Notes: generated from the letters alone by a model not told the origin. Numbered from the stretch's first letter, positions 1 through 64,000 are shown. The stretch is DNA of 64,000 nucleotides from Alphaproteobacteria bacterium (GCA_963422645.2 CAXXVO010000012.1:128001-192000), one strand, 5' to 3'. Translations and numbers: made by a program.

Positions 1-138
1 GCGGTCATCGGCGGCGTGGCTGTCAAAGGGAATGAGGTTGGAAAAGTAGGTGAAGGTGTCGTCCGAGATCAGGACGGCGAAGCAGCTGTTGCCGATCGAG
101 ACCGCCTCTGGAGGGCACATTGGGAGGGTACTGGGCAT
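1..138 (-). CDS. N-terminal part of a putative transposase of the unclassified IS whose end lies at 277-294; runs off the window
   Basis: ATG at 138 opens MPSTLPMCPPEAVSIGNSCFAVLISDDTFTYFSNLIPFDSHAADDR with no stop before base 1; lies just inside the terminal repeat at 277-294. Confidence 0.5.
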   Translation of the reverse strand, partial: MPSTLPMCPPEAVSIGNSCFAVLISDDTFTYFSNLIPFDSHAADDR

Positions 139-276
139 GGTTGAGACCGTGCAATTGGTATCAAATTATAATATCAGACCTCGGGCGCGACACCCAGCGA
201 AAAACCGCCTGAAACAACCGAAATGTATCAGAATTCAAGGAGTTCCCGGCACGCTGCCCAGAACAGCCAGCATCAC

Positions 277-294
277 GAGGTCAGGAAGTCTGAG
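277..294 (-). repeat. Terminal inverted repeat of an unclassified IS (left end; element extends leftwards out of the window)
   Basis: GAGGTCAGGAAGTCTGAG is the exact reverse complement of CTCAGACTTCCTGACCTC at 55875-55892, which overlaps the stop (RGQEV*) of the split transposase there. Confidence 0.7.
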
Positions 295-359
295 TTTAGC
301 GCGTGCATTCGGTGCGATCGTGTTAGTGCGCGCGTTCCGCGCGACGCCGGCCGAGACCC

Positions 360-803
360 TCACTCAGCGTCAACCTCGATCATCAGCCGGCAATGGTCGC
401 TCGGACCCCATTCGTCCGCCCTGTTGAGCGCGCGCACCTTCACCCGTTCGTGGAAGCCGCGCGAGGCGATGGCGTAGTCGAACTGGCGGTTGGCCTCTTC
501 CGGCTTGCGCCCGGTTTGCACCCACGTCGGCACGTTCTTCGTGTCGGGCGGCACGTCGGGTTGAGGCCCGGAGGGCTGCCATCCATGCGGCGCCTGCGGG
601 CCCAGGAGTTCCAGGCCGAGCGCCGCCACCCGGTCCCAAAAGGCGCGCTCGCGCTCGGGCAGCGCCAGTGTGTTGCCCGTCGCGCCATAGATCATGTTCA
701 GATCGCCCGCCGCGAGAATGCGGTGCCGGGACGGGTCCTCGTGGCCGATTAACCCGCATTTCTCACCACCAACACGGTTGGGCGCGCCGTCGCGCATAAC
801 CAT
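360..803 (-). pseudogene. Endonuclease/exonuclease/phosphatase (EEP) family, C-terminal half only
   Basis: ILAAGDLN, QFDYAIAS and GPSDH motifs; N-terminal half of the fold is missing. Confidence 0.65.
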
Positions 804-1649
804 TTCATTTCAATAGCTTGGGAGAAGACACGAGCGTGCGCCCGACGCCGGAACGAGGAAAATAATCACCCAGTAACCACCCCGAAGTAAACTCCAGACC
901 ACTCCTGACCTCAAAAGCCCGCGGAAACCCTGGCAGCGGGATCGCCGCCCCGTCCTCCGCAGCCGCGCACGGCCCAGCCATGCCGTCGCCCATCCGGGCC
1001 TCGGCGGCGCCGCAGGGCCGCCCGGCCCGGCGGCGTGCGGCCCCCCGCCTGCAACCCGCATCACGATCCTTGCTCCGCGCCGGCGCCCTCACGCCGGCAG
1101 GAGGGAGAGCCCGGCCTGAAGCGGGGCGCGGCGTGCGGCGTCCGGCGAGAGGCGTCCTCGCCGCTTCCACTCACAGGCTAGCGGGAGGCGGCACATGCAG
1201 ATCAACGGCACACTCCATGGAAACGCCCGAACCTACCTCACCCACCTGTTCGGGCAAGGGCTCGATGACCAGCGCTACGTGGTCGAGCGGTACCTGTCCG
1301 ACTACTAGGGCCAGATCCGGCCCTGGCGGCCCGGCAAGGGATCGAAGGGCGGACGCAAGCAGGCGCGCAAGGCGATGAGCTTGCGGGCCGTTCAGCGGCT
1401 GCGGCCCGAGCGCCACGAGGTCATCGTCTGCACCGGGGTCAACCTGACGGACTCGGGCATGCAAATGTGGGGGAGCTACGCGGCGGGCATTTTCGTCGAC
1501 GCCCGGCGCCGCTGATCCACCGTCGGCGGGGTGTCCGCTGCGGGCGCCCCGCCGCCTCTTCGTCTCTCCCTGCCGTCTTCAACGACCGGGCTCGCCATGG
1601 CACGATGCGTCTCGATCCCCGGCATCAGCCCTCTATCCCGGACACGACC

Positions 1650-1933
1650 ATGCCCGAAGCCGATCTTCTGCAAGCCTGCCTCGACGAGCTCGACGGCTTC
1701 GACGACTTCCTCGACCGAAGGGAGCTGGCGGAGGAGCACGCGCCGGTGCTTCTCGGCAGGACGGGCATCGCTTCCATGCTCGCCGCCCGCATCGCGCGGA
1801 CCGCGGACCCGGAGCGCAACGCTCCGCTCGACCTGTTCGGGGTCCTGGTCGAACGGGCGCAACGCGATGCCGAGAACCGACGCCGCTTCGGCGAGCCCTT
1901 CCTCGCCGAGGCGCGCGGCGCCATCGATACCCA
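1650..1933 (+). pseudogene. Hypothetical protein fragment, cut at its junction with the partial transposon copy
   Basis: MPEADLLQACLDELDGFDD... reads like a real protein until ~1934, where the sequence switches to the primase gene of the 55975-61163 element. Confidence 0.4.
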
Positions 1934-2261
1934 GCCTGCGGCTGCCAAGGCCCAGTCCCCGCGCCTGGCCCAGGGTCCGGGACGCCCTCATCCGCCAACG
2001 CGCTATCGGCACCGACGTGCTCGAAGCCTGCCACGGCCGAGGCCTCCTCTACGCCGATGACAGGATCAACGCCGTCTTCATCTGCCGAAACGCCAGCGGG
2101 CACACGACCGGCGCCGAGATCCTCGGCACCGCGCCGCAGCCCGGAACAAAACAGTCATGGTCCCCGCGGTTCTGAGCCACCCCGTGGCATGAAACAGGAG
2201 CGGTTCGGCTGACGTTTTCCTTGCGCTTGCACCCATTTGCCGTGTCAGGATGGGTATTGGC

Positions 2262-2438
2262 GGAGGTGGGGACGTGTGAGCGTCGTTATATCGGTGACGT
2301 AGTTCCCGATGACAAAACTGCTTCCGGCGGCCGGCTCCGCACCCCGTATTGTACCCGGCCCGTGGCCGTGGACGCGCGGCAAATTGCACCGCACCCGCTC
2401 GTCGGATGCGTGTTCTTCCGACCGCTGTCCCCGCCTCC
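2262..2438 (+). ncRNA. Candidate bridge/seek-type RNA in the IS110 5' non-coding end
   Basis: Closing stem GGAGGTGGGGAC (2262-2273)/GTCCCCGCCTCC (2427-2438), inner hairpins 2290-2310 and 2401-2422, short matches to target and donor; IS110 elements are known to encode such RNAs. Confidence 0.5.
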
Positions 2439-2503
2439 ACCGTGGCGATGCCACGGCGTGATCGTACGCCGCCGTGGCGAGAGCGCAAATGAGGAGGAAG
2501 GCG

Positions 2504-3754
2504 ATGAAGACGGAAGGCTTGCACGTCGTCCGGCCGCGCGCGGCGGGTCTGGACGTGCACAAGATGGAGATCACCGCGACGGTTCGCCTCTGTGAGGGCG
2601 AGGGTGAGCCGGTGGTGGAGACGCGCTGCTTCGGCACGCTGCCGAGCGGTCTGGAGGAGATGGTCGCGTGGCTGACCGGTCACGGCGTCGAGGCTGCGGT
2701 GATGGAAGGGACCGGGGTCTACTGGCAGGCGCCCTTCGCGGCCCTGGAGGCGGCCGGGCTCGAGGCGATCCTGGTGCATGCGCGTCAGGTGAAGCAGTTG
2801 AAGGGGCGCAAGACCGACGTGGCGGACAGCGTGTGGCTGGCCTGCGTGTGCCAGTTCGGGCTCTGCACGCCTTCCCACGTTCCGCCTGAGCCGTTCCGGG
2901 AGCTGCGCGCACTGAGCCGCCAGCGCCGCGTCCTGGTCAGGCAGCGCTCCGCCGTGCGCAACCGCGTGCAGAAGATCATCGACCGCGCCGGTGCGCGCAT
3001 CGGCGGCATCCTCTCCGACGTCTTCGGCGTCAACGGCCGGAAGATCCTCGACGGCCTGGCGCAGGGGACGGCGCGCGAGGTCATCCTCGCCTCGCTCACC
3101 AGCCACGTTGCGAACAAGCTGGAGGGGCTCGGCGAGGCGCTCACCCTGAGCCTGGGCGACAACGACCGCTTCATGCTCAACGACCTGCTGGAGGAGCATG
3201 ACGCGCTTGAGGCGCGCATCGCGTCCTACACCAGGAAGATCGACGGGCAGATGACACCGTGGGAGGAGCAGCTCCGTCTGCTGACCACCATCCCCGGCAT
3301 CGACCGCACCGCCGCCTCGACCATCCTCATCGAGATCGGCCCCGACATCGGCGTGTTCGCCTCCAAGGAGCACTTCGCCGCCTGGGCCGGGCTCTGCCCC
3401 GGCAACAACGAGAGCGGGGGCAAGCGCCGCAACGCACGCACCCGCATGGGCTCCAAGACCCTGCGCGCCTGCCTCGTCGAGTGTGCCCACGGCGCGGCCC
3501 GAACCAAGGGGTGCCAGTTCGAGGCTCATCACCGCGCCCTCGCCGCCCGGCGCGGCTACAAGCGCGCCATCGTCGCCGGCGCTCACAAGATGCTGCGCAT
3601 CATCTATGTGGTGCTCAAGACCGGCAGGCCCTACTACGACCGCACGGCCGACTACGACGCTCTGATGGTCAAGCGCAACGCTCCTCGGTGGATCCGCATG
3701 CTCCGCCGCTACGGCTACATCGAGCCCGTAGGCGCGGAACTCAAGGCCGCCTGA
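2504..3754 (+). CDS. IS110-family recombinase/transposase
   Basis: DEDD RuvC-like motifs GLDVHK, MEGTG, KTDVADS; NESGGK serine motif; GAGGAGG SD before ATG 2504. Confidence 0.95.
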   Translation: MKTEGLHVVRPRAAGLDVHKMEITATVRLCEGEGEPVVETRCFGTLPSGLEEMVAWLTGHGVEAAVMEGTGVYWQAPFAALEAAGLEAILVHARQVKQLKGRKTDVADSVWLACVCQFGLCTPSHVPPEPFRELRALSRQRRVLVRQRSAVRNRVQKIIDRAGARIGGILSDVFGVNGRKILDGLAQGTAREVILASLTSHVANKLEGLGEALTLSLGDNDRFMLNDLLEEHDALEARIASYTRKIDGQMTPWEEQLRLLTTIPGIDRTAASTILIEIGPDIGVFASKEHFAAWAGLCPGNNESGGKRRNARTRMGSKTLRACLVECAHGAARTKGCQFEAHHRALAARRGYKRAIVAGAHKMLRIIYVVLKTGRPYYDRTADYDALMVKRNAPRWIRMLRRYGYIEPVGAELKAA

Positions 3755-4378
3755 GCGGCCCGCATCTCGTCAGCCGGCTACGCGGGACCGCTTCGGACCA
3801 CATCGGGGAAGTCCACCGCTCGTCTCCGCCGCGCCGACCCTGGCGGTCTCAGCCAACGCCGTGACCTCGGGGTTGGAGCGTCACCGCGCGTCCCTCGCCA
3901 GAATCTGTTTCACGGCAAACGCTTCAGGGGCATGGCCCCGGGATCGCGCAAGGCGCGTGGCGGCTTCTGGCTCCACTGCGACCGAAACCAGCCCGCCCTC
4001 GTCATCCTCACCGAGAGCGCCGTCGACGCCATCTCTGCACGAAGCCTGCGCGTCGAGGGGACGCGCGAGAACGGCGCCGTCGTCGCCTCAACCGCCGGCA
4101 TCGCCAGCTCGGTCCCGCCCTGGATCAAGGAGTGGAAGCCACGTCGCATCGTCTGTGCCTACGACGCAGACAGCGCCGGCGACACTGCCGCCGAGCATCT
4201 CGTGCTCAACGATCCAAGGGTGAAAAGGTTGCGCCCACGACACGCCAAGGACTGGAACGAGATGCTCCTGCGGTCTCGATGAAAGCCAGGCCACTCACCG
4301 CTCTCGCAGATCAACCAAGCGCCGCATCACGAACATCAAATAATCCGAAAACCGCACCATCAAATGCTGGGCGCACGC

Positions 4379-5755
4379 TCAGCGGAAGCCCCCGGAGATC
4401 TTCTGGCGCAGCTTCATCATCCGAAGGTCGCGCTCGGCCTCGTTGTTCGTGAACCCGACCTCGAGGTCGATCAGGAACCGGAGCACCGCGCATTTGTGGT
4501 CGCGCAGCCTCAAGGCCAGATTGTGACCGATCCTTCGCTTCCGGCGCTTCTTCCTCTTGCCAGGCGAGAACGGTGGTTGGCTCTCGTGAAAGGCCAGCGC
4601 ATCGGCGATGATCTCGTCGTATCGGCGCTCGATCAGCGCCACAAGCCTCGCCGGAACGGCGATATCCTTGTCCAGCGCGATGCGGGCGGCGCGATTGGCT
4701 CGGCGCAGGAGCTGCTGCATCCGCCGGGCCCAAGCCTCCCCTTCGATGTCCACCAGCGCCTGCAACTCCCGCAGGTGATGGGCGTTGCACAGGCCGTGCT
4801 CCACCCCTTCCATCGCGAAGTACGGCTTCCAGTGATCGTGCACGACGATGCCGGAGACACCCGAGAGCAGGGCGCCGCGCTTGCCGCTGACCCGGTACGC
4901 CGCCAGCAGCGGCGTGCAGATCACATGAAGCCACTGCGTCTGACCGCCGATCCGCAAGCCGGTCTCGTCCATGTGTTTCACCCGCGCCGTGCCCGCCGCC
5001 AGGTCCTGTATGTGCAAGGCCGCGTCCCGCAGCCGCTCGGCCGCCCTCTCGCTCATCGTCGCCAACGTCGCAGCCGTCACCGGCGCGCCGAAGAGCTCGG
5101 CCATCACCTGCGACAGCCGATCCTCCGGCAGGAAGTGAGCGTGCTGAAGGTAGACCGCCACCCCGGCAATGCGCGGGCCGTACTGCACCGGCGCCGACAC
5201 CCCGTCGGGGAACGCCGCCCGGGTCACCGTCCCGCAATGCCCGCAGCACTTGGCATGCGCCCGGTGCTCGGTCACCTCCAGGGGGCTCGGCTCGGGCAGA
5301 TCGAACACCTGGCGGGCGACGGGCGTTCCCGCCCTGGCCGCGTCCGAAAGCGGCGAACCGCATCCCTTGCAGGAAGCCGGGACGTGATCCTTCACCCGAT
5401 CCGGGTGATCGGCGCGGCGCAGCGTCTTGCCCTTGTGGCCGGGCTGGCCACCGGGCTTGCGGCCCGATTTGCCGCGCAGGCTTCGGGTTCGCCGCTTCGA
5501 ATTCGGCTTCCTCAGCCCATCGCTCGAAGGCGGCTTGCCGCTGTTGCCGCTGTTGAGGCCGAGACGGCGCTCCAACTCCTCGATGCGCTCGACGAGACGC
5601 GCGACTTGCTCTTCCAGCCGCGCGTTCTGCTGCCGAAGCCAGGCATTTTCCTCCCGAAGCCGGGCGTTCTCCTCCTCCAGGCGGGCGATCTTCTGCGCGG
5701 GCGTTTCGGGCGCTGCTCCCGTCGAAGGGCCGCGCGGCGACTCGGGATTGCTCAT
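4379..5755 (-). pseudogene. IS66 transposase TnpC, C-terminally truncated
   Basis: Coiled coil, NSGKPPSSD, GGQPGHKG, CxxC zinc motifs, HMDETG, CNAHHLREL, TNNEAERDLR. Confidence 0.9.
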
Positions 5756-5869
5756 GTCGTTGTTGAGTCATTTCCCGAAATTCCCGTCAAGCCCTTTCCA
5801 CCAACTCCGAACGAGAAACGCCTCAATCCACTGGCCCAAAATGACAAATCAGACGACCTGGGCAGTTAC
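4382..5869 (-). mobile_element. IS66-family element (single-ORF type), 3' end removed at the transposon junction
   Basis: Left end GTAACTGCCCAGG at 5869 (minus strand); transposase stops abruptly at KISGGFR where the TG...CA element abuts. Confidence 0.85.
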
Positions 5870-6975
5870 GACTCGGGAGAAAGCGGAGCAGGCCGAGGCT
5901 GCGGCAGATAGAGCAGACGAAGCGCGGCCAGGATCGCCGTAAAGACCACCATCGCGCCCACCTGATGCGCCGCGCCGAGCGGCACCGGCACGAAGGTGAG
6001 CAAGGTGACGATCCCGAGAACGAACTGGCCGAGCACCGCCCCTGCCGCCGCGTGAAGTGCGACCCGGGCTGGCGACGGCCCCAGCCAACGCACCGCGGCG
6101 GCCCAGAGCAGGATCACGACCAGAGCGGTGAGCATCGCCAGCAGGCGGTGGTCGAGCTGCACCAGCGGCACGTTCTCGAAGAAGTTCCGCCACAGCGGCT
6201 CGATCAGGAAGATGTCCGGCGGCACGATGGCATCGGCCATCAGCGGGAAGGTGTTGTAGGCGAGACCCGCGTCGTTGCCGGCGACGAAGGCGCCCGAGAT
6301 GATCGTCAGGAACACCAGTCCCGTGGCTCCCCACACGGCGGCCCGCCACCGGCCTGCCAGCCGGACGCGCTCGACCGCGCCTCCCATCAAGAGACCGAGC
6401 GCGACCCAGATCAGGCAGCCGTAGATTGCCACCGCGAGGCCGAGATGGGCGGCGAGCCGGTAGGGGCTGACGTCGGGGCGGTCCACCAGCCCGCTCTGCA
6501 CCATGTACCAGCCGAGCAGCCCTTGAAGCCCGCCTAGAATCCCGATGGCGAGCACCTTGAGCGCCAGCGTCCGGTCGAAGGCGCGTCGGATCAGGAACCA
6601 GAGGAAGGGCAGCGCAAAGGCAATGCCGACGATGCGCCCCAGCAGCCGGTGCGCGTATTCGAGCCAGAAGATTCCCTTGAACTCGTCGAGGCTCATGCCC
6701 CGATTGATTTCCTGATACTCGGGGAAGCGCCGGTAATCGGCGAAGAGCGCCTGCCACGCCTCCTCGCCGAAGGGCGGCAGCACCCCCACCAGCGGCCGCC
6801 AGTCCACGATCGAGAGCCCGGCGTGGTGGAGACGCGTGATCCCGCCGAGCACGACCATCGCGAGCACGAGGCCGGCCAGCGCCAGCAGCCAGCAGGCGAC
6901 GCTACGGCGGCGTCGCGCGGCCCGCTCGGGTGCGACGCCGCTGCGGCGGGCAGGCCGGAGGGCCGCGGCGTCCAC
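5866..6975 (-). CDS. ctaA: Heme A synthase (COX15/CtaA)
   Basis: GGITRL-AGLSI, IFWLEYAHRLLGR, GWYMVQSGL, VSPYRLAAHL, multiple TM helices. Confidence 0.92.
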   Translation of the reverse strand: MDAAALRPARRSGVAPERAARRRRSVACWLLALAGLVLAMVVLGGITRLHHAGLSIVDWRPLVGVLPPFGEEAWQALFADYRRFPEYQEINRGMSLDEFKGIFWLEYAHRLLGRIVGIAFALPFLWFLIRRAFDRTLALKVLAIGILGGLQGLLGWYMVQSGLVDRPDVSPYRLAAHLGLAVAIYGCLIWVALGLLMGGAVERVRLAGRWRAAVWGATGLVFLTIISGAFVAGNDAGLAYNTFPLMADAIVPPDIFLIEPLWRNFFENVPLVQLDHRLLAMLTALVVILLWAAAVRWLGPSPARVALHAAAGAVLGQFVLGIVTLLTFVPVPLGAAHQVGAMVVFTAILAALRLLYLPQPRPAPLSPES

Positions 6976-7016
6976 GCCTGATTCGGGAGGTGTCGGCGAA
7001 AGCGGCTGCGGGCGCG

Positions 7017-8321
7017 TCAGGCGCCGGGATGCTGGGCGGAGCTGTCGATATCTCCTGCCCCGTCCGCATCACTCACGCCGCCCGCATCGTCGCGACGCGG
7101 ATAGCGCTTCGCCACGTAGTCGGCGACGATCTTCTGGAACTCCTCGGCGATGCCCGCACCGCGCAGCGTCAACGCCTTCTTGCCATCGATGAAGACCGGT
7201 GCCGCCGGCGCCTCGCCGGTCCCCGGCAGGCTGATGCCGATATCGGCATGCTTGCTCTCGCCAGGGCCGTTGACGATGCAGCCCATGACGGCGAGTTGCA
7301 TGGTCTCGACCCCTTCATAGTTCTCGCGCCAGAGCGGCATCTGCCGGCGCACGTAGTCCTGAATTCGCTCGGCGAGCTGCTGGAACACCGTGCTCGTGGT
7401 GCGCCCGCAGCCGGGGCACGCCGCCACAAGGGGCACGAAGGAGCGGAACCCCATGGTCTGGAGAATTTCCTGCGCGACGATCACCTCCTGGGTGCGGTCG
7501 CCGCCGGGCTCCGGCGTGAGCGAGATGCGGATGGTGTCGCCGATGCCCTGCTGGAGCAGGACCGAGAGCGCGGCGGTCGAGGCCACGATCCCCTTGGAGC
7601 CCATGCCCGCCTCGGTGAGCCCGAGATGGAGCGCGTAGTTGCTGCGCGCGCCGAGCTCGCCGTAGACCGCGATCAAATCCTGCACCTGCGAGACCTTGGC
7701 CGAGATCACGATCTTGTCTCGCGCGAGCCCGATCTCTTCGGCCAGCGCCGCGCTGCGCAGCCCCGACTCGACCAGCGCTTCGCGCATGACCCCGGCGGCA
7801 TCCTTGGGCTCGGGCCGGGCCGCGTTCCGGTCCATGAGCTGGGCCAGCAGGTCCTGGTCGAGGCTGCCCCAGTTGACCCCGATGCGCACCGGCCGGTCGT
7901 ACTTGAGCGCGACCTCGATCATGGTCTGAAATTGCCGGTCGCGCTTCTCGCGAAAGCCGACGTTACCCGGATTGATCCGGTACTTGGCCAGCGCCTCGGC
8001 GCACGCCGGATACTCGGTGAGCAGCCGATGGCCGTTGTAGTGAAAGTCGCCCACCAGCGGCACTTGGCAGCCGGCCGCCTCCAGCCGCTCCCGGATGTCC
8101 GGCACCGCGGCGGCAGCCTTCGGCGTGTTGACGGTGATGCGCACGATCTCCGAGCCCGTGTCGGCCAGCGCCATGACCTGCTCCGCCGTGGCGTGGGCGT
8201 CCTCGGTATCGGTATTGGTCATGGACTGGACAACGACCGGCGCGCCGCCGCCGATCGTGACGCTGCCGACCCGCACACCGACGCTCTCGCGCCGTCCCTC
8301 ACCGGAGCCATTCGTCGCCAT
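7017..8321 (-). CDS. ispG: (E)-4-hydroxy-3-methylbut-2-enyl-diphosphate synthase
   Basis: [44 protein letters not shown]. Confidence 0.97.
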
Positions 8322-8488
8322 ATCTGCTCCTCCAGCCGGTCAGGGACTCCATCGGCCGCTGTCTACCACAGCCCGCCTACGCCAGCCACCATACCGGCTA
8401 TCTCGAACTTCGGAGCCCGGATTCGGGCGTCCGACATGCACAAGTTCCGCGTCAACGCAGGTGCCTGAATCTCGCAATCTATGAACTA

Positions 8489-8851
8489 CTACGGGTCGAT
8501 CCGAACGATACGCTCACTGAACCAAGCAGTCAGTTCTTCGTACCCCATTTCGCCCTTGGCAACAGCGAGAATTATTTCGACGACTTCTTCGTCAGTTTCG
8601 ACGAATTCATAACCGCTGCGTTGCACCAATAGCTCGACCAAGTACAAAGCCGTACGCTTGTTCGCATCTATGAAGCCGTGATTGCAAACGACGCCGTGAA
8701 GCAGAGCGGCTGCCTTTTCCTGTATTCGTCGATGGTAACCGTCGTAGGGGCGGGCGAGCGCGGACAGAATGCCGTGTTCGTTCAGGAGGCCAAGTCTGCC
8801 GCCATCCTTCAGCGCTTCCTCGTGGCCATGAACCGCATCGGCCCACGTCAC
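8489..8851 (-). CDS. Doc/Fic-family toxin
   Basis: Fic-like motif HGFIDANKRTA; 120 aa; lower GC than flanks. Confidence 0.85.
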   Translation of the reverse strand: MTWADAVHGHEEALKDGGRLGLLNEHGILSALARPYDGYHRRIQEKAAALLHGVVCNHGFIDANKRTALYLVELLVQRSGYEFVETDEEVVEIILAVAKGEMGYEELTAWFSERIVRIDP

Positions 8852-8864
8852 CCGGTAATGCCTC

Positions 8865-9062
8865 TTACCGATTTGCCAGCACCTTCATGGCCTTTCTCCG
8901 CTTCACCGAGGTCTTTGTGATCACACGTTTGGAAGTCGGTGAAACAGGGAGCGTCTTGGGCTTAGTTGATGTGCCTCGCTTGTTCGAGATCGCAGGAGCG
9001 GCCTTGCTGTGACAGCTGGGCCTCGGGCCTCCTGACCGTGATGTGTTCTGCTTCTCTTGCAT
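8865..9062 (-). CDS. Small protein upstream of Doc toxin, probable antitoxin
   Basis: 65 aa, GAGGGG SD, directly upstream of the toxin, ends RRKAMKVLANR. Confidence 0.55.
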   Translation of the reverse strand: MQEKQNTSRSGGPRPSCHSKAAPAISNKRGTSTKPKTLPVSPTSKRVITKTSVKRRKAMKVLANR

Positions 9063-9166
9063 GACATTTCCCCTCTGACCGAAAAATGCACATCGTCGCG
9101 CGTCGTATCAAGTCCGGGAAAGGCGCTGTTGTGACCGCAGCTGACATCGGCGCCGCACCGCCTTCC

Positions 9167-9997
9167 CTACCCCAGCACCTTCTCCTTCGCGCGGTGGAGG
9201 AAGGCGGTGGCGGACGCGATGGTCTTCTCCGGGCACTCGACCAAATCGGCGTGGCCGATGTCCTCGTAGACGATCGCCTCGCAGCCCGGCACGTTGTCCA
9301 CGACCCATTGTGCACCGGCACCGTCCGGCCCGGTCAGTATGGGCGTGAGCATGTCCTTGGCCGCGGTAATGACCAGCGTCGGGTTCTTGATCTGCTTGCA
9401 GTCCTCGCGCAGGTCCATCTCCTCCATGGCGATGCAGGCCTGGACCACGGTCTCCACCGCGTTCAGCCCCACGATGGTGCGCACCATCTCGATCAACGGC
9501 TGGCCGTTGGGCCCGTCGAGGAAGTCGGCGCCGACGGCCTGGGTCACCACGTGATCGGCGAATTCCGGGCCGCAGCCCCAAGTCTGCGCCATGTGGCGCC
9601 AGGTGCGGAACATGATCCGGCGCATGGTGTCGCACTTCGCAAAGGCGCAGTCGCTGACCGCCCCGATGCAGCGGTCGGGATACTTCGCCGCGAACTTCAA
9701 CGCGATCATGCCGCCGGCCGAAGTCCCCATCACATGTGCGCGTTCGATCCGAAGCTCGTCGAGCAGCGCCGCCAGGTCGTCCGCCCAGATATCGAGGTCG
9801 TATTGCATCAAGGGGCGGTCGCTCTGGCCGTAGCCCCGCTGGTCGTAGCTGATCAGCTGAAAGGTTTCGGCGAGCCCCTCCCACACCATCGCGAAGTTCT
9901 GGCGCCCGAAGAGCGAGCCGCCGATCAGCGCCAACGGGTCGCCTTTGCCCATCAGCTCGTAGTACATATTGATTCCGTTGGCCATGACCTTCGGCAT
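9167..9997 (-). CDS. Alpha/beta hydrolase
   Basis: YDQRGYGQS, GTSAGG nucleophile elbow, C-terminal GH. Confidence 0.88.
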   Translation of the reverse strand: MPKVMANGINMYYELMGKGDPLALIGGSLFGRQNFAMVWEGLAETFQLISYDQRGYGQSDRPLMQYDLDIWADDLAALLDELRIERAHVMGTSAGGMIALKFAAKYPDRCIGAVSDCAFAKCDTMRRIMFRTWRHMAQTWGCGPEFADHVVTQAVGADFLDGPNGQPLIEMVRTIVGLNAVETVVQACIAMEEMDLREDCKQIKNPTLVITAAKDMLTPILTGPDGAGAQWVVDNVPGCEAIVYEDIGHADLVECPEKTIASATAFLHRAKEKVLG

Positions 9998-10065
9998 GAC
10001 GAAATTCTCCCCCTCAACAGCCCCCTTCGTCGGGGGCTCGGTTGCATGATGGCCCGAGAGCGCCC

Positions 10066-13000
10066 GTGAACATAGCATCGGAATGGAAGGAGGCGGCGCG
10101 GCCTCCCCTGCCTGCGGACGAGGCGGTGCTCGCTCTCTGCTGGGAGCGCTGGCGCGAGAACGCGGCCTGGAGCGAGGACGAGGGCCTCATCGCCTTCGCC
10201 GAGGCGTGCGAAGGCGATGCCACCGCCAACGCGCTGCTTGGCGCGCTCTTCGGCAACAGCCGCTACCTCAGCCATTGCCTCACCGCCGACCAGGACTTCG
10301 CGCGCCTGTTGATCGAGCGGGGGCCGGGTGCCGCCTACGCCGCCGCCCGCGCCATGGCGGCGGACACCAGCGTCCTCGGCGACGAATCGCGGCAACAGGT
10401 GATGAAGCGCCTGCGCGTGGCGAAGCGCCGCGCGAGCCTCGCCATCGGCATGGCCGACATCGCCTCGGTCTGGCCGCTGGAGCGGGTGACCGGCGCGCTC
10501 TCGGATATCGCCTCGGTCACGCTCAGCGCCGTCTGCGCCCATCTGCTGCGCAACCTGCACGATCGCGGCAAGCTCGCGCTCCCCGAGCCGGAGGCGCCCG
10601 AGCGAGGTTCCGGCCTCATCATCCTCGGCATGGGCAAGCTCGGCGCAGGCGAGCTCAACTATTCGAGCGACGTCGACATCATCGTCCTCTTCGACGAGGA
10701 GATCGCGTCCGACCCGAGCGGCGACGGGCTGCAGCAGACCTTCGCCCGCCTCGCCCGCAACCTGGTCACGATCATGGACGAGCGGACCGCGGACGGTTAC
10801 GTCTTCCGCACCGACCTCCGCCTCCGCCCGGACCCCGGCTCCACCGCCGCGGCCCTCTCGGTCCGCGCCGCCGAGGCCTATTACGCGACCACCGGCGAGA
10901 ACTGGGAGCGGGCCGCCATGATCAAGGCGAAGCCCGTAGCCGGCGACATCAAAGCCGGCAACGGCTTCCTCGAGCGGCTCGAGCCCTTCATCTGGCGCCG
11001 GCACCTCGACTTCGCCGCAATCCAGAACATCCGCTCGATCAAGCGCCAGATCGATGCCCACCGCGGCACCGGCCAGGTCGCCGTGGTCGGCCACAACATC
11101 AAGCTCGGGCGCGGCGGCATCCGCGAGATCGAGTTCCTTGCGCAGACCCAGCAGCTCATCTGGGGCGGGCGCGATCCTGCGCTGCGCGTGCGTGGCACGC
11201 GGGAGGCCTTCGACGGGCTCGTTGCCGCCGGCCACGTGCGCCGCCGGGCGGTGGACGAGCTGATGGAGGCCTACACCTTCCACCGCACCGTCGAGCACCG
11301 GCTGCAGATGGCGGACGACCGCCAGACCCACAGCCTGCCGGACGACGAGGGCGGCGTGGCGCAGGTCGCCGTCTTCCTGGGCTATGACAATCTCGACGAC
11401 TTTACCGAGGCGCTGCTTGCCCGCCTGCGCACGGTGGAGCGCCACTACATGGCGCTCTTCGAGGAAGAGCCCGCGCTCACGACCGAGGGCACTCTCGACT
11501 TCAGCGGCGCCGGCGACGGCGATGCCACGCTGGAGACCCTCGCGGCCATGGGCTACGCGCATCCGGAGCGCGCCTTCGAGACGCTGCGGGCTTGGCACGA
11601 GGGCCGCTACCGCGCTGTGCGCGGCGAGGAAGCGCGCGAGCGACTGGCGGAGCTGCTGCCGACGGTCCTGGACGTCTTCGCCGCCTGGCCGGTCCCCGAT
11701 TCGGCGCTCGCCCTCTTCGACGGCTTTCTCGCGCGCCTGCCCGCCGGCTCCCACCTCTTCTCCATGTTCGCGGCCCACCCCGAACTCTTCGATCTGATCA
11801 CGGAGATCATGGGTTCTGCCCCTCGCCTCGCCAATTGGCTGGAGCACCGGCCCATGCTGCTCGACAGCGTATTGAGCCGCGAGTTCTCCGACCTAGACGT
11901 GCCGGACGCCGACGATTTGGGCCCCGAACTCGCGATCATCGCGCGGCGTGGCCTCGTTCGCGTGTTCTACCAGCGCGAGTTCGGCACGGAGGAAATTAGG
12001 TCCGAGCTCGCCGACGTGGCGCTCCGCGCGCGCGACGTGCAGGACTTCCTCGACTCCGAGCGGCGCTGGGCCAACGACAAGATCTTTCACATCGGCGTGC
12101 ACATGCTGCGGGGGCTGCTCTTCCCGGTCGAGGCTGCGATGCCGCTCTCCGACATCGCTGATGCCTGTCTCGGCGCCGCGCTCCCCGTCGTCGCCAATGC
12201 CTTCGCCGAGACGCACGGCCGGCTGCCCGGCGGCCGCTTCGCCGTGGTCGCTTTGGGCCGCCTCGGCAGCCGGGAGATGACGGTGACCGCCCCGCTCGAC
12301 CTCATTCTGGTCTACGATCATCCGCCGAACGCCGAGGAGTCCGACGGGCGCAAGGCGCTCCGGCCCGACCGCTACTACGGGCAGCTCAGCCGGCGCTACG
12401 TCGCTGCGATCCGTGCGGCAACGGCGGAGGGCACGCTCTACGACGTGGACATGCACCCACGCCCATCCGGCAACGCCGGGCCCATCGTCACCTCGCTCGA
12501 CTCCTTCATCGAGCATTTTTCTGCCGGCGTTCCGACCTGGCAGCACCAGGCGCTCGCCCGCGCGCGCGTGGTCTGGGCCGAGGGCGACCTGGGCGAGCGC
12601 TTCGAGGAGGCGCGCCGCACCACCCTCAGGCAAGCGCGTGAGGCGGAAGATCTCTCCGCCCAAATCGCGGGCTTACGCGAGGACTTGCGCGGCGGCGATC
12701 CCGGCGACGACATTTGGGATATCGAGCAGAAGCGCGGCGGCCTGATCGACGTCGAGTTCATCGCGCAATACCTCCAGCTGCTGCATGCGGCCGAGTCCGA
12801 GGCGGTGCTCGCCGGCGACCCGGTCTCGGTCTTCGAGGCTGCGGGCAAGCACGGGCTGATCGAGCCCGAGACCGTGCGCGAGCTCGCGGACGCGACGGTG
12901 CTGTGGCGCAACCTGCATGGCATCCTGAGCCTGACAGTGGAGGAGGAGCGCTTCGTCGAGGCGACCGCACCGCCGGCGCTGCTCGCGGTGATCGAGCGCG

Positions 13001-13104
13001 CCTGCGACGTCACCAATATCGACTCGCTCAAGGAGTCGATGCGGGAGACCACGGCCCGCACCGCAGGCCACTACGATCGCCTGTTGGGAAACGGCACGGG
13101 CTGA
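10066..13104 (+). CDS. glnE: Bifunctional glutamine synthetase adenylyltransferase/adenylyl-removing enzyme (start approximate)
   Basis: GMGKLGAGELNYSSDVD, DLRLRPDP, IKLGRGGIREIEF; second repeat LGRLGSREMT and GGLIDVEF. Confidence 0.95.
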   Translation: MNIASEWKEAARPPLPADEAVLALCWERWRENAAWSEDEGLIAFAEACEGDATANALLGALFGNSRYLSHCLTADQDFARLLIERGPGAAYAAARAMAADTSVLGDESRQQVMKRLRVAKRRASLAIGMADIASVWPLERVTGALSDIASVTLSAVCAHLLRNLHDRGKLALPEPEAPERGSGLIILGMGKLGAGELNYSSDVDIIVLFDEEIASDPSGDGLQQTFARLARNLVTIMDERTADGYVFRTDLRLRPDPGSTAAALSVRAAEAYYATTGENWERAAMIKAKPVAGDIKAGNGFLERLEPFIWRRHLDFAAIQNIRSIKRQIDAHRGTGQVAVVGHNIKLGRGGIREIEFLAQTQQLIWGGRDPALRVRGTREAFDGLVAAGHVRRRAVDELMEAYTFHRTVEHRLQMADDRQTHSLPDDEGGVAQVAVFLGYDNLDDFTEALLARLRTVERHYMALFEEEPALTTEGTLDFSGAGDGDATLETLAAMGYAHPERAFETLRAWHEGRYRAVRGEEARERLAELLPTVLDVFAAWPVPDSALALFDGFLARLPAGSHLFSMFAAHPELFDLITEIMGSAPRLANWLEHRPMLLDSVLSREFSDLDVPDADDLGPELAIIARRGLVRVFYQREFGTEEIRSELADVALRARDVQDFLDSERRWANDKIFHIGVHMLRGLLFPVEAAMPLSDIADACLGAALPVVANAFAETHGRLPGGRFAVVALGRLGSREMTVTAPLDLILVYDHPPNAEESDGRKALRPDRYYGQLSRRYVAAIRAATAEGTLYDVDMHPRPSGNAGPIVTSLDSFIEHFSAGVPTWQHQALARARVVWAEGDLGERFEEARRTTLRQAREAEDLSAQIAGLREDLRGGDPGDDIWDIEQKRGGLIDVEFIAQYLQLLHAAESEAVLAGDPVSVFEAAGKHGLIEPETVRELADATVLWRNLHGILSLTVEEERFVEATAPPALLAVIERACDVTNIDSLKESMRETTARTAGHYDRLLGNGTG

Positions 13105-13138
13105 GCGCCGCGGGCAGGCCCCTGGTGAGAGCTCTGGA

Positions 13139-14389
13139 CTAAAACCGATCCGGCCGAAGGCCCGTCATGTCGATCTCGGGCTCCCGGCCCGAGACGATGT
13201 CCGCGATGATCCGGCCTGAGCCGGAGGAGTAGGTCCAGCCGGTGCTGCCGTGGCCGGTGTCCAGGTAGAGACCGGGGACGGCAGTCTTGCCGATGATCGG
13301 CAGGCAATCCGGCGTCATCGGCCGGAAGCCGATCCAGCGTTCCGCCTTGCTGCGATCGCCGCAGCTCGGGAACACGGCCATCGCCGCGTCCAGCGTCGCG
13401 GTCGCCCGGTCGGCGCGAATGGTGGCATTGTGGCCGTCGAGCTCGGCCGTTCCGGCGCAGCGCAGCCGGTCGCCGAGGCGGCTCATCACGATACGCCGGT
13501 GGCCGTCGTGGATGGCGCGGGTCGGCGCGCCGTTGTAGCCCTCGGTGGGGACGGTCACCGAATAGCCCTTGAGCGGGTAGATCGGAGCCCGCACGCCAAG
13601 CCGCTTGAGGAAGCGCGCGCTGTAACTCGCCAGGCTCATCACCACGGCGTCGGCCTCGATAACCCCCTTGTCCGTCTCGGTCCCGGTCACGCGCCGGCGG
13701 TCGCCGCTCAGCCGCTTCACGGTCTCGCCGAAGCGGAAGGTCACGCCGTTGGCAGCCGCAGCCGCAGCAAGGGAAGCCGTGAACTTGTGCGCGTCGCCCG
13801 ATTCGTCGTTCCGAAAGAAGGTGGCGCCCGCGAATTGATCCGCGGTCTGCTGCAGCGCCGGCTCGGCCTCGAGCATCTGATCCCGATCCAGGCGTTCGGG
13901 ATGGAAGCGGGTGTCCGCCATCCGCGTCTCGTAAGCGTAGGACGCGTCCAGCTCCGTCTCGTCGCGGTAGAGGTGGAGCACCCCCTCGGCGCGCTGGTCG
14001 TAGGCGATCCCCTCCGTCTCGCGCAACGTCTTGAGGCAGTCGTAGCTGTAGGTCGAGAGCCTGAGCGAAACCTGCTGGGAGCGCTCGAATTGCGCGCGCG
14101 TACAGTGGCGCAGGAAGCTCACGGCCCAGCGCCATTGAGCGAGATCGGGGCGGAGGCGAAACAGATAGGGCGCATCCTCGCGCCCGAACCACTTGATCAG
14201 CATGCGGGGCACCTCGGGGTGCGCCCAGGGCCGCGAGCTGTAGGCGCCGACGATGCCGCCGTTGGCGAAGCTGGTCTCCAGACCGGCGCCGGCCTGGCGC
14301 TCCACCACCGTAACCTCGTGGCCGGCCTGGTTCAGGAAGTAGGCCGCCGCGGTGCCGACGACCCCGGCGCCGAGCACCAGAACCCGCAC
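13139..14389 (-). CDS. D-amino acid dehydrogenase (DadA-like, FAD-dependent)
   Basis: GAGVVG, ETSFANGG, GFRPMTPD, TGHGSTGWT. Confidence 0.88.
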   Translation of the reverse strand: MRVLVLGAGVVGTAAAYFLNQAGHEVTVVERQAGAGLETSFANGGIVGAYSSRPWAHPEVPRMLIKWFGREDAPYLFRLRPDLAQWRWAVSFLRHCTRAQFERSQQVSLRLSTYSYDCLKTLRETEGIAYDQRAEGVLHLYRDETELDASYAYETRMADTRFHPERLDRDQMLEAEPALQQTADQFAGATFFRNDESGDAHKFTASLAAAAAANGVTFRFGETVKRLSGDRRRVTGTETDKGVIEADAVVMSLASYSARFLKRLGVRAPIYPLKGYSVTVPTEGYNGAPTRAIHDGHRRIVMSRLGDRLRCAGTAELDGHNATIRADRATATLDAAMAVFPSCGDRSKAERWIGFRPMTPDCLPIIGKTAVPGLYLDTGHGSTGWTYSSGSGRIIADIVSGREPEIDMTGLRPDRF

Positions 14390-14429
14390 GCCCCGCCTCC
14401 GGCCGCCGGCGCAATCGTCCGTGCGCGGT

Positions 14430-14645
14430 CTATTCGATCACCACCGCGAGCTGGCCCACGTCGACGGCATCCTCTTCCTTGACGTGGAGGGCCTTGATCA
14501 CCCCGTCGTTCTCGGCGTCGTGGGGCACCTCGGTCTTCATCACTTCGAGAATGAAGAGCGTATCCCCGGCCTTGACCGAATCGCCCTGCTTCACCAGGAC
14601 CTTCCACACGTTGCCCGGCGCCTGGGTCAGAACCTCCTCCGCCAT
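14430..14645 (-). CDS. Stand-alone biotin/lipoyl carrier protein
   Basis: 71 aa, PGNVWKVLVKQGDSV and EVMKTE biotinylation-type motif. Confidence 0.85.
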   Translation of the reverse strand: MAEEVLTQAPGNVWKVLVKQGDSVKAGDTLFILEVMKTEVPHDAENDGVIKALHVKEEDAVDVGQLAVVIE

Positions 14646-14659
14646 CGACCGATCTCCTC

Positions 14660-15628
14660 TTATTCGATGCTGTCGAGCGAGCAGGCCTCGTCGAGGGTGA
14701 AGCGCAGCTCCTGCGCCTCCCCCACCGAGACCTCGCGAAACTTGATGTACTCGTTGGGCTTCATCTGGCCGAGCTTCCAGAAGGCGGCGGACGGCACCGT
14801 GTAGGGGCAGATGAAGCCGCCCATGCTGGGGCCGTCGTTCATCAGGATGATCGGCGTCTGGCCGCCCAGGTTGACCGCGCCCAGCGGATAGCCTTGGTCG
14901 ATGATGTTGGACGGAAAGTCGCCGTGCTCCGGCGCCTTGTCGGTGGCCTTCTCGGTGAAGGTCCAGTCCGGCCCGCTCAGGCGATAGCCCGTGCGGTCGC
15001 TCCGCGCCTCCAGCATCCAGGCCGTCTCGATAAAGCGCTCGTGGCCGGCGTCGTCGATCCAGTCGTCGTTGGGGCCTCGCACCGCCTGGATTTCCCAGGT
15101 CTTGCCGCCCGGGAAAGCCGGCCGCGCGCGATCCGCAACCCGCCGGCCCGGCGTGCCTGCGGCCTCCCTCACCGGGAGCACCTGCCCCGCCTGCACCGCG
15201 TGGCCGTCGAGCCCGCCGACTCCGGCCTTGTGGAAGGTAGACGCCGAGCCCAGCCACTCCGGTGCGTCGATGCCGCCCGCCACTGCGAGATAGCCGCGGG
15301 CGCCCGCGACCGCCGGCCCCATCACGAGGGTCTGCCCGGCCCCGACGGCGACACTCTCCCACATCGGGATCGGCTGTCCGTCCACGATCGGGCGCATGTT
15401 GGCGCCGGTCACCGCGATCATGCCGCTGCGCTGGAAGCGGATGGTCGGCCCCATGAACTGGGCCTCCAGCCCCGGCGCGCCCTCGTCGTTGCCCACCGCC
15501 AGATTGGCGAGGCGGAACGACCACATGTCCATCGGGCCCGAGGGCGGGAAGCCCTGGTTCCAGTAGCCGACACGACCGGGGTAATCCTGAATGCTGGTCT
15601 CGAGTCCCGGCTTGACGATCTCAAGCAT
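14660..15628 (-). CDS. Biotin-dependent carboxyltransferase / 5-oxoprolinase subunit C-like (urea carboxylase CT domain)
   Basis: PGLETSIQDYPGR, GPMD, RLANLAVGN, SDRTGYRL, DGPSMGGF. Confidence 0.85.
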   Translation of the reverse strand: MLEIVKPGLETSIQDYPGRVGYWNQGFPPSGPMDMWSFRLANLAVGNDEGAPGLEAQFMGPTIRFQRSGMIAVTGANMRPIVDGQPIPMWESVAVGAGQTLVMGPAVAGARGYLAVAGGIDAPEWLGSASTFHKAGVGGLDGHAVQAGQVLPVREAAGTPGRRVADRARPAFPGGKTWEIQAVRGPNDDWIDDAGHERFIETAWMLEARSDRTGYRLSGPDWTFTEKATDKAPEHGDFPSNIIDQGYPLGAVNLGGQTPIILMNDGPSMGGFICPYTVPSAAFWKLGQMKPNEYIKFREVSVGEAQELRFTLDEACSLDSIE

Positions 15629-15727
15629 GAACGCGCTCTCCTGGTGTACTGGTGTCGTGTTTCCGTTGTTCATTCCGAACCAGTGGGGTTGGCGAACGAC
15701 CTCTCACACCAAGCCTCTGCCACACAC

Positions 15728-15821
15728 CGTCATGCCCGGACTCGTTCCGGGCATCTCTCTCAGCCAGACCCACCGGATGCTGGGACATGCGTGGATGGCC
15801 GGGACAAGCCCGGCCATGACG
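15728..15821. repeat. Alphaproteobacterial REP-like intergenic element (two inverted hairpins)
   Basis: CGTCATGCCCGGACTCGTTCCGGGCATC ... GATGGCCGGGACAAGCCCGGCCATGACG; each arm is a hairpin and the arms are mutually inverted. Confidence 0.8.
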
Positions 15822-15867
15822 TGTTGGGGGCACCGTATACATGGATAGTGACTTCTCGTACCGGTCA

Positions 15868-16797
15868 CTAGTGAAGGTGCTTGAGGTACTGGGCCACGAA
15901 ATCGAAGCCGATGAGCTTGCAATAGAGCCCCATCAGCCGCTCCGTCGTCGGGCCGGGGATCCTGCGCTCGGCGAAGGGCACGTCGTTGATGGTCGCCACC
16001 GGGCAGATGCAGAAGCTCGTCGACGTAATGAATGCTTCGTCGGCGCCGTGGGCGTCGAAGAGATCGAGGTCGCACTTCACCACCTCGATGTCCGCCTCCG
16101 CCGCAAGCTCCAGCACGGTCTCGCGGCTGATGCCGTTGAGCACGTAGCGATCCTGCGGGGTGTAGAGCACACCGTCGGTGACGAGAAAGATGTTGGAGCC
16201 GACGCCTTCGCTGAGATTGCCATTGTGATCGAGGAAGAGTGCCAGGGCATTGGGGTCGCGGCGGCGCACCTCGTCGTTACCGACGAAGAGACTCAGGTAG
16301 TTGTGGGTCTTCGCCCGGGGGGAAATCGAATCGGGCGCCGCGCGGCGGTTCGAGGGAACCATCAACGGAATCCCGTCGCGGTAATAGTGGGCGCGCTGGG
16401 GAATCGGAAGCGGCGTGCAGTCGATGATGAGCACCGGGTCGGTCGAGCCGTGAAAATCGCCCCCCGCCGGCTCGAGACCGCGGGAGATGCGCTGGAAGAC
16501 CCAGTAGTCCTCGTCCGGCCCCAGCAGGTGGAGGTTGCGGGCGAGCACCTCCTCGGTGTGGCGCTTCATCTCCGACGGCGCCATGCCGGGGTCGATCCGC
16601 AGATAGCGCAACGTCTTGTAGAAGCGCACGATGTGCTCTTCCAGCTTGAAGATGCGGTGCCCGAAGGTGCGGGTGGTATCGAAGGCGCCGTCGCCGTAGC
16701 GGAAGCTCCGGTCGCGGAAGGAGACCAGGGCCCGGCTCTCCGGCACGATCTCCCCGTTGAAGTAGCAGACCCGCTCGTTGGCGCGCTCAACGACCAT
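15868..16797 (-). CDS. Aminotransferase class IV (PLP-dependent)
   Basis: YGDGAFDT, AKTHNYL catalytic Lys, EGVGSNIF, GISRETV, ADEAFITST. Confidence 0.9.
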   Translation of the reverse strand: MVVERANERVCYFNGEIVPESRALVSFRDRSFRYGDGAFDTTRTFGHRIFKLEEHIVRFYKTLRYLRIDPGMAPSEMKRHTEEVLARNLHLLGPDEDYWVFQRISRGLEPAGGDFHGSTDPVLIIDCTPLPIPQRAHYYRDGIPLMVPSNRRAAPDSISPRAKTHNYLSLFVGNDEVRRRDPNALALFLDHNGNLSEGVGSNIFLVTDGVLYTPQDRYVLNGISRETVLELAAEADIEVVKCDLDLFDAHGADEAFITSTSFCICPVATINDVPFAERRIPGPTTERLMGLYCKLIGFDFVAQYLKHLH

Positions 16798-16890
16798 CTC
16801 TTCGCCCCCTGCCTCTGGCGACTCCCCTGCCCGTCGGCGCGCGATCATGGCGCAAAAGCCCGACGGGTGCGAGTGCCCTCCGCGCGACCC

Positions 16891-17430
16891 TTATATGACA
16901 CGCGGCGGCCGGCGCACCACCAGGCAGCGCGCCAGCATGTCGTGCAGTCCCTGCTTGCGGCGGGTGAACGCGATCGCGATGCAGGCGGCGATGGCGGCGA
17001 AGCCCACGATGAAATTGAGGCCGACGACCATGCTGACGAGGCCGGGCAGCCAGAGGGGCCAGCAGCGATAGCTCGCCCTGAGCAGCGAGATCCGCCCGCC
17101 GTCGAGCCCCGTGACCCGAAGCCCCAACATGCGCTTGCCGAGCGTCGCCTGCGCCGGCCCGGCCTCCTGCAGTGCCGTGTAGACCCCCAGCGCGATGCCG
17201 AAGACGATGGAGCCGAGCCAGGAGAGCGCGTAGCTCACCACCTCCAGACGCGCGCCATCGCTCTCGGAAACGTGCGTCGTGTTCTCCACCAGATCGGGCC
17301 AGAGGAACGATCCGACGAGGTAGACGCCCACCAGCACGATGATCGTATCGATGACCCACGCCGCGACACGTCGCCAGAATCCGGCGGGGATGACGCCGAT
17401 GACGCCGCCCTCGGGCGCCTCGTCAGTCAT
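16891..17430 (-). CDS. RDD-family membrane protein
   Basis: GFWRRVAAWVID, QATLGKRMLGLRV, QGLHDMLARCLVV. Confidence 0.88.
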   Translation of the reverse strand: MTDEAPEGGVIGVIPAGFWRRVAAWVIDTIIVLVGVYLVGSFLWPDLVENTTHVSESDGARLEVVSYALSWLGSIVFGIALGVYTALQEAGPAQATLGKRMLGLRVTGLDGGRISLLRASYRCWPLWLPGLVSMVVGLNFIVGFAAIAACIAIAFTRRKQGLHDMLARCLVVRRPPRVI

Positions 17431-17444
17431 GGGCCCCTAACGTT

Positions 17445-17475
17445 GGAAGGGCCGCCCGGCTGGGGCGGCCCTTCC
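17445..17475 (-). terminator. Strong GC hairpin, probable terminator
   Basis: Perfect 13-bp stem GGAAGGGCCGCCC/GGGCGGCCCTTCC with 5-nt loop downstream of the 24-codon ORF; no clear U-tract. Confidence 0.55.
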
Positions 17476-17511
17476 CCGTCAATCCGCGATCCGCAGATCG
17501 CGTCGTCACCG

Positions 17512-17586
17512 TCAGCCGTGGACCCCATCGCAGGGGGAGATCCAGATTGCGGTGACCGCCGATCGCGGTTTACGACAGTCAGACAC
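17512..17586 (-). CDS. Putative 24-aa peptide MSDCRKPRSAVTAIWISPCDGVHG (or an sRNA carrying an SD-like motif)
   Basis: GTG start immediately after a perfect AAAGGAGGTGATCC Shine-Dalgarno (17589-17602), followed by a hairpin. Confidence 0.45.
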   Translation of the reverse strand: MSDCRKPRSAVTAIWISPCDGVHG

Positions 17587-17657
17587 TAGGATCACCTCCT
17601 TTCGTTGTTGACGACATCTGGTATATGGCGCGCGCGTTCCAGCGGTGCAAGCACCAT

Positions 17658-18128
17658 CTAAAGGGTCGTGCGATCCCCGCTGTCCCACCACGCCCTGAAC
17701 ATGGCATAGGTCTCATCGCCCAGCAGGCGCCGGTAGGGGAGGCTGCGCTGCTCGCTCGCAGTCGCGACCTCTTTGTCCAGCCCGGCGATGTCGATCCCGA
17801 GGTCGGCCGCGTGGGAGAGCAGATTGCCGTAGAACACCCGGTCGATTCGCGCCCACCAGATCGCCGCCGCGCACATCACGCAGGGCTCCCAGGTCGTGTA
17901 GAGCACCGAGCCAGAGAGGTCCCAGTTGCCGGTGCGCTGGCCCGCATCGCGGATGGCGTTGATCTCGCAGTGGCCGGTGGCGTCGTGGGTCTCGGCCACG
18001 TTGTTCCAGCCCTCGCCGATCACCTCGCCGTCCTTCACGATGATGGTCGCGCAGTAGCCGCCTTCGCCCGCCGCCATCTTCTCTTCGCAGAGCGCGATGG
18101 CGCGCCGCATGTAGCCTTCGTGGTCCAT
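17658..18128 (-). CDS. Nucleoside deaminase (cytidine/guanine deaminase-like)
   Basis: HCEINAIR and EPCVMC zinc motifs. Confidence 0.88.
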   Translation of the reverse strand: MDHEGYMRRAIALCEEKMAAGEGGYCATIIVKDGEVIGEGWNNVAETHDATGHCEINAIRDAGQRTGNWDLSGSVLYTTWEPCVMCAAAIWWARIDRVFYGNLLSHAADLGIDIAGLDKEVATASEQRSLPYRRLLGDETYAMFRAWWDSGDRTTL

Positions 18129-18142
18129 CGTCCCCTCCCTCG

Positions 18143-19102
18143 TCAGCGCTTGGCCTCGGCCACCGCCTCCGCCAGCACGCACAGGATTTCGAACATCATG
18201 GTCGCGCCCACCAGCGCCGTGTTGCCGCTGGGGTCGAAGGGCGGTGCCACCTCCACCACGTCGCCGCCCACCAAGTTCAGGCCGCGCGTGCCGCGCAGCA
18301 TGCGTTGCGCCTCGTGGGTGGAGAAGCCGCCGATCTCGGGCGTACCGGTGCCGGGCGCGTAGACCGGATCGAGCCCGTCCACGTCGAAGCTGATGTAGGT
18401 CGGGCCATCGCCGACCACAGCGCGCGCCTCCGCCACCACCTTCTCCCAGCCGAGATCGAAATACTCCTCGATGGTGACGACGCGCATCCCCGAGTCGTAA
18501 GCGAAGTCCAGGTCGTGGAGATCGTAGACCGAGCCGCGAATGCCGATCTGGATGGTCCGCTTCGGGTCCAGCAGCCCCTCCTCCACCGCGCGGCGGAAGA
18601 GCGTGCCGTGGGTGATCGTGTGGCCGCCGAAGTAGCTGTCCCAGGTATCGGAATGGGCGTCGAAGTGGATCAGGCCAACAGGACGGTCCCTGGCGATGGC
18701 GCGCATGATCGGGAGCGTAATCAGGTGGTCGCCGCCGGCCGAGAGCGGCACCGCGCCGGCGGCATGCAGGTCGGTGAAGAAGCGCTCGATGCGCCCGATG
18801 GTGTCGTGCAGGTCGATTGGATTGATGCTCGCATCGCCGCAGTCGGCGACCCGGCAAAGCTCGTAGGGGCAGATGCCGAGGATGTGATGGGTGCGCCGCA
18901 TCAGGCTCGACATGTTGCGAATCTCGCGCGGGCCGTGGCGGGCGCCGGCACGGTTGGTGGTGCCGTTGTCCCAGGGCACACCCAACAGCGCGATATCCAC
19001 GGCCGAGAAATCGGTGACGTGGGGTAGCCGCATGAAGGTCGGTATCCCGCTGAAGCGCGGCATGTCCATGCCGCTGACCGGCTCATAGAAGCCCTCGCTC
19101 AT
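18143..19102 (-). CDS. Agmatinase-like ureohydrolase
   Basis: GGDH, DAHSD, SFDVDGLDPVYAPGTGTP. Confidence 0.92.
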   Translation of the reverse strand: MSEGFYEPVSGMDMPRFSGIPTFMRLPHVTDFSAVDIALLGVPWDNGTTNRAGARHGPREIRNMSSLMRRTHHILGICPYELCRVADCGDASINPIDLHDTIGRIERFFTDLHAAGAVPLSAGGDHLITLPIMRAIARDRPVGLIHFDAHSDTWDSYFGGHTITHGTLFRRAVEEGLLDPKRTIQIGIRGSVYDLHDLDFAYDSGMRVVTIEEYFDLGWEKVVAEARAVVGDGPTYISFDVDGLDPVYAPGTGTPEIGGFSTHEAQRMLRGTRGLNLVGGDVVEVAPPFDPSGNTALVGATMMFEILCVLAEAVAEAKR

Positions 19103-19119
19103 GGCTGGCGTTCCCTTCC

Positions 19120-19920
19120 CTATTCGGCGGCGATGTCCTGGCGTCGCAGTCCGAAAATCTCGATCAGCGCGGCGCTCATGCCGTCCACGTAGTCGGCGAC
19201 GAAGCGCTCGCCCTTCTCCGCCGTCGCGGCAACGGAGGGCGAGAGCGCCCCGGTCCAGGGCACCCGCGACGTGTCCGTCGGGTAGATGTCGTAGAGCGGG
19301 AAGTCCGCCGGCGGATGGTCTGGCGCCTTCGTCATGTCCACGAGCTTCGGGTAGAGGTGCAGCATGACCGAAGTCTCCATCAGGCCCGCGTGTTCCAGCG
19401 GCCATCCGGGGAAGCCTTCGGGCCATGCGGCCTCCATGGTCTCTTCGGTGACATATTCCCAATAGGGGATCTTGGCGATCCTCATGTCGTGGATGCCGTC
19501 TCGCCGGAGCCCGCGCAACGCGAGGTCGATCCCCTCCACCAGGAACATGTTGTTCTCGTAGTGGCCGTCCACCACCGCCATGCGGCGCACGCCGTGGCGC
19601 GCGAACTCGCTGACGATATCGCGGACCATGTGGATCAGGGTCTCGCCGTCGAGGCTGGTGGTGCCGGGAAAATGGTTGCCGCCGCCGGACTTCGGCTGTG
19701 ACTTGTAACCGTAGCAGAGGGTCGGCGCGACTAGGTCGCCGGTGCGGGCAGCGACCCGCTCGGCGAGCGCGGTCGGGATCGCGGCGTCGCAGTTCATGGG
19801 CAGATGCGGCCCGTGCTGCTCCAGCGAGCCGACCGGAAGGATCACCACCGGCTGCTCCTCCCGCACGCGCCGGTCATACTCGGTCCAGTCGATCTCAGCG
19901 ACACGCACGGAGCGGGTCAT
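19120..19920 (-). CDS. Creatininase (creatinine amidohydrolase family)
   Basis: PVGSLEQHGPHLP, GHYEN, EHAGLMETS. Confidence 0.9.
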   Translation of the reverse strand: MTRSVRVAEIDWTEYDRRVREEQPVVILPVGSLEQHGPHLPMNCDAAIPTALAERVAARTGDLVAPTLCYGYKSQPKSGGGNHFPGTTSLDGETLIHMVRDIVSEFARHGVRRMAVVDGHYENNMFLVEGIDLALRGLRRDGIHDMRIAKIPYWEYVTEETMEAAWPEGFPGWPLEHAGLMETSVMLHLYPKLVDMTKAPDHPPADFPLYDIYPTDTSRVPWTGALSPSVAATAEKGERFVADYVDGMSAALIEIFGLRRQDIAAE

Positions 19921-19952
19921 GGCGGCCTCCTCTTCGCGCTTGGCCGGCAGCT

Positions 19953-21479
19953 TTACCGGTTGGTCGGCCAGCGCGGCTGATTGTCGCTGCCCCAGCGGTT
20001 GATTCCGATATCGGTCTCGGCGCAGCGACGCCAGACCTCGGCAAGGGGCGGGATGAACGCCTTGTTCTTCGCCTCCAACCGCTCCTGATCGGCCTTGATG
20101 GCCGGCATCATGTCGCGCAGCTCGTCCATCAGCGCCTCTTCGTCGACCCGCGTGAGCCTGCCATCCTCCACCATGATCTCGCCGTTGACGATCACCGTCT
20201 CCACCGAGGAGCCATTCTCGCAATAGACCAGGTGGTTGCGCACATCGTTGAGCGGCGTGAAGTTGGCCGTGCGCATGTCGAGGATCGCCATATCGGCGCG
20301 CTTGCCGGGCTCCAGCGAGCCGATCTCGTCCTCCATGAGCACGCTGTAGGCGCCGCCGAGGGTCGCTGCGTGCAGCACCTCGTGGGCGTCGAGCCAGTAG
20401 GCGTTGTCGGGCGAAGAGATGTTGTGCATCAGGCCCGCGCACTGCATCACGCTGAACATGCGCGGCGTGTCGCTGGTGGACATCCCGTCCGAGCCCAGCG
20501 CCAGATTGACGCCGGAGTCGAGCAGCCGGCGCACCGCGCAGATGCCCGAGCCGAGCTTGAGGTTGGAGAGCGCGTTGTGGACCACCGAGCAGCGCGCCTC
20601 GCCCATCAGCGCGATGTCGTCGTCGGTGAGCCAGATGCCGTGCGCGATGGTGGTGTTGCGATTGAGCAGGCCGAGATCGTGCATGTAGCGGATCAGGGTC
20701 TTGCCGTAGAGCTCGCGGCCCGTGACCGCCTGAACCTTCGATTCCAGGATATGGGTGTGGAAGGGCAGCCCGTTCGCGCGCGCGAACTCGTCGGCGGCAT
20801 GCATCAGGGGCTCGGTGCAGCGCTGGGGGCCGGAGGGTGCCGGCATGAAGCGGAGCCTGCCGGCCCGGTTGTGATAGAGGGAGAGCGCCTCCTCGCAGAA
20901 CGCGACGAACTCGTCCGCCGTCGGCGGCTCCATCTCGTCGATCTCTCTCTTGAGTTCGCCCGGCAGAAGGTCGTTCAGATAGACGATCGAGTCGGGCAGC
21001 TTGCGGTTGATCACGTGGCCCGAGATGGAGGCGCGCAAGCCCACATCCTCGTAGGCCTGAAACACCGCGCCGATGCTCTCCATGGACTGCAGCGGGAATT
21101 CGAGAATGTCGTCGGAGAAGAATGTCACGCCCGTCTTGATCGCATCCATGGCGCAGAGCGCCGAGCGCAGATAGATCATGCGCGGGGTAAGCTCGGCGGC
21201 GCCAAGGATGCCGTATGCGAGCGTCATCCAGAGCTCCAGCGGCATGTTGTCGTAGCGCCCCTTGGCGAAGGCCTCCGGCGTGTGGATGTGGCCGTTGATG
21301 AGGCCGGGGATTACCAGCTTGCCCTGGCCGGGAATCACCCGTTCGGCCTCGACGTCGGGTGCGGTCTCGCCGATGGCGGCGATGCGCTCGCCCTCGATCA
21401 GGATGTTGCCCTGGAAGGGCTCGCTCCCGTGCTCCGGGTCCATCGAAACGATGGTGGCCCCCTCGATCAGTATGGACAT
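19953..21479 (-). CDS. Metal-dependent amidohydrolase (AtzA/TrzA/SAH deaminase-like)
   Basis: PGLINGHIH, HTHILES, ALGSDG, GSLEPGKRAD. Confidence 0.9.
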   Translation of the reverse strand: MSILIEGATIVSMDPEHGSEPFQGNILIEGERIAAIGETAPDVEAERVIPGQGKLVIPGLINGHIHTPEAFAKGRYDNMPLELWMTLAYGILGAAELTPRMIYLRSALCAMDAIKTGVTFFSDDILEFPLQSMESIGAVFQAYEDVGLRASISGHVINRKLPDSIVYLNDLLPGELKREIDEMEPPTADEFVAFCEEALSLYHNRAGRLRFMPAPSGPQRCTEPLMHAADEFARANGLPFHTHILESKVQAVTGRELYGKTLIRYMHDLGLLNRNTTIAHGIWLTDDDIALMGEARCSVVHNALSNLKLGSGICAVRRLLDSGVNLALGSDGMSTSDTPRMFSVMQCAGLMHNISSPDNAYWLDAHEVLHAATLGGAYSVLMEDEIGSLEPGKRADMAILDMRTANFTPLNDVRNHLVYCENGSSVETVIVNGEIMVEDGRLTRVDEEALMDELRDMMPAIKADQERLEAKNKAFIPPLAEVWRRCAETDIGINRWGSDNQPRWPTNR

Positions 21480-21512
21480 GCTCTCCCCTCCCCCGTTTCC
21501 GGCGCCTCGAAC

Positions 21513-22598
21513 TCACGCCGGCAGCACATAGGTATCCTCCGCCCGCCAGGACGCGCGAAATGTCTGGCCCGGCGTGATGTCGACCGTGTCGAGCTCGTGC
21601 GCCTGCTTCTGGACGCGAAACACCGCACCGCCGCCGATATCGAGGTGCAGCGTCACCACCGAGCCGATGAACTCCTCGCTGATCACGGTGCCGGTGACGG
21701 CGTTGTTGTGCGCCTCGGTCTCCGCGTTGAGGGCGACCCGGTCGGCGCTCACCACCAGATTGAGCGACTCGCCCAGCGCCGGCGCGCGCGCCGGCGGCAC
21801 CGCAGCTTCGACACCGCCGTGGGCGGTCTCCACGCCGATGCGCCCGCCATCGGCGGAGCGCACGCGCCCTTCGATGATGTTGTTGGTGCCGACGAACTCG
21901 GCGACGAAGCGGTTGGCGGGCGCGCGGTAGACCTCGCGCGGCGCGCCGATCTGCTGGATGAGGCCCGCGTCCATGATGACGACGCGGCTCGCCATGGCAA
22001 AGGCCTCGGACTGGTTGTGGGTCACGTAGACGAAGGTGATGCCGAGCCGGCGCTGAAGCTCGGTAATCTCCGCCTGCATTCGGACCCTGAGATGGGCATC
22101 CAGCGCGCTCAACGGCTCGTCGAGCAGGAGGATGCGCGGCTCGGTTACCAGTGCACGAGCGAGCGCCACCCGCTGCCGCTCGCCGCCGGAGAGCTGTGCG
22201 ATGTTGCGGTTGGCGTAATCGGCGATGCCGACCTGCTCCAGCCACTTGAGCGCCCTCGCGCGCCGCTCCCTGGCCGGCATGCGGCGCATCTTCAGGCCGA
22301 ATTCGACATTCCCGCGCACGCTGAGATAGGGGAAGAGCGCGAGGCTCTGCCACACCATGGGTGTGTCGCGTTCCCAGGGCTTGCGCTCGTTGATTCGCTC
22401 GCCGTTGAGCCGCACCTCCCCGCTGGTGGGCTCCTCAAGGCCTGCGATCATGCGCAGCGTCGTGGTTTTGCCGCAGCCGGACGGCCCCATGAGCGCGATG
22501 AACTCGCCCTCCGCGATTTCCAGGTCAATTCCGCTCACGGCCTCGTGCTCGCCGAAGCGCTTGGTCAGGCCATCGAGCTCCAACAGGGGTTCAACCAT
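21513..22598 (-). CDS. ABC transporter ATP-binding protein (PotA-like)
   Basis: GPSGCGKT, LSGGERQR, LLDEP, C-terminal TOBE-like region. Confidence 0.95.
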   Translation of the reverse strand: MVEPLLELDGLTKRFGEHEAVSGIDLEIAEGEFIALMGPSGCGKTTTLRMIAGLEEPTSGEVRLNGERINERKPWERDTPMVWQSLALFPYLSVRGNVEFGLKMRRMPARERRARALKWLEQVGIADYANRNIAQLSGGERQRVALARALVTEPRILLLDEPLSALDAHLRVRMQAEITELQRRLGITFVYVTHNQSEAFAMASRVVIMDAGLIQQIGAPREVYRAPANRFVAEFVGTNNIIEGRVRSADGGRIGVETAHGGVEAAVPPARAPALGESLNLVVSADRVALNAETEAHNNAVTGTVISEEFIGSVVTLHLDIGGGAVFRVQKQAHELDTVDITPGQTFRASWRAEDTYVLPA

Positions 22599-22676
22599 CG
22601 CGCGATACCTGGCTAGACCGGTGCCCTGAGGCGGCCGAGCAAGCGAGCGCCGTCGACTTGCTCAAGGACCGAGGTA

Positions 22677-22919
22677 TCAAACTCGAAGCGATGACTCATG
22701 AGCCTGCTCGCGGACGCGTGCCAGTTCGAAAGAACCTCGTCCACGCCTGAGCTTGCCGCGCAACGGCGCGAGGCGTGCATGACCGAGACGCCGGTGCTGC
22801 GGCAAAAAGCCGCTCGAGTCCTCCTGCAGTTCGAGCTGGTCGCCGTACTTGATGCCCGTAGCCTTCAGGACGCGAGCTGCCAAGGCGGCCAAGTGTCTCA
22901 ATGTCACAGTCACAAACAT
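22677..22919 (-). pseudogene. Degenerate AbrB/MazE-like antitoxin, followed by a few codons resembling a PIN toxin start
   Basis: MFVTVT...LKATGIKYGDQLEL pattern; overlapping FDTSVL resembles a VapC N-terminus. Confidence 0.45.
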
Positions 22920-22944
22920 CACCCTTCTCCGCACCGCCCCCCCC

Positions 22945-23754
22945 CTAAACCGGTGCCTTGAGGCGGCCGGTGCCGCGGCGGGTCAGCAGAAAGACCTGCG
23001 CCAGGATAACGAGCGTGATGGAAACCGCGAAGCAGACGCTGCCGACCGCGTTGATCCGGGGGCTCACCTGCCCCTGCATCATGTTCAGCACGCGCACGGG
23101 CAGGGTCTCGTTCACGCCGCCGACAAAGAACGCGATCATGAACTCATCGAACGAGACGGCTGCGGTGAGGAAGAGCGCCGCGAAGATCGAGGGCATGGTG
23201 AAGGGCAGGATCACGTACACCATCGCCCGCCAGTTGGTGGCGCCGAGGTTCCAGGCGGCCCGCTCCAGGTCCGGGTCCATCTGCGAGAGGCGCAGGCGGA
23301 TCAGCGCCATGGCGAAGGGCGTGCAGTACACCACGTGCGAGAAGATCACCGAGTGGAGCTCGCCCACCAGGCTCACACGGCCCAGGAACATCAGCATGAC
23401 AAGCCCTAGAATCAGCACCGGAATCGTCGGCGGCAGCAGGGCCAGGGCGAGGTAGACGTTCTTGCCGAAGAAGCGGTAGCGGAAGTCGGTGTACGCGGTC
23501 GCAAAGCCGATGAAGGTGGAGATGGCCGCGACCGAGAGCCCGACGATGATGCTGGAGCGAAAAGCGCGCGGCACCGGCGCCTCGTTCCAGATCGCCTCGT
23601 ACCAGACCGTGGAGAAGGTCTCGATCGGCAGGACCGGGAAGCGCCCCTCGTTGAAGGAGAAGATGAAGCTGATCACGATCGGCACGAAGATGAAGCCGAG
23701 CGCCACGAACACGTAGCCCAGAAGCGAGCCGCGGATGATGCGGTCGAGGCTCAT
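22945..23754 (-). CDS. ABC transporter permease (PotC-like)
   Basis: LERAAWNLGA EAA loop, SFDEF, TLPVR. Confidence 0.92.
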   Translation of the reverse strand: MSLDRIIRGSLLGYVFVALGFIFVPIVISFIFSFNEGRFPVLPIETFSTVWYEAIWNEAPVPRAFRSSIIVGLSVAAISTFIGFATAYTDFRYRFFGKNVYLALALLPPTIPVLILGLVMLMFLGRVSLVGELHSVIFSHVVYCTPFAMALIRLRLSQMDPDLERAAWNLGATNWRAMVYVILPFTMPSIFAALFLTAAVSFDEFMIAFFVGGVNETLPVRVLNMMQGQVSPRINAVGSVCFAVSITLVILAQVFLLTRRGTGRLKAPV

Positions 23755-24647
23755 CGCCGCGCCCGCCCGTGGCCGTAAGCGAAATAGAGCGCGGTGAAGG
23801 CGACCACGATGAGGGTCGCCACCATGGTCACCGCCACCACCGCGGCGCGCGGCCAGTGATTGCCCTGTTTCACCGTGTCTACGATCAGAATACTGAGCGT
23901 CGGCGGCCTGCTCCCGCCGAGGCTCACCGGGCTCACGAAGTCGCCGAAGCAGAGGATGAAGGTGAAGGTCGCGGCCAGGATCAAGCCCACCTTGGCCGAC
24001 GGGATGATCACCAGGAAGATGGTCCTTATCCGCCCGCAGCCGAGATTGTGAGCGGCTTCGATCAGGCTCCGGTCGATGTTCGCCAGGCTGAAGAGCTGGA
24101 GCAGGATGACCAGCGGCAGGCAGAGCGTCAGATAGCCGACCACGGTGCCGAAGAGCGTGTTCAGCATCTCCACCGGGCCGAAGCCGAGAAAGTCGAAGAG
24201 CGTGTTCAGGATGCCGTTGTCGGAGATCACCGCCTGCCAGGAATAGACCCGCACGACGTAGCTGGTGAAGAAGGGCGTGATGAGCAGGAAGATCCCGAGG
24301 CGCCGCGTCGCGGGCGAGACCTTGAAGGCGAGCGCGTAGGATGCGGGAAAAGCCAAGACACTGCACACCACGGCCGCGAGCACACCGTAGCCGAGCGTGC
24401 GCAGATAGGTGTCCACGACATAGCCCTTGCTCCACATATTGACCCAGTTGACGGTGTCGAAATCGGGCTCGAGCCGGAAGTTCTTCACCGACCAGAAGGT
24501 CATCACGACGAGGAACGCGAGCGGGGCGAGGAAAAACACCCCCTGCCAGAGCGCGAGCGGCAGGCCCCAGAAGAGCGCGTAAGCGTCGGGCCGAGATGCG
24601 TTGCGGCCGGCGGAGGCCGTTACGCCTTCAGTCTCGGCAACAGCCAT
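23751..24647 (-). CDS. ABC transporter permease (PotB-like)
   Basis: LIEAAHNLGC EAA loop, TM segments, ATGA overlap with the next gene. Confidence 0.92.
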   Translation of the reverse strand: MAVAETEGVTASAGRNASRPDAYALFWGLPLALWQGVFFLAPLAFLVVMTFWSVKNFRLEPDFDTVNWVNMWSKGYVVDTYLRTLGYGVLAAVVCSVLAFPASYALAFKVSPATRRLGIFLLITPFFTSYVVRVYSWQAVISDNGILNTLFDFLGFGPVEMLNTLFGTVVGYLTLCLPLVILLQLFSLANIDRSLIEAAHNLGCGRIRTIFLVIIPSAKVGLILAATFTFILCFGDFVSPVSLGGSRPPTLSILIVDTVKQGNHWPRAAVVAVTMVATLIVVAFTALYFAYGHGRARR

Positions 24648-24711
24648 GAACTAGGTCGTGTACGCGCACCCGGAAATTGGGGGGCCGCGAACGCGCGGCC
24701 CCCGCTTGACG

Positions 24712-25860
24712 TTAAATGTTCTTGTATTCGTTCCAGACCTCGGTCCAGTCGTCGATCGACTGCTGCTCCGGGGTCTTGCGAAGCTGGATCTTGCCGTCCT
24801 TGTACTCGTCCATGACGTTCCGCTTGTCGAAGCGGTGCCGCAGCAGGTCGGACAATTCGGGATCGTTCTCGTTGAGCGCCTCCCAACCCTTCTTGTTCGG
24901 AATCGAGGCGTTGTAGGAGGGCTTGGCCGCGACGCGCCACTGCCCCTCGGGGCTGGCCAGGTACTGAATGAACTTCGCGGCCAGGTCCTGCTTCTCGGAC
25001 CCGGCGCCGATCGAGCACGACTCGGTCCACTGGATACCGCCCTCATCCGGGATGGTGGTGGTGATCGGCAGGCCGCCCCTGTGCAGGATGATCGAGATCC
25101 ACTCGCCGATGCCGGGCATGACCCAGGCGTCCTGGTTGGTCATCGAGGTGAACACGTCGGCCATGGCGTAATAGCCGGCAAGCTGCGGCGCCAACGAGAA
25201 GGTGGTGTCGCGCAGCTTGTCGAACGCCGCGTCGTCGATGTTGAAGGGGTCCTTGTTGCCGTTGTAGAGGCTCAGGCACCCCATGGTCGGCAGATACCAG
25301 TCGAAGTGGCCGACCTTGCCCTTCACCTTGTCTTCCCACATTACGCCGTAGCTGCTGCAATCCGCCTCGCTGAGGTGATCGGTGTTGTGGACGAGGCCGA
25401 GATAGCCGAAGTCCACCATCACCGAGTAGAGATCGCCGTCCAGCCAGTGGCCCTCGAGTTGCTGGAACTCGGGCCAGAAGTCGTCGAAGGGATAGTCGGC
25501 CGGGTTCATCTTGTCGATGAAGCCGGCATCGCGCAGCTGCACGATGTACTCGCGGTCAGACAGAATGACGTCGTAGGTGCCGGGCGGCGACTGGTTGACG
25601 AGGGCGAGCATTTGCTCGCCGCCGACATATTCCTTGCCGACGATCTTGACGCCGTGCTCCTGCTCGAAGGGCTCGACGATGAAGGGGTCGGCATGGCCCG
25701 GCCAGCTCAGATAAGTGAGCGTGTTTTCCTGCGCGCCGGCCCGGCGGCCGGCGAGGGTGCTGGAGAGCGCCGCCGTGCCGGCGACCGCCGTTGCACCCTT
25801 CAAGAATCCGCGCCGCGACAGGCGCCAGCCGCGCGGGTCACTGTTCCACATGTTACCCAT
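24712..25860 (-). CDS. ABC transporter substrate-binding protein (PotD-like), Tat signal
   Basis: SRRGFLK twin-arginine motif, LSWPGH, PDEGGIQW. Confidence 0.9.
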   Translation of the reverse strand: MGNMWNSDPRGWRLSRRGFLKGATAVAGTAALSSTLAGRRAGAQENTLTYLSWPGHADPFIVEPFEQEHGVKIVGKEYVGGEQMLALVNQSPPGTYDVILSDREYIVQLRDAGFIDKMNPADYPFDDFWPEFQQLEGHWLDGDLYSVMVDFGYLGLVHNTDHLSEADCSSYGVMWEDKVKGKVGHFDWYLPTMGCLSLYNGNKDPFNIDDAAFDKLRDTTFSLAPQLAGYYAMADVFTSMTNQDAWVMPGIGEWISIILHRGGLPITTTIPDEGGIQWTESCSIGAGSEKQDLAAKFIQYLASPEGQWRVAAKPSYNASIPNKKGWEALNENDPELSDLLRHRFDKRNVMDEYKDGKIQLRKTPEQQSIDDWTEVWNEYKNI

Positions 25861-25963
25861 GAAGTTTCTCCCCTACATGTTCTCTGGTCATTGTAGCAGA
25901 ACTGGCCTATCTCCCCACCGTCACGGCGCGGCCTTCATTACCGCGCGCCACGGGAGAAGAGCA

Positions 25964-27007
25964 GTGCTGCAACTCGGGCTCGTGCTCGGCTATTCTGGCC
26001 GGGACTTCGCCATCGACATTGACCTGATCCGCGAGGCGGAGTCTCTCGGCTACCAGTCGATCTGGACCTCCGAGGCTTATGGCTCGGACGCGGTGACTCC
26101 GGCCGCCTGGATCCTGGCCCAGACCGAGCGGATGACGGTCGGCACCGCGCTCATGCAGATGCCGGCGCGCACGCCGGCCTGCGCCGCCATGACCGCGATG
26201 ACCCTGCAAGCGCTCTCGGGCGGCCGCTTCGTACTCGGCGTCGGGCCGTCCGGGCCGCAGGTGATCGAGGGCTGGCACGGGGTCGCTTACGGCAAGCCTC
26301 ACGAGCGGCTTCGGGAATACGTCTCGATCGTGCGCCGCATCGTGGCGCGGGAGGAGCCGGTCGTCCACGAGGGCATGCACTACGCCATGCCCTATCGCGG
26401 CCCGGATTCCACCGGGCTCGGCAAGCCGTTGAAGAGCATCATCCACGCCCGCCAACCGCTTCCGATCTACACCGGTTCGGTCTCGCCTGCGGGTCTGAGG
26501 CTCGCCGGCGAGATCACCGACGGCCTGTTCCCGCTATTCATGATGCCGGAGCGCGCTCACGTCTATCGCGAGCCGCTGGTCGAGGGCTTCCGCCGGGGCG
26601 GCCACGGCGAGCGGCGCGAGGACTTCGCCATCGCCCCCTTCGTCGACGTGAAGATCGACGACGATCACACCCGCGCCCTGCTCTCGGTTAAGCAGTCGCT
26701 CGCACTCTACGTCGGCGGCATGGGCGCACGGGGCCGCAACTTCTACAACGACTACGCGCGCCGGCTCGGCTTCGGCGAGGCCGCCGAAGTCATCCAGGAC
26801 CGCTTTCTCGCCGGCGACAAGCAAGGCGCGGTGATGGCCGTGCCCGACGAGTTCGCCGACGGCATCGCCCTGGTCGGGCCGAAGGCGCACATCAGGGAGC
26901 GGCTTGCGGCATGGAAGCAGGCGGAGGCCGAGGGCTCAGTGACGGCGCTCCTGCTCGCCGGCGCCGGGCGCGAGGAAATCCGCTTCCTCGCCGAGGAGCT
27001 TCTCTAA
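25964..27007 (+). CDS. LLM-class (luciferase-like) oxidoreductase, probably F420-dependent
   Basis: WTSEAYGSDA, LSGGRFVLGVGPSGPQVIEGWHG, LYVGGMGA. Confidence 0.88.
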   Translation: MLQLGLVLGYSGRDFAIDIDLIREAESLGYQSIWTSEAYGSDAVTPAAWILAQTERMTVGTALMQMPARTPACAAMTAMTLQALSGGRFVLGVGPSGPQVIEGWHGVAYGKPHERLREYVSIVRRIVAREEPVVHEGMHYAMPYRGPDSTGLGKPLKSIIHARQPLPIYTGSVSPAGLRLAGEITDGLFPLFMMPERAHVYREPLVEGFRRGGHGERREDFAIAPFVDVKIDDDHTRALLSVKQSLALYVGGMGARGRNFYNDYARRLGFGEAAEVIQDRFLAGDKQGAVMAVPDEFADGIALVGPKAHIRERLAAWKQAEAEGSVTALLLAGAGREEIRFLAEELL

Positions 27008-27033
27008 CGGGGATTGTCGGCGGGAGGCGCACC

Positions 27034-27687
27034 GTGAGGCGCTGGCTGATCGGGCCGGCGCTCGCGGTCTGCGCCGCCCTGCTCGCCACCTGCGAAACCG
27101 CGCCGCCGCCGATCGCGCCCGACGACGAGGGCCCGCGCACCCACCTCATCCAGGTTGCCAGCAACGGCTGGCACACGGCGATCGTCGTGCCCGTGCCGGC
27201 AATCGCAGCCACCGGCCTGCTACCCGAGACGGCGGACTTCCCCGGCGCCCGCTTTCTCGAATTTGGATGGGGGGACCGCGTCTACTATCCGGCGGAGGAG
27301 AAGTCCATCGGCATGACCCTCGCCGCCGCGCTTGCGCCGACTCCGGCGGTGATGCACATGGCGGGGCTCGCGGACGCGCCGAGAGAGGGCGGTTCCAGCC
27401 GCGAGGTCGTCACTGTGGCGCTAACCGAGGCTGGCTTTCTCAGACTGATCGAAGCGCTCGCGGCGGAGTTCGAGCGCTCCGCTGGCGGCCGTGCCGCCTC
27501 CGTCGCTCGCGGCCTCTATCCGGGCAGCCGCTTCTACAACGCCCGCGGCTCGTTCCACCTTCTCAACACGTGTAACACCTGGACGGCGCGCATGTTGCAC
27601 GCCGCCGGCGTCGCCGTCTCTCCCTCGGGTGTCGTGACCGCCGACGGGCTGATGTCCCGCCTGCGGGCGGCGCTAGCCGTCTATTGA
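27034..27687 (+). CDS. DUF2459-like lipoprotein
   Basis: Signal peptide ending LATC; NGWHT, FGWGDR, NTCNTWTA. Confidence 0.75.
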   Translation: MRRWLIGPALAVCAALLATCETAPPPIAPDDEGPRTHLIQVASNGWHTAIVVPVPAIAATGLLPETADFPGARFLEFGWGDRVYYPAEEKSIGMTLAAALAPTPAVMHMAGLADAPREGGSSREVVTVALTEAGFLRLIEALAAEFERSAGGRAASVARGLYPGSRFYNARGSFHLLNTCNTWTARMLHAAGVAVSPSGVVTADGLMSRLRAALAVY

Positions 27688-28011
27688 GCTCAGCGCCACT
27701 TCGCGGGAATCGTGGATCGGAATGATCTTGTCGAAGCCGCTGATCTCGAACACTTCCTTGACCGGGCCGGAAAGCGAGCATAGCGCGAACTTGGCGTCCC
27801 GCTTCCACAGGGTCTTGGCGGTCATCAGCACGGCGCGGAGCCCCGCACTGCTGATGTAGGAGAGCTTCTCGAAGTCCATGATCACGGCACGATCGCCGTC
27901 TTCGATCTTGGTTCGGATCGCTTCCTCGAAATCGCGGGCATTGGTGCTGTCGATGCGCCCATTCACACGAGCGGTCAGGGCGCTGTCACCGCGTTCGATC
28001 GTCAACTCCAT
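27673..28011 (-). CDS. STAS-domain anti-sigma factor antagonist
   Basis: GRIDS, YISSAGLR, VFEISGF. Confidence 0.9.
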   Translation of the reverse strand: MELTIERGDSALTARVNGRIDSTNARDFEEAIRTKIEDGDRAVIMDFEKLSYISSAGLRAVLMTAKTLWKRDAKFALCSLSGPVKEVFEISGFDKIIPIHDSREVALSSIDG

Positions 28012-28123
28012 TGCCGTCGTCTCCTGTGGCCATGTTGCCGCGATCATACAGCGTGTTCGCGATACGCCACACCCCAAATCGCCTGAGTCCCGCGGCGGCG
28101 CGGCGTACCCCGCCGCCGCGATG

Positions 28124-29464
28124 TCAGTCGTCTACCTCGGGCATCAGCACGAACTCGGGATAGGACTCGATTCCAAGCTCCGCCGCATCCTGGCCAAGCT
28201 CCTCGTGCACGGGCGGGATCCGCGCTCCCAGCGGGGACTTGTCGATGATGAACCACGCCAGGAACGATGTGCCGAACACGAAGGCGCCGATGGCGAGGAT
28301 GCCGATGATCTGCACGCCAGGATCGCCACCCGCCGCGATGCAGACCGCCAGCGTTCCCCATATGCCCGCGAAGAGATGCGCCGGAACCGCGCCGACCACA
28401 TCGTCCACCTTGATGATCTCCAACAGCCTCACGCCGAGGACGACGATGGCGCCGCCGATTGCGCCGATGATGACGGCCCAGTAGTGATCGACGATGTCCG
28501 GTCCCGCCGTGATCGCCACCAGGCCCGCGATGGCGCCGTTCAGGCTGGTGACCAGGTCGACACGCCCCATGATCGGCCGCGAGAGCGAGATCGCAGCAAG
28601 CACGCCGGCCGCCGCCGCGAGGTTGGTGTTGGCCAGGATGTTGCTCAGCGCCACCGCATCGATGGCACCGCTCAGCGCCAGTTGCGAGCCACCGTTGAAC
28701 CCGAACCAGCCAAGCCAGAGGATGAACACGCCGAGCGTCACCGCCGGCACGTTCGAGGGCGCTGTGGTCTTGACGCTTCCATCGGCGCGGAACTTGCCTT
28801 TCCGCGCGCCGATGACGATGGCGCCGGCGAGCGCCGCCCAGCCGCCAGTCGAATGCACGATCGTGGACCCGGCGAAATCCTGGAACCCCATCTGGGCGAG
28901 CCAGCCGCCGCCCCAGGTCCAGGAACCGATCACCGGATAGATGAAGGCAGTCAGCAGCGCGATGTAGATGAAGAAGGACCAGAGCTTCACGCGCTCCGCC
29001 AGGGTGCCCGAGACGATCGAGGCGGTGGTCGCCACGAACACCATCTGGAAGAACCAATCGGACATCGTGGAATAGCCGTTCCCGATGACGGCCTCGGCCG
29101 CGGCTTCGTCGCCTCCGAGCAGCGCGATCTCCTCGGGCGTCGTAGAGTAGGGCAGCGCGAACGACCCCACCCAGCTCCCGACATCCACGTACATCAGGTT
29201 GTAGCCGACCAGGTAGTAGGTGAGGCCGGCGATGGAATAGAGGCCGATGTTCTTCAGGCAGATGACCGAGGCGTTCTTGGTCCGCACCGAACCGGCTTCC
29301 AGCATGGTGAAGCCGGCGCACATCCACATCACCAGCGCGCCCCAGATGAGGAACGAGAAGCTGTTGAGGATGAATTGTGTCTCGGCGGCTACCGCGGCGT
29401 ATGCCTGCGGCACCACGAACACCAGCGAGACCGTGAACATGAGGATCAGACCGATGGTCCTCAT
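28124..29464 (-). CDS. amtB: Ammonium transporter
   Basis: FFQMVF, DFAGSTIVH, GWFGFNGGS, DDVVGAVPAH. Confidence 0.93.
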   Translation of the reverse strand: MRTIGLILMFTVSLVFVVPQAYAAVAAETQFILNSFSFLIWGALVMWMCAGFTMLEAGSVRTKNASVICLKNIGLYSIAGLTYYLVGYNLMYVDVGSWVGSFALPYSTTPEEIALLGGDEAAAEAVIGNGYSTMSDWFFQMVFVATTASIVSGTLAERVKLWSFFIYIALLTAFIYPVIGSWTWGGGWLAQMGFQDFAGSTIVHSTGGWAALAGAIVIGARKGKFRADGSVKTTAPSNVPAVTLGVFILWLGWFGFNGGSQLALSGAIDAVALSNILANTNLAAAAGVLAAISLSRPIMGRVDLVTSLNGAIAGLVAITAGPDIVDHYWAVIIGAIGGAIVVLGVRLLEIIKVDDVVGAVPAHLFAGIWGTLAVCIAAGGDPGVQIIGILAIGAFVFGTSFLAWFIIDKSPLGARIPPVHEELGQDAAELGIESYPEFVLMPEVDD

Positions 29465-29756
29465 GCGGGACTTGCCGGCGAATCTGAAGGGTGTGAAGCC
29501 CAGGCGAGAGAGGCCCGGCAGCGCTTCGCGCGTAGCTCTCCGATCATGCCGCATCGTTCGATCCCTGTCCTCGGGTTCACACTTACGCAAACCATGACCA
29601 CGCTCGCCGGGGCTGTCAAATGTTCTCGCAAAGGGTCATCGCACCCGTCTGAAGCAACGCCCATAATCTTATGATGTAGTGAATTTTCTCTCCAAGAGCG
29701 GCACGGCGCGTGCTGCTGGTCTCGCCCGCTTCCGTACCGCTCGAGTCGTCATCTGC

Positions 29757-31217
29757 TCACAATGCCAAGTCTCGGAGCACGTCCGGCAGCGATTCGCTCA
29801 GGTCCTCGGCGATCACACCGGGGCCGAAGGCGACGGCGGCGGCACCGTGCAGCCAGACTCCCGCTGCCGCCGCCTCGAACGCCGGAATTCCCTGCGCCAG
29901 CAGGCCGAGGATGAAGCCGGCCAGCACGTCGCCCGAGCCCGCCGTCGCCAAGGTGGGCGGCGCATTGGCATTGATTAGCGCACGGCCGTCGGGCGCCGCG
30001 ATCACGCTGTCGGCGCCCTTCAGCACCACCACGGCCCCGCATTCCACGGCCGCGGCGCAGGCGCGAGAGAGCTTGTCGCCCTCGTGGCCGAAGAGCCGCC
30101 GGTATTCACCCTCGTGCGGGGTCAACACCGCATCGGGCCCGAGCGCCGCGAAGAGCGCCGACGGCTCGGCCTGAAACACGGTGAGCGCGTCGGCGTCCAG
30201 CACGCAGCGCTTTCCCGCGCCGAGCGCCTGAAGCGTGCGCACACGGGTTGCGGGGCTCACGCCGCAGCCGGGGCCGATCAGCAGCGCGTTGCGGCGCTCG
30301 TCGGCAAGCGCCGACTCCAGATCGTCCAGGGACGCAACCATGACGGCGGTCAGCTGAGCGGCATAGACCGGCAGCGCGGCTTCGGGCGCGTGAACCGTGA
30401 CCAAACCGGCGCCGATTCGGAGCGCCGCCCGGGCCGCGAGTCGCGCCGCGCCGGAATGCGTGCCGTCGCCGCCCACCACGAGCGCATGGCCGCGGCTGTA
30501 CTTGTGGTCGACCGCTTCAGGGCCGGGCAGCAGCCCTTGCCAGAGCGCCGGCGCGTTCTCGTGTACCCCAAGCCCCAGCTCGTCGATCGCCGCCTCCGGA
30601 ATGCCGATGTCGGCGACCACCACCTCGCCGGCGCGCGCGCGCCCCGGCAGCAGCAGGTGCCCGTACTTGCGCCGGCCGAAGGTCACCGTCAGCGCCGCCT
30701 CGAAAGACCCGCCCAAGACGTCGCCGGTATCGCCGTGCACGCCGCTCGCCACATCGACCGCGACACAGACGAGATCGCGTGCGGCGCATGCTTCGGCCAG
30801 CGCCAGCGCCACGCCCGCCAGCGGCCGCGCCAGCCCGGCGCCGAACAGAGCATCGACCACCAGCGGCTCGCCCTCGAGCAGCGCCGGATCGAGCGGTTCG
30901 ACTGGGTGCTCCCAACGCGCGGCCATGGCCGCAGCGTCGCCTTTCAGGCGCTCGCGCTGACCCAACAGCCCGAGCCGCACCGGCCAGCCAGCCTCCGCCA
31001 GCAACCGCGCCACGACGAAGCCGTCGCCGCCGTTGTTGCCTGGGCCGCAGAGCACCGCCACGGGCCGGGGCGCCCAGCGCCGCACGATGGCCTGTGCCAC
31101 GGCCCGGCCGGCGTTCTCCATCAGCGTGAGCCCCGGCGTGCCCGCGCGCGCCGCCGCGGCATCGGCCGCATACATGTCGGCAACGGAGAAAAGCGCGAGA
31201 GCGCCGGCGTCACTCAT
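29757..31217 (-). CDS. nnr: Bifunctional NAD(P)H-hydrate epimerase/dehydratase
   Basis: LMENAG, GPGNNGGDG, DALFG, TPHEGE, ATAGSGDVLAG. Confidence 0.93.
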   Translation of the reverse strand: MSDAGALALFSVADMYAADAAAARAGTPGLTLMENAGRAVAQAIVRRWAPRPVAVLCGPGNNGGDGFVVARLLAEAGWPVRLGLLGQRERLKGDAAAMAARWEHPVEPLDPALLEGEPLVVDALFGAGLARPLAGVALALAEACAARDLVCVAVDVASGVHGDTGDVLGGSFEAALTVTFGRRKYGHLLLPGRARAGEVVVADIGIPEAAIDELGLGVHENAPALWQGLLPGPEAVDHKYSRGHALVVGGDGTHSGAARLAARAALRIGAGLVTVHAPEAALPVYAAQLTAVMVASLDDLESALADERRNALLIGPGCGVSPATRVRTLQALGAGKRCVLDADALTVFQAEPSALFAALGPDAVLTPHEGEYRRLFGHEGDKLSRACAAAVECGAVVVLKGADSVIAAPDGRALINANAPPTLATAGSGDVLAGFILGLLAQGIPAFEAAAAGVWLHGAAAVAFGPGVIAEDLSESLPDVLRDLAL

Positions 31218-31915
31218 TCCGAGTCGACGTGGAGCAGATCGACCCGCATCGGTTGCACGAAGGCGTAATCGCCGGCGTCCGTGCGGCCGGCCTCGAAGAG
31301 GCGCTTCACGGTCTCGCTCCGCACCGCATCGGCGCCATAGCTGTTGTAGGTGAGGCCCGAGAAGAGGCCGACGAATTCGTCGTGACTCTCGAAGCGCCGT
31401 TCGATCTCGTAATGGACCTCCCGCGCGCGGGCGAAGAGCGGGGCCGAGTCGCAGACCGCCTCGCGCGCCTGGGCGCGGACCTCGGTCTCGTCGTGGAAGG
31501 GCTTGATGACGGCCGAAAACGGCCCTTCCATCACCGGCTCCATCACGTAGACAAAACCGCCCGGCGCGAGTACGCGGCGTGCCTCGGCGAGCGCAGGGCG
31601 CATGGCGGCTTGCGGCACGTGGTGCAGGGAGCGCCCGAAGATCACCCCGTCGACCGTGCCGTCGCCTGCCGGGAGCGATTCGGCCCGACCCTCGGCGAAG
31701 GTCACGCCCTCGGTCTCCGGCACTGCGCGGTTGCGCTCGGCCTGGACCGGATCCGGCTCGACGCCGAGCACCGCGGCACCGCGCTCGCCGAGCGCTCGGG
31801 CCAGGGCGCCGCCGCCGCAGCCCACGTCGATCAGCGAGCGCCTGCTGACCTGCACGAGCCGGTCCAGCACCGCGAGATCGGTGCTCGCGCCCCAGTGTTC
31901 GACGGTCCCGGGCAT
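31214..31915 (-). CDS. Class I SAM-dependent methyltransferase
   Basis: IDVGCGGG, SLHH, RVLAPGG. Confidence 0.88.
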   Translation of the reverse strand: MPGTVEHWGASTDLAVLDRLVQVSRRSLIDVGCGGGALARALGERGAAVLGVEPDPVQAERNRAVPETEGVTFAEGRAESLPAGDGTVDGVIFGRSLHHVPQAAMRPALAEARRVLAPGGFVYVMEPVMEGPFSAVIKPFHDETEVRAQAREAVCDSAPLFARAREVHYEIERRFESHDEFVGLFSGLTYNSYGADAVRSETVKRLFEAGRTDAGDYAFVQPMRVDLLHVDSE

Positions 31916-32187
31916 GGCGCGAGCATAGCCCCCGCCCTGCCGCCGGGCCAGCGCTGAACTCGGTTGCCTGCTGTGGAAGCTGCGCAATCATAGCAAGTTT
32001 GATATGACTACAGGCGACCGTTCGCGCCCGGCCGCTGACGGGCGCCCGTCACGCCGGCCGGAGTCGCAGCATGGTTGCCCACGTCGAGACCGTCGCCTTC
32101 AAGGGGATCGAGGCGTTGCCGGTCGACGTGCAGGTGCATATCGGCGCGGGCATGCCCGCGTTCACGGTGGTGGGACTCCCGGACAAA

Positions 32188-33955
32188 ACAGTCATGGTCC
32201 CCGCGGTTCTGAGCCACCCCGTGGCATGAAACAGGAGCGGTTCGGCTGACGTTTTCCTTGCGCTTGCACCCATTTGCCGTGTCAGGATGGGTATTGGCGG
32301 AGGTGGGGACGTGTGAGCGTCGTTATATCGGTGACGTAGTTCCCGATGACAAAACTGCTTCCGGCGGCCGGCTCCGCACCCCGTATTGTACCCGGCCCGT
32401 GGCCGTGGACGCGCGGCAAATTGCACCGCACCCGCTCGTCGGATGCGTGTTCTTCCGACCGCTGTCCCCGCCTCCACCGTGGCGATGCCACGGCGTGATC
32501 GTACGCCGCCGTGGCGAGAGCGCAAATGAGGAGGAAGGCGATGAAGACGGAAGGCTTGCACGTCGTCCGGCCGCGCGCGGCGGGTCTGGACGTGCACAAG
32601 ATGGAGATCACCGCGACGGTTCGCCTCTGTGAGGGCGAGGGTGAGCCGGTGGTGGAGACGCGCTGCTTCGGCACGCTGCCGAGCGGTCTGGAGGAGATGG
32701 TCGCGTGGCTGACCGGTCACGGCGTCGAGGCTGCGGTGATGGAAGGGACCGGGGTCTACTGGCAGGCGCCCTTCGCGGCCCTGGAGGCGGCCGGGCTCGA
32801 GGCGATCCTGGTGCATGCGCGTCAGGTGAAGCAGTTGAAGGGGCGCAAGACCGACGTGGCGGACAGCGTGTGGCTGGCCTGCGTGTGCCAGTTCGGGCTC
32901 TGCACGCCTTCCCACGTTCCGCCTGAGCCGTTCCGGGAGCTGCGCGCACTGAGCCGCCAGCGCCGCGTCCTGGTCAGGCAGCGCTCCGCCGTGCGCAACC
33001 GCGTGCAGAAGATCATCGACCGCGCCGGTGCGCGCATCGGCGGCATCCTCTCCGACGTCTTCGGCGTCAACGGCCGGAAGATCCTCGACGGCCTGGCGCA
33101 GGGGACGGCGCGCGAGGTCATCCTCGCCTCGCTCACCAGCCACGTTGCGAACAAGCTGGAGGGGCTCGGCGAGGCGCTCACCCTGAGCCTGGGCGACAAC
33201 GACCGCTTCATGCTCAACGACCTGCTGGAGGAGCATGACGCGCTTGAGGCGCGCATCGCGTCCTACACCAGGAAGATCGACGGGCAGATGACACCGTGGG
33301 AGGAGCAGCTCCGTCTGCTGACCACCATCCCCGGCATCGACCGCACCGCCGCCTCGACCATCCTCATCGAGATCGGCCCCGACATCGGCGTGTTCGCCTC
33401 CAAGGAGCACTTCGCCGCCTGGGCCGGGCTCTGCCCCGGCAACAACGAGAGCGGGGGCAAGCGCCGCAACGCACGCACCCGCATGGGCTCCAAGACCCTG
33501 CGCGCCTGCCTCGTCGAGTGTGCCCACGGCGCGGCCCGAACCAAGGGGTGCCAGTTCGAGGCTCATCACCGCGCCCTCGCCGCCCGGCGCGGCTACAAGC
33601 GCGCCATCGTCGCCGGCGCTCACAAGATGCTGCGCATCATCTATGTGGTGCTCAAGACCGGCAGGCCCTACTACGACCGCACGGCCGACTACGACGCTCT
33701 GATGGTCAAGCGCAACGCTCCTCGGTGGATCCGCATGCTCCGCCGCTACGGCTACATCGAGCCCGTAGGCGCGGAACTCAAGGCCGCCTGAGCGGCCCGC
33801 ATCTCGTCAGCCGGCTACGCGGGACCGCTTCGGACCACATCGGGGAAGTCCACCGCTCGTCTCCGCCGCGCCGACCCTGGCGGTCTCAGCCAACGCCGTG
33901 ACCTCGGGGTTGGAGCGTCACCGCGCGTCCCTCGCCAGAATCTGTTTCACGGCAA
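32188..33955 (+). mobile_element. IS110-family insertion sequence, copy 2, in comM
   Basis: Matches 2151-3918; removing it restores GAC AAA GCG GTA (DKAV) of ComM. Confidence 0.93.
32541..33791 (+). CDS. IS110-family recombinase/transposase
   Basis: Protein identical to that at 2504-3754. Confidence 0.95.
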   Translation: MKTEGLHVVRPRAAGLDVHKMEITATVRLCEGEGEPVVETRCFGTLPSGLEEMVAWLTGHGVEAAVMEGTGVYWQAPFAALEAAGLEAILVHARQVKQLKGRKTDVADSVWLACVCQFGLCTPSHVPPEPFRELRALSRQRRVLVRQRSAVRNRVQKIIDRAGARIGGILSDVFGVNGRKILDGLAQGTAREVILASLTSHVANKLEGLGEALTLSLGDNDRFMLNDLLEEHDALEARIASYTRKIDGQMTPWEEQLRLLTTIPGIDRTAASTILIEIGPDIGVFASKEHFAAWAGLCPGNNESGGKRRNARTRMGSKTLRACLVECAHGAARTKGCQFEAHHRALAARRGYKRAIVAGAHKMLRIIYVVLKTGRPYYDRTADYDALMVKRNAPRWIRMLRRYGYIEPVGAELKAA

Positions 33956-34359
33956 GCGGTAGCGGAGAGCCGGGTGAGCGGGTGCGGGGCGCGCTCTCCG
34001 GCCTTGGCCTGTCGCTGCCGGTGAGGCGGATCACGGTGAACCTCGCGCCGGCGGACATGCAGAAGGAGGGCAGCCACTTCGACCTTCCCATCGCGCTCGG
34101 GCTGCTGGTGGCGATGGAGGTGCTGGCGCCGGACGATCTTGCCACCTACGTCGCGCTCGGCGAGCTCGGCCTCGACGGCGCACTGATCCCGGTCGCGGGC
34201 GTGCTGCCGGCCGCCATCGGTGCCAACGCGCACGAGCGCGGCCTGATCTGCCCGGCGGCCAACGGAGCCGAGGCCGCCTGGGCCGGCGGCGGCGAGGTCG
34301 TGGCGCCCGCCGACCTGCTGGCGCTCATCAACCATTTCAAGGGCACTGTAGGGGGACGA

Positions 34360-34469
34360 AAGTCATTGCGAATCCGGAAGATGCCGGGAAGAAGGCGGAA
34401 GATGGCGGACGGTCAAGGGGTTGGCGGCGTTTCCGGGGTCTGGCGGGCCGGACGAAAGTCTTTGCGAAT
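34360..34469 (+). repeat. Left-end putative transposase-binding sites of the mini-Mu (two copies, 96 bp apart)
   Basis: AAGTCATTGCGAAT (34360-34373) and AAGTCTTTGCGAAT (34456-34469), inverted relative to the right-end repeats. Confidence 0.75.
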
Positions 34470-34616
34470 CCGGCCCGGAAAGGGCCGTGAATTGGCTGGA
34501 AGCGGGGATTTTCGGGGCGTTTCAGGGGTGCTGAAAGGCCTGTAAATCGGCGCGGTTCCGGGGGTGCGGATTCGCCGGTAAATCGGGGTGCGGCGCGGTG
34601 CTTCGCCTCGCCCGGT

Positions 34617-35555
34617 CTACGATGCCGGCGTTGTCCCCGCGCCGGCCTCCTTCCCTTCGAGATCGGCGCGCCGCGGGTCGCGTGCGATCTCCTCGTCGGA
34701 GAAGGGCTTTCGCCCGGGGTTCCCGACCTCCCAGCTTTCCATCCATGGCAGCGACTGGCATCCGCAGTTGATCGTCTCGGCGGCGGGTCCGGCGGGATCG
34801 CGGGGGTACATGAGCGTGGCGCCGCCGACGTCGAAGGGCCTGGCGGCTTCCCTGGTCTGTCCGTCGACGGCGTCGTGGGCGATGCGGCTTCTGAGCTTTC
34901 CGGAGCGTCGCCACTGCTTCCTCAGCCCCGGCAGGATCCCGGCGGCCTGCTCCATGCGCTGCTGTCCGGCCATGGAGTATGCGCGGCCGAGCTCGGTCCG
35001 CACGATTGTCAGGGCGCGGGACCTGCCGCCGCTCTTGAGGATGGCGGCGACGCGGCCGGTGGTCTCGCCGACGGGGACCGAGCCGGTCATGGCGAGGCCG
35101 AGTTCGGTATTGACGCGCTCGGCAAGCGTCGTGGAGACGTCCTTCATCCTGTCGGTGAGGAAGGATCGCATGGCGAGGAGCTGGCGGGTGTCGACCTCGG
35201 GCAGGACGGCGGCGATGCGGAAGTCGGGGGCATCGAGGCGCATGGCGGCGTCGACGGGGGCGTCCATGGTATCGATGCCGGCGTCCCAGGCGCGGGTTGC
35301 GCCCTCGGCCATGGCCTGCCCGGCGTCTGCGCCGAGGCTGTCGAGGGCGTCCCGGACGGAGGCCTGGAGGGATGGCAGCGCCCATGCCTGGTAATCGGAG
35401 GGCGCGCCGGCGAGGGTGGCCCGGATGTCGCGCTCGGCGCGCCCGAGGATGCGGCCGACCTCGGCGGCGGTGTCCTTCTGGATGCGGGGCAGGGCGCGGG
35501 CGCGGCGGGATCGCTCGCCCTTGAGCCTGCGCTGGCGCTGACGGTCGGTAGCCAC
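34617..35555 (-). CDS. Phage minor head/morphogenesis protein (Mu gp30/MuF-like)
   Basis: TIVRTELGRAY, KQWRRSG, HDAVDGQ, YPRDP, INCGC. Confidence 0.82.
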   Translation of the reverse strand: MATDRQRQRRLKGERSRRARALPRIQKDTAAEVGRILGRAERDIRATLAGAPSDYQAWALPSLQASVRDALDSLGADAGQAMAEGATRAWDAGIDTMDAPVDAAMRLDAPDFRIAAVLPEVDTRQLLAMRSFLTDRMKDVSTTLAERVNTELGLAMTGSVPVGETTGRVAAILKSGGRSRALTIVRTELGRAYSMAGQQRMEQAAGILPGLRKQWRRSGKLRSRIAHDAVDGQTREAARPFDVGGATLMYPRDPAGPAAETINCGCQSLPWMESWEVGNPGRKPFSDEEIARDPRRADLEGKEAGAGTTPAS

Positions 35556-35558
35556 GTG

Positions 35559-36983
35559 CTACGCCTCGCCGTCGTCGGCGTCCTCGTCCTGCGGGGGCTC
35601 GCGGAAGGCGTCTTCTTCGGCCCGTCCGGCGGCGTCTTCGCGCGCCGCCTCGAGTTCGGCGTCGGCGTCGATCTCGACGCCGAGGCGCCCGGCGACGGCG
35701 GCGATGACGCGGAGCGCGGTGGCGTCCGAGAGCAGGCCGCGCTCGATGGCGAGCGCCGCGGCGCCTGCGGTCTGGGCGAGCGCGGCGGCGTGTCGGGAGG
35801 CGTCGGCGACCACCATCTCGGGCCATTCGACGGAGACGGCGAGGGCGGGGTCTGCGGGATCGGGCCATGATGCGCCGGAGGGGTCGAGCCTGCGGGCGAT
35901 GGCGTAGTCTGCGGCCCGGCGCAGGATCTCGGTCCACAGCCTCTGGCGCATCTTGAGGGTCTTGAAGGCGGGATCGCCCATCTCTGCGGCGGTTGCGCGG
36001 TTGACGTCGCCGCCGCCGCCGAACCAGTGCTCGGGCATGCCGGCGCCGCCGAGCAGGTGGTTGCGGAAGAGGCGGGATGTTGCGTCGAGGTCGCGGCCGC
36101 CGAGGTCCGGGGCGAGCGCCTGCCATGTCTCGCTCTCGTTGTGGACGCGGACGGTTCCGGGCGTGGGCGCCGTGGCCCTTGCGGCGCGCTCCTCGACCTC
36201 TTCCTGACTGGCGCCGGTCATGGTGACGTCCCAGACGAAGGCGCGGAGGAAGTGGGCGCGGTCGATCTCTCCGAAGAGGTGTCGCTCGTATCCGTCGAGC
36301 CAGTCGATGGCGGCGAGCAGGTCGGAGCGTCCGCGGGATGCGCCGGGCCTGGCGTTGGCGCGGAAGTAGAGGATGTCGCCCGAGGTCATGGTCTCGCGGA
36401 TGGCGCGGGCGGCGGGCGCGAGGACGGTTTCGGGTCCGCCGACGGCGGTGCGGTAGCGCCGGGCTTCGCCCCTGCGGTCCTTCTTCGTCACGATGCCGAT
36501 GGGGCGGGACGCGTTGTCGGGGTCCATGACCACGGTCTCGACGGCGTCGGGGTCGAGCCACGCCATGCGGACGTGGCCGGAGGCGGGGTCTGCGAAGACG
36601 GGCCATGCGGTCTCGCCGGCGAGCGCGAGGTCGCGCATGAGCTCGGGGAGGCGGAGCGGCATGTCGGTGACGGGATCGCGCCACCATGCGTCGAGCCATT
36701 TCTGGGCGTCCGGGTCGGGGACGCGCACGCGCACGCCGTCGGCGAGGAGGAAGGCGACGGGGAGCTCGACGAGCTGGCGGGCGAGCAGGTTGGTTTCCCA
36801 GAGGTGCGTCGCGAGCTTCCTCATCCTGCTCTGGGTCAGCGGCGAGAGGTCGCGGCGTCCGTCTCCGGTGAGCGGGCGCCACTGGTCCTCGTCCCTGTCG
36901 ATTCCCTTCCCCGCCGCCTCCCGGAGGGCGGTAGCGTGCGGCGGGGCGCCGCCGAGCATGCGGATGAGGGCCGAGCGGATCAC
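35559..36983 (-). CDS. Probable phage portal protein
   Basis: ~474 aa between terminase and MuF; GRSDL, WFGGGGDVNRATA, VEWPE portal-like motifs. Confidence 0.7.
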   Translation of the reverse strand: MIRSALIRMLGGAPPHATALREAAGKGIDRDEDQWRPLTGDGRRDLSPLTQSRMRKLATHLWETNLLARQLVELPVAFLLADGVRVRVPDPDAQKWLDAWWRDPVTDMPLRLPELMRDLALAGETAWPVFADPASGHVRMAWLDPDAVETVVMDPDNASRPIGIVTKKDRRGEARRYRTAVGGPETVLAPAARAIRETMTSGDILYFRANARPGASRGRSDLLAAIDWLDGYERHLFGEIDRAHFLRAFVWDVTMTGASQEEVEERAARATAPTPGTVRVHNESETWQALAPDLGGRDLDATSRLFRNHLLGGAGMPEHWFGGGGDVNRATAAEMGDPAFKTLKMRQRLWTEILRRAADYAIARRLDPSGASWPDPADPALAVSVEWPEMVVADASRHAAALAQTAGAAALAIERGLLSDATALRVIAAVAGRLGVEIDADAELEAAREDAAGRAEEDAFREPPQDEDADDGEA

Positions 36984-38365
36984 CGCCACATCCCCTCCCC
37001 GGGCCGCCCGAACATGGTGAGGGGCTGGCGCCCGGCAAGGCGGGAGGGTGTGAAGGCGTCGCGGGGATCGCCCTGCGCCCAGGCGCCGGCCGGGGGCGGG
37101 CGGCTTTCGGCGGCAGCCGCGCAGGCCAGCGCTGCGGCCCAGAAGCGGTCGGCATGGCCGTCGGTCTCGCCGTCGGCGGCGAGGCGGGGGCTGCCGGTGG
37201 GTCCGACGGTCTTGCGCACGGCGTGCAGGTCGGCGCGGAGCACCGGGTCGCCGGAGGGCACGCGGATGGTGCGGTCTTCGAAGCGCTCCTTCAGCGCGGT
37301 GGCGAGGTCGAGCTTGCGGGGTCCGGTGAACAGCACCCCCTCGACACGGGTTGCGCCGTAGCGGCGTTTGGCGTCCTCGACCGGCTTCTCGCCCATGCCG
37401 GTCTGGTCCATGGCGATGCGCACCGGTCTGTAGCGCTCCACCAGGGCATCGAGGGTATCGTCCTGCTCCCTGAAGGTCTTGCCCCTGAGGGTTCTGATCT
37501 CGCGGGTCCAGGCGACGTCGCCGACCGTCTCGATCACCCAGGCGACCCAGAGATCGTTGCGCCGCGCGATGTCGTTGCCGATGAACACGGGGCCGCCGGC
37601 GTGGCCCGCAGGCTCGCCGGCCGCCTCGTCTTCGGCGCCGTCGATCAGGTCGTAGGGGAGCCAGGCCGAGGCCTCGTCGAGCCACTGGCACTCGTATTCC
37701 TGGCGCCACAGGTCCTCGTCGGCGAGGCCCGCGCGCAGCTCGTCGATATCGGCGGGGTAGCCGTCCGCGACCGCGCGGTGGATATCGACGGCATGACGCG
37801 ACCAGCGCCCGTCGTCGCTTGTCATGAGTTCGTAGAACTTGCCCGCCTTGCCCCTGGGCGTGGAGGTGATCCTGATCTTCCAGCCGCGGGTGATCGAGGG
37901 GAAGAGCGCGCCCCAGATCGCGCGGCTGTCGCGGTGCAGGGCGAACTCGTCGAGATAGACGTTGCGGGAGTAGCCGCGGGCGGTGTCGGGGTTGGCGGGC
38001 AGCGCGGTGACGACGTTGCCCGAGCCGGCGTCCCATTCGTGGGCGCGGAAGACCTGGTCGCCGATCGCCAGGTCGTACTCCAGGGCCTCCAGCGCGAGCC
38101 CGTAGGCGCGGGCGTGGGCATGGATGCCGGCGCGCATGGCCTCTCGCGCCTGGCGGTCGCCGCGCGAGAGGATCAGCCAGGGCGAGGCGCGGCCGCGCGC
38201 GCGGGCCTCCATGACGCTGTCGACGATCTCCAGGGTTGCGGTGAAGGTCTTGCCGATCTGGCGCGACCACATGCCGATCTTGAAGCGGCTGCGGTCGGCG
38301 AGCCAGCGGTGCTGGTAGGGGTAGAGCGGCATGGGCGCCGCCGGCCGCCGGCCGGGGCCGCTCAT
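36980..38365 (-). CDS. Terminase large subunit (Mu gp28-like)
   Basis: LYPYQ, SRQIGKT Walker A, YLDEFA Walker B, TSTP, GNDIAR, DQTGMGE, HADRFWA. Confidence 0.9.
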   Translation of the reverse strand: MSGPGRRPAAPMPLYPYQHRWLADRSRFKIGMWSRQIGKTFTATLEIVDSVMEARARGRASPWLILSRGDRQAREAMRAGIHAHARAYGLALEALEYDLAIGDQVFRAHEWDAGSGNVVTALPANPDTARGYSRNVYLDEFALHRDSRAIWGALFPSITRGWKIRITSTPRGKAGKFYELMTSDDGRWSRHAVDIHRAVADGYPADIDELRAGLADEDLWRQEYECQWLDEASAWLPYDLIDGAEDEAAGEPAGHAGGPVFIGNDIARRNDLWVAWVIETVGDVAWTREIRTLRGKTFREQDDTLDALVERYRPVRIAMDQTGMGEKPVEDAKRRYGATRVEGVLFTGPRKLDLATALKERFEDRTIRVPSGDPVLRADLHAVRKTVGPTGSPRLAADGETDGHADRFWAAALACAAAAESRPPPAGAWAQGDPRDAFTPSRLAGRQPLTMFGRPGEGMWR

Positions 38366-38498
38366 GCGTCGAAGATCCCGTAGACGTCCTGGCGGACGCG
38401 GCGGATCGCGGCCCTGGGGTCGGCGCTGTCTGCGGCCTGCTCCTCGGCCTCGGCGAGGCGCTTGTCCACGGCCGAGGCGGCGTCGGCGAGGATCTTGC

Positions 38499-40657
38499 CC
38501 CAGGTTGGCACTTTTTGTGTTCTGCTGTCGTTTATCGCTTTGATATGGCGCAATATTTTTCTCTGCCGATTCCAACATGGCACTACATTTTGTGAGATTC
38601 TGTCAGCTCGTCAGGCGGGTCCTCGTGCGGTGGATGGCGGGGTCAACACCCGCCGCCGAGGAGATTTGGGCGACCTCGGCGGCCGGGCGCGTGTCCTGGC
38701 GGTTGACGATCAAGGTGCCGTCGGTCTGGCGCAGTCGCGTGGTGATCCGCACCCAGGTCCGCATGCCCTCGCGGATCGATGCCCAGCACTTGTGGATGCC
38801 CCGCGCGGCCAGTCGGGTACGGATCAGATGCACGGCGTGATAGGCCAGCACGGCGATCAGCAGGTGGGCCGCGATGCGACGGTCGAGCTGGTGCCAGATC
38901 GGGCGAAGGCCGAGCTCGGATTTCAGGCTGCGGAAGGTGGCCTCGATGTCGGTGATGCGCCAGTAGGTCCGCAGGATCGTCTCGATATCCCAGTCGACGT
39001 GGCTGGTGCGCAGCACATAGGCGCCGGCGCCCTCGTCGGCCTCGTCGTATTGCGGCCTGCGCTTGAAGCGCACGGCGGCGGCGTTGGGGCCGGTTTTCGC
39101 CTTCTCGACCGTGACCTCGTAGTGTCTGGCGACGGTGGAGAAGCGCTGCTTGAGACGGCCAATGCTCTCCAGCACCCTGTCGTAGCGCTTGAGGCGGCCC
39201 TTGACCGGCAGGCCGCTATGGAGCCTTTCCAGCGCCGCCTCGAAGCGGTTCCGCCTGAGGCCGATGATCGCGTTCTCGGCCTTCTTCTTGCCCTCGCTGA
39301 CGACGTAGAGCCGCGCCTCGCCGTCCTCGCTGGCAAGCCGCCAGGCGCGCACCTCGTGCCGCGCGCTGGTGATCAGCAGAGCCTCGGGCCCGCCCTCGGG
39401 CAGCGGCGGCCTGGCGCCGCGGCTGACCGCGATCCAGTCGTAGCCCTGCTCGCCCAGCCACGCGACGTTCTCCTCGGTGGCGATGCCCGCGTCCATGACC
39501 ACCGTGGGCTTCGGCGCCGTGCCGCCGCACACCGCCTCGAGCCTGACCAGCGCGTCCTCCAGCGTGCCCGGCTCGCTCACGTTGCCCGGCAGGATCTCGC
39601 AACTGCGCGGGAAGCCTGCGCCGTCGAGCGCCAGCGCCAGCGTGATCAGCGGACAGTCGTCGCGCTTCTGCTTGGAGCGCCCGAACCTGGGAAGCTGGCC
39701 GTGGGTGTGGCCGTGGTAGTGGACATTGGTGAGATCGTAAAAGGCGATCGTTTCGGGCAGGTCGAGCAGCGCGCGCTCGCGGTTGAACAGCTCCCGCTGA
39801 ATGGCGGCCCGGTGGCGCCAGAGCAGGTCGCCGATGCGGTAGAGCGTCTTGCGCCGCAGCGCCTTGCGGTCGCCCTCCAGCCCCAGGAGCTCGGCGGTCG
39901 CGCTGTCGCGGCGCAGCCAGCGGCTGGTGTCACGCTCGCTGGCGGGATGGACCATCCTGGCGACGATCAGCGCGCTGGCGATGCGCCCGTCGCGGCCCTT
40001 GATATCGAGGCCGTGGAGGATGTCGGCGAAGCCGAGGTCGTCGAGGGCCTTGAGGCACAGGCGCTCGCAGCCGACCGTGCGCGGGTTCTCGTGCTCCAGG
40101 GTATCGAGGTCGACGGTGGCGATGTCGGGCTTGCGCGCCTCTTCCTGTATCGCCTCGGGGCGGAACCCCCTGGCCCTGAGCTTGGCGACGATGTCCTCGG
40201 CTGCGGCCTGCACGTCCGGCGCGGCTTCGAGCAGCGGCGGGCGGCCGTTGAGCAGCGCCTCGGCGAGTCCGGCAACTTCGCGCCATTTCTCCTTCGGCAC
40301 CGGATAGTCGGTGCCGAGGTTGAGAAGCGTGCGCTGCCTGACCTTGTCGCCGATGCGCTGCGAGAGCACGAGGCGATGGCTGCGGACCGGCTTGCCTTCG
40401 GTAGTGTGGGTCTTGGTTGCCCTGATGAACATGTCGCCCGGCACGTTTTGGTCGTGGCGGGTTCAGATATGTCGGCTTTGGTGGTGGGGTCAAGGGAAAT
40501 CCTGCAAACCCACCATTCCCTGGCACTACAAAGGGAGTTCGAGACGGCAATCGCAAATGTAGGGGCGTGCCCTTCTCGTCAACGCTATATCTGGTGTGTC
40601 AGCCGGAAAAACCTGGCCAATTCGGCCCCGAACAAACGGAAAAAGTGCCAACTTGGG
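38499..40657 (-). mobile_element. IS1634-family insertion sequence
   Basis: Terminal IRs CCCAGGTTGGCACTTTTT / AAAAAGTGCCAACTTGGG; TTGC duplicated on both flanks. Confidence 0.88.
38603..40432 (-). CDS. IS1634-family DDE transposase
   Basis: FYDLTN, FGRSKQKR, VMDAGI, IEATFRSLKSELGLRPIWH. Confidence 0.92.
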   Translation of the reverse strand: MFIRATKTHTTEGKPVRSHRLVLSQRIGDKVRQRTLLNLGTDYPVPKEKWREVAGLAEALLNGRPPLLEAAPDVQAAAEDIVAKLRARGFRPEAIQEEARKPDIATVDLDTLEHENPRTVGCERLCLKALDDLGFADILHGLDIKGRDGRIASALIVARMVHPASERDTSRWLRRDSATAELLGLEGDRKALRRKTLYRIGDLLWRHRAAIQRELFNRERALLDLPETIAFYDLTNVHYHGHTHGQLPRFGRSKQKRDDCPLITLALALDGAGFPRSCEILPGNVSEPGTLEDALVRLEAVCGGTAPKPTVVMDAGIATEENVAWLGEQGYDWIAVSRGARPPLPEGGPEALLITSARHEVRAWRLASEDGEARLYVVSEGKKKAENAIIGLRRNRFEAALERLHSGLPVKGRLKRYDRVLESIGRLKQRFSTVARHYEVTVEKAKTGPNAAAVRFKRRPQYDEADEGAGAYVLRTSHVDWDIETILRTYWRITDIEATFRSLKSELGLRPIWHQLDRRIAAHLLIAVLAYHAVHLIRTRLAARGIHKCWASIREGMRTWVRITTRLRQTDGTLIVNRQDTRPAAEVAQISSAAGVDPAIHRTRTRLTS

Positions 40658-41059
40658 TTGCGCCGGTCCTGGCGGATCGCCAGCGAGGCGCGCACGGTCT
40701 CGGCGAGCGCGCGGGCCGCCGCTGCGGCCTCCTTCAGATCGCCTCCCTCTGCGGCGTAGAGCAGGGTGTAGATCTGTTCCTGCGCCATCCTGAGGCTGGC
40801 GTCGGCCAGAGCGGCGGTCTCGTCCGGCGTGGCGGCGACCAGGGCCTCGGCCTGCTCGGTGGCGTGGCGGATGCGCTCGATGCGGCGCTCGAGGTCGCGG
40901 CCGTACTCGTGCAGCGCCGACTTGCCGATGGCGTGGCCGCGCTCGGCGAGCCAGTCCGCCAGCGCCTCGTAGCCGGAGAACGCGCCCTCGATCAGGCGGC
41001 GGTCGAGTTCGCGCCGCAGGTCGGCTGGCAGCAGCGCCGTCTTCCTGCGGCGCGGCACG

Positions 41060-41262
41060 TCAGCCCGTCCTCAGGGTGGAGATGTGCGACGGCCGGCGGA
41101 TTCCGGGCTCGCAGTCCACCTGGTAGTCGGCGACGTCGTAGCCGTGGCGTGTCAGCGTGGCGCGCCAGGGATCGATCTCGGAGCGGACGACCGCGATCAG
41201 CTTGCGGCTTTCGAGATAGGCCATCTGGTCGCGGATCCAGCGCTCGGTAACGCCGATGTAGC
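41060..41262 (-). pseudogene. C-terminal fragment of a Mu gp26-like protein
   Basis: YIGVTERWIRDQMAYLESRKLI...LTRHGYDVADY...CEPGIRRP directly upstream of gp27; N-terminus lost at the internal junction. Confidence 0.6.
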
Positions 41263-41265
41263 TCC

Positions 41266-41535
41266 TCCTACAGCTTGACCGCGGGAGGCAGCGGAGCGGA
41301 CGGCGACGGCGGGGCTCGCGGGCGCGACGGCGCAGACGGCGAGGACACCGCCGCCTTCGGCGGCACGGCGCGCGGCGGCAAGGGCGGCCGGGGAGCGTAT
41401 GACCGACGCAACGCCGCAGACGGCGCAGACGGAACCGCCTCCGCCCCCGCCGGCGCAAGCGGCGTCAGCCGCCAGACCCAGCTCACCGTGCCCTCCCCGG
41501 TCTCCGCCGGCTATATCGTCATCGAGTGGGGCTGA
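41266..41535 (+). pseudogene. C-terminal fragment of a glycine-rich phage tail-associated protein
   Basis: GGxG-rich stretch ending AGYIVIEWG. Confidence 0.55.
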
Positions 41536-41540
41536 TCGCG

Positions 41541-43568
41541 ATGCGCCGCACCCTCGTCCCCGCAGGCGGCGGCATCGACAGCACCGCCCTCGCCCTCCTC
41601 GTCCTGCGCGGGACCGAAGACGAGGTCGTCCTCTCCTGCTACCGCGAGCCGGCCCGCGAACTCCCGGAGCGCATCGCCCGCGAGCAGGCCGCAAGCGAGG
41701 CCGTCGCAGACTGGCTCTCCCGCAACGTCCGGCCCGTGCGCCACGTCAGCCGCGACGCCCTGCGCGTGGAGACCGGCCCCCGCGCAAGATGGCCAATTCG
41801 GGACGGGAGAGGATGGGAGGGCGTCTGCGACCCCACATTCGGCCCCTGGGGCATCGACCGATACGCAACCCACGCCGACGAGGCCGAGCGCCACCGCGCC
41901 GACCGGGTGATGCCCGGCATCACCTCGTGGGACACCGCCGACGACATGCACCGCATGTACTGGTATCCCGTCTACCGCGCGCGCACCGCCGTCCCCATGG
42001 AACTCCCCTTCTTCCCCGGCTGGGAGGACGGCGCGCAGTGGCCGCCGTCGCGGGACGACCCCTTCGGACCCGTCGCCGGGCGCTTCATGCTCCAGGCCCT
42101 GCTCCCGCCCGGGCTGGAGGCGCTCACCTGGCGATGCACCGTCGCGGCAGAGCCCTGCGGACGCTGCCCCCGATGCCGCCTCAACGCCTTCTTCGAGCGC
42201 TTCTGCCGGGGACGCCCGGCGGACCAGGTCGCCCGCATCGACGACGCCCTCGAGCGACACCGCGGCGCAGGCCGGTGGTACGCCGACGCCGACCCCGGAA
42301 GATGGACCGGTCACGACGGATACGACGCCGCAGAACGCGCCGTCGAAGACCCCGAATGGTGGAAGGCCGAACTCGAACGCCCGTGCCGCCCCCCGGCGCC
42401 CGCCCCGGTCCCGACCGCGCCTGAAACCCCCACGCACCGCCCGTGCACGGGCCCTGAACCCCCCGCGCAGCGCTCCTTCATGGCCCATGCACAGGCCGGT
42501 TTTTCCAGCCCGGTTCAGCCCCGAAAACCAGCCGATTTTCCAGGCCATTCGCAAAGACTTCCGGCCGCGATTCGCAAAGACTTCCGGCCGGCTACAGGCA
42601 CGCAACTGCTGGCACCACCGAAGGCGGCGGTGATTGCGCGATCCCCGCACTATCCCGACCTGCGCGACGTCAAGGGGCAGGAAACCGCCAAGCGCGCCCT
42701 CGAGCTTGCCGCCGCCGGCGGCCACAACCTGCTGATGATCGGCCCGCCGGGCACCGGCAAGTCGATGCTGGCATCGCGCCTGCCCGGCATTCTGCCGCCG
42801 CTCGCGCCCGAAGAGGCATTGAGCGTGAGCATGATCGCCTCGGTCGCGGGTCTCCTCGGGAGCAACGGGCTGACCCGCAGCCGGCCCTTCCGCGACCCGC
42901 ACCACTCGGCCTCGATGGCGGCGATGGTGGGCGGCGGTGTCCGCGCCCGCCCCGGGGAGGTCTCGCTTGCCCATCTCGGCGTGCTCTTCCTGGACGAGCT
43001 GCCCGAGTTTCCCCGCCCCGTGCTCGATGCATTGCGCCAGCCGATCGAGAGCGGCGCGGTCGCTGTCGCGCGCGCCAACGCCCACGTGCGCTATCCCGCG
43101 CGCTTCCAGCTCGTCGCTGCGATGAACCCCTGCCGCTGCGGCTACCTGTCGGACCCCGCGCGCGCCTGCACCCGCGCGCCTCGTTGTGCGCAAGACTACC
43201 AGGTGCGCATCTCAGGCCCGCTCTACGACCGCATCGACCTCCACGTGGACGTTCCGGAGCTCTCCGCAGCCGACCTCGCGCTACCCCCGCCTGCCGAAGG
43301 CTCGGCCCAAGTCGCGGCCCGGGTGGCGGCCGCCCGCGCAGCCCAGCGGGCGCGCTTCCACGCCTTGAGCGCGCCGCCCGACGTCCGCACCAATGCGGAG
43401 GCAGAGGGCGAGTTGCTCACCCAAATCGCCACGCCGGACGAGGGCGGACGGGACCTGCTTACCGAAGCGACCGACCGGCTCAGGCTCTCGGCCCGCGGCC
43501 ATCACCGCGTGCTCAAGGTCGCGCGCACGATTGCGGACTTGGGCGGCGCCGAGGTTGTCGCGCGCTGA
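41541..43568 (+). CDS. QueC-like PP-loop ATPase reading through the prophage end in frame into the ComM AAA+ domain
   Basis: AGGGIDS PP-loop variant, TWRC-x6-CGRCPRC Cys cluster; no stop before 42596; continues GTQLLAPP... of ComM. Confidence 0.7.
   Translation: MRRTLVPAGGGIDSTALALLVLRGTEDEVVLSCYREPARELPERIAREQAASEAVADWLSRNVRPVRHVSRDALRVETGPRARWPIRDGRGWEGVCDPTFGPWGIDRYATHADEAERHRADRVMPGITSWDTADDMHRMYWYPVYRARTAVPMELPFFPGWEDGAQWPPSRDDPFGPVAGRFMLQALLPPGLEALTWRCTVAAEPCGRCPRCRLNAFFERFCRGRPADQVARIDDALERHRGAGRWYADADPGRWTGHDGYDAAERAVEDPEWWKAELERPCRPPAPAPVPTAPETPTHRPCTGPEPPAQRSFMAHAQAGFSSPVQPRKPADFPGHSQRLPAAIRKDFRPATGTQLLAPPKAAVIARSPHYPDLRDVKGQETAKRALELAAAGGHNLLMIGPPGTGKSMLASRLPGILPPLAPEEALSVSMIASVAGLLGSNGLTRSRPFRDPHHSASMAAMVGGGVRARPGEVSLAHLGVLFLDELPEFPRPVLDALRQPIESGAVAVARANAHVRYPARFQLVAAMNPCRCGYLSDPARACTRAPRCAQDYQVRISGPLYDRIDLHVDVPELSAADLALPPPAEGSAQVAARVAAARAAQRARFHALSAPPDVRTNAEAEGELLTQIATPDEGGRDLLTEATDRLRLSARGHHRVLKVARTIADLGGAEVVAR
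42547..42590 (-). repeat. Right-end putative transposase-binding sites of the mini-Mu (tandem 21-mers)
   Basis: ATTCGCAAAGACTTCCGGCCG at 42547-42567 and 42570-42590. Confidence 0.8.
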
Positions 43569-43652
43569 GCGCGCGCGCCGAAGCGCTCTCCTACCGCCGC
43601 ATCGGCCCCTACGGATAACGGGCTCAGCCGGGCGAGACTGCTCCGGCCGCCA

Positions 43653-44015
43653 TCAGGCCTTGGCGATCATGCGCCCGAGGCGGCGGCCGCCGCAGAGGTG
43701 GACGTGGAAGTGCGGCACTTCCTGGCCGCCGTCGATGCCGGTGTTTGCGATGGTGCGGAAGCCGTCCTTCTCGAGCCCCAGCGAGCGGGCGATCTCGCCC
43801 ACCCTCTTGAAAAAGCACCCGACCTCCTCGGCCGAGGCCTTCTGCGTGAAATCGTCGAGCGAGATGTAAGCGCCCTTCGGGATCACCAGCACGTGCACCG
43901 GCGCCTGCGGCGCTATGTCGCGAAAGGCCAGGACGGCGTCGTCCTCGTAGACGGTATCGTTCCGAATCTCGCCGCGCAGAATCTTGGCGAAGATATTGTC
44001 GTTGTCATAGCTCAT
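43653..44015 (-). CDS. Histidine triad nucleotide-binding protein
   Basis: IFAKILRGEI, QEVPHFHVH. Confidence 0.93.
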   Translation of the reverse strand: MSYDNDNIFAKILRGEIRNDTVYEDDAVLAFRDIAPQAPVHVLVIPKGAYISLDDFTQKASAEEVGCFFKRVGEIARSLGLEKDGFRTIANTGIDGGQEVPHFHVHLCGGRRLGRMIAKA

Positions 44016-44359
44016 CGCTTGTCCCCGGCCTTTTGCTTCCCAGCCTCGCGCGCGAGTCCGGAGACGCCGCGCCTCTTGGAGAGTTCGCCGAACACGTCGG
44101 CCGGCTTGACGCCTGCGGCCGACCACAGGACCAGCAGGTGGAACAGCAGGTCCGCGCTCTCGGAGACGAGACCCTTCTTGTCGCCAAGGGCGCCGGCGAG
44201 CGCCACCTCGACGCCCTCCTCGCCGACCTTCTTCGCGACGTGCTCCCGGCCGCGCGCGAAGGTCCGTGCGACGTAGGAGGTCTCCGGGTCGCCGCCCTTG
44301 CGCTTCTCGATGACGCCGTACAGCTCCTCGATGATGCTGCCGTCCTGCGAGCCTTTCAT
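44012..44359 (-). CDS. hisE: Phosphoribosyl-ATP diphosphatase
   Basis: SYVA, KKVGEEGVE, ESADLLFH. Confidence 0.94.
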   Translation of the reverse strand: MKGSQDGSIIEELYGVIEKRKGGDPETSYVARTFARGREHVAKKVGEEGVEVALAGALGDKKGLVSESADLLFHLLVLWSAAGVKPADVFGELSKRRGVSGLAREAGKQKAGDKR

Positions 44360-44412
44360 GCTGCCGCCCCGTCTTGCTCAGCGCGTCTGCGTATCAGAAT
44401 TCGCATCCGCCG

Positions 44413-45168
44413 TCATGGCCGCACCGGGATGCCGGCGGTGCGCATGTGCGCCTTCGCTTCGCCGATCGAGTGCTCGCCGAAATGGAAGATGGAGGCCGCC
44501 AGTACCGCTGTTGCGTGGCCGTCGCGGATGCCCTCCACCAAATGATCCAGCGTGCCGACGCCGCCGGAGGCGATGACCGGGATGGTGACCGCGTCCGCCA
44601 CGGTCCGTGTCAGCTCGATATCGAAGCCCACGCGGGTGCCGTCGCGATCCATGGAGGTCAGCAGGATTTCCCCGGCCCCGGCGTCCGCCATGCGCCGGGC
44701 CCAGGCGATGGCGTCGATCCCCGTCGGCTTGCGCCCACCATGGGTGAAAATTTGGAAACCGCCCGCGACCCGCTTGGCGTCGATGGCGACGACGATGCAC
44801 TGGGTGCCGAACTTCTCCGCCGCCTCGGCGACGAAGGCGGGGTTGTGAACGGCGGCGGTGTTGATCGAGACCTTGTCGGCGCCCGCCAGCAGCAGCGCGC
44901 GGACATCCTCGATGGCGCGCACCCCGCCGCCCACGGTGAGCGGCATGAAGCAGACTTCGGCGGTACCGGCGACGACGTCGTAGATGGTGTCGCGCTGCTC
45001 GTGGGAGGCGGTGATATCCAGGAAGCAAAGCTCGTCCGCTCCCTGCTCGTCATAGACCCTGGCCTGCTCTACCGGGTCTCCGGCATCCACCAGATCGACG
45101 AAGTTCACGCCCTTGACCACGCGCCCGGCGTGAACATCGAGGCACGGGATGACGCGCATCTTCAGCAT
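44413..45168 (-). CDS. hisF: Imidazole glycerol phosphate synthase subunit HisF
   Basis: [29 protein letters not shown]. Confidence 0.97.
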
Positions 45169-45192
45169 GGCGCGGAACCGGGAGCAGCGCGT

Positions 45193-45918
45193 TCAGGCGG
45201 CGAGCAGCGCCAGCGCCAGCGCCGGGTCGATGCGGCCGTCATAGAGAGCGCGGCCGCAGATCACACCGCAGACACCGTCCGCCTCGTATGGCTTGAGCGC
45301 TTCGAGGTCGGCGTGGGAGGCGACGCCGCCGGACGCGATGACCGGTGTTTCCAGCACCCGCGCCAGCGCTCCGGTCGACGCCGCGGCGACGCCCTCCAGC
45401 GCCCCGTCGCGCGCGATGTCGGTATGGATGATCGCGGCGGCGCCGGCGTCTTCAAAGCGTCGCGCCAGCTCCAGCGCCTCCATGTCCACCGTCTCGGCCC
45501 AGCCTTCCACCGCAACCCGCCCGTCGCGGGCGTCGATGCCGACCGCGACCCGGCCGGGGAAGGCCCGGCAGGCATCGCGCACCAGGTCAGGATCGCGGAC
45601 CGCCACTGTGCCGAGGATCACCCGGCGCACGCCGCGCGCGAGCCACGCCTCGATCGTCGTCATGTCTCTGATGCCGCCGCCCAGTTGCACAGGTAGATCG
45701 ACCGTTTCGAGGATCGCCCCGACCGCGTCATCGTTGACTGGCTTGCCGGCGAAGGCGCCGTCGAGATCGACGATGTGAAGCCAGGCGAAGCCGGCGGAAG
45801 CGAAGGCCCGTGCCTGCGCCGGGGGGTCGTCGGAGAAGACCGTGGCCCGCGCCATGTCACCCTGCACGAGCCTGACGCAAGCGCCTCCCTTGAGGTCGAT
45901 CGCAGGGAAAAGGATCAC
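45193..45918 (-). CDS. hisA: ProFAR isomerase
   Basis: [29 protein letters not shown]. Confidence 0.96.
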
Positions 45919-46487
45919 GGCGCCGGGTCCGGCGGCCGGTCCGTCCGATTGGTCAGGTCCTTGCAGTAGTAGTGGCCGGCGATCGACTGGCCGTCCACGA
46001 ACGCATATTTCGGATGCGTGCCCCAGCGCTTGAAACCGAGCGACTCATAGAGCGCGATCGCAGCCTCCTGGGTTTCGCGCACGCTCAGGTTCATCACCTT
46101 GTAGCCGCGCGCCACCGCTTCGACCTCGGCCACCTCCAGCAGCCTCCGGGCCAGGCCGTGCCCGCGCGCCCAAGGAGCCACGAAGTGGGTATCGATGAGG
46201 CAGGAGAGGCGCCAGGCCTCCTTCTGCGGCGGCGCCGACACGAGCTGGACCGACCCGGCCACCACGCCGTCCATGCGGCCGATGAAGAGCAGCCGCTCCG
46301 GCACGACGGTCACGCCCCGCCAGTAGCGCTCGAAGGAAGCAGGCTGGGGCGGGCGCACCCAGCCGAAACCGGCGCCGTCGTTGATCGCGGCGGAAGCGGC
46401 CTCACAGAGCTCGGCGAGCTCGCGTTTGCGCAGCCGCTCGACCGTGCCGACCTCGATCCGGGGACCCACTGTCGCGAGTTGGCTCAT
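45915..46487 (-). CDS. GNAT-family acetyltransferase
   Basis: [22 protein letters not shown]. Confidence 0.88.
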
Positions 46488-47128
46488 GGCTGCCACCGAA
46501 GAAAGTTGCCGATCACGGTCAGGCCCACCTCTTGGCTCTTCTCGGGATGAAACTGCGTGCCGACCATGTTGTCACGGCCCGCAACCGCCGTGACCGGGCC
46601 GCCATAGTCCACTCTCGCGAAGACCTCGTCGGGCTTGCGGCACGTGAGTCCGTAGCTGTGGACGAAATAGGCGTGGGCATCGTCGGGCAAGCCTTGCAGG
46701 ACCGGATGCGCCTCGCCTTCCAGGGCGAGATCGTTCCAGCCCATGTGGGGGACCTTCAGCGCCTCGTCGTCGGGCTCGAGCGGCGCCACCTCGCCGTCGA
46801 TCCAGCCGAGCCCTTCGTGCTCGCCGTGCTCGTGGCCCACGCGCGCCATGAGCTGCATGCCGACGCAAATGCCGAGAAAGGGCACGCCCCGGCGCAGCAC
46901 CGCGTCTTCCAGCGCCTCGATCATGCCTTCGCGGGCGGCGAGCCCGGCCTTGCAGTCGGCAAAGGCGCCAACGCCGGGCAGGACGATCCGCTCCGCCTGC
47001 CGCACCGTCTCGGGATCGTCGGTCACCAGCACCGACTCCGTCGGGGTCGCGTCGGCTGCGGCACGCTCGAAGGCCTTGGCGGCGGAGCGCAGATTGCCCG
47101 AACCATAGTCGATGATCGCGGTGGTCAC
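46484..47128 (-). CDS. hisH: Imidazole glycerol phosphate synthase subunit HisH
   Basis: [21 protein letters not shown]. Confidence 0.97.
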
Positions 47129-47134
47129 GGCGCG

Positions 47135-47602
47135 TCAGCTCCAGAAGCCGGGGTTCGGATCGAGATCGCGCGGCCGGGGCGACGGTGCCGCGGCGCCGAA
47201 TGCCGGTCGTGGCATCGACGCCTGCGCCATGGCCTCGGCGTAGCGGATGAGCGCCTGCGCGCGGCTCGGCGCCGCCACCACCTCGGCCAGGCGGTAGCCG
47301 CGGGCGGCAAGCCCGGCCCGGCGCAGGTCGTTCGCCGACATGCCGGCCAATACGGCATAGCCGAAGCCGAGCACCACCGGCAGAACCGGCCCGAGACCCA
47401 GCACCAGCGGCACCGCAACGATCGCGGCCAGCGCGGCAATCAGCAGCAGCGCCGCGAGCCACAGTCCCTCCGCGAGCGCCCAGAAGGGTGCGAAGAAGAA
47501 CGCGAGCCAGTTGAACCCTTCGCGCACGAACACGGCGCGGCCCAGCGCGCCGTCGTCCCCGCCGCCTTCGCCGGCCGGTATGTGGATCGTGTAGAAGCGC
47601 AC
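47135..47602 (-). CDS. DUF2628-like membrane protein
   Basis: VFVREGFNWLAFFF; position between hisB and hisH. Confidence 0.75.
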   Translation of the reverse strand: MRFYTIHIPAGEGGGDDGALGRAVFVREGFNWLAFFFAPFWALAEGLWLAALLLIAALAAIVAVPLVLGLGPVLPVVLGFGYAVLAGMSANDLRRAGLAARGYRLAEVVAAPSRAQALIRYAEAMAQASMPRPAFGAAAPSPRPRDLDPNPGFWS

Positions 47603-47603
47603 C

Positions 47604-48221
47604 CTAAGCCTCCAAGCTGCCGCCGAGCACGCCTTTGGTCGACGGCACCTCGCCGGCCATGCGCGGGTCGGGCTCGATCGCCTGGCGCAGCGCCCGCGCA
47701 AGGCCCTTGTAGCAGGCCTCGATCATGTGATGACTGTTCTCGCCGTACATGACCTCGATGTGGAGCGTGAGCCCCGCCGCCTGCGCGAAGGCCTGGAACC
47801 ACTCCTTGAAGTGCTCGGTATCCATGCCGTCGAGGCGCGGCTTCTCGAAGGTGACGCGCCAGATCAGGTAGGGCCGGTTGCTCGCATCGAGGGAGACGCG
47901 CGCGCACGCCTCGTCCATCGGGATCACCGCGCTGCCGTAGCGCCGGATGCCGCGCCGCTCGCCCAGCGCCTTGCTGACCGCCTCACCGATGGCGAGCCCC
48001 GTGTCCTCGACGGTGTGGTGCAGCGTCACGTCGATATCGCCCTTCGCGTCGCACTCGATATCGATCAGGCTGTGGCGCGAGAGCTGCTCCAGCATGTGAT
48101 CGAAGAAGCCGATCCCGGTGGCGATCTGCGAGCGGCCGCGCCCGTCGAGATCGACGGCGACGGTAATGCTCGTCTCCTTGGTAACCCGCTCGACGCGGGC
48201 CGTGCGCGTGTGCTGGCTCAT
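47604..48221 (-). CDS. hisB: Imidazoleglycerol-phosphate dehydratase
   Basis: [31 protein letters not shown]. Confidence 0.97.
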
Positions 48222-48372
48222 GCCGCAGACCGATGATCCGGGGAGAACGGCGCCTTGTAGCAAGAACCACCGCCGGCTGCCAGCCTCGACCGGCCGCGCC
48301 CCTTCGCACTTCCCGCCGGCGCCGGACCGGGGCATGATGGCGCGAGACGAGCGCTGACCAGGAGACCGCGTC

Positions 48373-49170
48373 ATGGCCGGAACCTTCGACATCAACATCG
48401 ATTGCGGCGAGAGCTTCGGCAACTGGGTCATGGGGGCGGACGAGGCGCTCATGCCCCACGTCACCACCGCCAACGTCGCCTGCGGCTTCCATGCCGGCGA
48501 CCCCATGACCATGATGCAGACCGTCGCGCTCGCCAAGGAGAACGGCGTGGCCGTGGGCTCCCATCCGGGCCTGCCGGACCTCATGGGCTTTGGCCGCCGG
48601 GTGATGGCGATCACGCCGGACGAGCTCTACGCCTACGTGATCTACCAGACCGGCGCGCTGCGGGCGGCACTGGAGGCCAAGGGCATGGCGCTCCACCACG
48701 TCAAGCCCCACGGCGCCCTCTATCGCATGCTCAACGACGACGAGGCGCTGGGCGAGGCCTTCGCCCGCGCGGTGATCGATCTCTGCCCCGAGCCGATGAT
48801 CTATTACCCGGCGCCGGTGGAGCGTCACGCGGTCACCAGGATCGCGGCCGACATGGGCATCGACGTGGTGGGCGAGCTTTATTTCGACCTGCCCTACGAC
48901 GATGACGGCACGCTGGTGCTCAAGCGCTCCAACGAGGGCGCGGACCTCGACGAGACCCGCCACAAGCTCGGCCTCTTTCTGGAGACCGGCGCGACCCTCA
49001 GCATCAACGGTGCGCGCGTGCCGATCGCGGCGCGCAGCATCTGCCTCCACGGCGACGGGCCGAACGCGGTCGATCTCGCCACCACCATCGGCGCGACCCT
49101 CTCGGAGCACGGCTATGCGCTGGAGCCGCTCGAGCCGGCGCCGACCATCCAGCACCAGGCCGCCGAGTAA
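48373..49170 (+). CDS. LamB/YcsF family (5-oxoprolinase subunit A-like)
   Basis: [34 protein letters not shown]. Confidence 0.9.
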
Positions 49171-49258
49171 GGGACTGGAAACGCAGCGCCGGTTGAGGCA
49201 TGTTCCGGGCTCGCGACCCTGAAGAGTCGCGGCAGGCAGACCAGAGGAGTAGTCGTCG

Positions 49259-49390
49259 ATGAGCGACGATCACGGCCCTTCGCTCGAGGAACTGACGCGG
49301 GCACGAATCCCTTACGTGGCGGGGCTTGCCCTCGCCGTCCTCATCATCGGCGTCCTCGCCGGGCTCTCGGCCGGCGGCATCGTTCCCTAA
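49259..49390 (+). CDS. 43-aa single-TM small protein
   Basis: AGAGGAG SD; MSDDHGPSLEELTRARIPYVAGLALAVLIIGVLAGLSAGGIVP; GC-rich third codon positions. Confidence 0.55.
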   Translation: MSDDHGPSLEELTRARIPYVAGLALAVLIIGVLAGLSAGGIVP

Positions 49391-49399
49391 GGAGCCTGC

Positions 49400-50350
49400 T
49401 CAGGCGCTGGCCGGGGCAGCGGGCAGCATCCCCTCCTCGCGCATCCAGCGGCAGAGATCCTCGAACATGGTGCGGAGCGGCACCGGCCTGAAGCCGAGCT
49501 CCCGCATCGCCTTGTCGCACAGCATTATCTGGTTCTGGTTCGTGACGAAGTGGATCTCGTCGCTGACGTCGGGATTGCGCTCGCTCGTCGCCCGCGGCGC
49601 TTCCACGCCGACGATCTCGGCCGCGATCCCGGCTGCGGTGGCGAACTTCTCGTTGGCGCCGGCGAGGATATAGCGCTCCCCTCTCCTCCCCCGCTCGTAG
49701 GCGCTGATATGCGCCTTCGCGGTTTCGTCGATATGGCAGAAAGCGCCGCCCCCGGCGCCCACCGTCGTCATGGCGCCGCTCGCGATCGCCTGGACGAAGG
49801 GGCCCCAGATCACCCGATCGTAGGGGCCGACCACGTTGCCGGGGTTGACGCAGACAGCATCGAGGCCGCCGGCTGCGGCTTCCAGAACGATGTCTTCGGC
49901 CGCCTTCTTGGAACTGCAGTAGTTGACCCCGATCTCGTCGGCGTTTGAGGGCGCGGTCTCGTCGATGGGCATGCCGTGGTGAAGACCCCATGTCGCACCC
50001 GTCGACGTGTGAATGAAGCGCCCGACGTTCCTGGCCTTCGCCGCCTCGACGACGGCGCGGGTGCCCGCCACGTTGGCGTGGGTCTGGGCCTCGTCACCGG
50101 CGGAATCGAAGCTCACGTTGCCAGCCACGTGGAACAGGGCATCCACGCCTTCGGGAATGGCACCGGCCAGAAAGTCCCGATCCCCGATGTCGCCCACCAC
50201 CCGAGTGGCCGGAAACTGCCGCAGATAGGTGAGGTCCGAGGTCTCGCGGTGCATCGCGATCACCGACCAGCCGGCTTCCCCCAGCTGCTTCACCAGGTTG
50301 ACGCCGATAAAGCCCGATGCGCCGGTGACGAACGCGGTCTTTCCAGTCAT
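49400..50350 (-). CDS. NAD-dependent epimerase/dehydratase (extended SDR)
   Basis: TGASGFIG, YCSSK, NPGNVVGP. Confidence 0.9.
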   Translation of the reverse strand: MTGKTAFVTGASGFIGVNLVKQLGEAGWSVIAMHRETSDLTYLRQFPATRVVGDIGDRDFLAGAIPEGVDALFHVAGNVSFDSAGDEAQTHANVAGTRAVVEAAKARNVGRFIHTSTGATWGLHHGMPIDETAPSNADEIGVNYCSSKKAAEDIVLEAAAGGLDAVCVNPGNVVGPYDRVIWGPFVQAIASGAMTTVGAGGGAFCHIDETAKAHISAYERGRRGERYILAGANEKFATAAGIAAEIVGVEAPRATSERNPDVSDEIHFVTNQNQIMLCDKAMRELGFRPVPLRTMFEDLCRWMREEGMLPAAPASA

Positions 50351-50375
50351 GCCTCTTTCCCCGATTACATGCGGC

Positions 50376-51884
50376 CTAGCGCCAGATCGGCTTGCCCGAG
50401 CCCGGCAGGCCGTAAGAGTCCCACTTGCCCGTCACCCGCTCCACGATCTCGTCCGCCATCTGGATGCGCGTGCCCCAGGCCCGGCTGGTCTCGGGCCCGA
50501 ATTTGGTCGTCGCATCGAGGCCAATCTTGGCGCCGAGCCCCGGCTCCGGGCTCGCGAAGTCGAGATAGTCGATCGGCGTGTTCTCGACGATGGTGATGTC
50601 GCGCGCCGGGTCCATGCGGGTGGAGACCGCCCACATCACGTCCTTCCAGTCGCGCGCGTCGATGTCGTCGTCCACCACGATCACCCATTTCGTATACATG
50701 AACTGCCGCAGATAGGACCAGACGGCCATCATCACCCGCTTGGCGTGGCCCGCGTACGCCTTCTTGATGGAGACCACGGCGATCCGGTAGCTACAGCCCT
50801 CCGGCGGCAGCCAGAAGTCCACGATCTCCGGGAACTGCTGGACCAGCAGCGGGATGAAGACCTCGTTCAGCGCCTCGCCCAGGATGCTCGGCTCGTCCGG
50901 CGGGCGCCCGGTATAGGTCGAGAGATAGATCGGGTCGCGCCGCATGGTGATGGCGGAAACCGTGAACACGGGGAAGGGCTCGACCGCGTTGTAGTAGCCG
51001 GTATGATCGCCGTAAGGCCCTTCGTCCTCATAGTCGTCGAGGCTGACATGCCCCTCGATGACGATCTCGGCTTCGGCCGGCACCTCGAGCGGCACCGTCT
51101 TGGCCCGCACGAGCTCGACCTTCTGGCCGCGCAGGAGGCCCGCGAACTGATACTCCGAAAGCGTATCCGGCACCGGCGTCACCGCCGCGAGGATCGTGCC
51201 GGGATCGGCGCCGATCACCGCCGCAGCCGGCAGCGGCTCGTGCTTCTCCGCCGCCCAGCGCCGATGCTGCTGGGCGCCACCCCGGTGCGCGAGCCAGCGC
51301 ATCAGCGTCGTGTCGCGGCCCGTCACCTGCATCCGGTAGATGCCGAGGTTGTAGTTATCAATGCGGGACCGGCTCGGCCCCCTGGTCACCACCAGCGGCC
51401 AGGTGATCAGCGGCGCCGGCTCCCCCGGCCAGCAGGTCTGGATCGGGAGGCGGGCGAGATCGATGTCGTCGCCCGTGAGCACCACCTCCTGCACCGGCCC
51501 GTCGCCGAAGGTACGCGGCTTCATCGCCCGCACAGTGTTGAGCAGCGGCAGCATCTCGACAGCCTCGCGCCAGCCGCTGGGCGGCTCCGGCTGGCGCAGG
51601 AAGGCCAACGTCTCGCCCACCTCACGCAGCCCGCCGGGCTCCCGGTTCATGCCCCAGGCGACGCGCTCCACGGTGCCGAAGAGGTTGACCAGCACCGGCA
51701 TGTCGTAGCGCCTGCCGTCATCGCCGACGACGTTCTCGAAGAGCACCGCCGGCCCCTCTTCCGCGATCAGGCGGGTCTGGATCTCGGTCATCTCCAGATG
51801 GGGCGAGACCGGCGCCGAGACCCGGCTCAGGCGGCCCGCGCTCTCCAGGCGGGCGATGAATTCGCGCAGCGATCGATAGGCCAT
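50376..51884 (-). CDS. ubiD: UbiD-family prFMN-dependent decarboxylase
   Basis: [30 protein letters not shown]. Confidence 0.93.
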
Positions 51885-52014
51885 GGGCACCTCGGCGGGA
51901 GGGCCACATTCATGGGCAGACGCCGGCGCCCGTCAAGCCCGCGCAACGCCGCTCCGCTCGCGTCGCCGCCGATCCGCCGGTCCCCCGCAACGCCCGAAGC
52001 GAAAGCAAAAATTG

Positions 52015-52042
52015 GTGAGATTAAGTGAGATTCGGTGAGATT
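52015..52042 (+). repeat. Three GTGAGATT direct repeats with 10-bp period
   Basis: Copies start at 52015, 52025 and 52035. Confidence 0.7.
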
Positions 52043-52308
52043 AGAGCGTGTCCGTCTTTGACGGACGCGCGACAGGCCGCGACCGCGGCCCGCCGCTTCA
52101 GCGGCGCCCTCGCGCGCCCGCGCGCGTGGACGCGCGACGCGGAGGCGCCGGCCCGGCGCGCCGGTAGGTGCGCGAGATCGCAGGACGGCCGGCTGCCGTG
52201 AGCGATACAATGCGAGATCGTTTCCGTGTGAAACGGATACGCTCTGAGTCTGCTTTCGGAACGCAGGCAGCCGTCCGGGGCGCCGCCGCCGACCACGAGG
52301 CGACGCGC

Positions 52309-52794
52309 TTATCGGCGGAACTCGCCCTCCACGGCCCGGCGGATGGCGGAGACAGTCTCCGTCGACAGGCCGTCCGTCTGCGCGGCCCCGCCGCCGCGCG
52401 CGGCGGCTTCCGCGAGCGTACGCTCCCGCTCGACTCTGAGCCTGTCGGCGCTTTCGATGCGGCTGAGGGCGAGCGCAAGGCGGGCGACCTCCTCAGTCTT
52501 CACCGGCTCCTCACGCTCGCCGAGGCCAGCAACGCAACTCAGCGCCAGCGTCCGCAGGGTCTCGATCGCGAGCAGGTCGGTGCGGCCCGCGGCGCGCTCC
52601 CCGGGCGCGCCCGCCCAACCCGCAGCCGCGCGCTCGGCCTCGTTCTGCCGCCCGATCAGGCCTTTCACCCGCCTCGCGTAATGGTCGATGGCCGCGCGCG
52701 AACCATGTCCGTTGCCGGGAGCGGGCGGTCGTGTCTCGGCCGGCGAGCGCCCGCTCATGCTGCCCGTCGTGCCCTTTGTGCGTTTCTGTGTCAT
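52309..52794 (-). CDS. Orphan DUF3486 (Mu gp27)-like protein, probably degenerate
   Basis: SRAAIDHYAR...LAIETLRTLA...LALALSRIESA...GLSTETVSAIRRAV resembles the gp27 C-terminal pattern. Confidence 0.5.
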   Translation of the reverse strand: MTQKRTKGTTGSMSGRSPAETRPPAPGNGHGSRAAIDHYARRVKGLIGRQNEAERAAAGWAGAPGERAAGRTDLLAIETLRTLALSCVAGLGEREEPVKTEEVARLALALSRIESADRLRVERERTLAEAAARGGGAAQTDGLSTETVSAIRRAVEGEFRR

Positions 52795-53218
52795 GACGCG
52801 ATGCTGACGCACCCGCCATGCGCCGTGCACCGCACCATGGTGCCTGGTGCAACGCTCATCACCATCCTCTGCACTACAAGAATCTCTGATTAATCCCTTT
52901 CCATCAATCAGTTATAAACTTTCCTCTCTCCTCATGCGGATTCGGCCTCAAGTATCAGATACCAAATAGATACCGCTCCATTTCGATCTAATGCGTACTC
53001 TCGTCGCTTCAACGCTCTAAGGATTCGGTCGTGTCGTGGAGGCGGCGGACGTCGACAGCGGTGTACGGCTGGACACATGCCGGATTTCGTTCCGTGGAGA
53101 GGAATACGAGCTTCCGGTCGGCGGTGCGCAGGGGTAGTCTGGCGAGACGGGGGAGCGCCAGATATGTCGGAGCGCGACTACGAGCTGCTGGTCATAGGCT
53201 CCGGACCCGCCGGCCATC

Positions 53219-54330
53219 CAATGGCATTCACTTAGCGGTTTTCGACTGTTCACTTAAGGAGTCGTGTTCTTGCGCTGTCGGTTGCGTGCGTTTCTGTCGT
53301 TCAGGTGTTCAGGCGACGGCCCGCTTTGCGCGTGCCCACTTGCCGCGGGGTTTGCGCGACCTGCGTTCGCAGGACCGGCCGGGGCGCGGGCGCTGACGCG
53401 CCTGGTTGATGCAGGAGAGGACATGGCTGAGGGTTTCGGCGACCATCGCCGTATGGCGCAGCAGCAGCGCTTCGAGGTTGCGCGCGACGGTGGCGAGGCC
53501 GTTGCTGAAGTTGGCTTTCATCGCCGGCTTGCCGTCGGCAGGGCGCTCGGCGTCGAGGCTTGCGTTGCTGCGGTTGGTGAAGAGCCGGGTCATGGCGATG
53601 AGGTTGAAGTGGGCGAAGAGCTCCTGGCGGACGCCGCGCTCGGTCTGGCTGTGGAAGGCCTCGACGGCCATGGCCTGTTTCGAGGTCTTGTAGAGTTCCT
53701 CGATTCCCCAGCGCGCGTGATAGAGCTCGGCCAGTTCCGCGACGCTCCAGGCCTTGGGGTCGAGGAGGGTGGTGGCGAGGATGAAGACCGTGCTGCCGGT
53801 GCGGTAGCGGACCAGTCGCAGGCGCAGCGGGGTGGCGTCGACGTGCGGCGTCTTGCGGCGCAGCTTTCTCAGGGTGTCCTTTCCGGGAGCGACGGTGATC
53901 GGCGCGTCCGTGCGGCCGTCGGCGATGAAGGCGCTCATCGAGGGCGGCGCCTGCCTTCTTCTTGATCCGGAACACGGGGTGCAGGCCGCGGGCGACATGG
54001 GCGTGCAGCATCTCCCAAGAGTAGTAGCCGCGGTCATAGACCACGATGTCGTTGGCCGAGAGCGCCTTGAGGTGGGCGAGGGCGGCCCTTCTTTCGTCGC
54101 CGTGCGCGACCAGGTCGAAGTCCACCGGGATGTTCGCGTGCAGCCGGTAGAGGCAACTCAGCAGGCCCTGCGGGTAGTGGGCCGCCTCGGAGGGCGTGCG
54201 GTAGCCGGCCTTGAGCAGCGGCCGCGGCAGGTTGAGCTTGGAGCCGTCGACCGCGAACACGCGGTGGCCCTTCCAGGCCGGGCCGTCGGCGCGCTTGAGG
54301 ATCTCGGCGTGCAGCGTCTTGATCACCGCG
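53219..54330 (-). pseudogene. IS4-family transposase remnant, frameshifted and 5'-truncated
   Basis: FAVDGS and VYDRGY in one frame, LYHARWGIEELYK in another; CAATGGCATTCACTTAG end-like sequence at 53219. Confidence 0.8.
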
Positions 54331-55648
54331 GGCTCCAGGAACGGAGCTGAGCGTTGCGGGGCAGAGGCTCGGCGGCAGCGAGGCGCCGGAGGAGGCTCGG
54401 GCGAGCGAGGCCGAGGCCGGTCTCGAAGCGCTTGCGGACTGGCTGCGCGGCGAAGACGACGAGGGCCGCACGGGCTTCGAATCGCGACCGGTGACAGGCC
54501 GCGACGTCCTGACCGGGTCTTCGTTCGCGCTCACGGAGGGCTCGACGGAGGCCGGCTTCGGTGCGGTGTGGGGCCGGGGCGCGATCTCGCGCTTCGACGG
54601 GCGTCAGGGCGACCTCACGCTCGACGGCGAAGTGCTGAGCAGCATGCTGGGCGCCGACTGGACGGGCGGGCCAGGGACCGCGGGGTTCATGGTCGCTCAT
54701 TCCCGCGGCGAGGGCAGCTACCACGCGGGGGCGGGCGGGGGCGAGGTCTCCTTGACCTTGACCGGGATCTACCCCTATGGCCGCTATGCGGTGGATGAAG
54801 GCCTGTCCCTATGGGGTGTGCTCGGCCACGGCGCCGGCAAGCTTACTCTCACGCCGGAGGGCAGCACGCCGCTCAAGGCCGATATCGATCTGACGATGGC
54901 GGCAGCAGGCACCAGGGACACGATTCTCGAAGGTGACGACGACGGAGCAACGCTGGCGTTGACGGCCGACGGGCTGGCGGCCTCGAAGGCCAATGTGACA
55001 CGCCTGCGTCTGGGCCTCGAGGGATCGCTGCCGTCAACGCTGGAGGGCGGGGCCCTGCTCACGCCGAGTGCCAAGATCGGGCTGCGCCATGACGGCGGCG
55101 ATGCTGAGACAGGCTTCGGAGCTGACATCGGCGCTGGGCTCTCCTGGACGGATGCGGCACGCGGCCTGAATGCCGAAATCCGTGGTCGTGGATTACTGAC
55201 CCATGAGGACGGGGGCTTCCGGGAGCGCGGCTTCGCCGCCTCGCTTGCCTGGAACCCGACACCGGGCTCCGCACTCGGCCCATCGATCGCCCTGCGCCAG
55301 ACGGCGGGCGCTTCAGCGAGTGGCGGCATGGATGCGCTGCTCTCGCGGGGGACGATGGCGGGCCTCGCCGCCAATGACAACGACAATGACGTGGATGTTG
55401 CACACCGTTTGGAGGTCAAGCTGAGCTATGGACTGCCCGCGTTCGGCAGCCGATTCATCGGCACACCCGAAATGGGGTTCGGGTTCTCGGATACGGGCCG
55501 CGACTACAGTCTGGGCTGGGGCCTCGGTCTTGCGCGGCAAGACCGGACATCCCTCGATCTCTCCCTTGAGGGGACGCGGCGCGAAAGCGCGAACGATGAC
55601 GGCAAGCCGGAGCACGGAATCGGCCTCAGGCTAAAAGCACGTTGGTAA
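54331..55648 (+). pseudogene. Autotransporter beta-barrel domain fragment
   Basis: VWGRGA, GIYPYGRY, RLRLGLEG, GLRHDGGDAETGFG, terminal LKARW; N-terminus missing. Confidence 0.75.
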
Positions 55649-56073
55649 GCGTGGGTTTGCCCTGAGGCGTGGTTGCCAATCCTGGGAGCGATTCAGCCCC
55701 GAGTACTGCGGCCCGCCATCGCTGAGCACTGGATGGTAACGGACCGGCGAACACGACGATCGTGATGGGCATTGAGTAATTGGCTGCGAGTGTTTTCGTC
55801 GCAACGATTGGCGGGTAGCCGAAGCGCCAAGCTGTTGTTCAGCACGGTGGAATGACGCCGATCGGCGCGATAACCTCAGACTTCCTGACCTCTGCTGATT
55901 TTAGGTGACACGAGCCGCGCGGATTCCGAGGCCCCGTCGATGTCGTAGACTATGCGCAGACGGGTGCCGGGGAATGAGCGTGCGCCCAGCATTTGATGGT
56001 GCGGTTTTCGGATTATTTGATGTTCGTGATGCGGCGCTTGGTTGATCTGCGAGAGCGGTGAGTGGCCTGGCTT

Positions 56074-56943
56074 TCATCGAGACCGCAGGAGCATCTCGTT
56101 CCAGTCCTTGGCGTGTCGTGGGCGCAACCTTTTCACCCTTGGATCGTTGAGCACGAGATGCTCGGCGGCAGTGTCGCCGGCGCTGTCTGCGTCGTAGGCA
56201 CAGACGATGCGACGTGGCTTCCACTCCTTGATCCAGGGCGGGACCGAGCTGGCGATGCCGGCGGTTGAGGCGACGACGGCGCCGTTCTCGCGCGTCCCCT
56301 CGACGCGCAGGCTTCGTGCAGAGATGGCGTCGACGGCGCTCTCGGTGAGGATGACGAGGGCGGGCTGGTTTCGGTCGCAGTGGAGCCAGAAGCCGCCACG
56401 CGCCTTGCGCGATCCCGGGGCCATGCCCCTGAAGCGTTTTGTTCCGGGCTGCGGCGCGGTGCCGAGGATCTCGGCGCCGGTCGTGTGCCCGCTGGCGTTT
56501 CGGCAGATGAAGACGGCGTTGATCCTGTCATCGGCGTAGAGGAGGCCTCGGCCGTGGCAGGCTTCGAGCACGTCGGTGCCGATAGCGCGTTGGCGGATGA
56601 GGGCGTCCCGGACCCTGGGCCAGGCGCGGGGACTGGGCCTTGGCAGCCGCAGGCGTCGCGGGGCGGCTGGGATGGTGGTGATCTCCCTCCGCCCCTCATG
56701 GCTTCCGAGGAAGCGGAGGGCTTCCGGGAAGCGGCATCCCGTCGCATGGATGACGAGGTCGATGGCGCCACCCCCTCCCGTGCCGCGCAGGTGATCGAAG
56801 AACTTCTCGCCGTTGATGCTGATGACCGAGCCCCCGCGCTTGAAGCGCGCCCGGTCGGTCGGGTCTCTGCGGTAGCCGAGGGCGGCGGCGACCCGGTCGA
56901 GGGGGATGTTGCGGCAGGTGGCCAGGGGATCGCCGCCGCTCAT
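56074..56943 (-). CDS. DUF3991 + TOPRIM domain primase-like protein
   Basis: GGGGAIDLV, TESAVDAIS, AYDADSAG (DxD), KDWNE. Confidence 0.82.
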   Translation of the reverse strand: MSGGDPLATCRNIPLDRVAAALGYRRDPTDRARFKRGGSVISINGEKFFDHLRGTGGGGAIDLVIHATGCRFPEALRFLGSHEGRREITTIPAAPRRLRLPRPSPRAWPRVRDALIRQRAIGTDVLEACHGRGLLYADDRINAVFICRNASGHTTGAEILGTAPQPGTKRFRGMAPGSRKARGGFWLHCDRNQPALVILTESAVDAISARSLRVEGTRENGAVVASTAGIASSVPPWIKEWKPRRIVCAYDADSAGDTAAEHLVLNDPRVKRLRPRHAKDWNEMLLRSR

Positions 56944-56984
56944 TGCCGGGTCCCGGCGAAGGTCTGCTTGGAAGGGAGGCTGAC

Positions 56985-57045
56985 GGCGTTCCCGTTCCTG
57001 TACCCTTCAACGCTTAAGAGTTCCGGGAACGGGAACGGGAACGCC
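56985..57045. repeat. Origin-like inverted repeat with GGGAAC iterons
   Basis: GGCGTTCCCGTTCC (56985-56998) / GGAACGGGAACGCC (57032-57045); GGGAAC x3 at 57025-57042. Confidence 0.7.
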
Positions 57046-58044
57046 TCATCCCGCACTTCCGTTGATGGCGGCAGGGGATTGCGGCTCCCGGTGCGCCTCG
57101 GCGGCTGCGAGGCGATAGCCACCCCTGGGCGCCCGTTCGATGCGCCCCTCCCTGGTGAGGCTCTCGATGGCGGCAACGACGGTGGCGTTGCGGGCAGCGG
57201 CGCGTGAGCGGATCTGGGCTTTCGAGAGCGGCTTTTCGGCCTGCTCGATCGCCTTGAAGACGCGCTGCTCGACGGTGGCGGGCTCGTGCCTGTCTTCATC
57301 TGCCGCGTCCTGGTGCAGACGGAAGGCCGGCCCATGTCCGCCGTCGACGAGTTCCAGCTCGATGTCGTTGAGGCCCCGGGCGTCGCGCTGCTCGACCGTC
57401 ATGACGATCTTCTTGTCGCGCCGGCGCAGGTACAGATTTGAGTCACCCCAAGCGTGCAGCTCGCTGCTCCCGCGCAGGGCCTGCCCCGGCCGGGTGCCGC
57501 CGCTCTTGCGGGCGTGGTGGACGAGGAGGACGGCGGTTTCGAAGCGGCGCTGCAGTTCGCGCAGGAAGCCGAGGATGGGGGCGATCTCTGCGACGGCGTT
57601 CTCGTCGACGCTGTGCAGGCGGACCAGGGGATCGAGGATCAGGAGGCGCGGTTCGATGCGCTCCACGGTCTCCTGCAGGCGCTGACGGTCGATGCGCTGG
57701 TCGAGACGCAGGGTGGGCACGTCGATGACGGCGATGTCGAGTTCGTCGAAGGGGGTGGCGGCGGCGCGGGCGATCCCCTGCAGACGCTTGCGCACCCTGT
57801 GGCCGGCGTCCTCGGCGGCGAAGAGCAGCACGGTGCCGCTTGCGCTGGGGCGGTAGTGGCGCAGGCATGGGACGCCGGTGGCCACGGCGACGGCGAGATC
57901 GAGCGCGAGCAGGGATTTGCCGCACTTGGGCTCGCCGCCGACGATGCCCACGGCCTGCTCGGCCCACAGCGTGTCCACCATCCACTGTTGCGCCCGGGGG
58001 CGATCCTCGAGCTGCATCGGCGCCCGTGTCGGGAAGCCCTTCAC
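57046..58044 (-). CDS. RecA-fold AAA_25/RepA-type helicase-like ATPase with C-terminal HTH
   Basis: GEPKCGKS Walker A, AAED, LLILDP Walker B, LVHHARK, RGSS; GTGA overlap with the upstream ATPase stop. Confidence 0.82.
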   Translation of the reverse strand: MKGFPTRAPMQLEDRPRAQQWMVDTLWAEQAVGIVGGEPKCGKSLLALDLAVAVATGVPCLRHYRPSASGTVLLFAAEDAGHRVRKRLQGIARAAATPFDELDIAVIDVPTLRLDQRIDRQRLQETVERIEPRLLILDPLVRLHSVDENAVAEIAPILGFLRELQRRFETAVLLVHHARKSGGTRPGQALRGSSELHAWGDSNLYLRRRDKKIVMTVEQRDARGLNDIELELVDGGHGPAFRLHQDAADEDRHEPATVEQRVFKAIEQAEKPLSKAQIRSRAAARNATVVAAIESLTREGRIERAPRGGYRLAAAEAHREPQSPAAINGSAG

Positions 58045-58874
58045 CGCCGTGCCCTCTTCGGCTTGGCGGGCTCGCCCAGGATCTCCATGAAGAGCTTCTC
58101 GTCGAGAACCTCGCGGTTCTTCTCGGCGCCGGCGGCGAGCAGCATGTCGCCCATGACGGTAAGCGCCCTGGGGTTGCCGCCGGCGTGGGTGACCAGGGTG
58201 TCCTTGAGCTCTGCGCTCATGAGGCCCGGATTGCCGGCCTGCTCGACCAGATGGTCGAGCAGGGCCGCGAGGTCGCCGGCGTCTGCCTGGGTCATGACCA
58301 GGCGCTGGCGCAGGCGCGAGGCGATGGGCTGCAAGTCGGGCTGGCGGAGCCTGTCGATCAGGCGGCTGTCGCCGGCGAAGACGACCGAGAGGATGGCGCG
58401 CGAGTCGAAGTCGGTGGACGCCAGCAGGCGGATCTCGGAGATCACCGAGGGCAGCAGCTCCTGGGCCTCGTCGATGAGCACCACGGGCCGCATGCGGGTG
58501 TCGTCGACATGGGTGAGCCATCGCTCGCGCAGGTTTTTGAAGCTGGCCCAGCGGTTGTTGTACATCAGGTCGACGCCGAACATCCCGCCGATCTCGCGGT
58601 AGAAGTCGGACAGCCTGGAAGAGGGGTGGGTGATGGCACAGACCCTGAGCCCGTCCGAGCGGCCGAGGCGGTCGGCGAGCACGCGCAACGCCACGCTCTT
58701 TCCGGTGCCGGGCTCGCCGGCGATCAACGCGAAGCCGCCCTGGCGCACAAGATGATGCTCGATTCTGAGGCAGAAGCTGTCGACGGCGGGGCTCACCATG
58801 AGGCTGTCGACCGGAAGGTCGGTGGCGAAGGGGTTCCATTTGAGCCCGTAGAAGGTGAGCAGCTCGCGGTTCAT
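58041..58874 (-). CDS. ExeA/TniB-like AAA+ ATPase (transposition accessory)
   Basis: FYGLKWNPF, GEPGTGKS, VLIDEAQ, GNPR; ATGA-coupled to the transposase. Confidence 0.85.
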   Translation of the reverse strand: MNRELLTFYGLKWNPFATDLPVDSLMVSPAVDSFCLRIEHHLVRQGGFALIAGEPGTGKSVALRVLADRLGRSDGLRVCAITHPSSRLSDFYREIGGMFGVDLMYNNRWASFKNLRERWLTHVDDTRMRPVVLIDEAQELLPSVISEIRLLASTDFDSRAILSVVFAGDSRLIDRLRQPDLQPIASRLRQRLVMTQADAGDLAALLDHLVEQAGNPGLMSAELKDTLVTHAGGNPRALTVMGDMLLAAGAEKNREVLDEKLFMEILGEPAKPKRARR

Positions 58875-60346
58875 GACGGATCTCCCTGATCGTCGTCCTC
58901 GCCCGGACCGGGCGTCTTGTTATGGGGTACCCAGGCCGGCGGCAGGCCTGTTGCGGCCTGGGCGTCGAGCACGCCCTTGAGCAGCGGCGGAAGTTCGCCG
59001 ACGCCCGCGCTGGCGCCGCCATGGTCGCTGCCGGGTCTCGCAGGACGGCGGACGCCATCGGCGTTGCCGCGCTTGTCGAGGGGGTACAGCGTGCACAGCC
59101 GCTCGCCGCTTCGGCCTTCCACCAGATCGACGCCGCTGAGGTCCCAGCGCGCATAGCGGACCCAGAGCGTCCTCAGGTGGCGCCACGGCTGTGGCACCTG
59201 GTAGCGGATGCCCTCGACCGAGACGGTGCCGTCCGAGCGCCTGAGCGTGCGCTTCCTGGCGATGCGGAAGGCCGCCTTGAGCTCGTCCGAGGCGGGGCAG
59301 GGCCTCGATGCCTTGACGCTCCCGGCGAGGCGTTCATGCGGCGTCATGCCGAGCTCGCGGTGCACCCGCCGATGGTAGTCCTGCTCCAGCCAGGCTATGG
59401 TGGCGTCGTTGAGCATCTTCAGGGTGAGCGCGTCGACGCCTTCGAGCTGAGCCATCAGGCGGCCCTCGACCGTGCCCCAGAACGACTCGATTTTTCCATT
59501 TTGATGGGGGCTGTAAGCGAGTGTCGTGGCCCCCACGATGCCGAGGCGGTGCAAGCCCTCCTCGACCTCGCCCGCCGTCATCGGCCCGCCGTTGTCGGTC
59601 AGCAGGGACCTGGGCAAGTCCCTCTTCATGAAGGCCTGACAGAGCCCGTGGACGAAGACCTCGGCGGTCTCCTCCAGGTACCACTGCAGGTGGCAGCCAA
59701 GCCTGGAGTGGTCGTCGAGGAAGCCGAGCAGGATGGGCGTCTGCCATTCGCCCGACGCCGTCAGCACGCGGCGCTTGCCGTGGTGGAAGTCCCCGTGCCA
59801 CAGCGCGTGACTGCGAGACACCTCGTAGCTAAGGACCTCGCGGGCTTCGACCGCCGGCTTGTCCTCACCCTCGTGCCACTTCCTGGGGCGCTCGCGCACC
59901 AGGCCGCGATTGCGCATCGCCCGCGTCAGCGTCGCGTAGGACGGCATCGGGCCGAGCTCGGGATGGGTCGCAACATGAGCCTTGAGGGTCTCGTAGTGGA
60001 GCTGCGCCGCCCACGAGGGATGGACCCGGTACTGCTCGCGCAGCGCCGCGATCAGCCCCGCCGACATGGACCGCTCGCGGCCGACGTCGGTCCGAGGCTT
60101 CCGGCGCAGCGCCTTGACCGGGTCCTGCTCCTCTGCCCGCGCCCGGTAGTACCAGCGCTCGATCGTCGAGGCCGCAAAGCGCACCGGCCCCTTGCCCGAC
60201 GGGTGCTCCCAGTCGCGCTGCGACAGACGCTCGAACTCGGCCCCCAGCTGGCCTGCAGGCGGCGGTGAAGCCAGAAGCGGCCCCACCACCGCAAAGCGCA
60301 GCCGGGCCCACTTCTCGCGCCTGGCGCCCGCGTCGTCCTTGTCCAT
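58871..60346 (-). CDS. DDE (rve/Mu-like) transposase; start approximate
   Basis: N-terminal HTH, WHGDF (D), LTDNG (D), GKIESF (E), C-terminal DGTVSVEG beta domain. Confidence 0.88.
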   Translation of the reverse strand: MDKDDAGARREKWARLRFAVVGPLLASPPPAGQLGAEFERLSQRDWEHPSGKGPVRFAASTIERWYYRARAEEQDPVKALRRKPRTDVGRERSMSAGLIAALREQYRVHPSWAAQLHYETLKAHVATHPELGPMPSYATLTRAMRNRGLVRERPRKWHEGEDKPAVEAREVLSYEVSRSHALWHGDFHHGKRRVLTASGEWQTPILLGFLDDHSRLGCHLQWYLEETAEVFVHGLCQAFMKRDLPRSLLTDNGGPMTAGEVEEGLHRLGIVGATTLAYSPHQNGKIESFWGTVEGRLMAQLEGVDALTLKMLNDATIAWLEQDYHRRVHRELGMTPHERLAGSVKASRPCPASDELKAAFRIARKRTLRRSDGTVSVEGIRYQVPQPWRHLRTLWVRYARWDLSGVDLVEGRSGERLCTLYPLDKRGNADGVRRPARPGSDHGGASAGVGELPPLLKGVLDAQAATGLPPAWVPHNKTPGPGEDDDQGDPS

Positions 60347-60395
60347 TCCGGCATCCCTCCCTCGCCGCATCGGAGAGATGCCCATGTAGAACGCC

Positions 60396-61013
60396 CTATC
60401 CGGGCGTGACAGGAACACTTTCTGCGGGCGGCGCCGAGCCATCGCCGAGCCCGCAATAGCCCGTCCACGGCTTGAACCAGATCAGGCTCAGGAACAGACG
60501 CTCACCGAAGCGTCCGCCCCGCATCTGCCGCAGCACGAAGAGCAGCGGCACCTCCTCGGGTGGCATCACCAGTTCGCCACGCTTCGCTCCCCAGGGCTCC
60601 GTCGCCGGGAACGCCTCCAGCCACCACTTCCGCCAGCGGCGCAGTGTGGCGACCGAGACCCCCCACTTCCGCTTGATCGTCTGCAACCGCACCCCGCCTC
60701 TCAGAACCAGTGCACTCAACAGAACGAACAGGGCGCCCAGATAAAAGCGGCGCCCGAAGAATCGTACCGATGGTGGGGTCGCTCGCAGGCGGCAATCCGC
60801 GCAGCAGAAGCTGAACCGCCGCGTGCCCTCTTCCCTCAACTCGGCTGCCAGACCGTACGGCTTGCGCGGATACGTCGCGCTGTGCAGCTTGCCGGGGCAG
60901 TGTCGGCAGCCCGCCTCGCGGCAGCGCGCCGCCTCGGCCTCATCGACCTCGCGCAGCCAGGCCCAGACCAGGGCGTTGCAAAGCATGGAGTGGCGGAAAA
61001 TGTTGTGCGACAT
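60396..61013 (-). CDS. Zn-finger + HTH protein upstream of the transposase
   Basis: CRHC and CCADC pairs, SVRFFGRR, TLRRWRKWW. Confidence 0.7.
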   Translation of the reverse strand: MSHNIFRHSMLCNALVWAWLREVDEAEAARCREAGCRHCPGKLHSATYPRKPYGLAAELREEGTRRFSFCCADCRLRATPPSVRFFGRRFYLGALFVLLSALVLRGGVRLQTIKRKWGVSVATLRRWRKWWLEAFPATEPWGAKRGELVMPPEEVPLLFVLRQMRGGRFGERLFLSLIWFKPWTGYCGLGDGSAPPAESVPVTPG

Positions 61014-61413
61014 TGGGGCCGTCTCTGGCGATTGTGACCGTCACCACGAGACAAAGCCCCCCGGCGAACTTCTTGCAAGTTCGCCGAGGGGCACCCGCCC
61101 CAAAACCTCAACAAATCCGAGCGGATCAGGCCCCGATCCCCGCTGAAAGACCGCGCGCGCTCAGGGAAGACCGTTTCGGTGGCGTTCAGGTCGCTCAGAA
61201 CCGCATCGATCCAACGGTCGCAGGCGTCGTTTGCGAGGCCAAGAATGTGGACCCGCAGGAGGCCATTGCCAGGATCCGGCAGGATGTCGGCATCGGCGGT
61301 GAGCAGCGCTTGAAGCAGTTTCCGGGGATGGGGCTTGTGGCCCTGCGCCTGCATGACGGGAAGCATCATGCGGGTTTCGGCGCGGTAGGCGATCATCCGG
61401 ATGACGTCGAGGA

Positions 61414-61490
61414 TGTAGACGGACGAAAGTCGTTGTGAATCGGGTCAAGGGGTGGAATCAGGCGGAATCGGGCGGAAGGTGGCGGAATCT
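61414..61490 (+). mobile_element. Left end of a second, related Mu-like element, interrupted by IS21
   Basis: TGTAGACGGACGAAAGTCGTTGTGAATC matches the mini-Mu left end TGTAGGGGGACGAAAGTCATTGCGAATC at 24/28. Confidence 0.7.
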
Positions 61491-61692
61491 TGTCAATCGG
61501 CTTTCAATACTGACCCCCGATCGGCGTGCAAAATTGACCCCCCTGAGTGGCACGGCGGAGGTTGTCCCGGTAGCCAATAGGGGGGACCCGCGCGGCTTCG
61601 TGTGGCGCCCTGCGCTACGCGGAGCGAAGCCGCGTGGGGGGTCCCTGTTGGCCCACCGGGGCAACCGGGCCGCAAGGGAGGCCGGCGGCGGG

Positions 61693-62421
61693 TCAGGAGC
61701 GGTTCTTGAAGCGCCAGCTCTCGTTGCCGGTCTCGATGATCTCGCAATGATGGGTGAGGCGATCGAGCAGCGCTGTGGTCATCTTGGGGTCGCCGAAGAC
61801 GGATGGCCATTCGCCGAAGGCGAGGTTTGTGGTGATGACGATCGAGGTGCGCTCGTAGAGCCGGCTCATCAGATGGAAGAGCAGCTGCCCACCGGCCTGG
61901 GCGAAGGGCAGGTAGCCGAGCTCGTCGAGGATGACGAAGTCGCGGCGGACGAGCTGGTCTGCAGTGCGGCCCTGGCGTCCGGCGCGAAGCTCGGCCTCGA
62001 GGAGGTTGACCAGGTCGACGACGTTGTAGCACCGGCCGCGCGCGCCCTTGCGGATGCAGGACCGCGCGATGGCGACGGCGAGATGGGTCTTGCCGGTACC
62101 GGTGCCGCCGACCAGCACGATGTTGCGTTTGCCCTCGAGGAAGCCGCCGCCGGCGAGCTCCTGGATCAGGGGCTCGTTGACCGGCGAGGCGGCGAAGTCG
62201 AAGTCGGCCAGCTCCTTGACCGTCGGCAGCTTGGCGGAGGCCATCTGGTACTTGATCGAGCGGGCCCTCTTGTCGGCGATCTCGACCTGCAGCAGCGTAC
62301 CGATGATCTGTTGCACCGGATGGCGGCGCTTGAGCCCGTCGGCAAGGATGTCGTCGTAAGCGGCGCGCATACCTGCGAGCTTCAGCTGGGTCATCATCTC
62401 CAGCACATCATGACGCTCCAT
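61693..62421 (-). CDS. istB: IS21 helper ATPase
   Basis: [24 protein letters not shown]. Confidence 0.95.
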
Positions 62422-63922
62422 GACCGGCCTCCCTCAGGCTGTCGTAGCGCTGACAGTCGGCTACCGGCTTGTGGCGAAGCTGCAGGCCCTCGGGCGTCGG
62501 GATGATTGCCGGCGGTGCCGGCTGGCGCTGCCGGGCGAGGATGTTGAGCACCACGTCGGCGCTGCAGGCACCGCAGTCGAGCGTCTCGGCACAGGCCGCC
62601 TCAACCGCCTCCAGTCCGTCCTCCAGCACCGCCGCGAGCACCTTGACGAACTGCCGGTCGCCGTCGTCGTGGCCCGCGAGCCGGGTTCGCAGGCGGCCGA
62701 GCGCGTTGGGCAACTGCCAGTCCTTGAAGGGCGCGCCATTGCGTAGCGCGCCGGGCTTCCGCGTCAGGATCGGCACGTAATGCCACGGATCGTAGACGAA
62801 CCGGCCGCGCCCGAAGCTGCGGGGGTGCTCGGCAACGGTCTCGCCGTCCTGGCGGATGACGATCCGATCGGCATAGGCCCGCACGTCCACCGGCCGGCCG
62901 ACGGCGCGGGCCGCGACGCTGTACTGGTTGTTGTCGAAGCGCACCAGACAGGTCTTCGAGACCGACACCTCGCTGGCATGGAAGCCGTCGAAGGGGCCGC
63001 GATACGCCATCAGGAAGGGCTGCTCCTCCTCGAACACCTGCCACACCGTCTTGCCCGGGATTGTCGGATGCGGATGCTTCTTGGCGTCCTCGATGCACCG
63101 ATCCATCAGCCACTCGTTGATCTCGGCGTAGGAGCGGCCCCGCGGGATGGGCACGAACAGGCGGCCGCGAAGGTCACCCACCTGCTTCTCGACCTGCCCC
63201 TTCTCCCAGCCAGCCCCTGGCGTGCACGCCACAGGCTCCACCAGATGGTGCGAGCACAGCTCCTGGAAGCGGCGGTTGTAGTCCCGCTTCTTGCCCACGA
63301 AGATCGTGCTCACCGCCGTCTTCATGTTGTCGTAGATGCCCCGCCGGCAGACCCCGCCGAAGAAGCGGAAGGCACGCTCGTGCGCCTCGAAGACCATCTC
63401 CTGGCTCTCGCGGGGAAAGATCTGGACCAGATACATCCGGCTGTGGCACAGCCGCATGTGCGCCGCCTTCACCCTGGTCGTCGCGCCCGACAGACGCGCG
63501 TACTCGTGGCTCCAGTCGAACTGGTAGGCCTCGCCGGGATCGAAGATCAGCGGCACATAGGCCTGCGCCGGCGACAACAGCCGCCACCGGCGCCGCCAGG
63601 CCCTGGCATAGCGGCGAACCGCGTCATAGCCGCCCTTGTAGCCCAGCGACACAAGGTCTTCATGAATCCGCAGAAGAGACAGCCGATCCTTGCGTGCCTT
63701 CTTCTCGTTGGCCTTCAGCTGGCGCTCAAGCTCCTCCACCCACAGCCCAAGCTTCGGCATCGGCTGGATCTTGCGCTCGTAGCTGTGCGAGGTCGCATCG
63801 CCCCGCACCACCTTGCGTATCGTGTTCTTGGAAACCCTCAAATCCCGGGCGAGCTTCTTGATCGGAACGCCCTTCACCAGATGATCCCGACGGATCTTCG
63901 CGATCGTTTCCACAACCAGCAT
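62408..63922 (-). CDS. istA: IS21 transposase
   Basis: N-terminal HTH, YQFDW, YDNMKT, EKGQVE, LRNGAPF. Confidence 0.95.
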
Positions 63923-64000
63923 CTCCCCCACCACCCCGTCCGTCCAAACGACGAGGTGTGTTCATGGACACAAATCCAAGGGGGTCAATTTTGGACGCCG

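Follow-up and report, generated by a model that had tools for sequence, protein, structure and literature searches.

Why would a compact bacterial transposon encode helicase-like and primase-like genes of its own? The question is raised by an element in a 64,000-nt stretch of DNA (the window) from an Alphaproteobacteria bacterium (CAXXVO010000012.1:128001-192000). Such genes are unusual for a bacterial transposon and suggest that the element helps to copy its own DNA when moving. The features discussed here are, in window coordinates:

55970-55974: target-site duplication, copy 1 (GGGAA); these 5 letters fit either side at the empty-site joint
55975-61163, minus strand: whole element, 5189 bp, genes on the minus strand; five-gene element assigned by sequence to the Tn6049 family
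55975-56035: primase-side end; terminal TGAGCGTGCGCC, then two subterminal ATTTGATG(G/T) repeats
56074-56943, minus strand: DUF3991-Toprim protein, 289 aa, candidate zinc-less DnaG-like primase (Pfam DUF3991, Toprim_2)
56985-57045, minus strand: palindrome with three tandem hexamers per arm, (GTTCCC)x3, about 21 nt, (GGGAAC)x3, directly after the AAA_25 stop
57046-58044, minus strand: AAA_25 (RepA-like, RecA-fold) ATPase with C-terminal winged-helix domain, 332 aa (Pfam, profile search)
58041-58874, minus strand: AAA_22 (ExeA/GspA/TniB-like) AAA+ ATPase, 277 aa (Pfam AAA_22, 69 bits)
58871-60346, minus strand: DDE (rve) transposase, about 491 aa from M33 of a 523-aa ORF (rve, rve_3, HTH_32)
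60396-61013, minus strand: Cys-rich (CxxC...CCxxC) and HTH protein, 205 aa, DUF6431-like, with a weak HTH_23 match
61056-61092, minus strand: 16-bp stem-loop with T-rich tail in the 5' leader (consensus scan only)
61104-61163: transposase-side end; terminal TGAGCGCGCGCG (read inward), then TTTCAGCGG and ATTTGTTGAGG subterminal repeats
61164-61168: target-site duplication, copy 2 (GGGAA), at the empty-site joint

Boundaries, gene layout and mobility

The element runs from TGAGCG to CGCTCA with GGGAA duplicated at both flanks; at the left junction GGGAA is followed by TGAGCGTGCGCC from 55975, and at the right junction GCGCGCGCTCA ends at 61163 and is followed by GGGAA. On the minus strand the flanks encode ...LNATETVFP and FPGTRLRIVY, and their in-frame join with a single GGGAA gives TETVFPGTRLRIVY. 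The empty site was found as the joined form in contigs of three public runs, skipping 5194 letters, with 5 letters fitting either side, and the interrupted host IS has at least 96 uninterrupted copies in the genome. Junctions, in-frame join and empty-site contigs agree with the initial annotation, which had described exact ends, the GGGAA duplication and a restored TETVFP/GTRLRIVY frame.

Five co-oriented genes on the minus strand fill the element. Since coding sequence and short end regions take up its whole length, there is no other cargo, as had been claimed. The transposase and AAA_22 genes overlap at ATGA, the ATG of the latter overlapping the transposase stop, and the AAA_22 and AAA_25 genes overlap at GTGA (AAA_25 GTG start at 58044). 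The overlaps described earlier therefore stand for these two pairs but do not extend to the Cys-rich/HTH gene: the transposase reading frame stays open up to 60442, but its homologs have a length of about 491 aa, and the likely start (M33) is not overlapped. In the Cys-rich/HTH protein, C36, C39, C70, C71, C74 and an R126-W127-W131 helix are invariant among 34 sequences, and its nearest Atlas clusters carry DUF6431, a lead only. Subterminal ATTTGATG(G/T) repeats lie at 55991-55999 and 56015-56023; a terminus followed by two TTGATGG-like repeats at about +17 and +42 is common to relatives and Tn6049, and the repeats are presumed transposase-binding sites. The stem-loop in the 5' leader is terminator-like and possibly blocks read-in transcription; the consensus scan found 3 terminator-like sites against 2.5 expected in shuffles.

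The same 5.9-Mb genome holds 8 uninterrupted full-length copies and about 35 further pieces, all but one more than 99% identical. Among them are 27 left and 24 right ends, all terminating at the same base. The element is thus an autonomous and currently very active transposon; copies, fixed ends and empty site bear out its earlier description as a compact autonomous DDE+AAA+ transposon. The 5-bp duplication is seen at this locus (GGGAA) but is not universal, the length being 4 or 5 bp. A matching duplication is absent in 8 of 13 two-ended copies in this genome, and in other genomes simple insertions flanked by 4-5 bp duplications account for 17 of 22 copies.

Relationship to Tn6049

By gene homology, gene order and end layout, the element core can be assigned to the Tn6049 family of DDE transposons, although the initial annotation had recognised no named family. 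Identity to Tn6049 is 48-50% for the transposase, 50% for the AAA_22 'gspA' ATPase and 41% for the first ORF. Tn6049 has the same gene order with a 4-nt stop/start overlap, and likewise TG...CA ends, a 12-bp imperfect repeat, two TTGATGG-like subterminal repeats, short duplications and multiple copies. However, it is a 3.5-kb, three-gene transposon with a small hypothetical ORF in place of the AAA_25 gene, palindrome and Toprim gene, and the 5189-bp element is a variant form with two further genes and a palindrome. The pMOL30 copy of Tn6049 has flanks that match over 6 bp, a 4-bp duplication is described for the copy on Pseudomonas aeruginosa plasmid pHS87a (PMC4739549), and 12 copies are reported in Cupriavidus metallidurans CH34 (PMC2864759). 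Our literature search found no mechanistic study of Tn6049 and no description of helicase- or primase-bearing Tn6049-like forms. Among relatives, three-gene elements of 3267 bp occur in several copies, and four-gene elements of 4370-4432 bp carry AAA_25 inside their ends.

Other placements fit less well. The transposase matches rve, rve_3 and HTH_32 below the Pfam cut-offs, and its best NCBIfam match, IS481 (NF033577), scores 117.3 bits against a cut-off of 224; with five genes the element is also not a single-gene IS. There is no IstB_IS21 (PF01695) match, and the IS21 transposase model reaches 37 bits against a cut-off of 160. No MuA/TnsB/TniA-type, TniB, TniQ or TnsA Pfam match was found at E<=0.01, so that the earlier placement with Mu, Tn7 and IS21 does not hold in the strict sense and only the general DDE+AAA+ logic is common. 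None of the five proteins has a polymerase domain, as a self-synthesizing transposon would.

The AAA_25 gene, the palindrome and the Toprim gene

The AAA_25 protein scored 125.3 bits against a Pfam cut-off of 27 and matched RSF1010 RepA (1g8y) with E=8.6e-9 as a single sequence and 5e-17 as a profile, over the whole ATPase core, and its tail matched a Zalpha winged helix (E=0.004). The motifs GKS, AAED, LDP..RLH, HH.RK and RGSS are invariant in 22 diverse elements and include Walker A (GKS) and Walker B. These matches point to a RepA-like ATPase of the hexameric-helicase type, with predicted helicase activity. Of 80 related loci, drawn from many phyla, 54 have the gene within the element ends, and the deepest split of the transposase tree recurs in its own tree (SH-aLRT 100). 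The helicase-like gene thereby withstands the refuting condition set in the initial annotation, that related elements mostly lack it or carry it outside the ends. Pairwise identities correlate with those of the transposase (r=0.89, and 0.93 for AAA_22) at the same mean identity (0.59-0.60). With dN/dS of 0.29-0.44 for AAA_25 and 0.25-0.33 for the transposase, purifying selection acts on both to a similar degree. At 30-38% identity, relatives occur as fusions with Prim-Pol or RepB-primase domains, the nearest relative in a viral contig directly follows a Zn_ribbon_DnaG+Toprim_2 primase, and no AAA_25 match was found at 1e-8 in 72,556 plasmids. Some related elements have AAA_22 and AAA_25 as a single polypeptide, of which P0245 is a clean end-to-end fusion; such forms could mean that the protein works in the target complex and not in replication. 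Different genes within one element pair differ in dS, which points to module shuffling.

Directly behind AAA_25, the hexamer palindrome was recovered in 34 of 39 AAA_25-bearing elements versus none of 27 tails without AAA_25, and 3 matches were found across all element bodies. The arm spacing is constant (37-38 nt) and the arms co-vary, with 88% of cells pairing and 31 compensatory cells versus 10.5 in shuffles; the predicted fold has -24 kcal/mol (z = -4.7). The palindrome is a candidate helicase-loading or origin-like site, or a hairpin. It could also be an RNA hairpin or terminator carried along with the AAA_25 gene.

The Toprim protein exceeds the Pfam cut-offs for both DUF3991 (41.6 bits) and Toprim_2 (37.4 bits), and E201, D251xD253 and D257 are invariant. 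It is colinear with residues 48-319 of the host DnaG, including the E..D and DxD...D motifs, in a weak alignment (hhalign E=0.0013, probability 18.7%) that spans the whole primase core and not the Toprim fold alone; all 6 PDB profile matches were primases, all weak (E=0.04-0.4). The stretch aligned with the CHC2 zinc ribbon has no Cys/His ligands, and a C-terminal DnaB-binding domain is absent, the protein ending right after the Toprim fold. It is therefore a candidate compact DnaG-like primase, primase activity being predicted from the sequence.

The initial annotation had placed both genes inside the ends. Both are real and conserved by their domains and dN/dS (about 0.3-0.4; 0.32-0.33 for Toprim), but the Toprim gene is optional, being present in only 4 of 33 Tn6049-family loci with room for it and its distribution over the transposase tree calling for no fewer than 3 gains or losses. 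All 36 sequences with known transposon context fell in one 41-member clade of the Toprim tree (SH-aLRT 99); they comprise 11 Tn6049-like, 5 IS481-like+AAA_22 and 20 IS21-like cases and are separate from 32 sequences with the domain inside larger proteins. In the latter two transposon kinds the gene also lies inside the ends, there without an AAA_25 gene, and the IS21-like elements additionally carry a ParB/KorB-like gene. Plasmids have the DUF3991/Toprim domain pair in relaxase-linked proteins, and primases are known from that context.

A possible built-in replication module

The best explanation, to which we give roughly an even chance of being right, is that AAA_25, palindrome and Toprim form a built-in replication module serving the DNA-synthesis step of transposition. 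The core consists of the Cys-rich/HTH protein, an IS481/IS3-like rve transposase and the AAA_22 ATPase, with TG...CA ends and a 4-5 bp duplication. The module would comprise the RepA-like ATPase with its winged-helix tail, translationally coupled to the AAA_22 gene; the 3+3 hexamer palindrome, read as a putative helicase loading and binding site; and, in this sub-lineage, the compact zinc-less DnaG-like primase. Because no TnsA-like 5' nuclease is encoded, the transposase would nick and join 3' ends only, and movement would therefore need DNA synthesis through the element. Synthesis might take the copy-out route of IS3-type elements, through a figure-eight or circle, or start from a fork assembled on the strand-transfer intermediate, as in Mu. 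The element-encoded helicase would unwind the element, the primase would start the complementary strand and host polymerase would synthesise it. Having its own helicase and primase, the element would thus have less need of the host restart primosome, and its occurrence across many phyla would be in keeping with this.

The mechanism, including the step that the two proteins serve, is an inference, strengthened by the conserved helicase-linked palindrome and by a primase clade recurring in three transposon kinds. Against it stand the rarity of the primase-like gene, the weak DnaG likeness and the lack of an encoded polymerase. Three-gene relatives such as Tn6049 multiply, so the basic chemistry requires neither of the extra genes and the module would be an enhancer at most.

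The same parts could instead make up an episomal mini-replicon, which we regard as unlikely: a double-stranded circle, excised as in IS3-, IS21- or IS30-type elements, would have AAA_25 as initiator-helicase at a palindrome origin and Toprim as primase, and would be copied or kept briefly like a small plasmid, raising the chance of reinsertion. An initiator-helicase beside an iteron-like palindrome is a replicon-like arrangement, and the ParB/KorB-like gene of the IS21-like primase-bearing elements fits it, as do the many metagenome contigs about one element long. IS21 and other families are said to form circles (preprint 10.1101/2023.06.07.543989). However, no junction of back-joined ends was seen in contigs of three runs or in seven short contigs searched for end motifs, weak evidence as rare forms are invisible in contigs. 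None of 32 short contigs had the terminal overlap of a circular assembly, and contigs as long as the element either break off precisely at its termini or continue into flanking DNA. Word depth is flat at 71.6 across the element (run X1), with no measurable sign of excess copies. Neither replication from the strand-transfer intermediate nor an excised circle, as envisaged initially, is thus demonstrated.

Non-replicative roles seem improbable in turn. AAA_25 would act together with AAA_22 to choose targets, to confer immunity or to remodel the transposition complex, and a Toprim nuclease would trim or cut 5' strands, turning a cointegrate into a simple insertion. The translational coupling of the two ATPases and their fusion in some relatives favour this, as do the occurrence of Toprim domains in nucleases as well, the primase-like gene without a helicase-like partner in two other transposon kinds, and the simple insertions elsewhere (17/22). 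Yet the AAA_25 core matches a replicative helicase, more distant AAA_25 relatives are fused to primases, the DnaG alignment covers the whole primase core, and the same domain pair occurs in the relaxase-linked plasmid proteins. That the genes are passengers, captured from the replication module of a phage or plasmid and playing no part in the life cycle of the element, is very unlikely. The Toprim-primase and AAA_25-helicase pair in a viral contig, the patchy primase-like gene and the uneven dS would be compatible with it; however, AAA_25 co-diverges with the transposase across the deepest split with similar dN/dS and has no match at 1e-8 in the plasmids searched, and the element-borne primases form their own clade. 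A useless gene would moreover decay in a multi-copy element, whereas all 8 full copies examined have an intact AAA_25 gene and 7 of them an intact Toprim gene.

The built-in module can be set against known systems. Mu, Tn7 and Tn5053 share the DDE+AAA+ two-component logic, TG...CA ends with multiple subterminal sites, and a target duplication close to 5 bp. Mu depends on the host for fork assembly at its strand-transfer intermediate; in contrast, the element here lacks TnsA and a resolvase and has its own rather than borrowed replication factors. RSF1010 RepA/RepB' and phage P4 alpha combine a helicase, with a DNA-binding tail, by repeated sites and a dedicated primase. AAA_25 has the same RepA-type ATPase core as RSF1010 RepA, but there is no RepC-like initiator, the primase fold family differs from RepB' and the module sits in a DDE transposon. 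Casposons and Polintons also bring replication proteins for their own copying; they encode a DNA polymerase and Cas1 or a retroviral-type integrase, whereas this element is far smaller and lacks a polymerase. Among the family models, those of IS481 and IS3, types of copy-out-paste-in element, come closest to the transposase. A precedent for the module is IEE, a primase-helicase protein described as acting on IS families making circular intermediates, including IS3/IS481-type elements during the copy-out step (preprint 10.1101/2023.06.07.543989). IEE is a PrimPol with a UvsW-like helicase; it is encoded outside the IS and promotes excision. The DnaG-like Toprim and RepA-like ATPase are non-homologous to it and encoded inside the element.

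A broader reading is possible, if doubtful: a widespread, overlooked class of DDE elements (Tn6049-, IS481- and IS21-like) may have repeatedly gained a dedicated transposon primase, and one lineage also an initiator-helicase and origin-like palindrome, so that the intermediate, a circle or forked joint, would be replicated by element-encoded factors. If true, such elements would form a genuine transition between transposons and the replicons of plasmids or viruses, and would make a long-standing question experimentally tractable, namely how replication starts on transposition intermediates.

Structure, family and copies of the element

The element at window positions 55975-61163 (5189 bp) is an active transposon of the Tn6049 family that carries two additional conserved genes, both under purifying selection, and a linked cis site. 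The plus strand reads ...GCCGGGGAA/TGAGCGTGCGCC... across the left boundary at 55975 and ...GCGCGCGCTCA/GGGAAGACC... across the right boundary at 61163. Minus-strand translation of the flanks gives ...LNATETVFP and FPGTRLRIVY, which join in frame with a single GGGAA, and an empty site was found in contigs of three public runs, where 55969 is joined to 61164, skipping 5194 nt with five letters that fit either side. The boundaries proposed in the initial annotation, and its claim that excision restores the interrupted insertion sequence (IS), are borne out by these flanks and contigs. Five genes fill the element, co-oriented as had been described and all on the minus strand, and the reported stop/start overlaps were also found (ATGA between the transposase and AAA_22 genes, GTGA between AAA_22 and AAA_25).

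Features of the element (window coordinates)
60396-61013, minus strand, Cys-rich/HTH protein
58871-60346, minus strand, DDE transposase (reading frame open to 60442)
58041-58874, minus strand, AAA_22 ATPase
57046-58044, minus strand, AAA_25 ATPase
56985-57045, palindrome directly after the AAA_25 stop, (GTTCCC)x3, ~21 nt, (GGGAAC)x3
56074-56943, minus strand, DUF3991-Toprim protein

The transposase probably starts at M33, because ~120 homologs are ~491 aa long. Its Pfam matches were limited to sub-threshold rve and HTH models, and the best NCBIfam model was IS481 (117 bits, cut-off 224). The Cys-rich protein had nothing significant in a PDB profile search, and a TniQ identity found no Pfam support. 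An Rfam search of the element and one four-gene relative (E<=1) returned no family, only chance matches to miRNA models.

In a protein search of 72,556 plasmids, the closest transposase matches (~50% identity) were on plasmids of Paraburkholderia, Pseudomonas and Cupriavidus, the last accounting for 19 of the 37 matched records. On sequence, the core is assigned to the named family Tn6049, because three proteins, gene order and end layout match: the proteins of Tn6049 from Cupriavidus metallidurans share 41%, 48% and 50% identity, in the same order, with the first three of the element, and its ends likewise have a TG...CA terminus and two TTGATGG-like repeats at ~+17 and ~+42. The earlier statement that no named family could be recognized therefore does not hold for the core. 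Two publications describe Tn6049 as a 3.5-kb transposon with 12 copies in strain CH34, each with an ATPase gene gspA (PMC2864759), and as having 12-bp imperfect repeats and 4-bp direct repeats on pHS87a (PMC4739549). A literature search found no mechanistic work on the family.

The source genome (5.9 Mb, 23 contigs, 67% G+C) contains eight uninterrupted full-length copies and ~35 further pieces, all but one with >99% identity; other insertion sequences have divided some copies, whose halves account for several of the pieces. Every one of the 27 left and 24 right ends stops at the same base. Among the eight full copies, the AAA_25 gene is intact in 8/8 and the Toprim gene in 7/8, and a full-length open transposase frame is found at 14 genomic locations. 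The 5-bp duplication of the initial annotation stood for this copy (GGGAA) and was not general: among 13 copies with both ends in line, three had a 5-bp duplication, two had 4-bp duplications and eight had none. Since 17 of 22 copies in other genomes do have a 4- or 5-bp duplication, exchange between copies is a more likely cause of the missing duplications than the insertion chemistry, and replicative events within one molecule would look no different. Cross-matching of flanks for replicative inversions gave few matches (three cross and three own, against ~1.25 expected by chance). In G008, a genome of the four-gene lineage, GAAGG stands both to the left of one copy and to the right of another on a different contig (loci L033 and L034); these flanks appear to have been exchanged between copies, by recombination or a replicative event.

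The host IS interrupted by the element (window 55876-55974 and 61164 to ~61434) is ~2.5 kb long, with one 785-aa ORF that had only weak HTH matches in NCBIfam; at least 96 uninterrupted copies are present in the genome, far more than of the element. An IS21-type copy (61693-63934, minus strand; IstA 508 aa, IstB 242 aa) adjoins or sits within the same host IS, forming an insertion nest. Just outside the host IS, a 385-aa glycine-rich ORF (54491-55648) has a C-terminal end that resembles an outer-membrane beta domain, by eye only. Elsewhere in the window lies a dead fragment of the element in two parts, 1934-2152 (element positions 462-680) and 3917-4381 (1-465). A 1765-bp insertion, with a 4-bp duplication, separates the parts, and two other contigs show the same split.

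The helicase-like gene and the palindrome behind it

Element lineages of the same genus comprise five-gene forms of 5185-5189 bp and four-gene forms of 4421-4432 bp without the Toprim gene, and in all of them AAA_25 lies between the same TGAGCG ends. Scanning a single genome from each species gave 80 loci, those of one genome not being independent, from Alphaproteobacteria, Acidobacteriota, Gemmatimonadota, Myxococcota, Planctomycetota, Verrucomicrobiota and others. The transposase and AAA_22 genes were adjacent in 80/80, with a Cys-rich ORF upstream wherever the contig was long enough. AAA_25 was absent from 10 loci that had room for it, in three of which the AAA_22 gene is damaged, and 16 loci were too short to judge; genuine three-gene elements (3267 bp) were found. 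The two extra genes of the initial annotation fared differently among homologs: AAA_25 is kept, inside the ends, in 54 of 80 loci, whereas Toprim accompanies it in only four of these against 29 that have room and lack it (the other 21 are on contigs too short).

Every ATPase motif of AAA_25 is kept in 22 diverse elements, its profile matches the RSF1010 RepA helicase over the whole core (5e-17), and its C-terminal 60 residues are similar to a winged helix. The AAA_25 tree shows the same deepest split as the transposase tree, and pairwise identities correlate with those of the transposase for AAA_25 (r=0.89) as for AAA_22 (0.93), with the same mean identity (0.59-0.60); dN/dS was 0.29-0.44 for AAA_25 and 0.25-0.33 for the transposase. 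From these comparisons, the AAA_25 gene appears to be old, functional and integral to a large branch of the family. Its presence or absence changes at least five times on the unrooted transposase tree; rooting with IS481-like outgroups failed (branches of ~10 changes per column), and three-gene forms may be either ancestral or losses.

No match to the AAA_25 protein was found in the plasmid collection at 1e-8. Relatives at a greater distance (30-38%) carry Prim-Pol or RepB-primase domains as fusions, and the nearest relative in a viral contig comes right after a Zn_ribbon_DnaG+Toprim_2 primase. AAA_22 and AAA_25 lie in one polypeptide of ~590-600 aa in 10 of 20 longer matches (protein clusters P0245, P0241 and eight others); P0245, at least, is a clean fusion, and others could be spurious, produced by gene calling across the 4-nt overlap. 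Synonymous divergence was strongly uneven between genes within three pairs of elements (genome G000 with G008A and with loci L050 and L043), as in G000 versus G008A, where dS is 0.16 for AAA_25 and 0.47 for AAA_22; element lineages therefore seem to exchange modules by recombination.

Each arm of the palindrome consists of three tandem hexamers. A search pattern composed after viewing the same sequences matched 34 of 39 unique AAA_25-bearing elements within their 260-nt tail (both arms in 18) and 0/27 tails where AAA_25 was not found, some of these being contig-ended or coding; all element bodies together gave three matches. Arm spacing is constant (37-38 nt), and the hexamer differs by lineage (GGGAAC, GGGAAG, GGAAAC or GGTAAC) with co-varying arms. 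Pairing was seen in 88% of cells, with 31 doubly changed cells versus 10.5 in shuffles (0/500 as high), statistics biased in favor of pairing by a structure taken from the very sequences tested; the predicted fold has -24 kcal/mol (z = -4.7). We read the palindrome as a putative loading site of the AAA_25 protein, and a match between its six hexamers and six winged-helix tails is speculation; the counts would agree just as well with a hairpin formed in RNA or single-stranded DNA. Several four-gene elements have a conserved non-coding block of ~150 nt, with no Rfam match, after the palindrome and before the right end, in the position of the Toprim gene of the five-gene form (L043 ~10340-10520; also L038, L040, L033, L051 and L063).

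The DUF3991-Toprim gene and its clade

The Toprim protein matched Pfam DUF3991 and Toprim_2 above cut-off, and residues E201, D251, D253 and D257 and a KDWN motif are kept in 26 sequences. Profile comparison with the host DnaG aligned residues 41-264 colinearly with DnaG residues 48-319, a span that begins at the zinc-ribbon region and includes the Toprim fold, with modest statistics (probability 18.7%, E=0.0013); the protein has other residues in place of the zinc ligands and lacks the DnaB-binding domain. Its PDB profile matches were T7 gp4 and DnaG primases only, all weak (E=0.04-0.4). The gene is patchy in the Tn6049 family, at three places on the transposase tree, and a search of 400 other genomes of the class gave 0 matches at 1e-10. 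DUF3991-Toprim pairs on plasmids (30-38% identity) sit under MobV-relaxase genes.

A pattern-based metagenome scan with the Toprim alignment kept the best 80 of 317 matches, among which all homologs of at least 45% identity with visible upstream context lie in DDE+AAA+ transposons; five loci are Tn6049-like with AAA_25, eight follow an IS481-like rve transposase and AAA_22 without AAA_25, 20 belong to IS21-like elements (ParB/KorB-like gene, IstA, IstB, Toprim), and the remaining 47 include homologs of at least 45% on contigs too short for an upstream view. The gene is inside the ends in the IS21-like (~4.8 kb, ~88-bp inverted repeats) and IS481-like (~4.3 kb) units too. In the former (L158 200-5000; L185 81-4889; L194 1667-6486), the stand-alone DUF3991-Toprim gene overlaps the istB end, and no description of such IS21 relatives was found in the literature. 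The latter (L141 423-4743; L145 1698-6182) consist of a small ORF, an rve transposase just under the IS481 cut-off (206.9 bits), AAA_22 and Toprim. In the Toprim tree, the transposon-borne proteins all fall in one 41-row clade (SH-aLRT 99), opposite 32 rows of 31-40% identity, two of which, on inspection, have the domain inside larger proteins (2440 and 586 aa). The recurrence of this clade in three transposon kinds is the most surprising result of the analysis.

Possible role in transposition and significance

A preprint (10.1101/2023.06.07.543989) gives copy-out-paste-in by way of circles as the presumed mode of movement of related families. The element encodes neither a 5'-strand nuclease nor a resolvase, and the types nearest to its transposase are IS481 and IS3; its route may be copy-out-paste-in through a circle or a Mu-like forked joint, and either would need helicase loading and priming on the element. 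The AAA_25 protein would supply the helicase function and the Toprim protein, where present, the priming, with synthesis carried out by a host polymerase. We give even odds to this reading, in which the module of AAA_25, palindrome and, where present, Toprim serves the DNA-synthesis step of transposition; the existence of three-gene relatives means that the basic reaction can proceed without the module.

Copying of an excised circle in the manner of a mini-replicon would also employ a helicase and a primase, but no circle joint was seen in contigs of the three runs and no terminal overlap in 32 short contigs, both weak negatives, and we regard it as unlikely. Non-replicative roles, with AAA_25 as a target-complex partner and the Toprim protein as a nuclease, are likewise doubtful beside the matches to RepA and to primases. 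That both proteins are inert passengers is very improbable, given the purifying selection on their genes.

The core family is known; in the literature searched, which left aside supplements and the 2009 description of Tn6049, there was no paper reporting a DDE transposon that carries AAA_25 or DUF3991-Toprim genes, nor any description of the helicase- or primase-bearing forms, the palindrome or the transposon-specific primase clade. Current annotation of the genes is limited to 'AAA family ATPase' and 'toprim domain-containing protein'.

To our knowledge, the recruitment of replication to bacterial transposon intermediates is understood in detail for Mu only, and work on Tn3-family elements is reportedly recent. 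With its own helicase-like and primase-like proteins and a likely loading site, the element makes this question directly testable by mutation of three small parts in 5 kb, and the finding is of high interest for the transposition field. Because three unrelated DDE+AAA+ kinds carry members of a single primase clade, priming may be a general bottleneck of such transposition. Such elements occur abundantly in environmental genomes across many phyla, with up to dozens of copies per genome, and are therefore relevant to genome plasticity and annotation.
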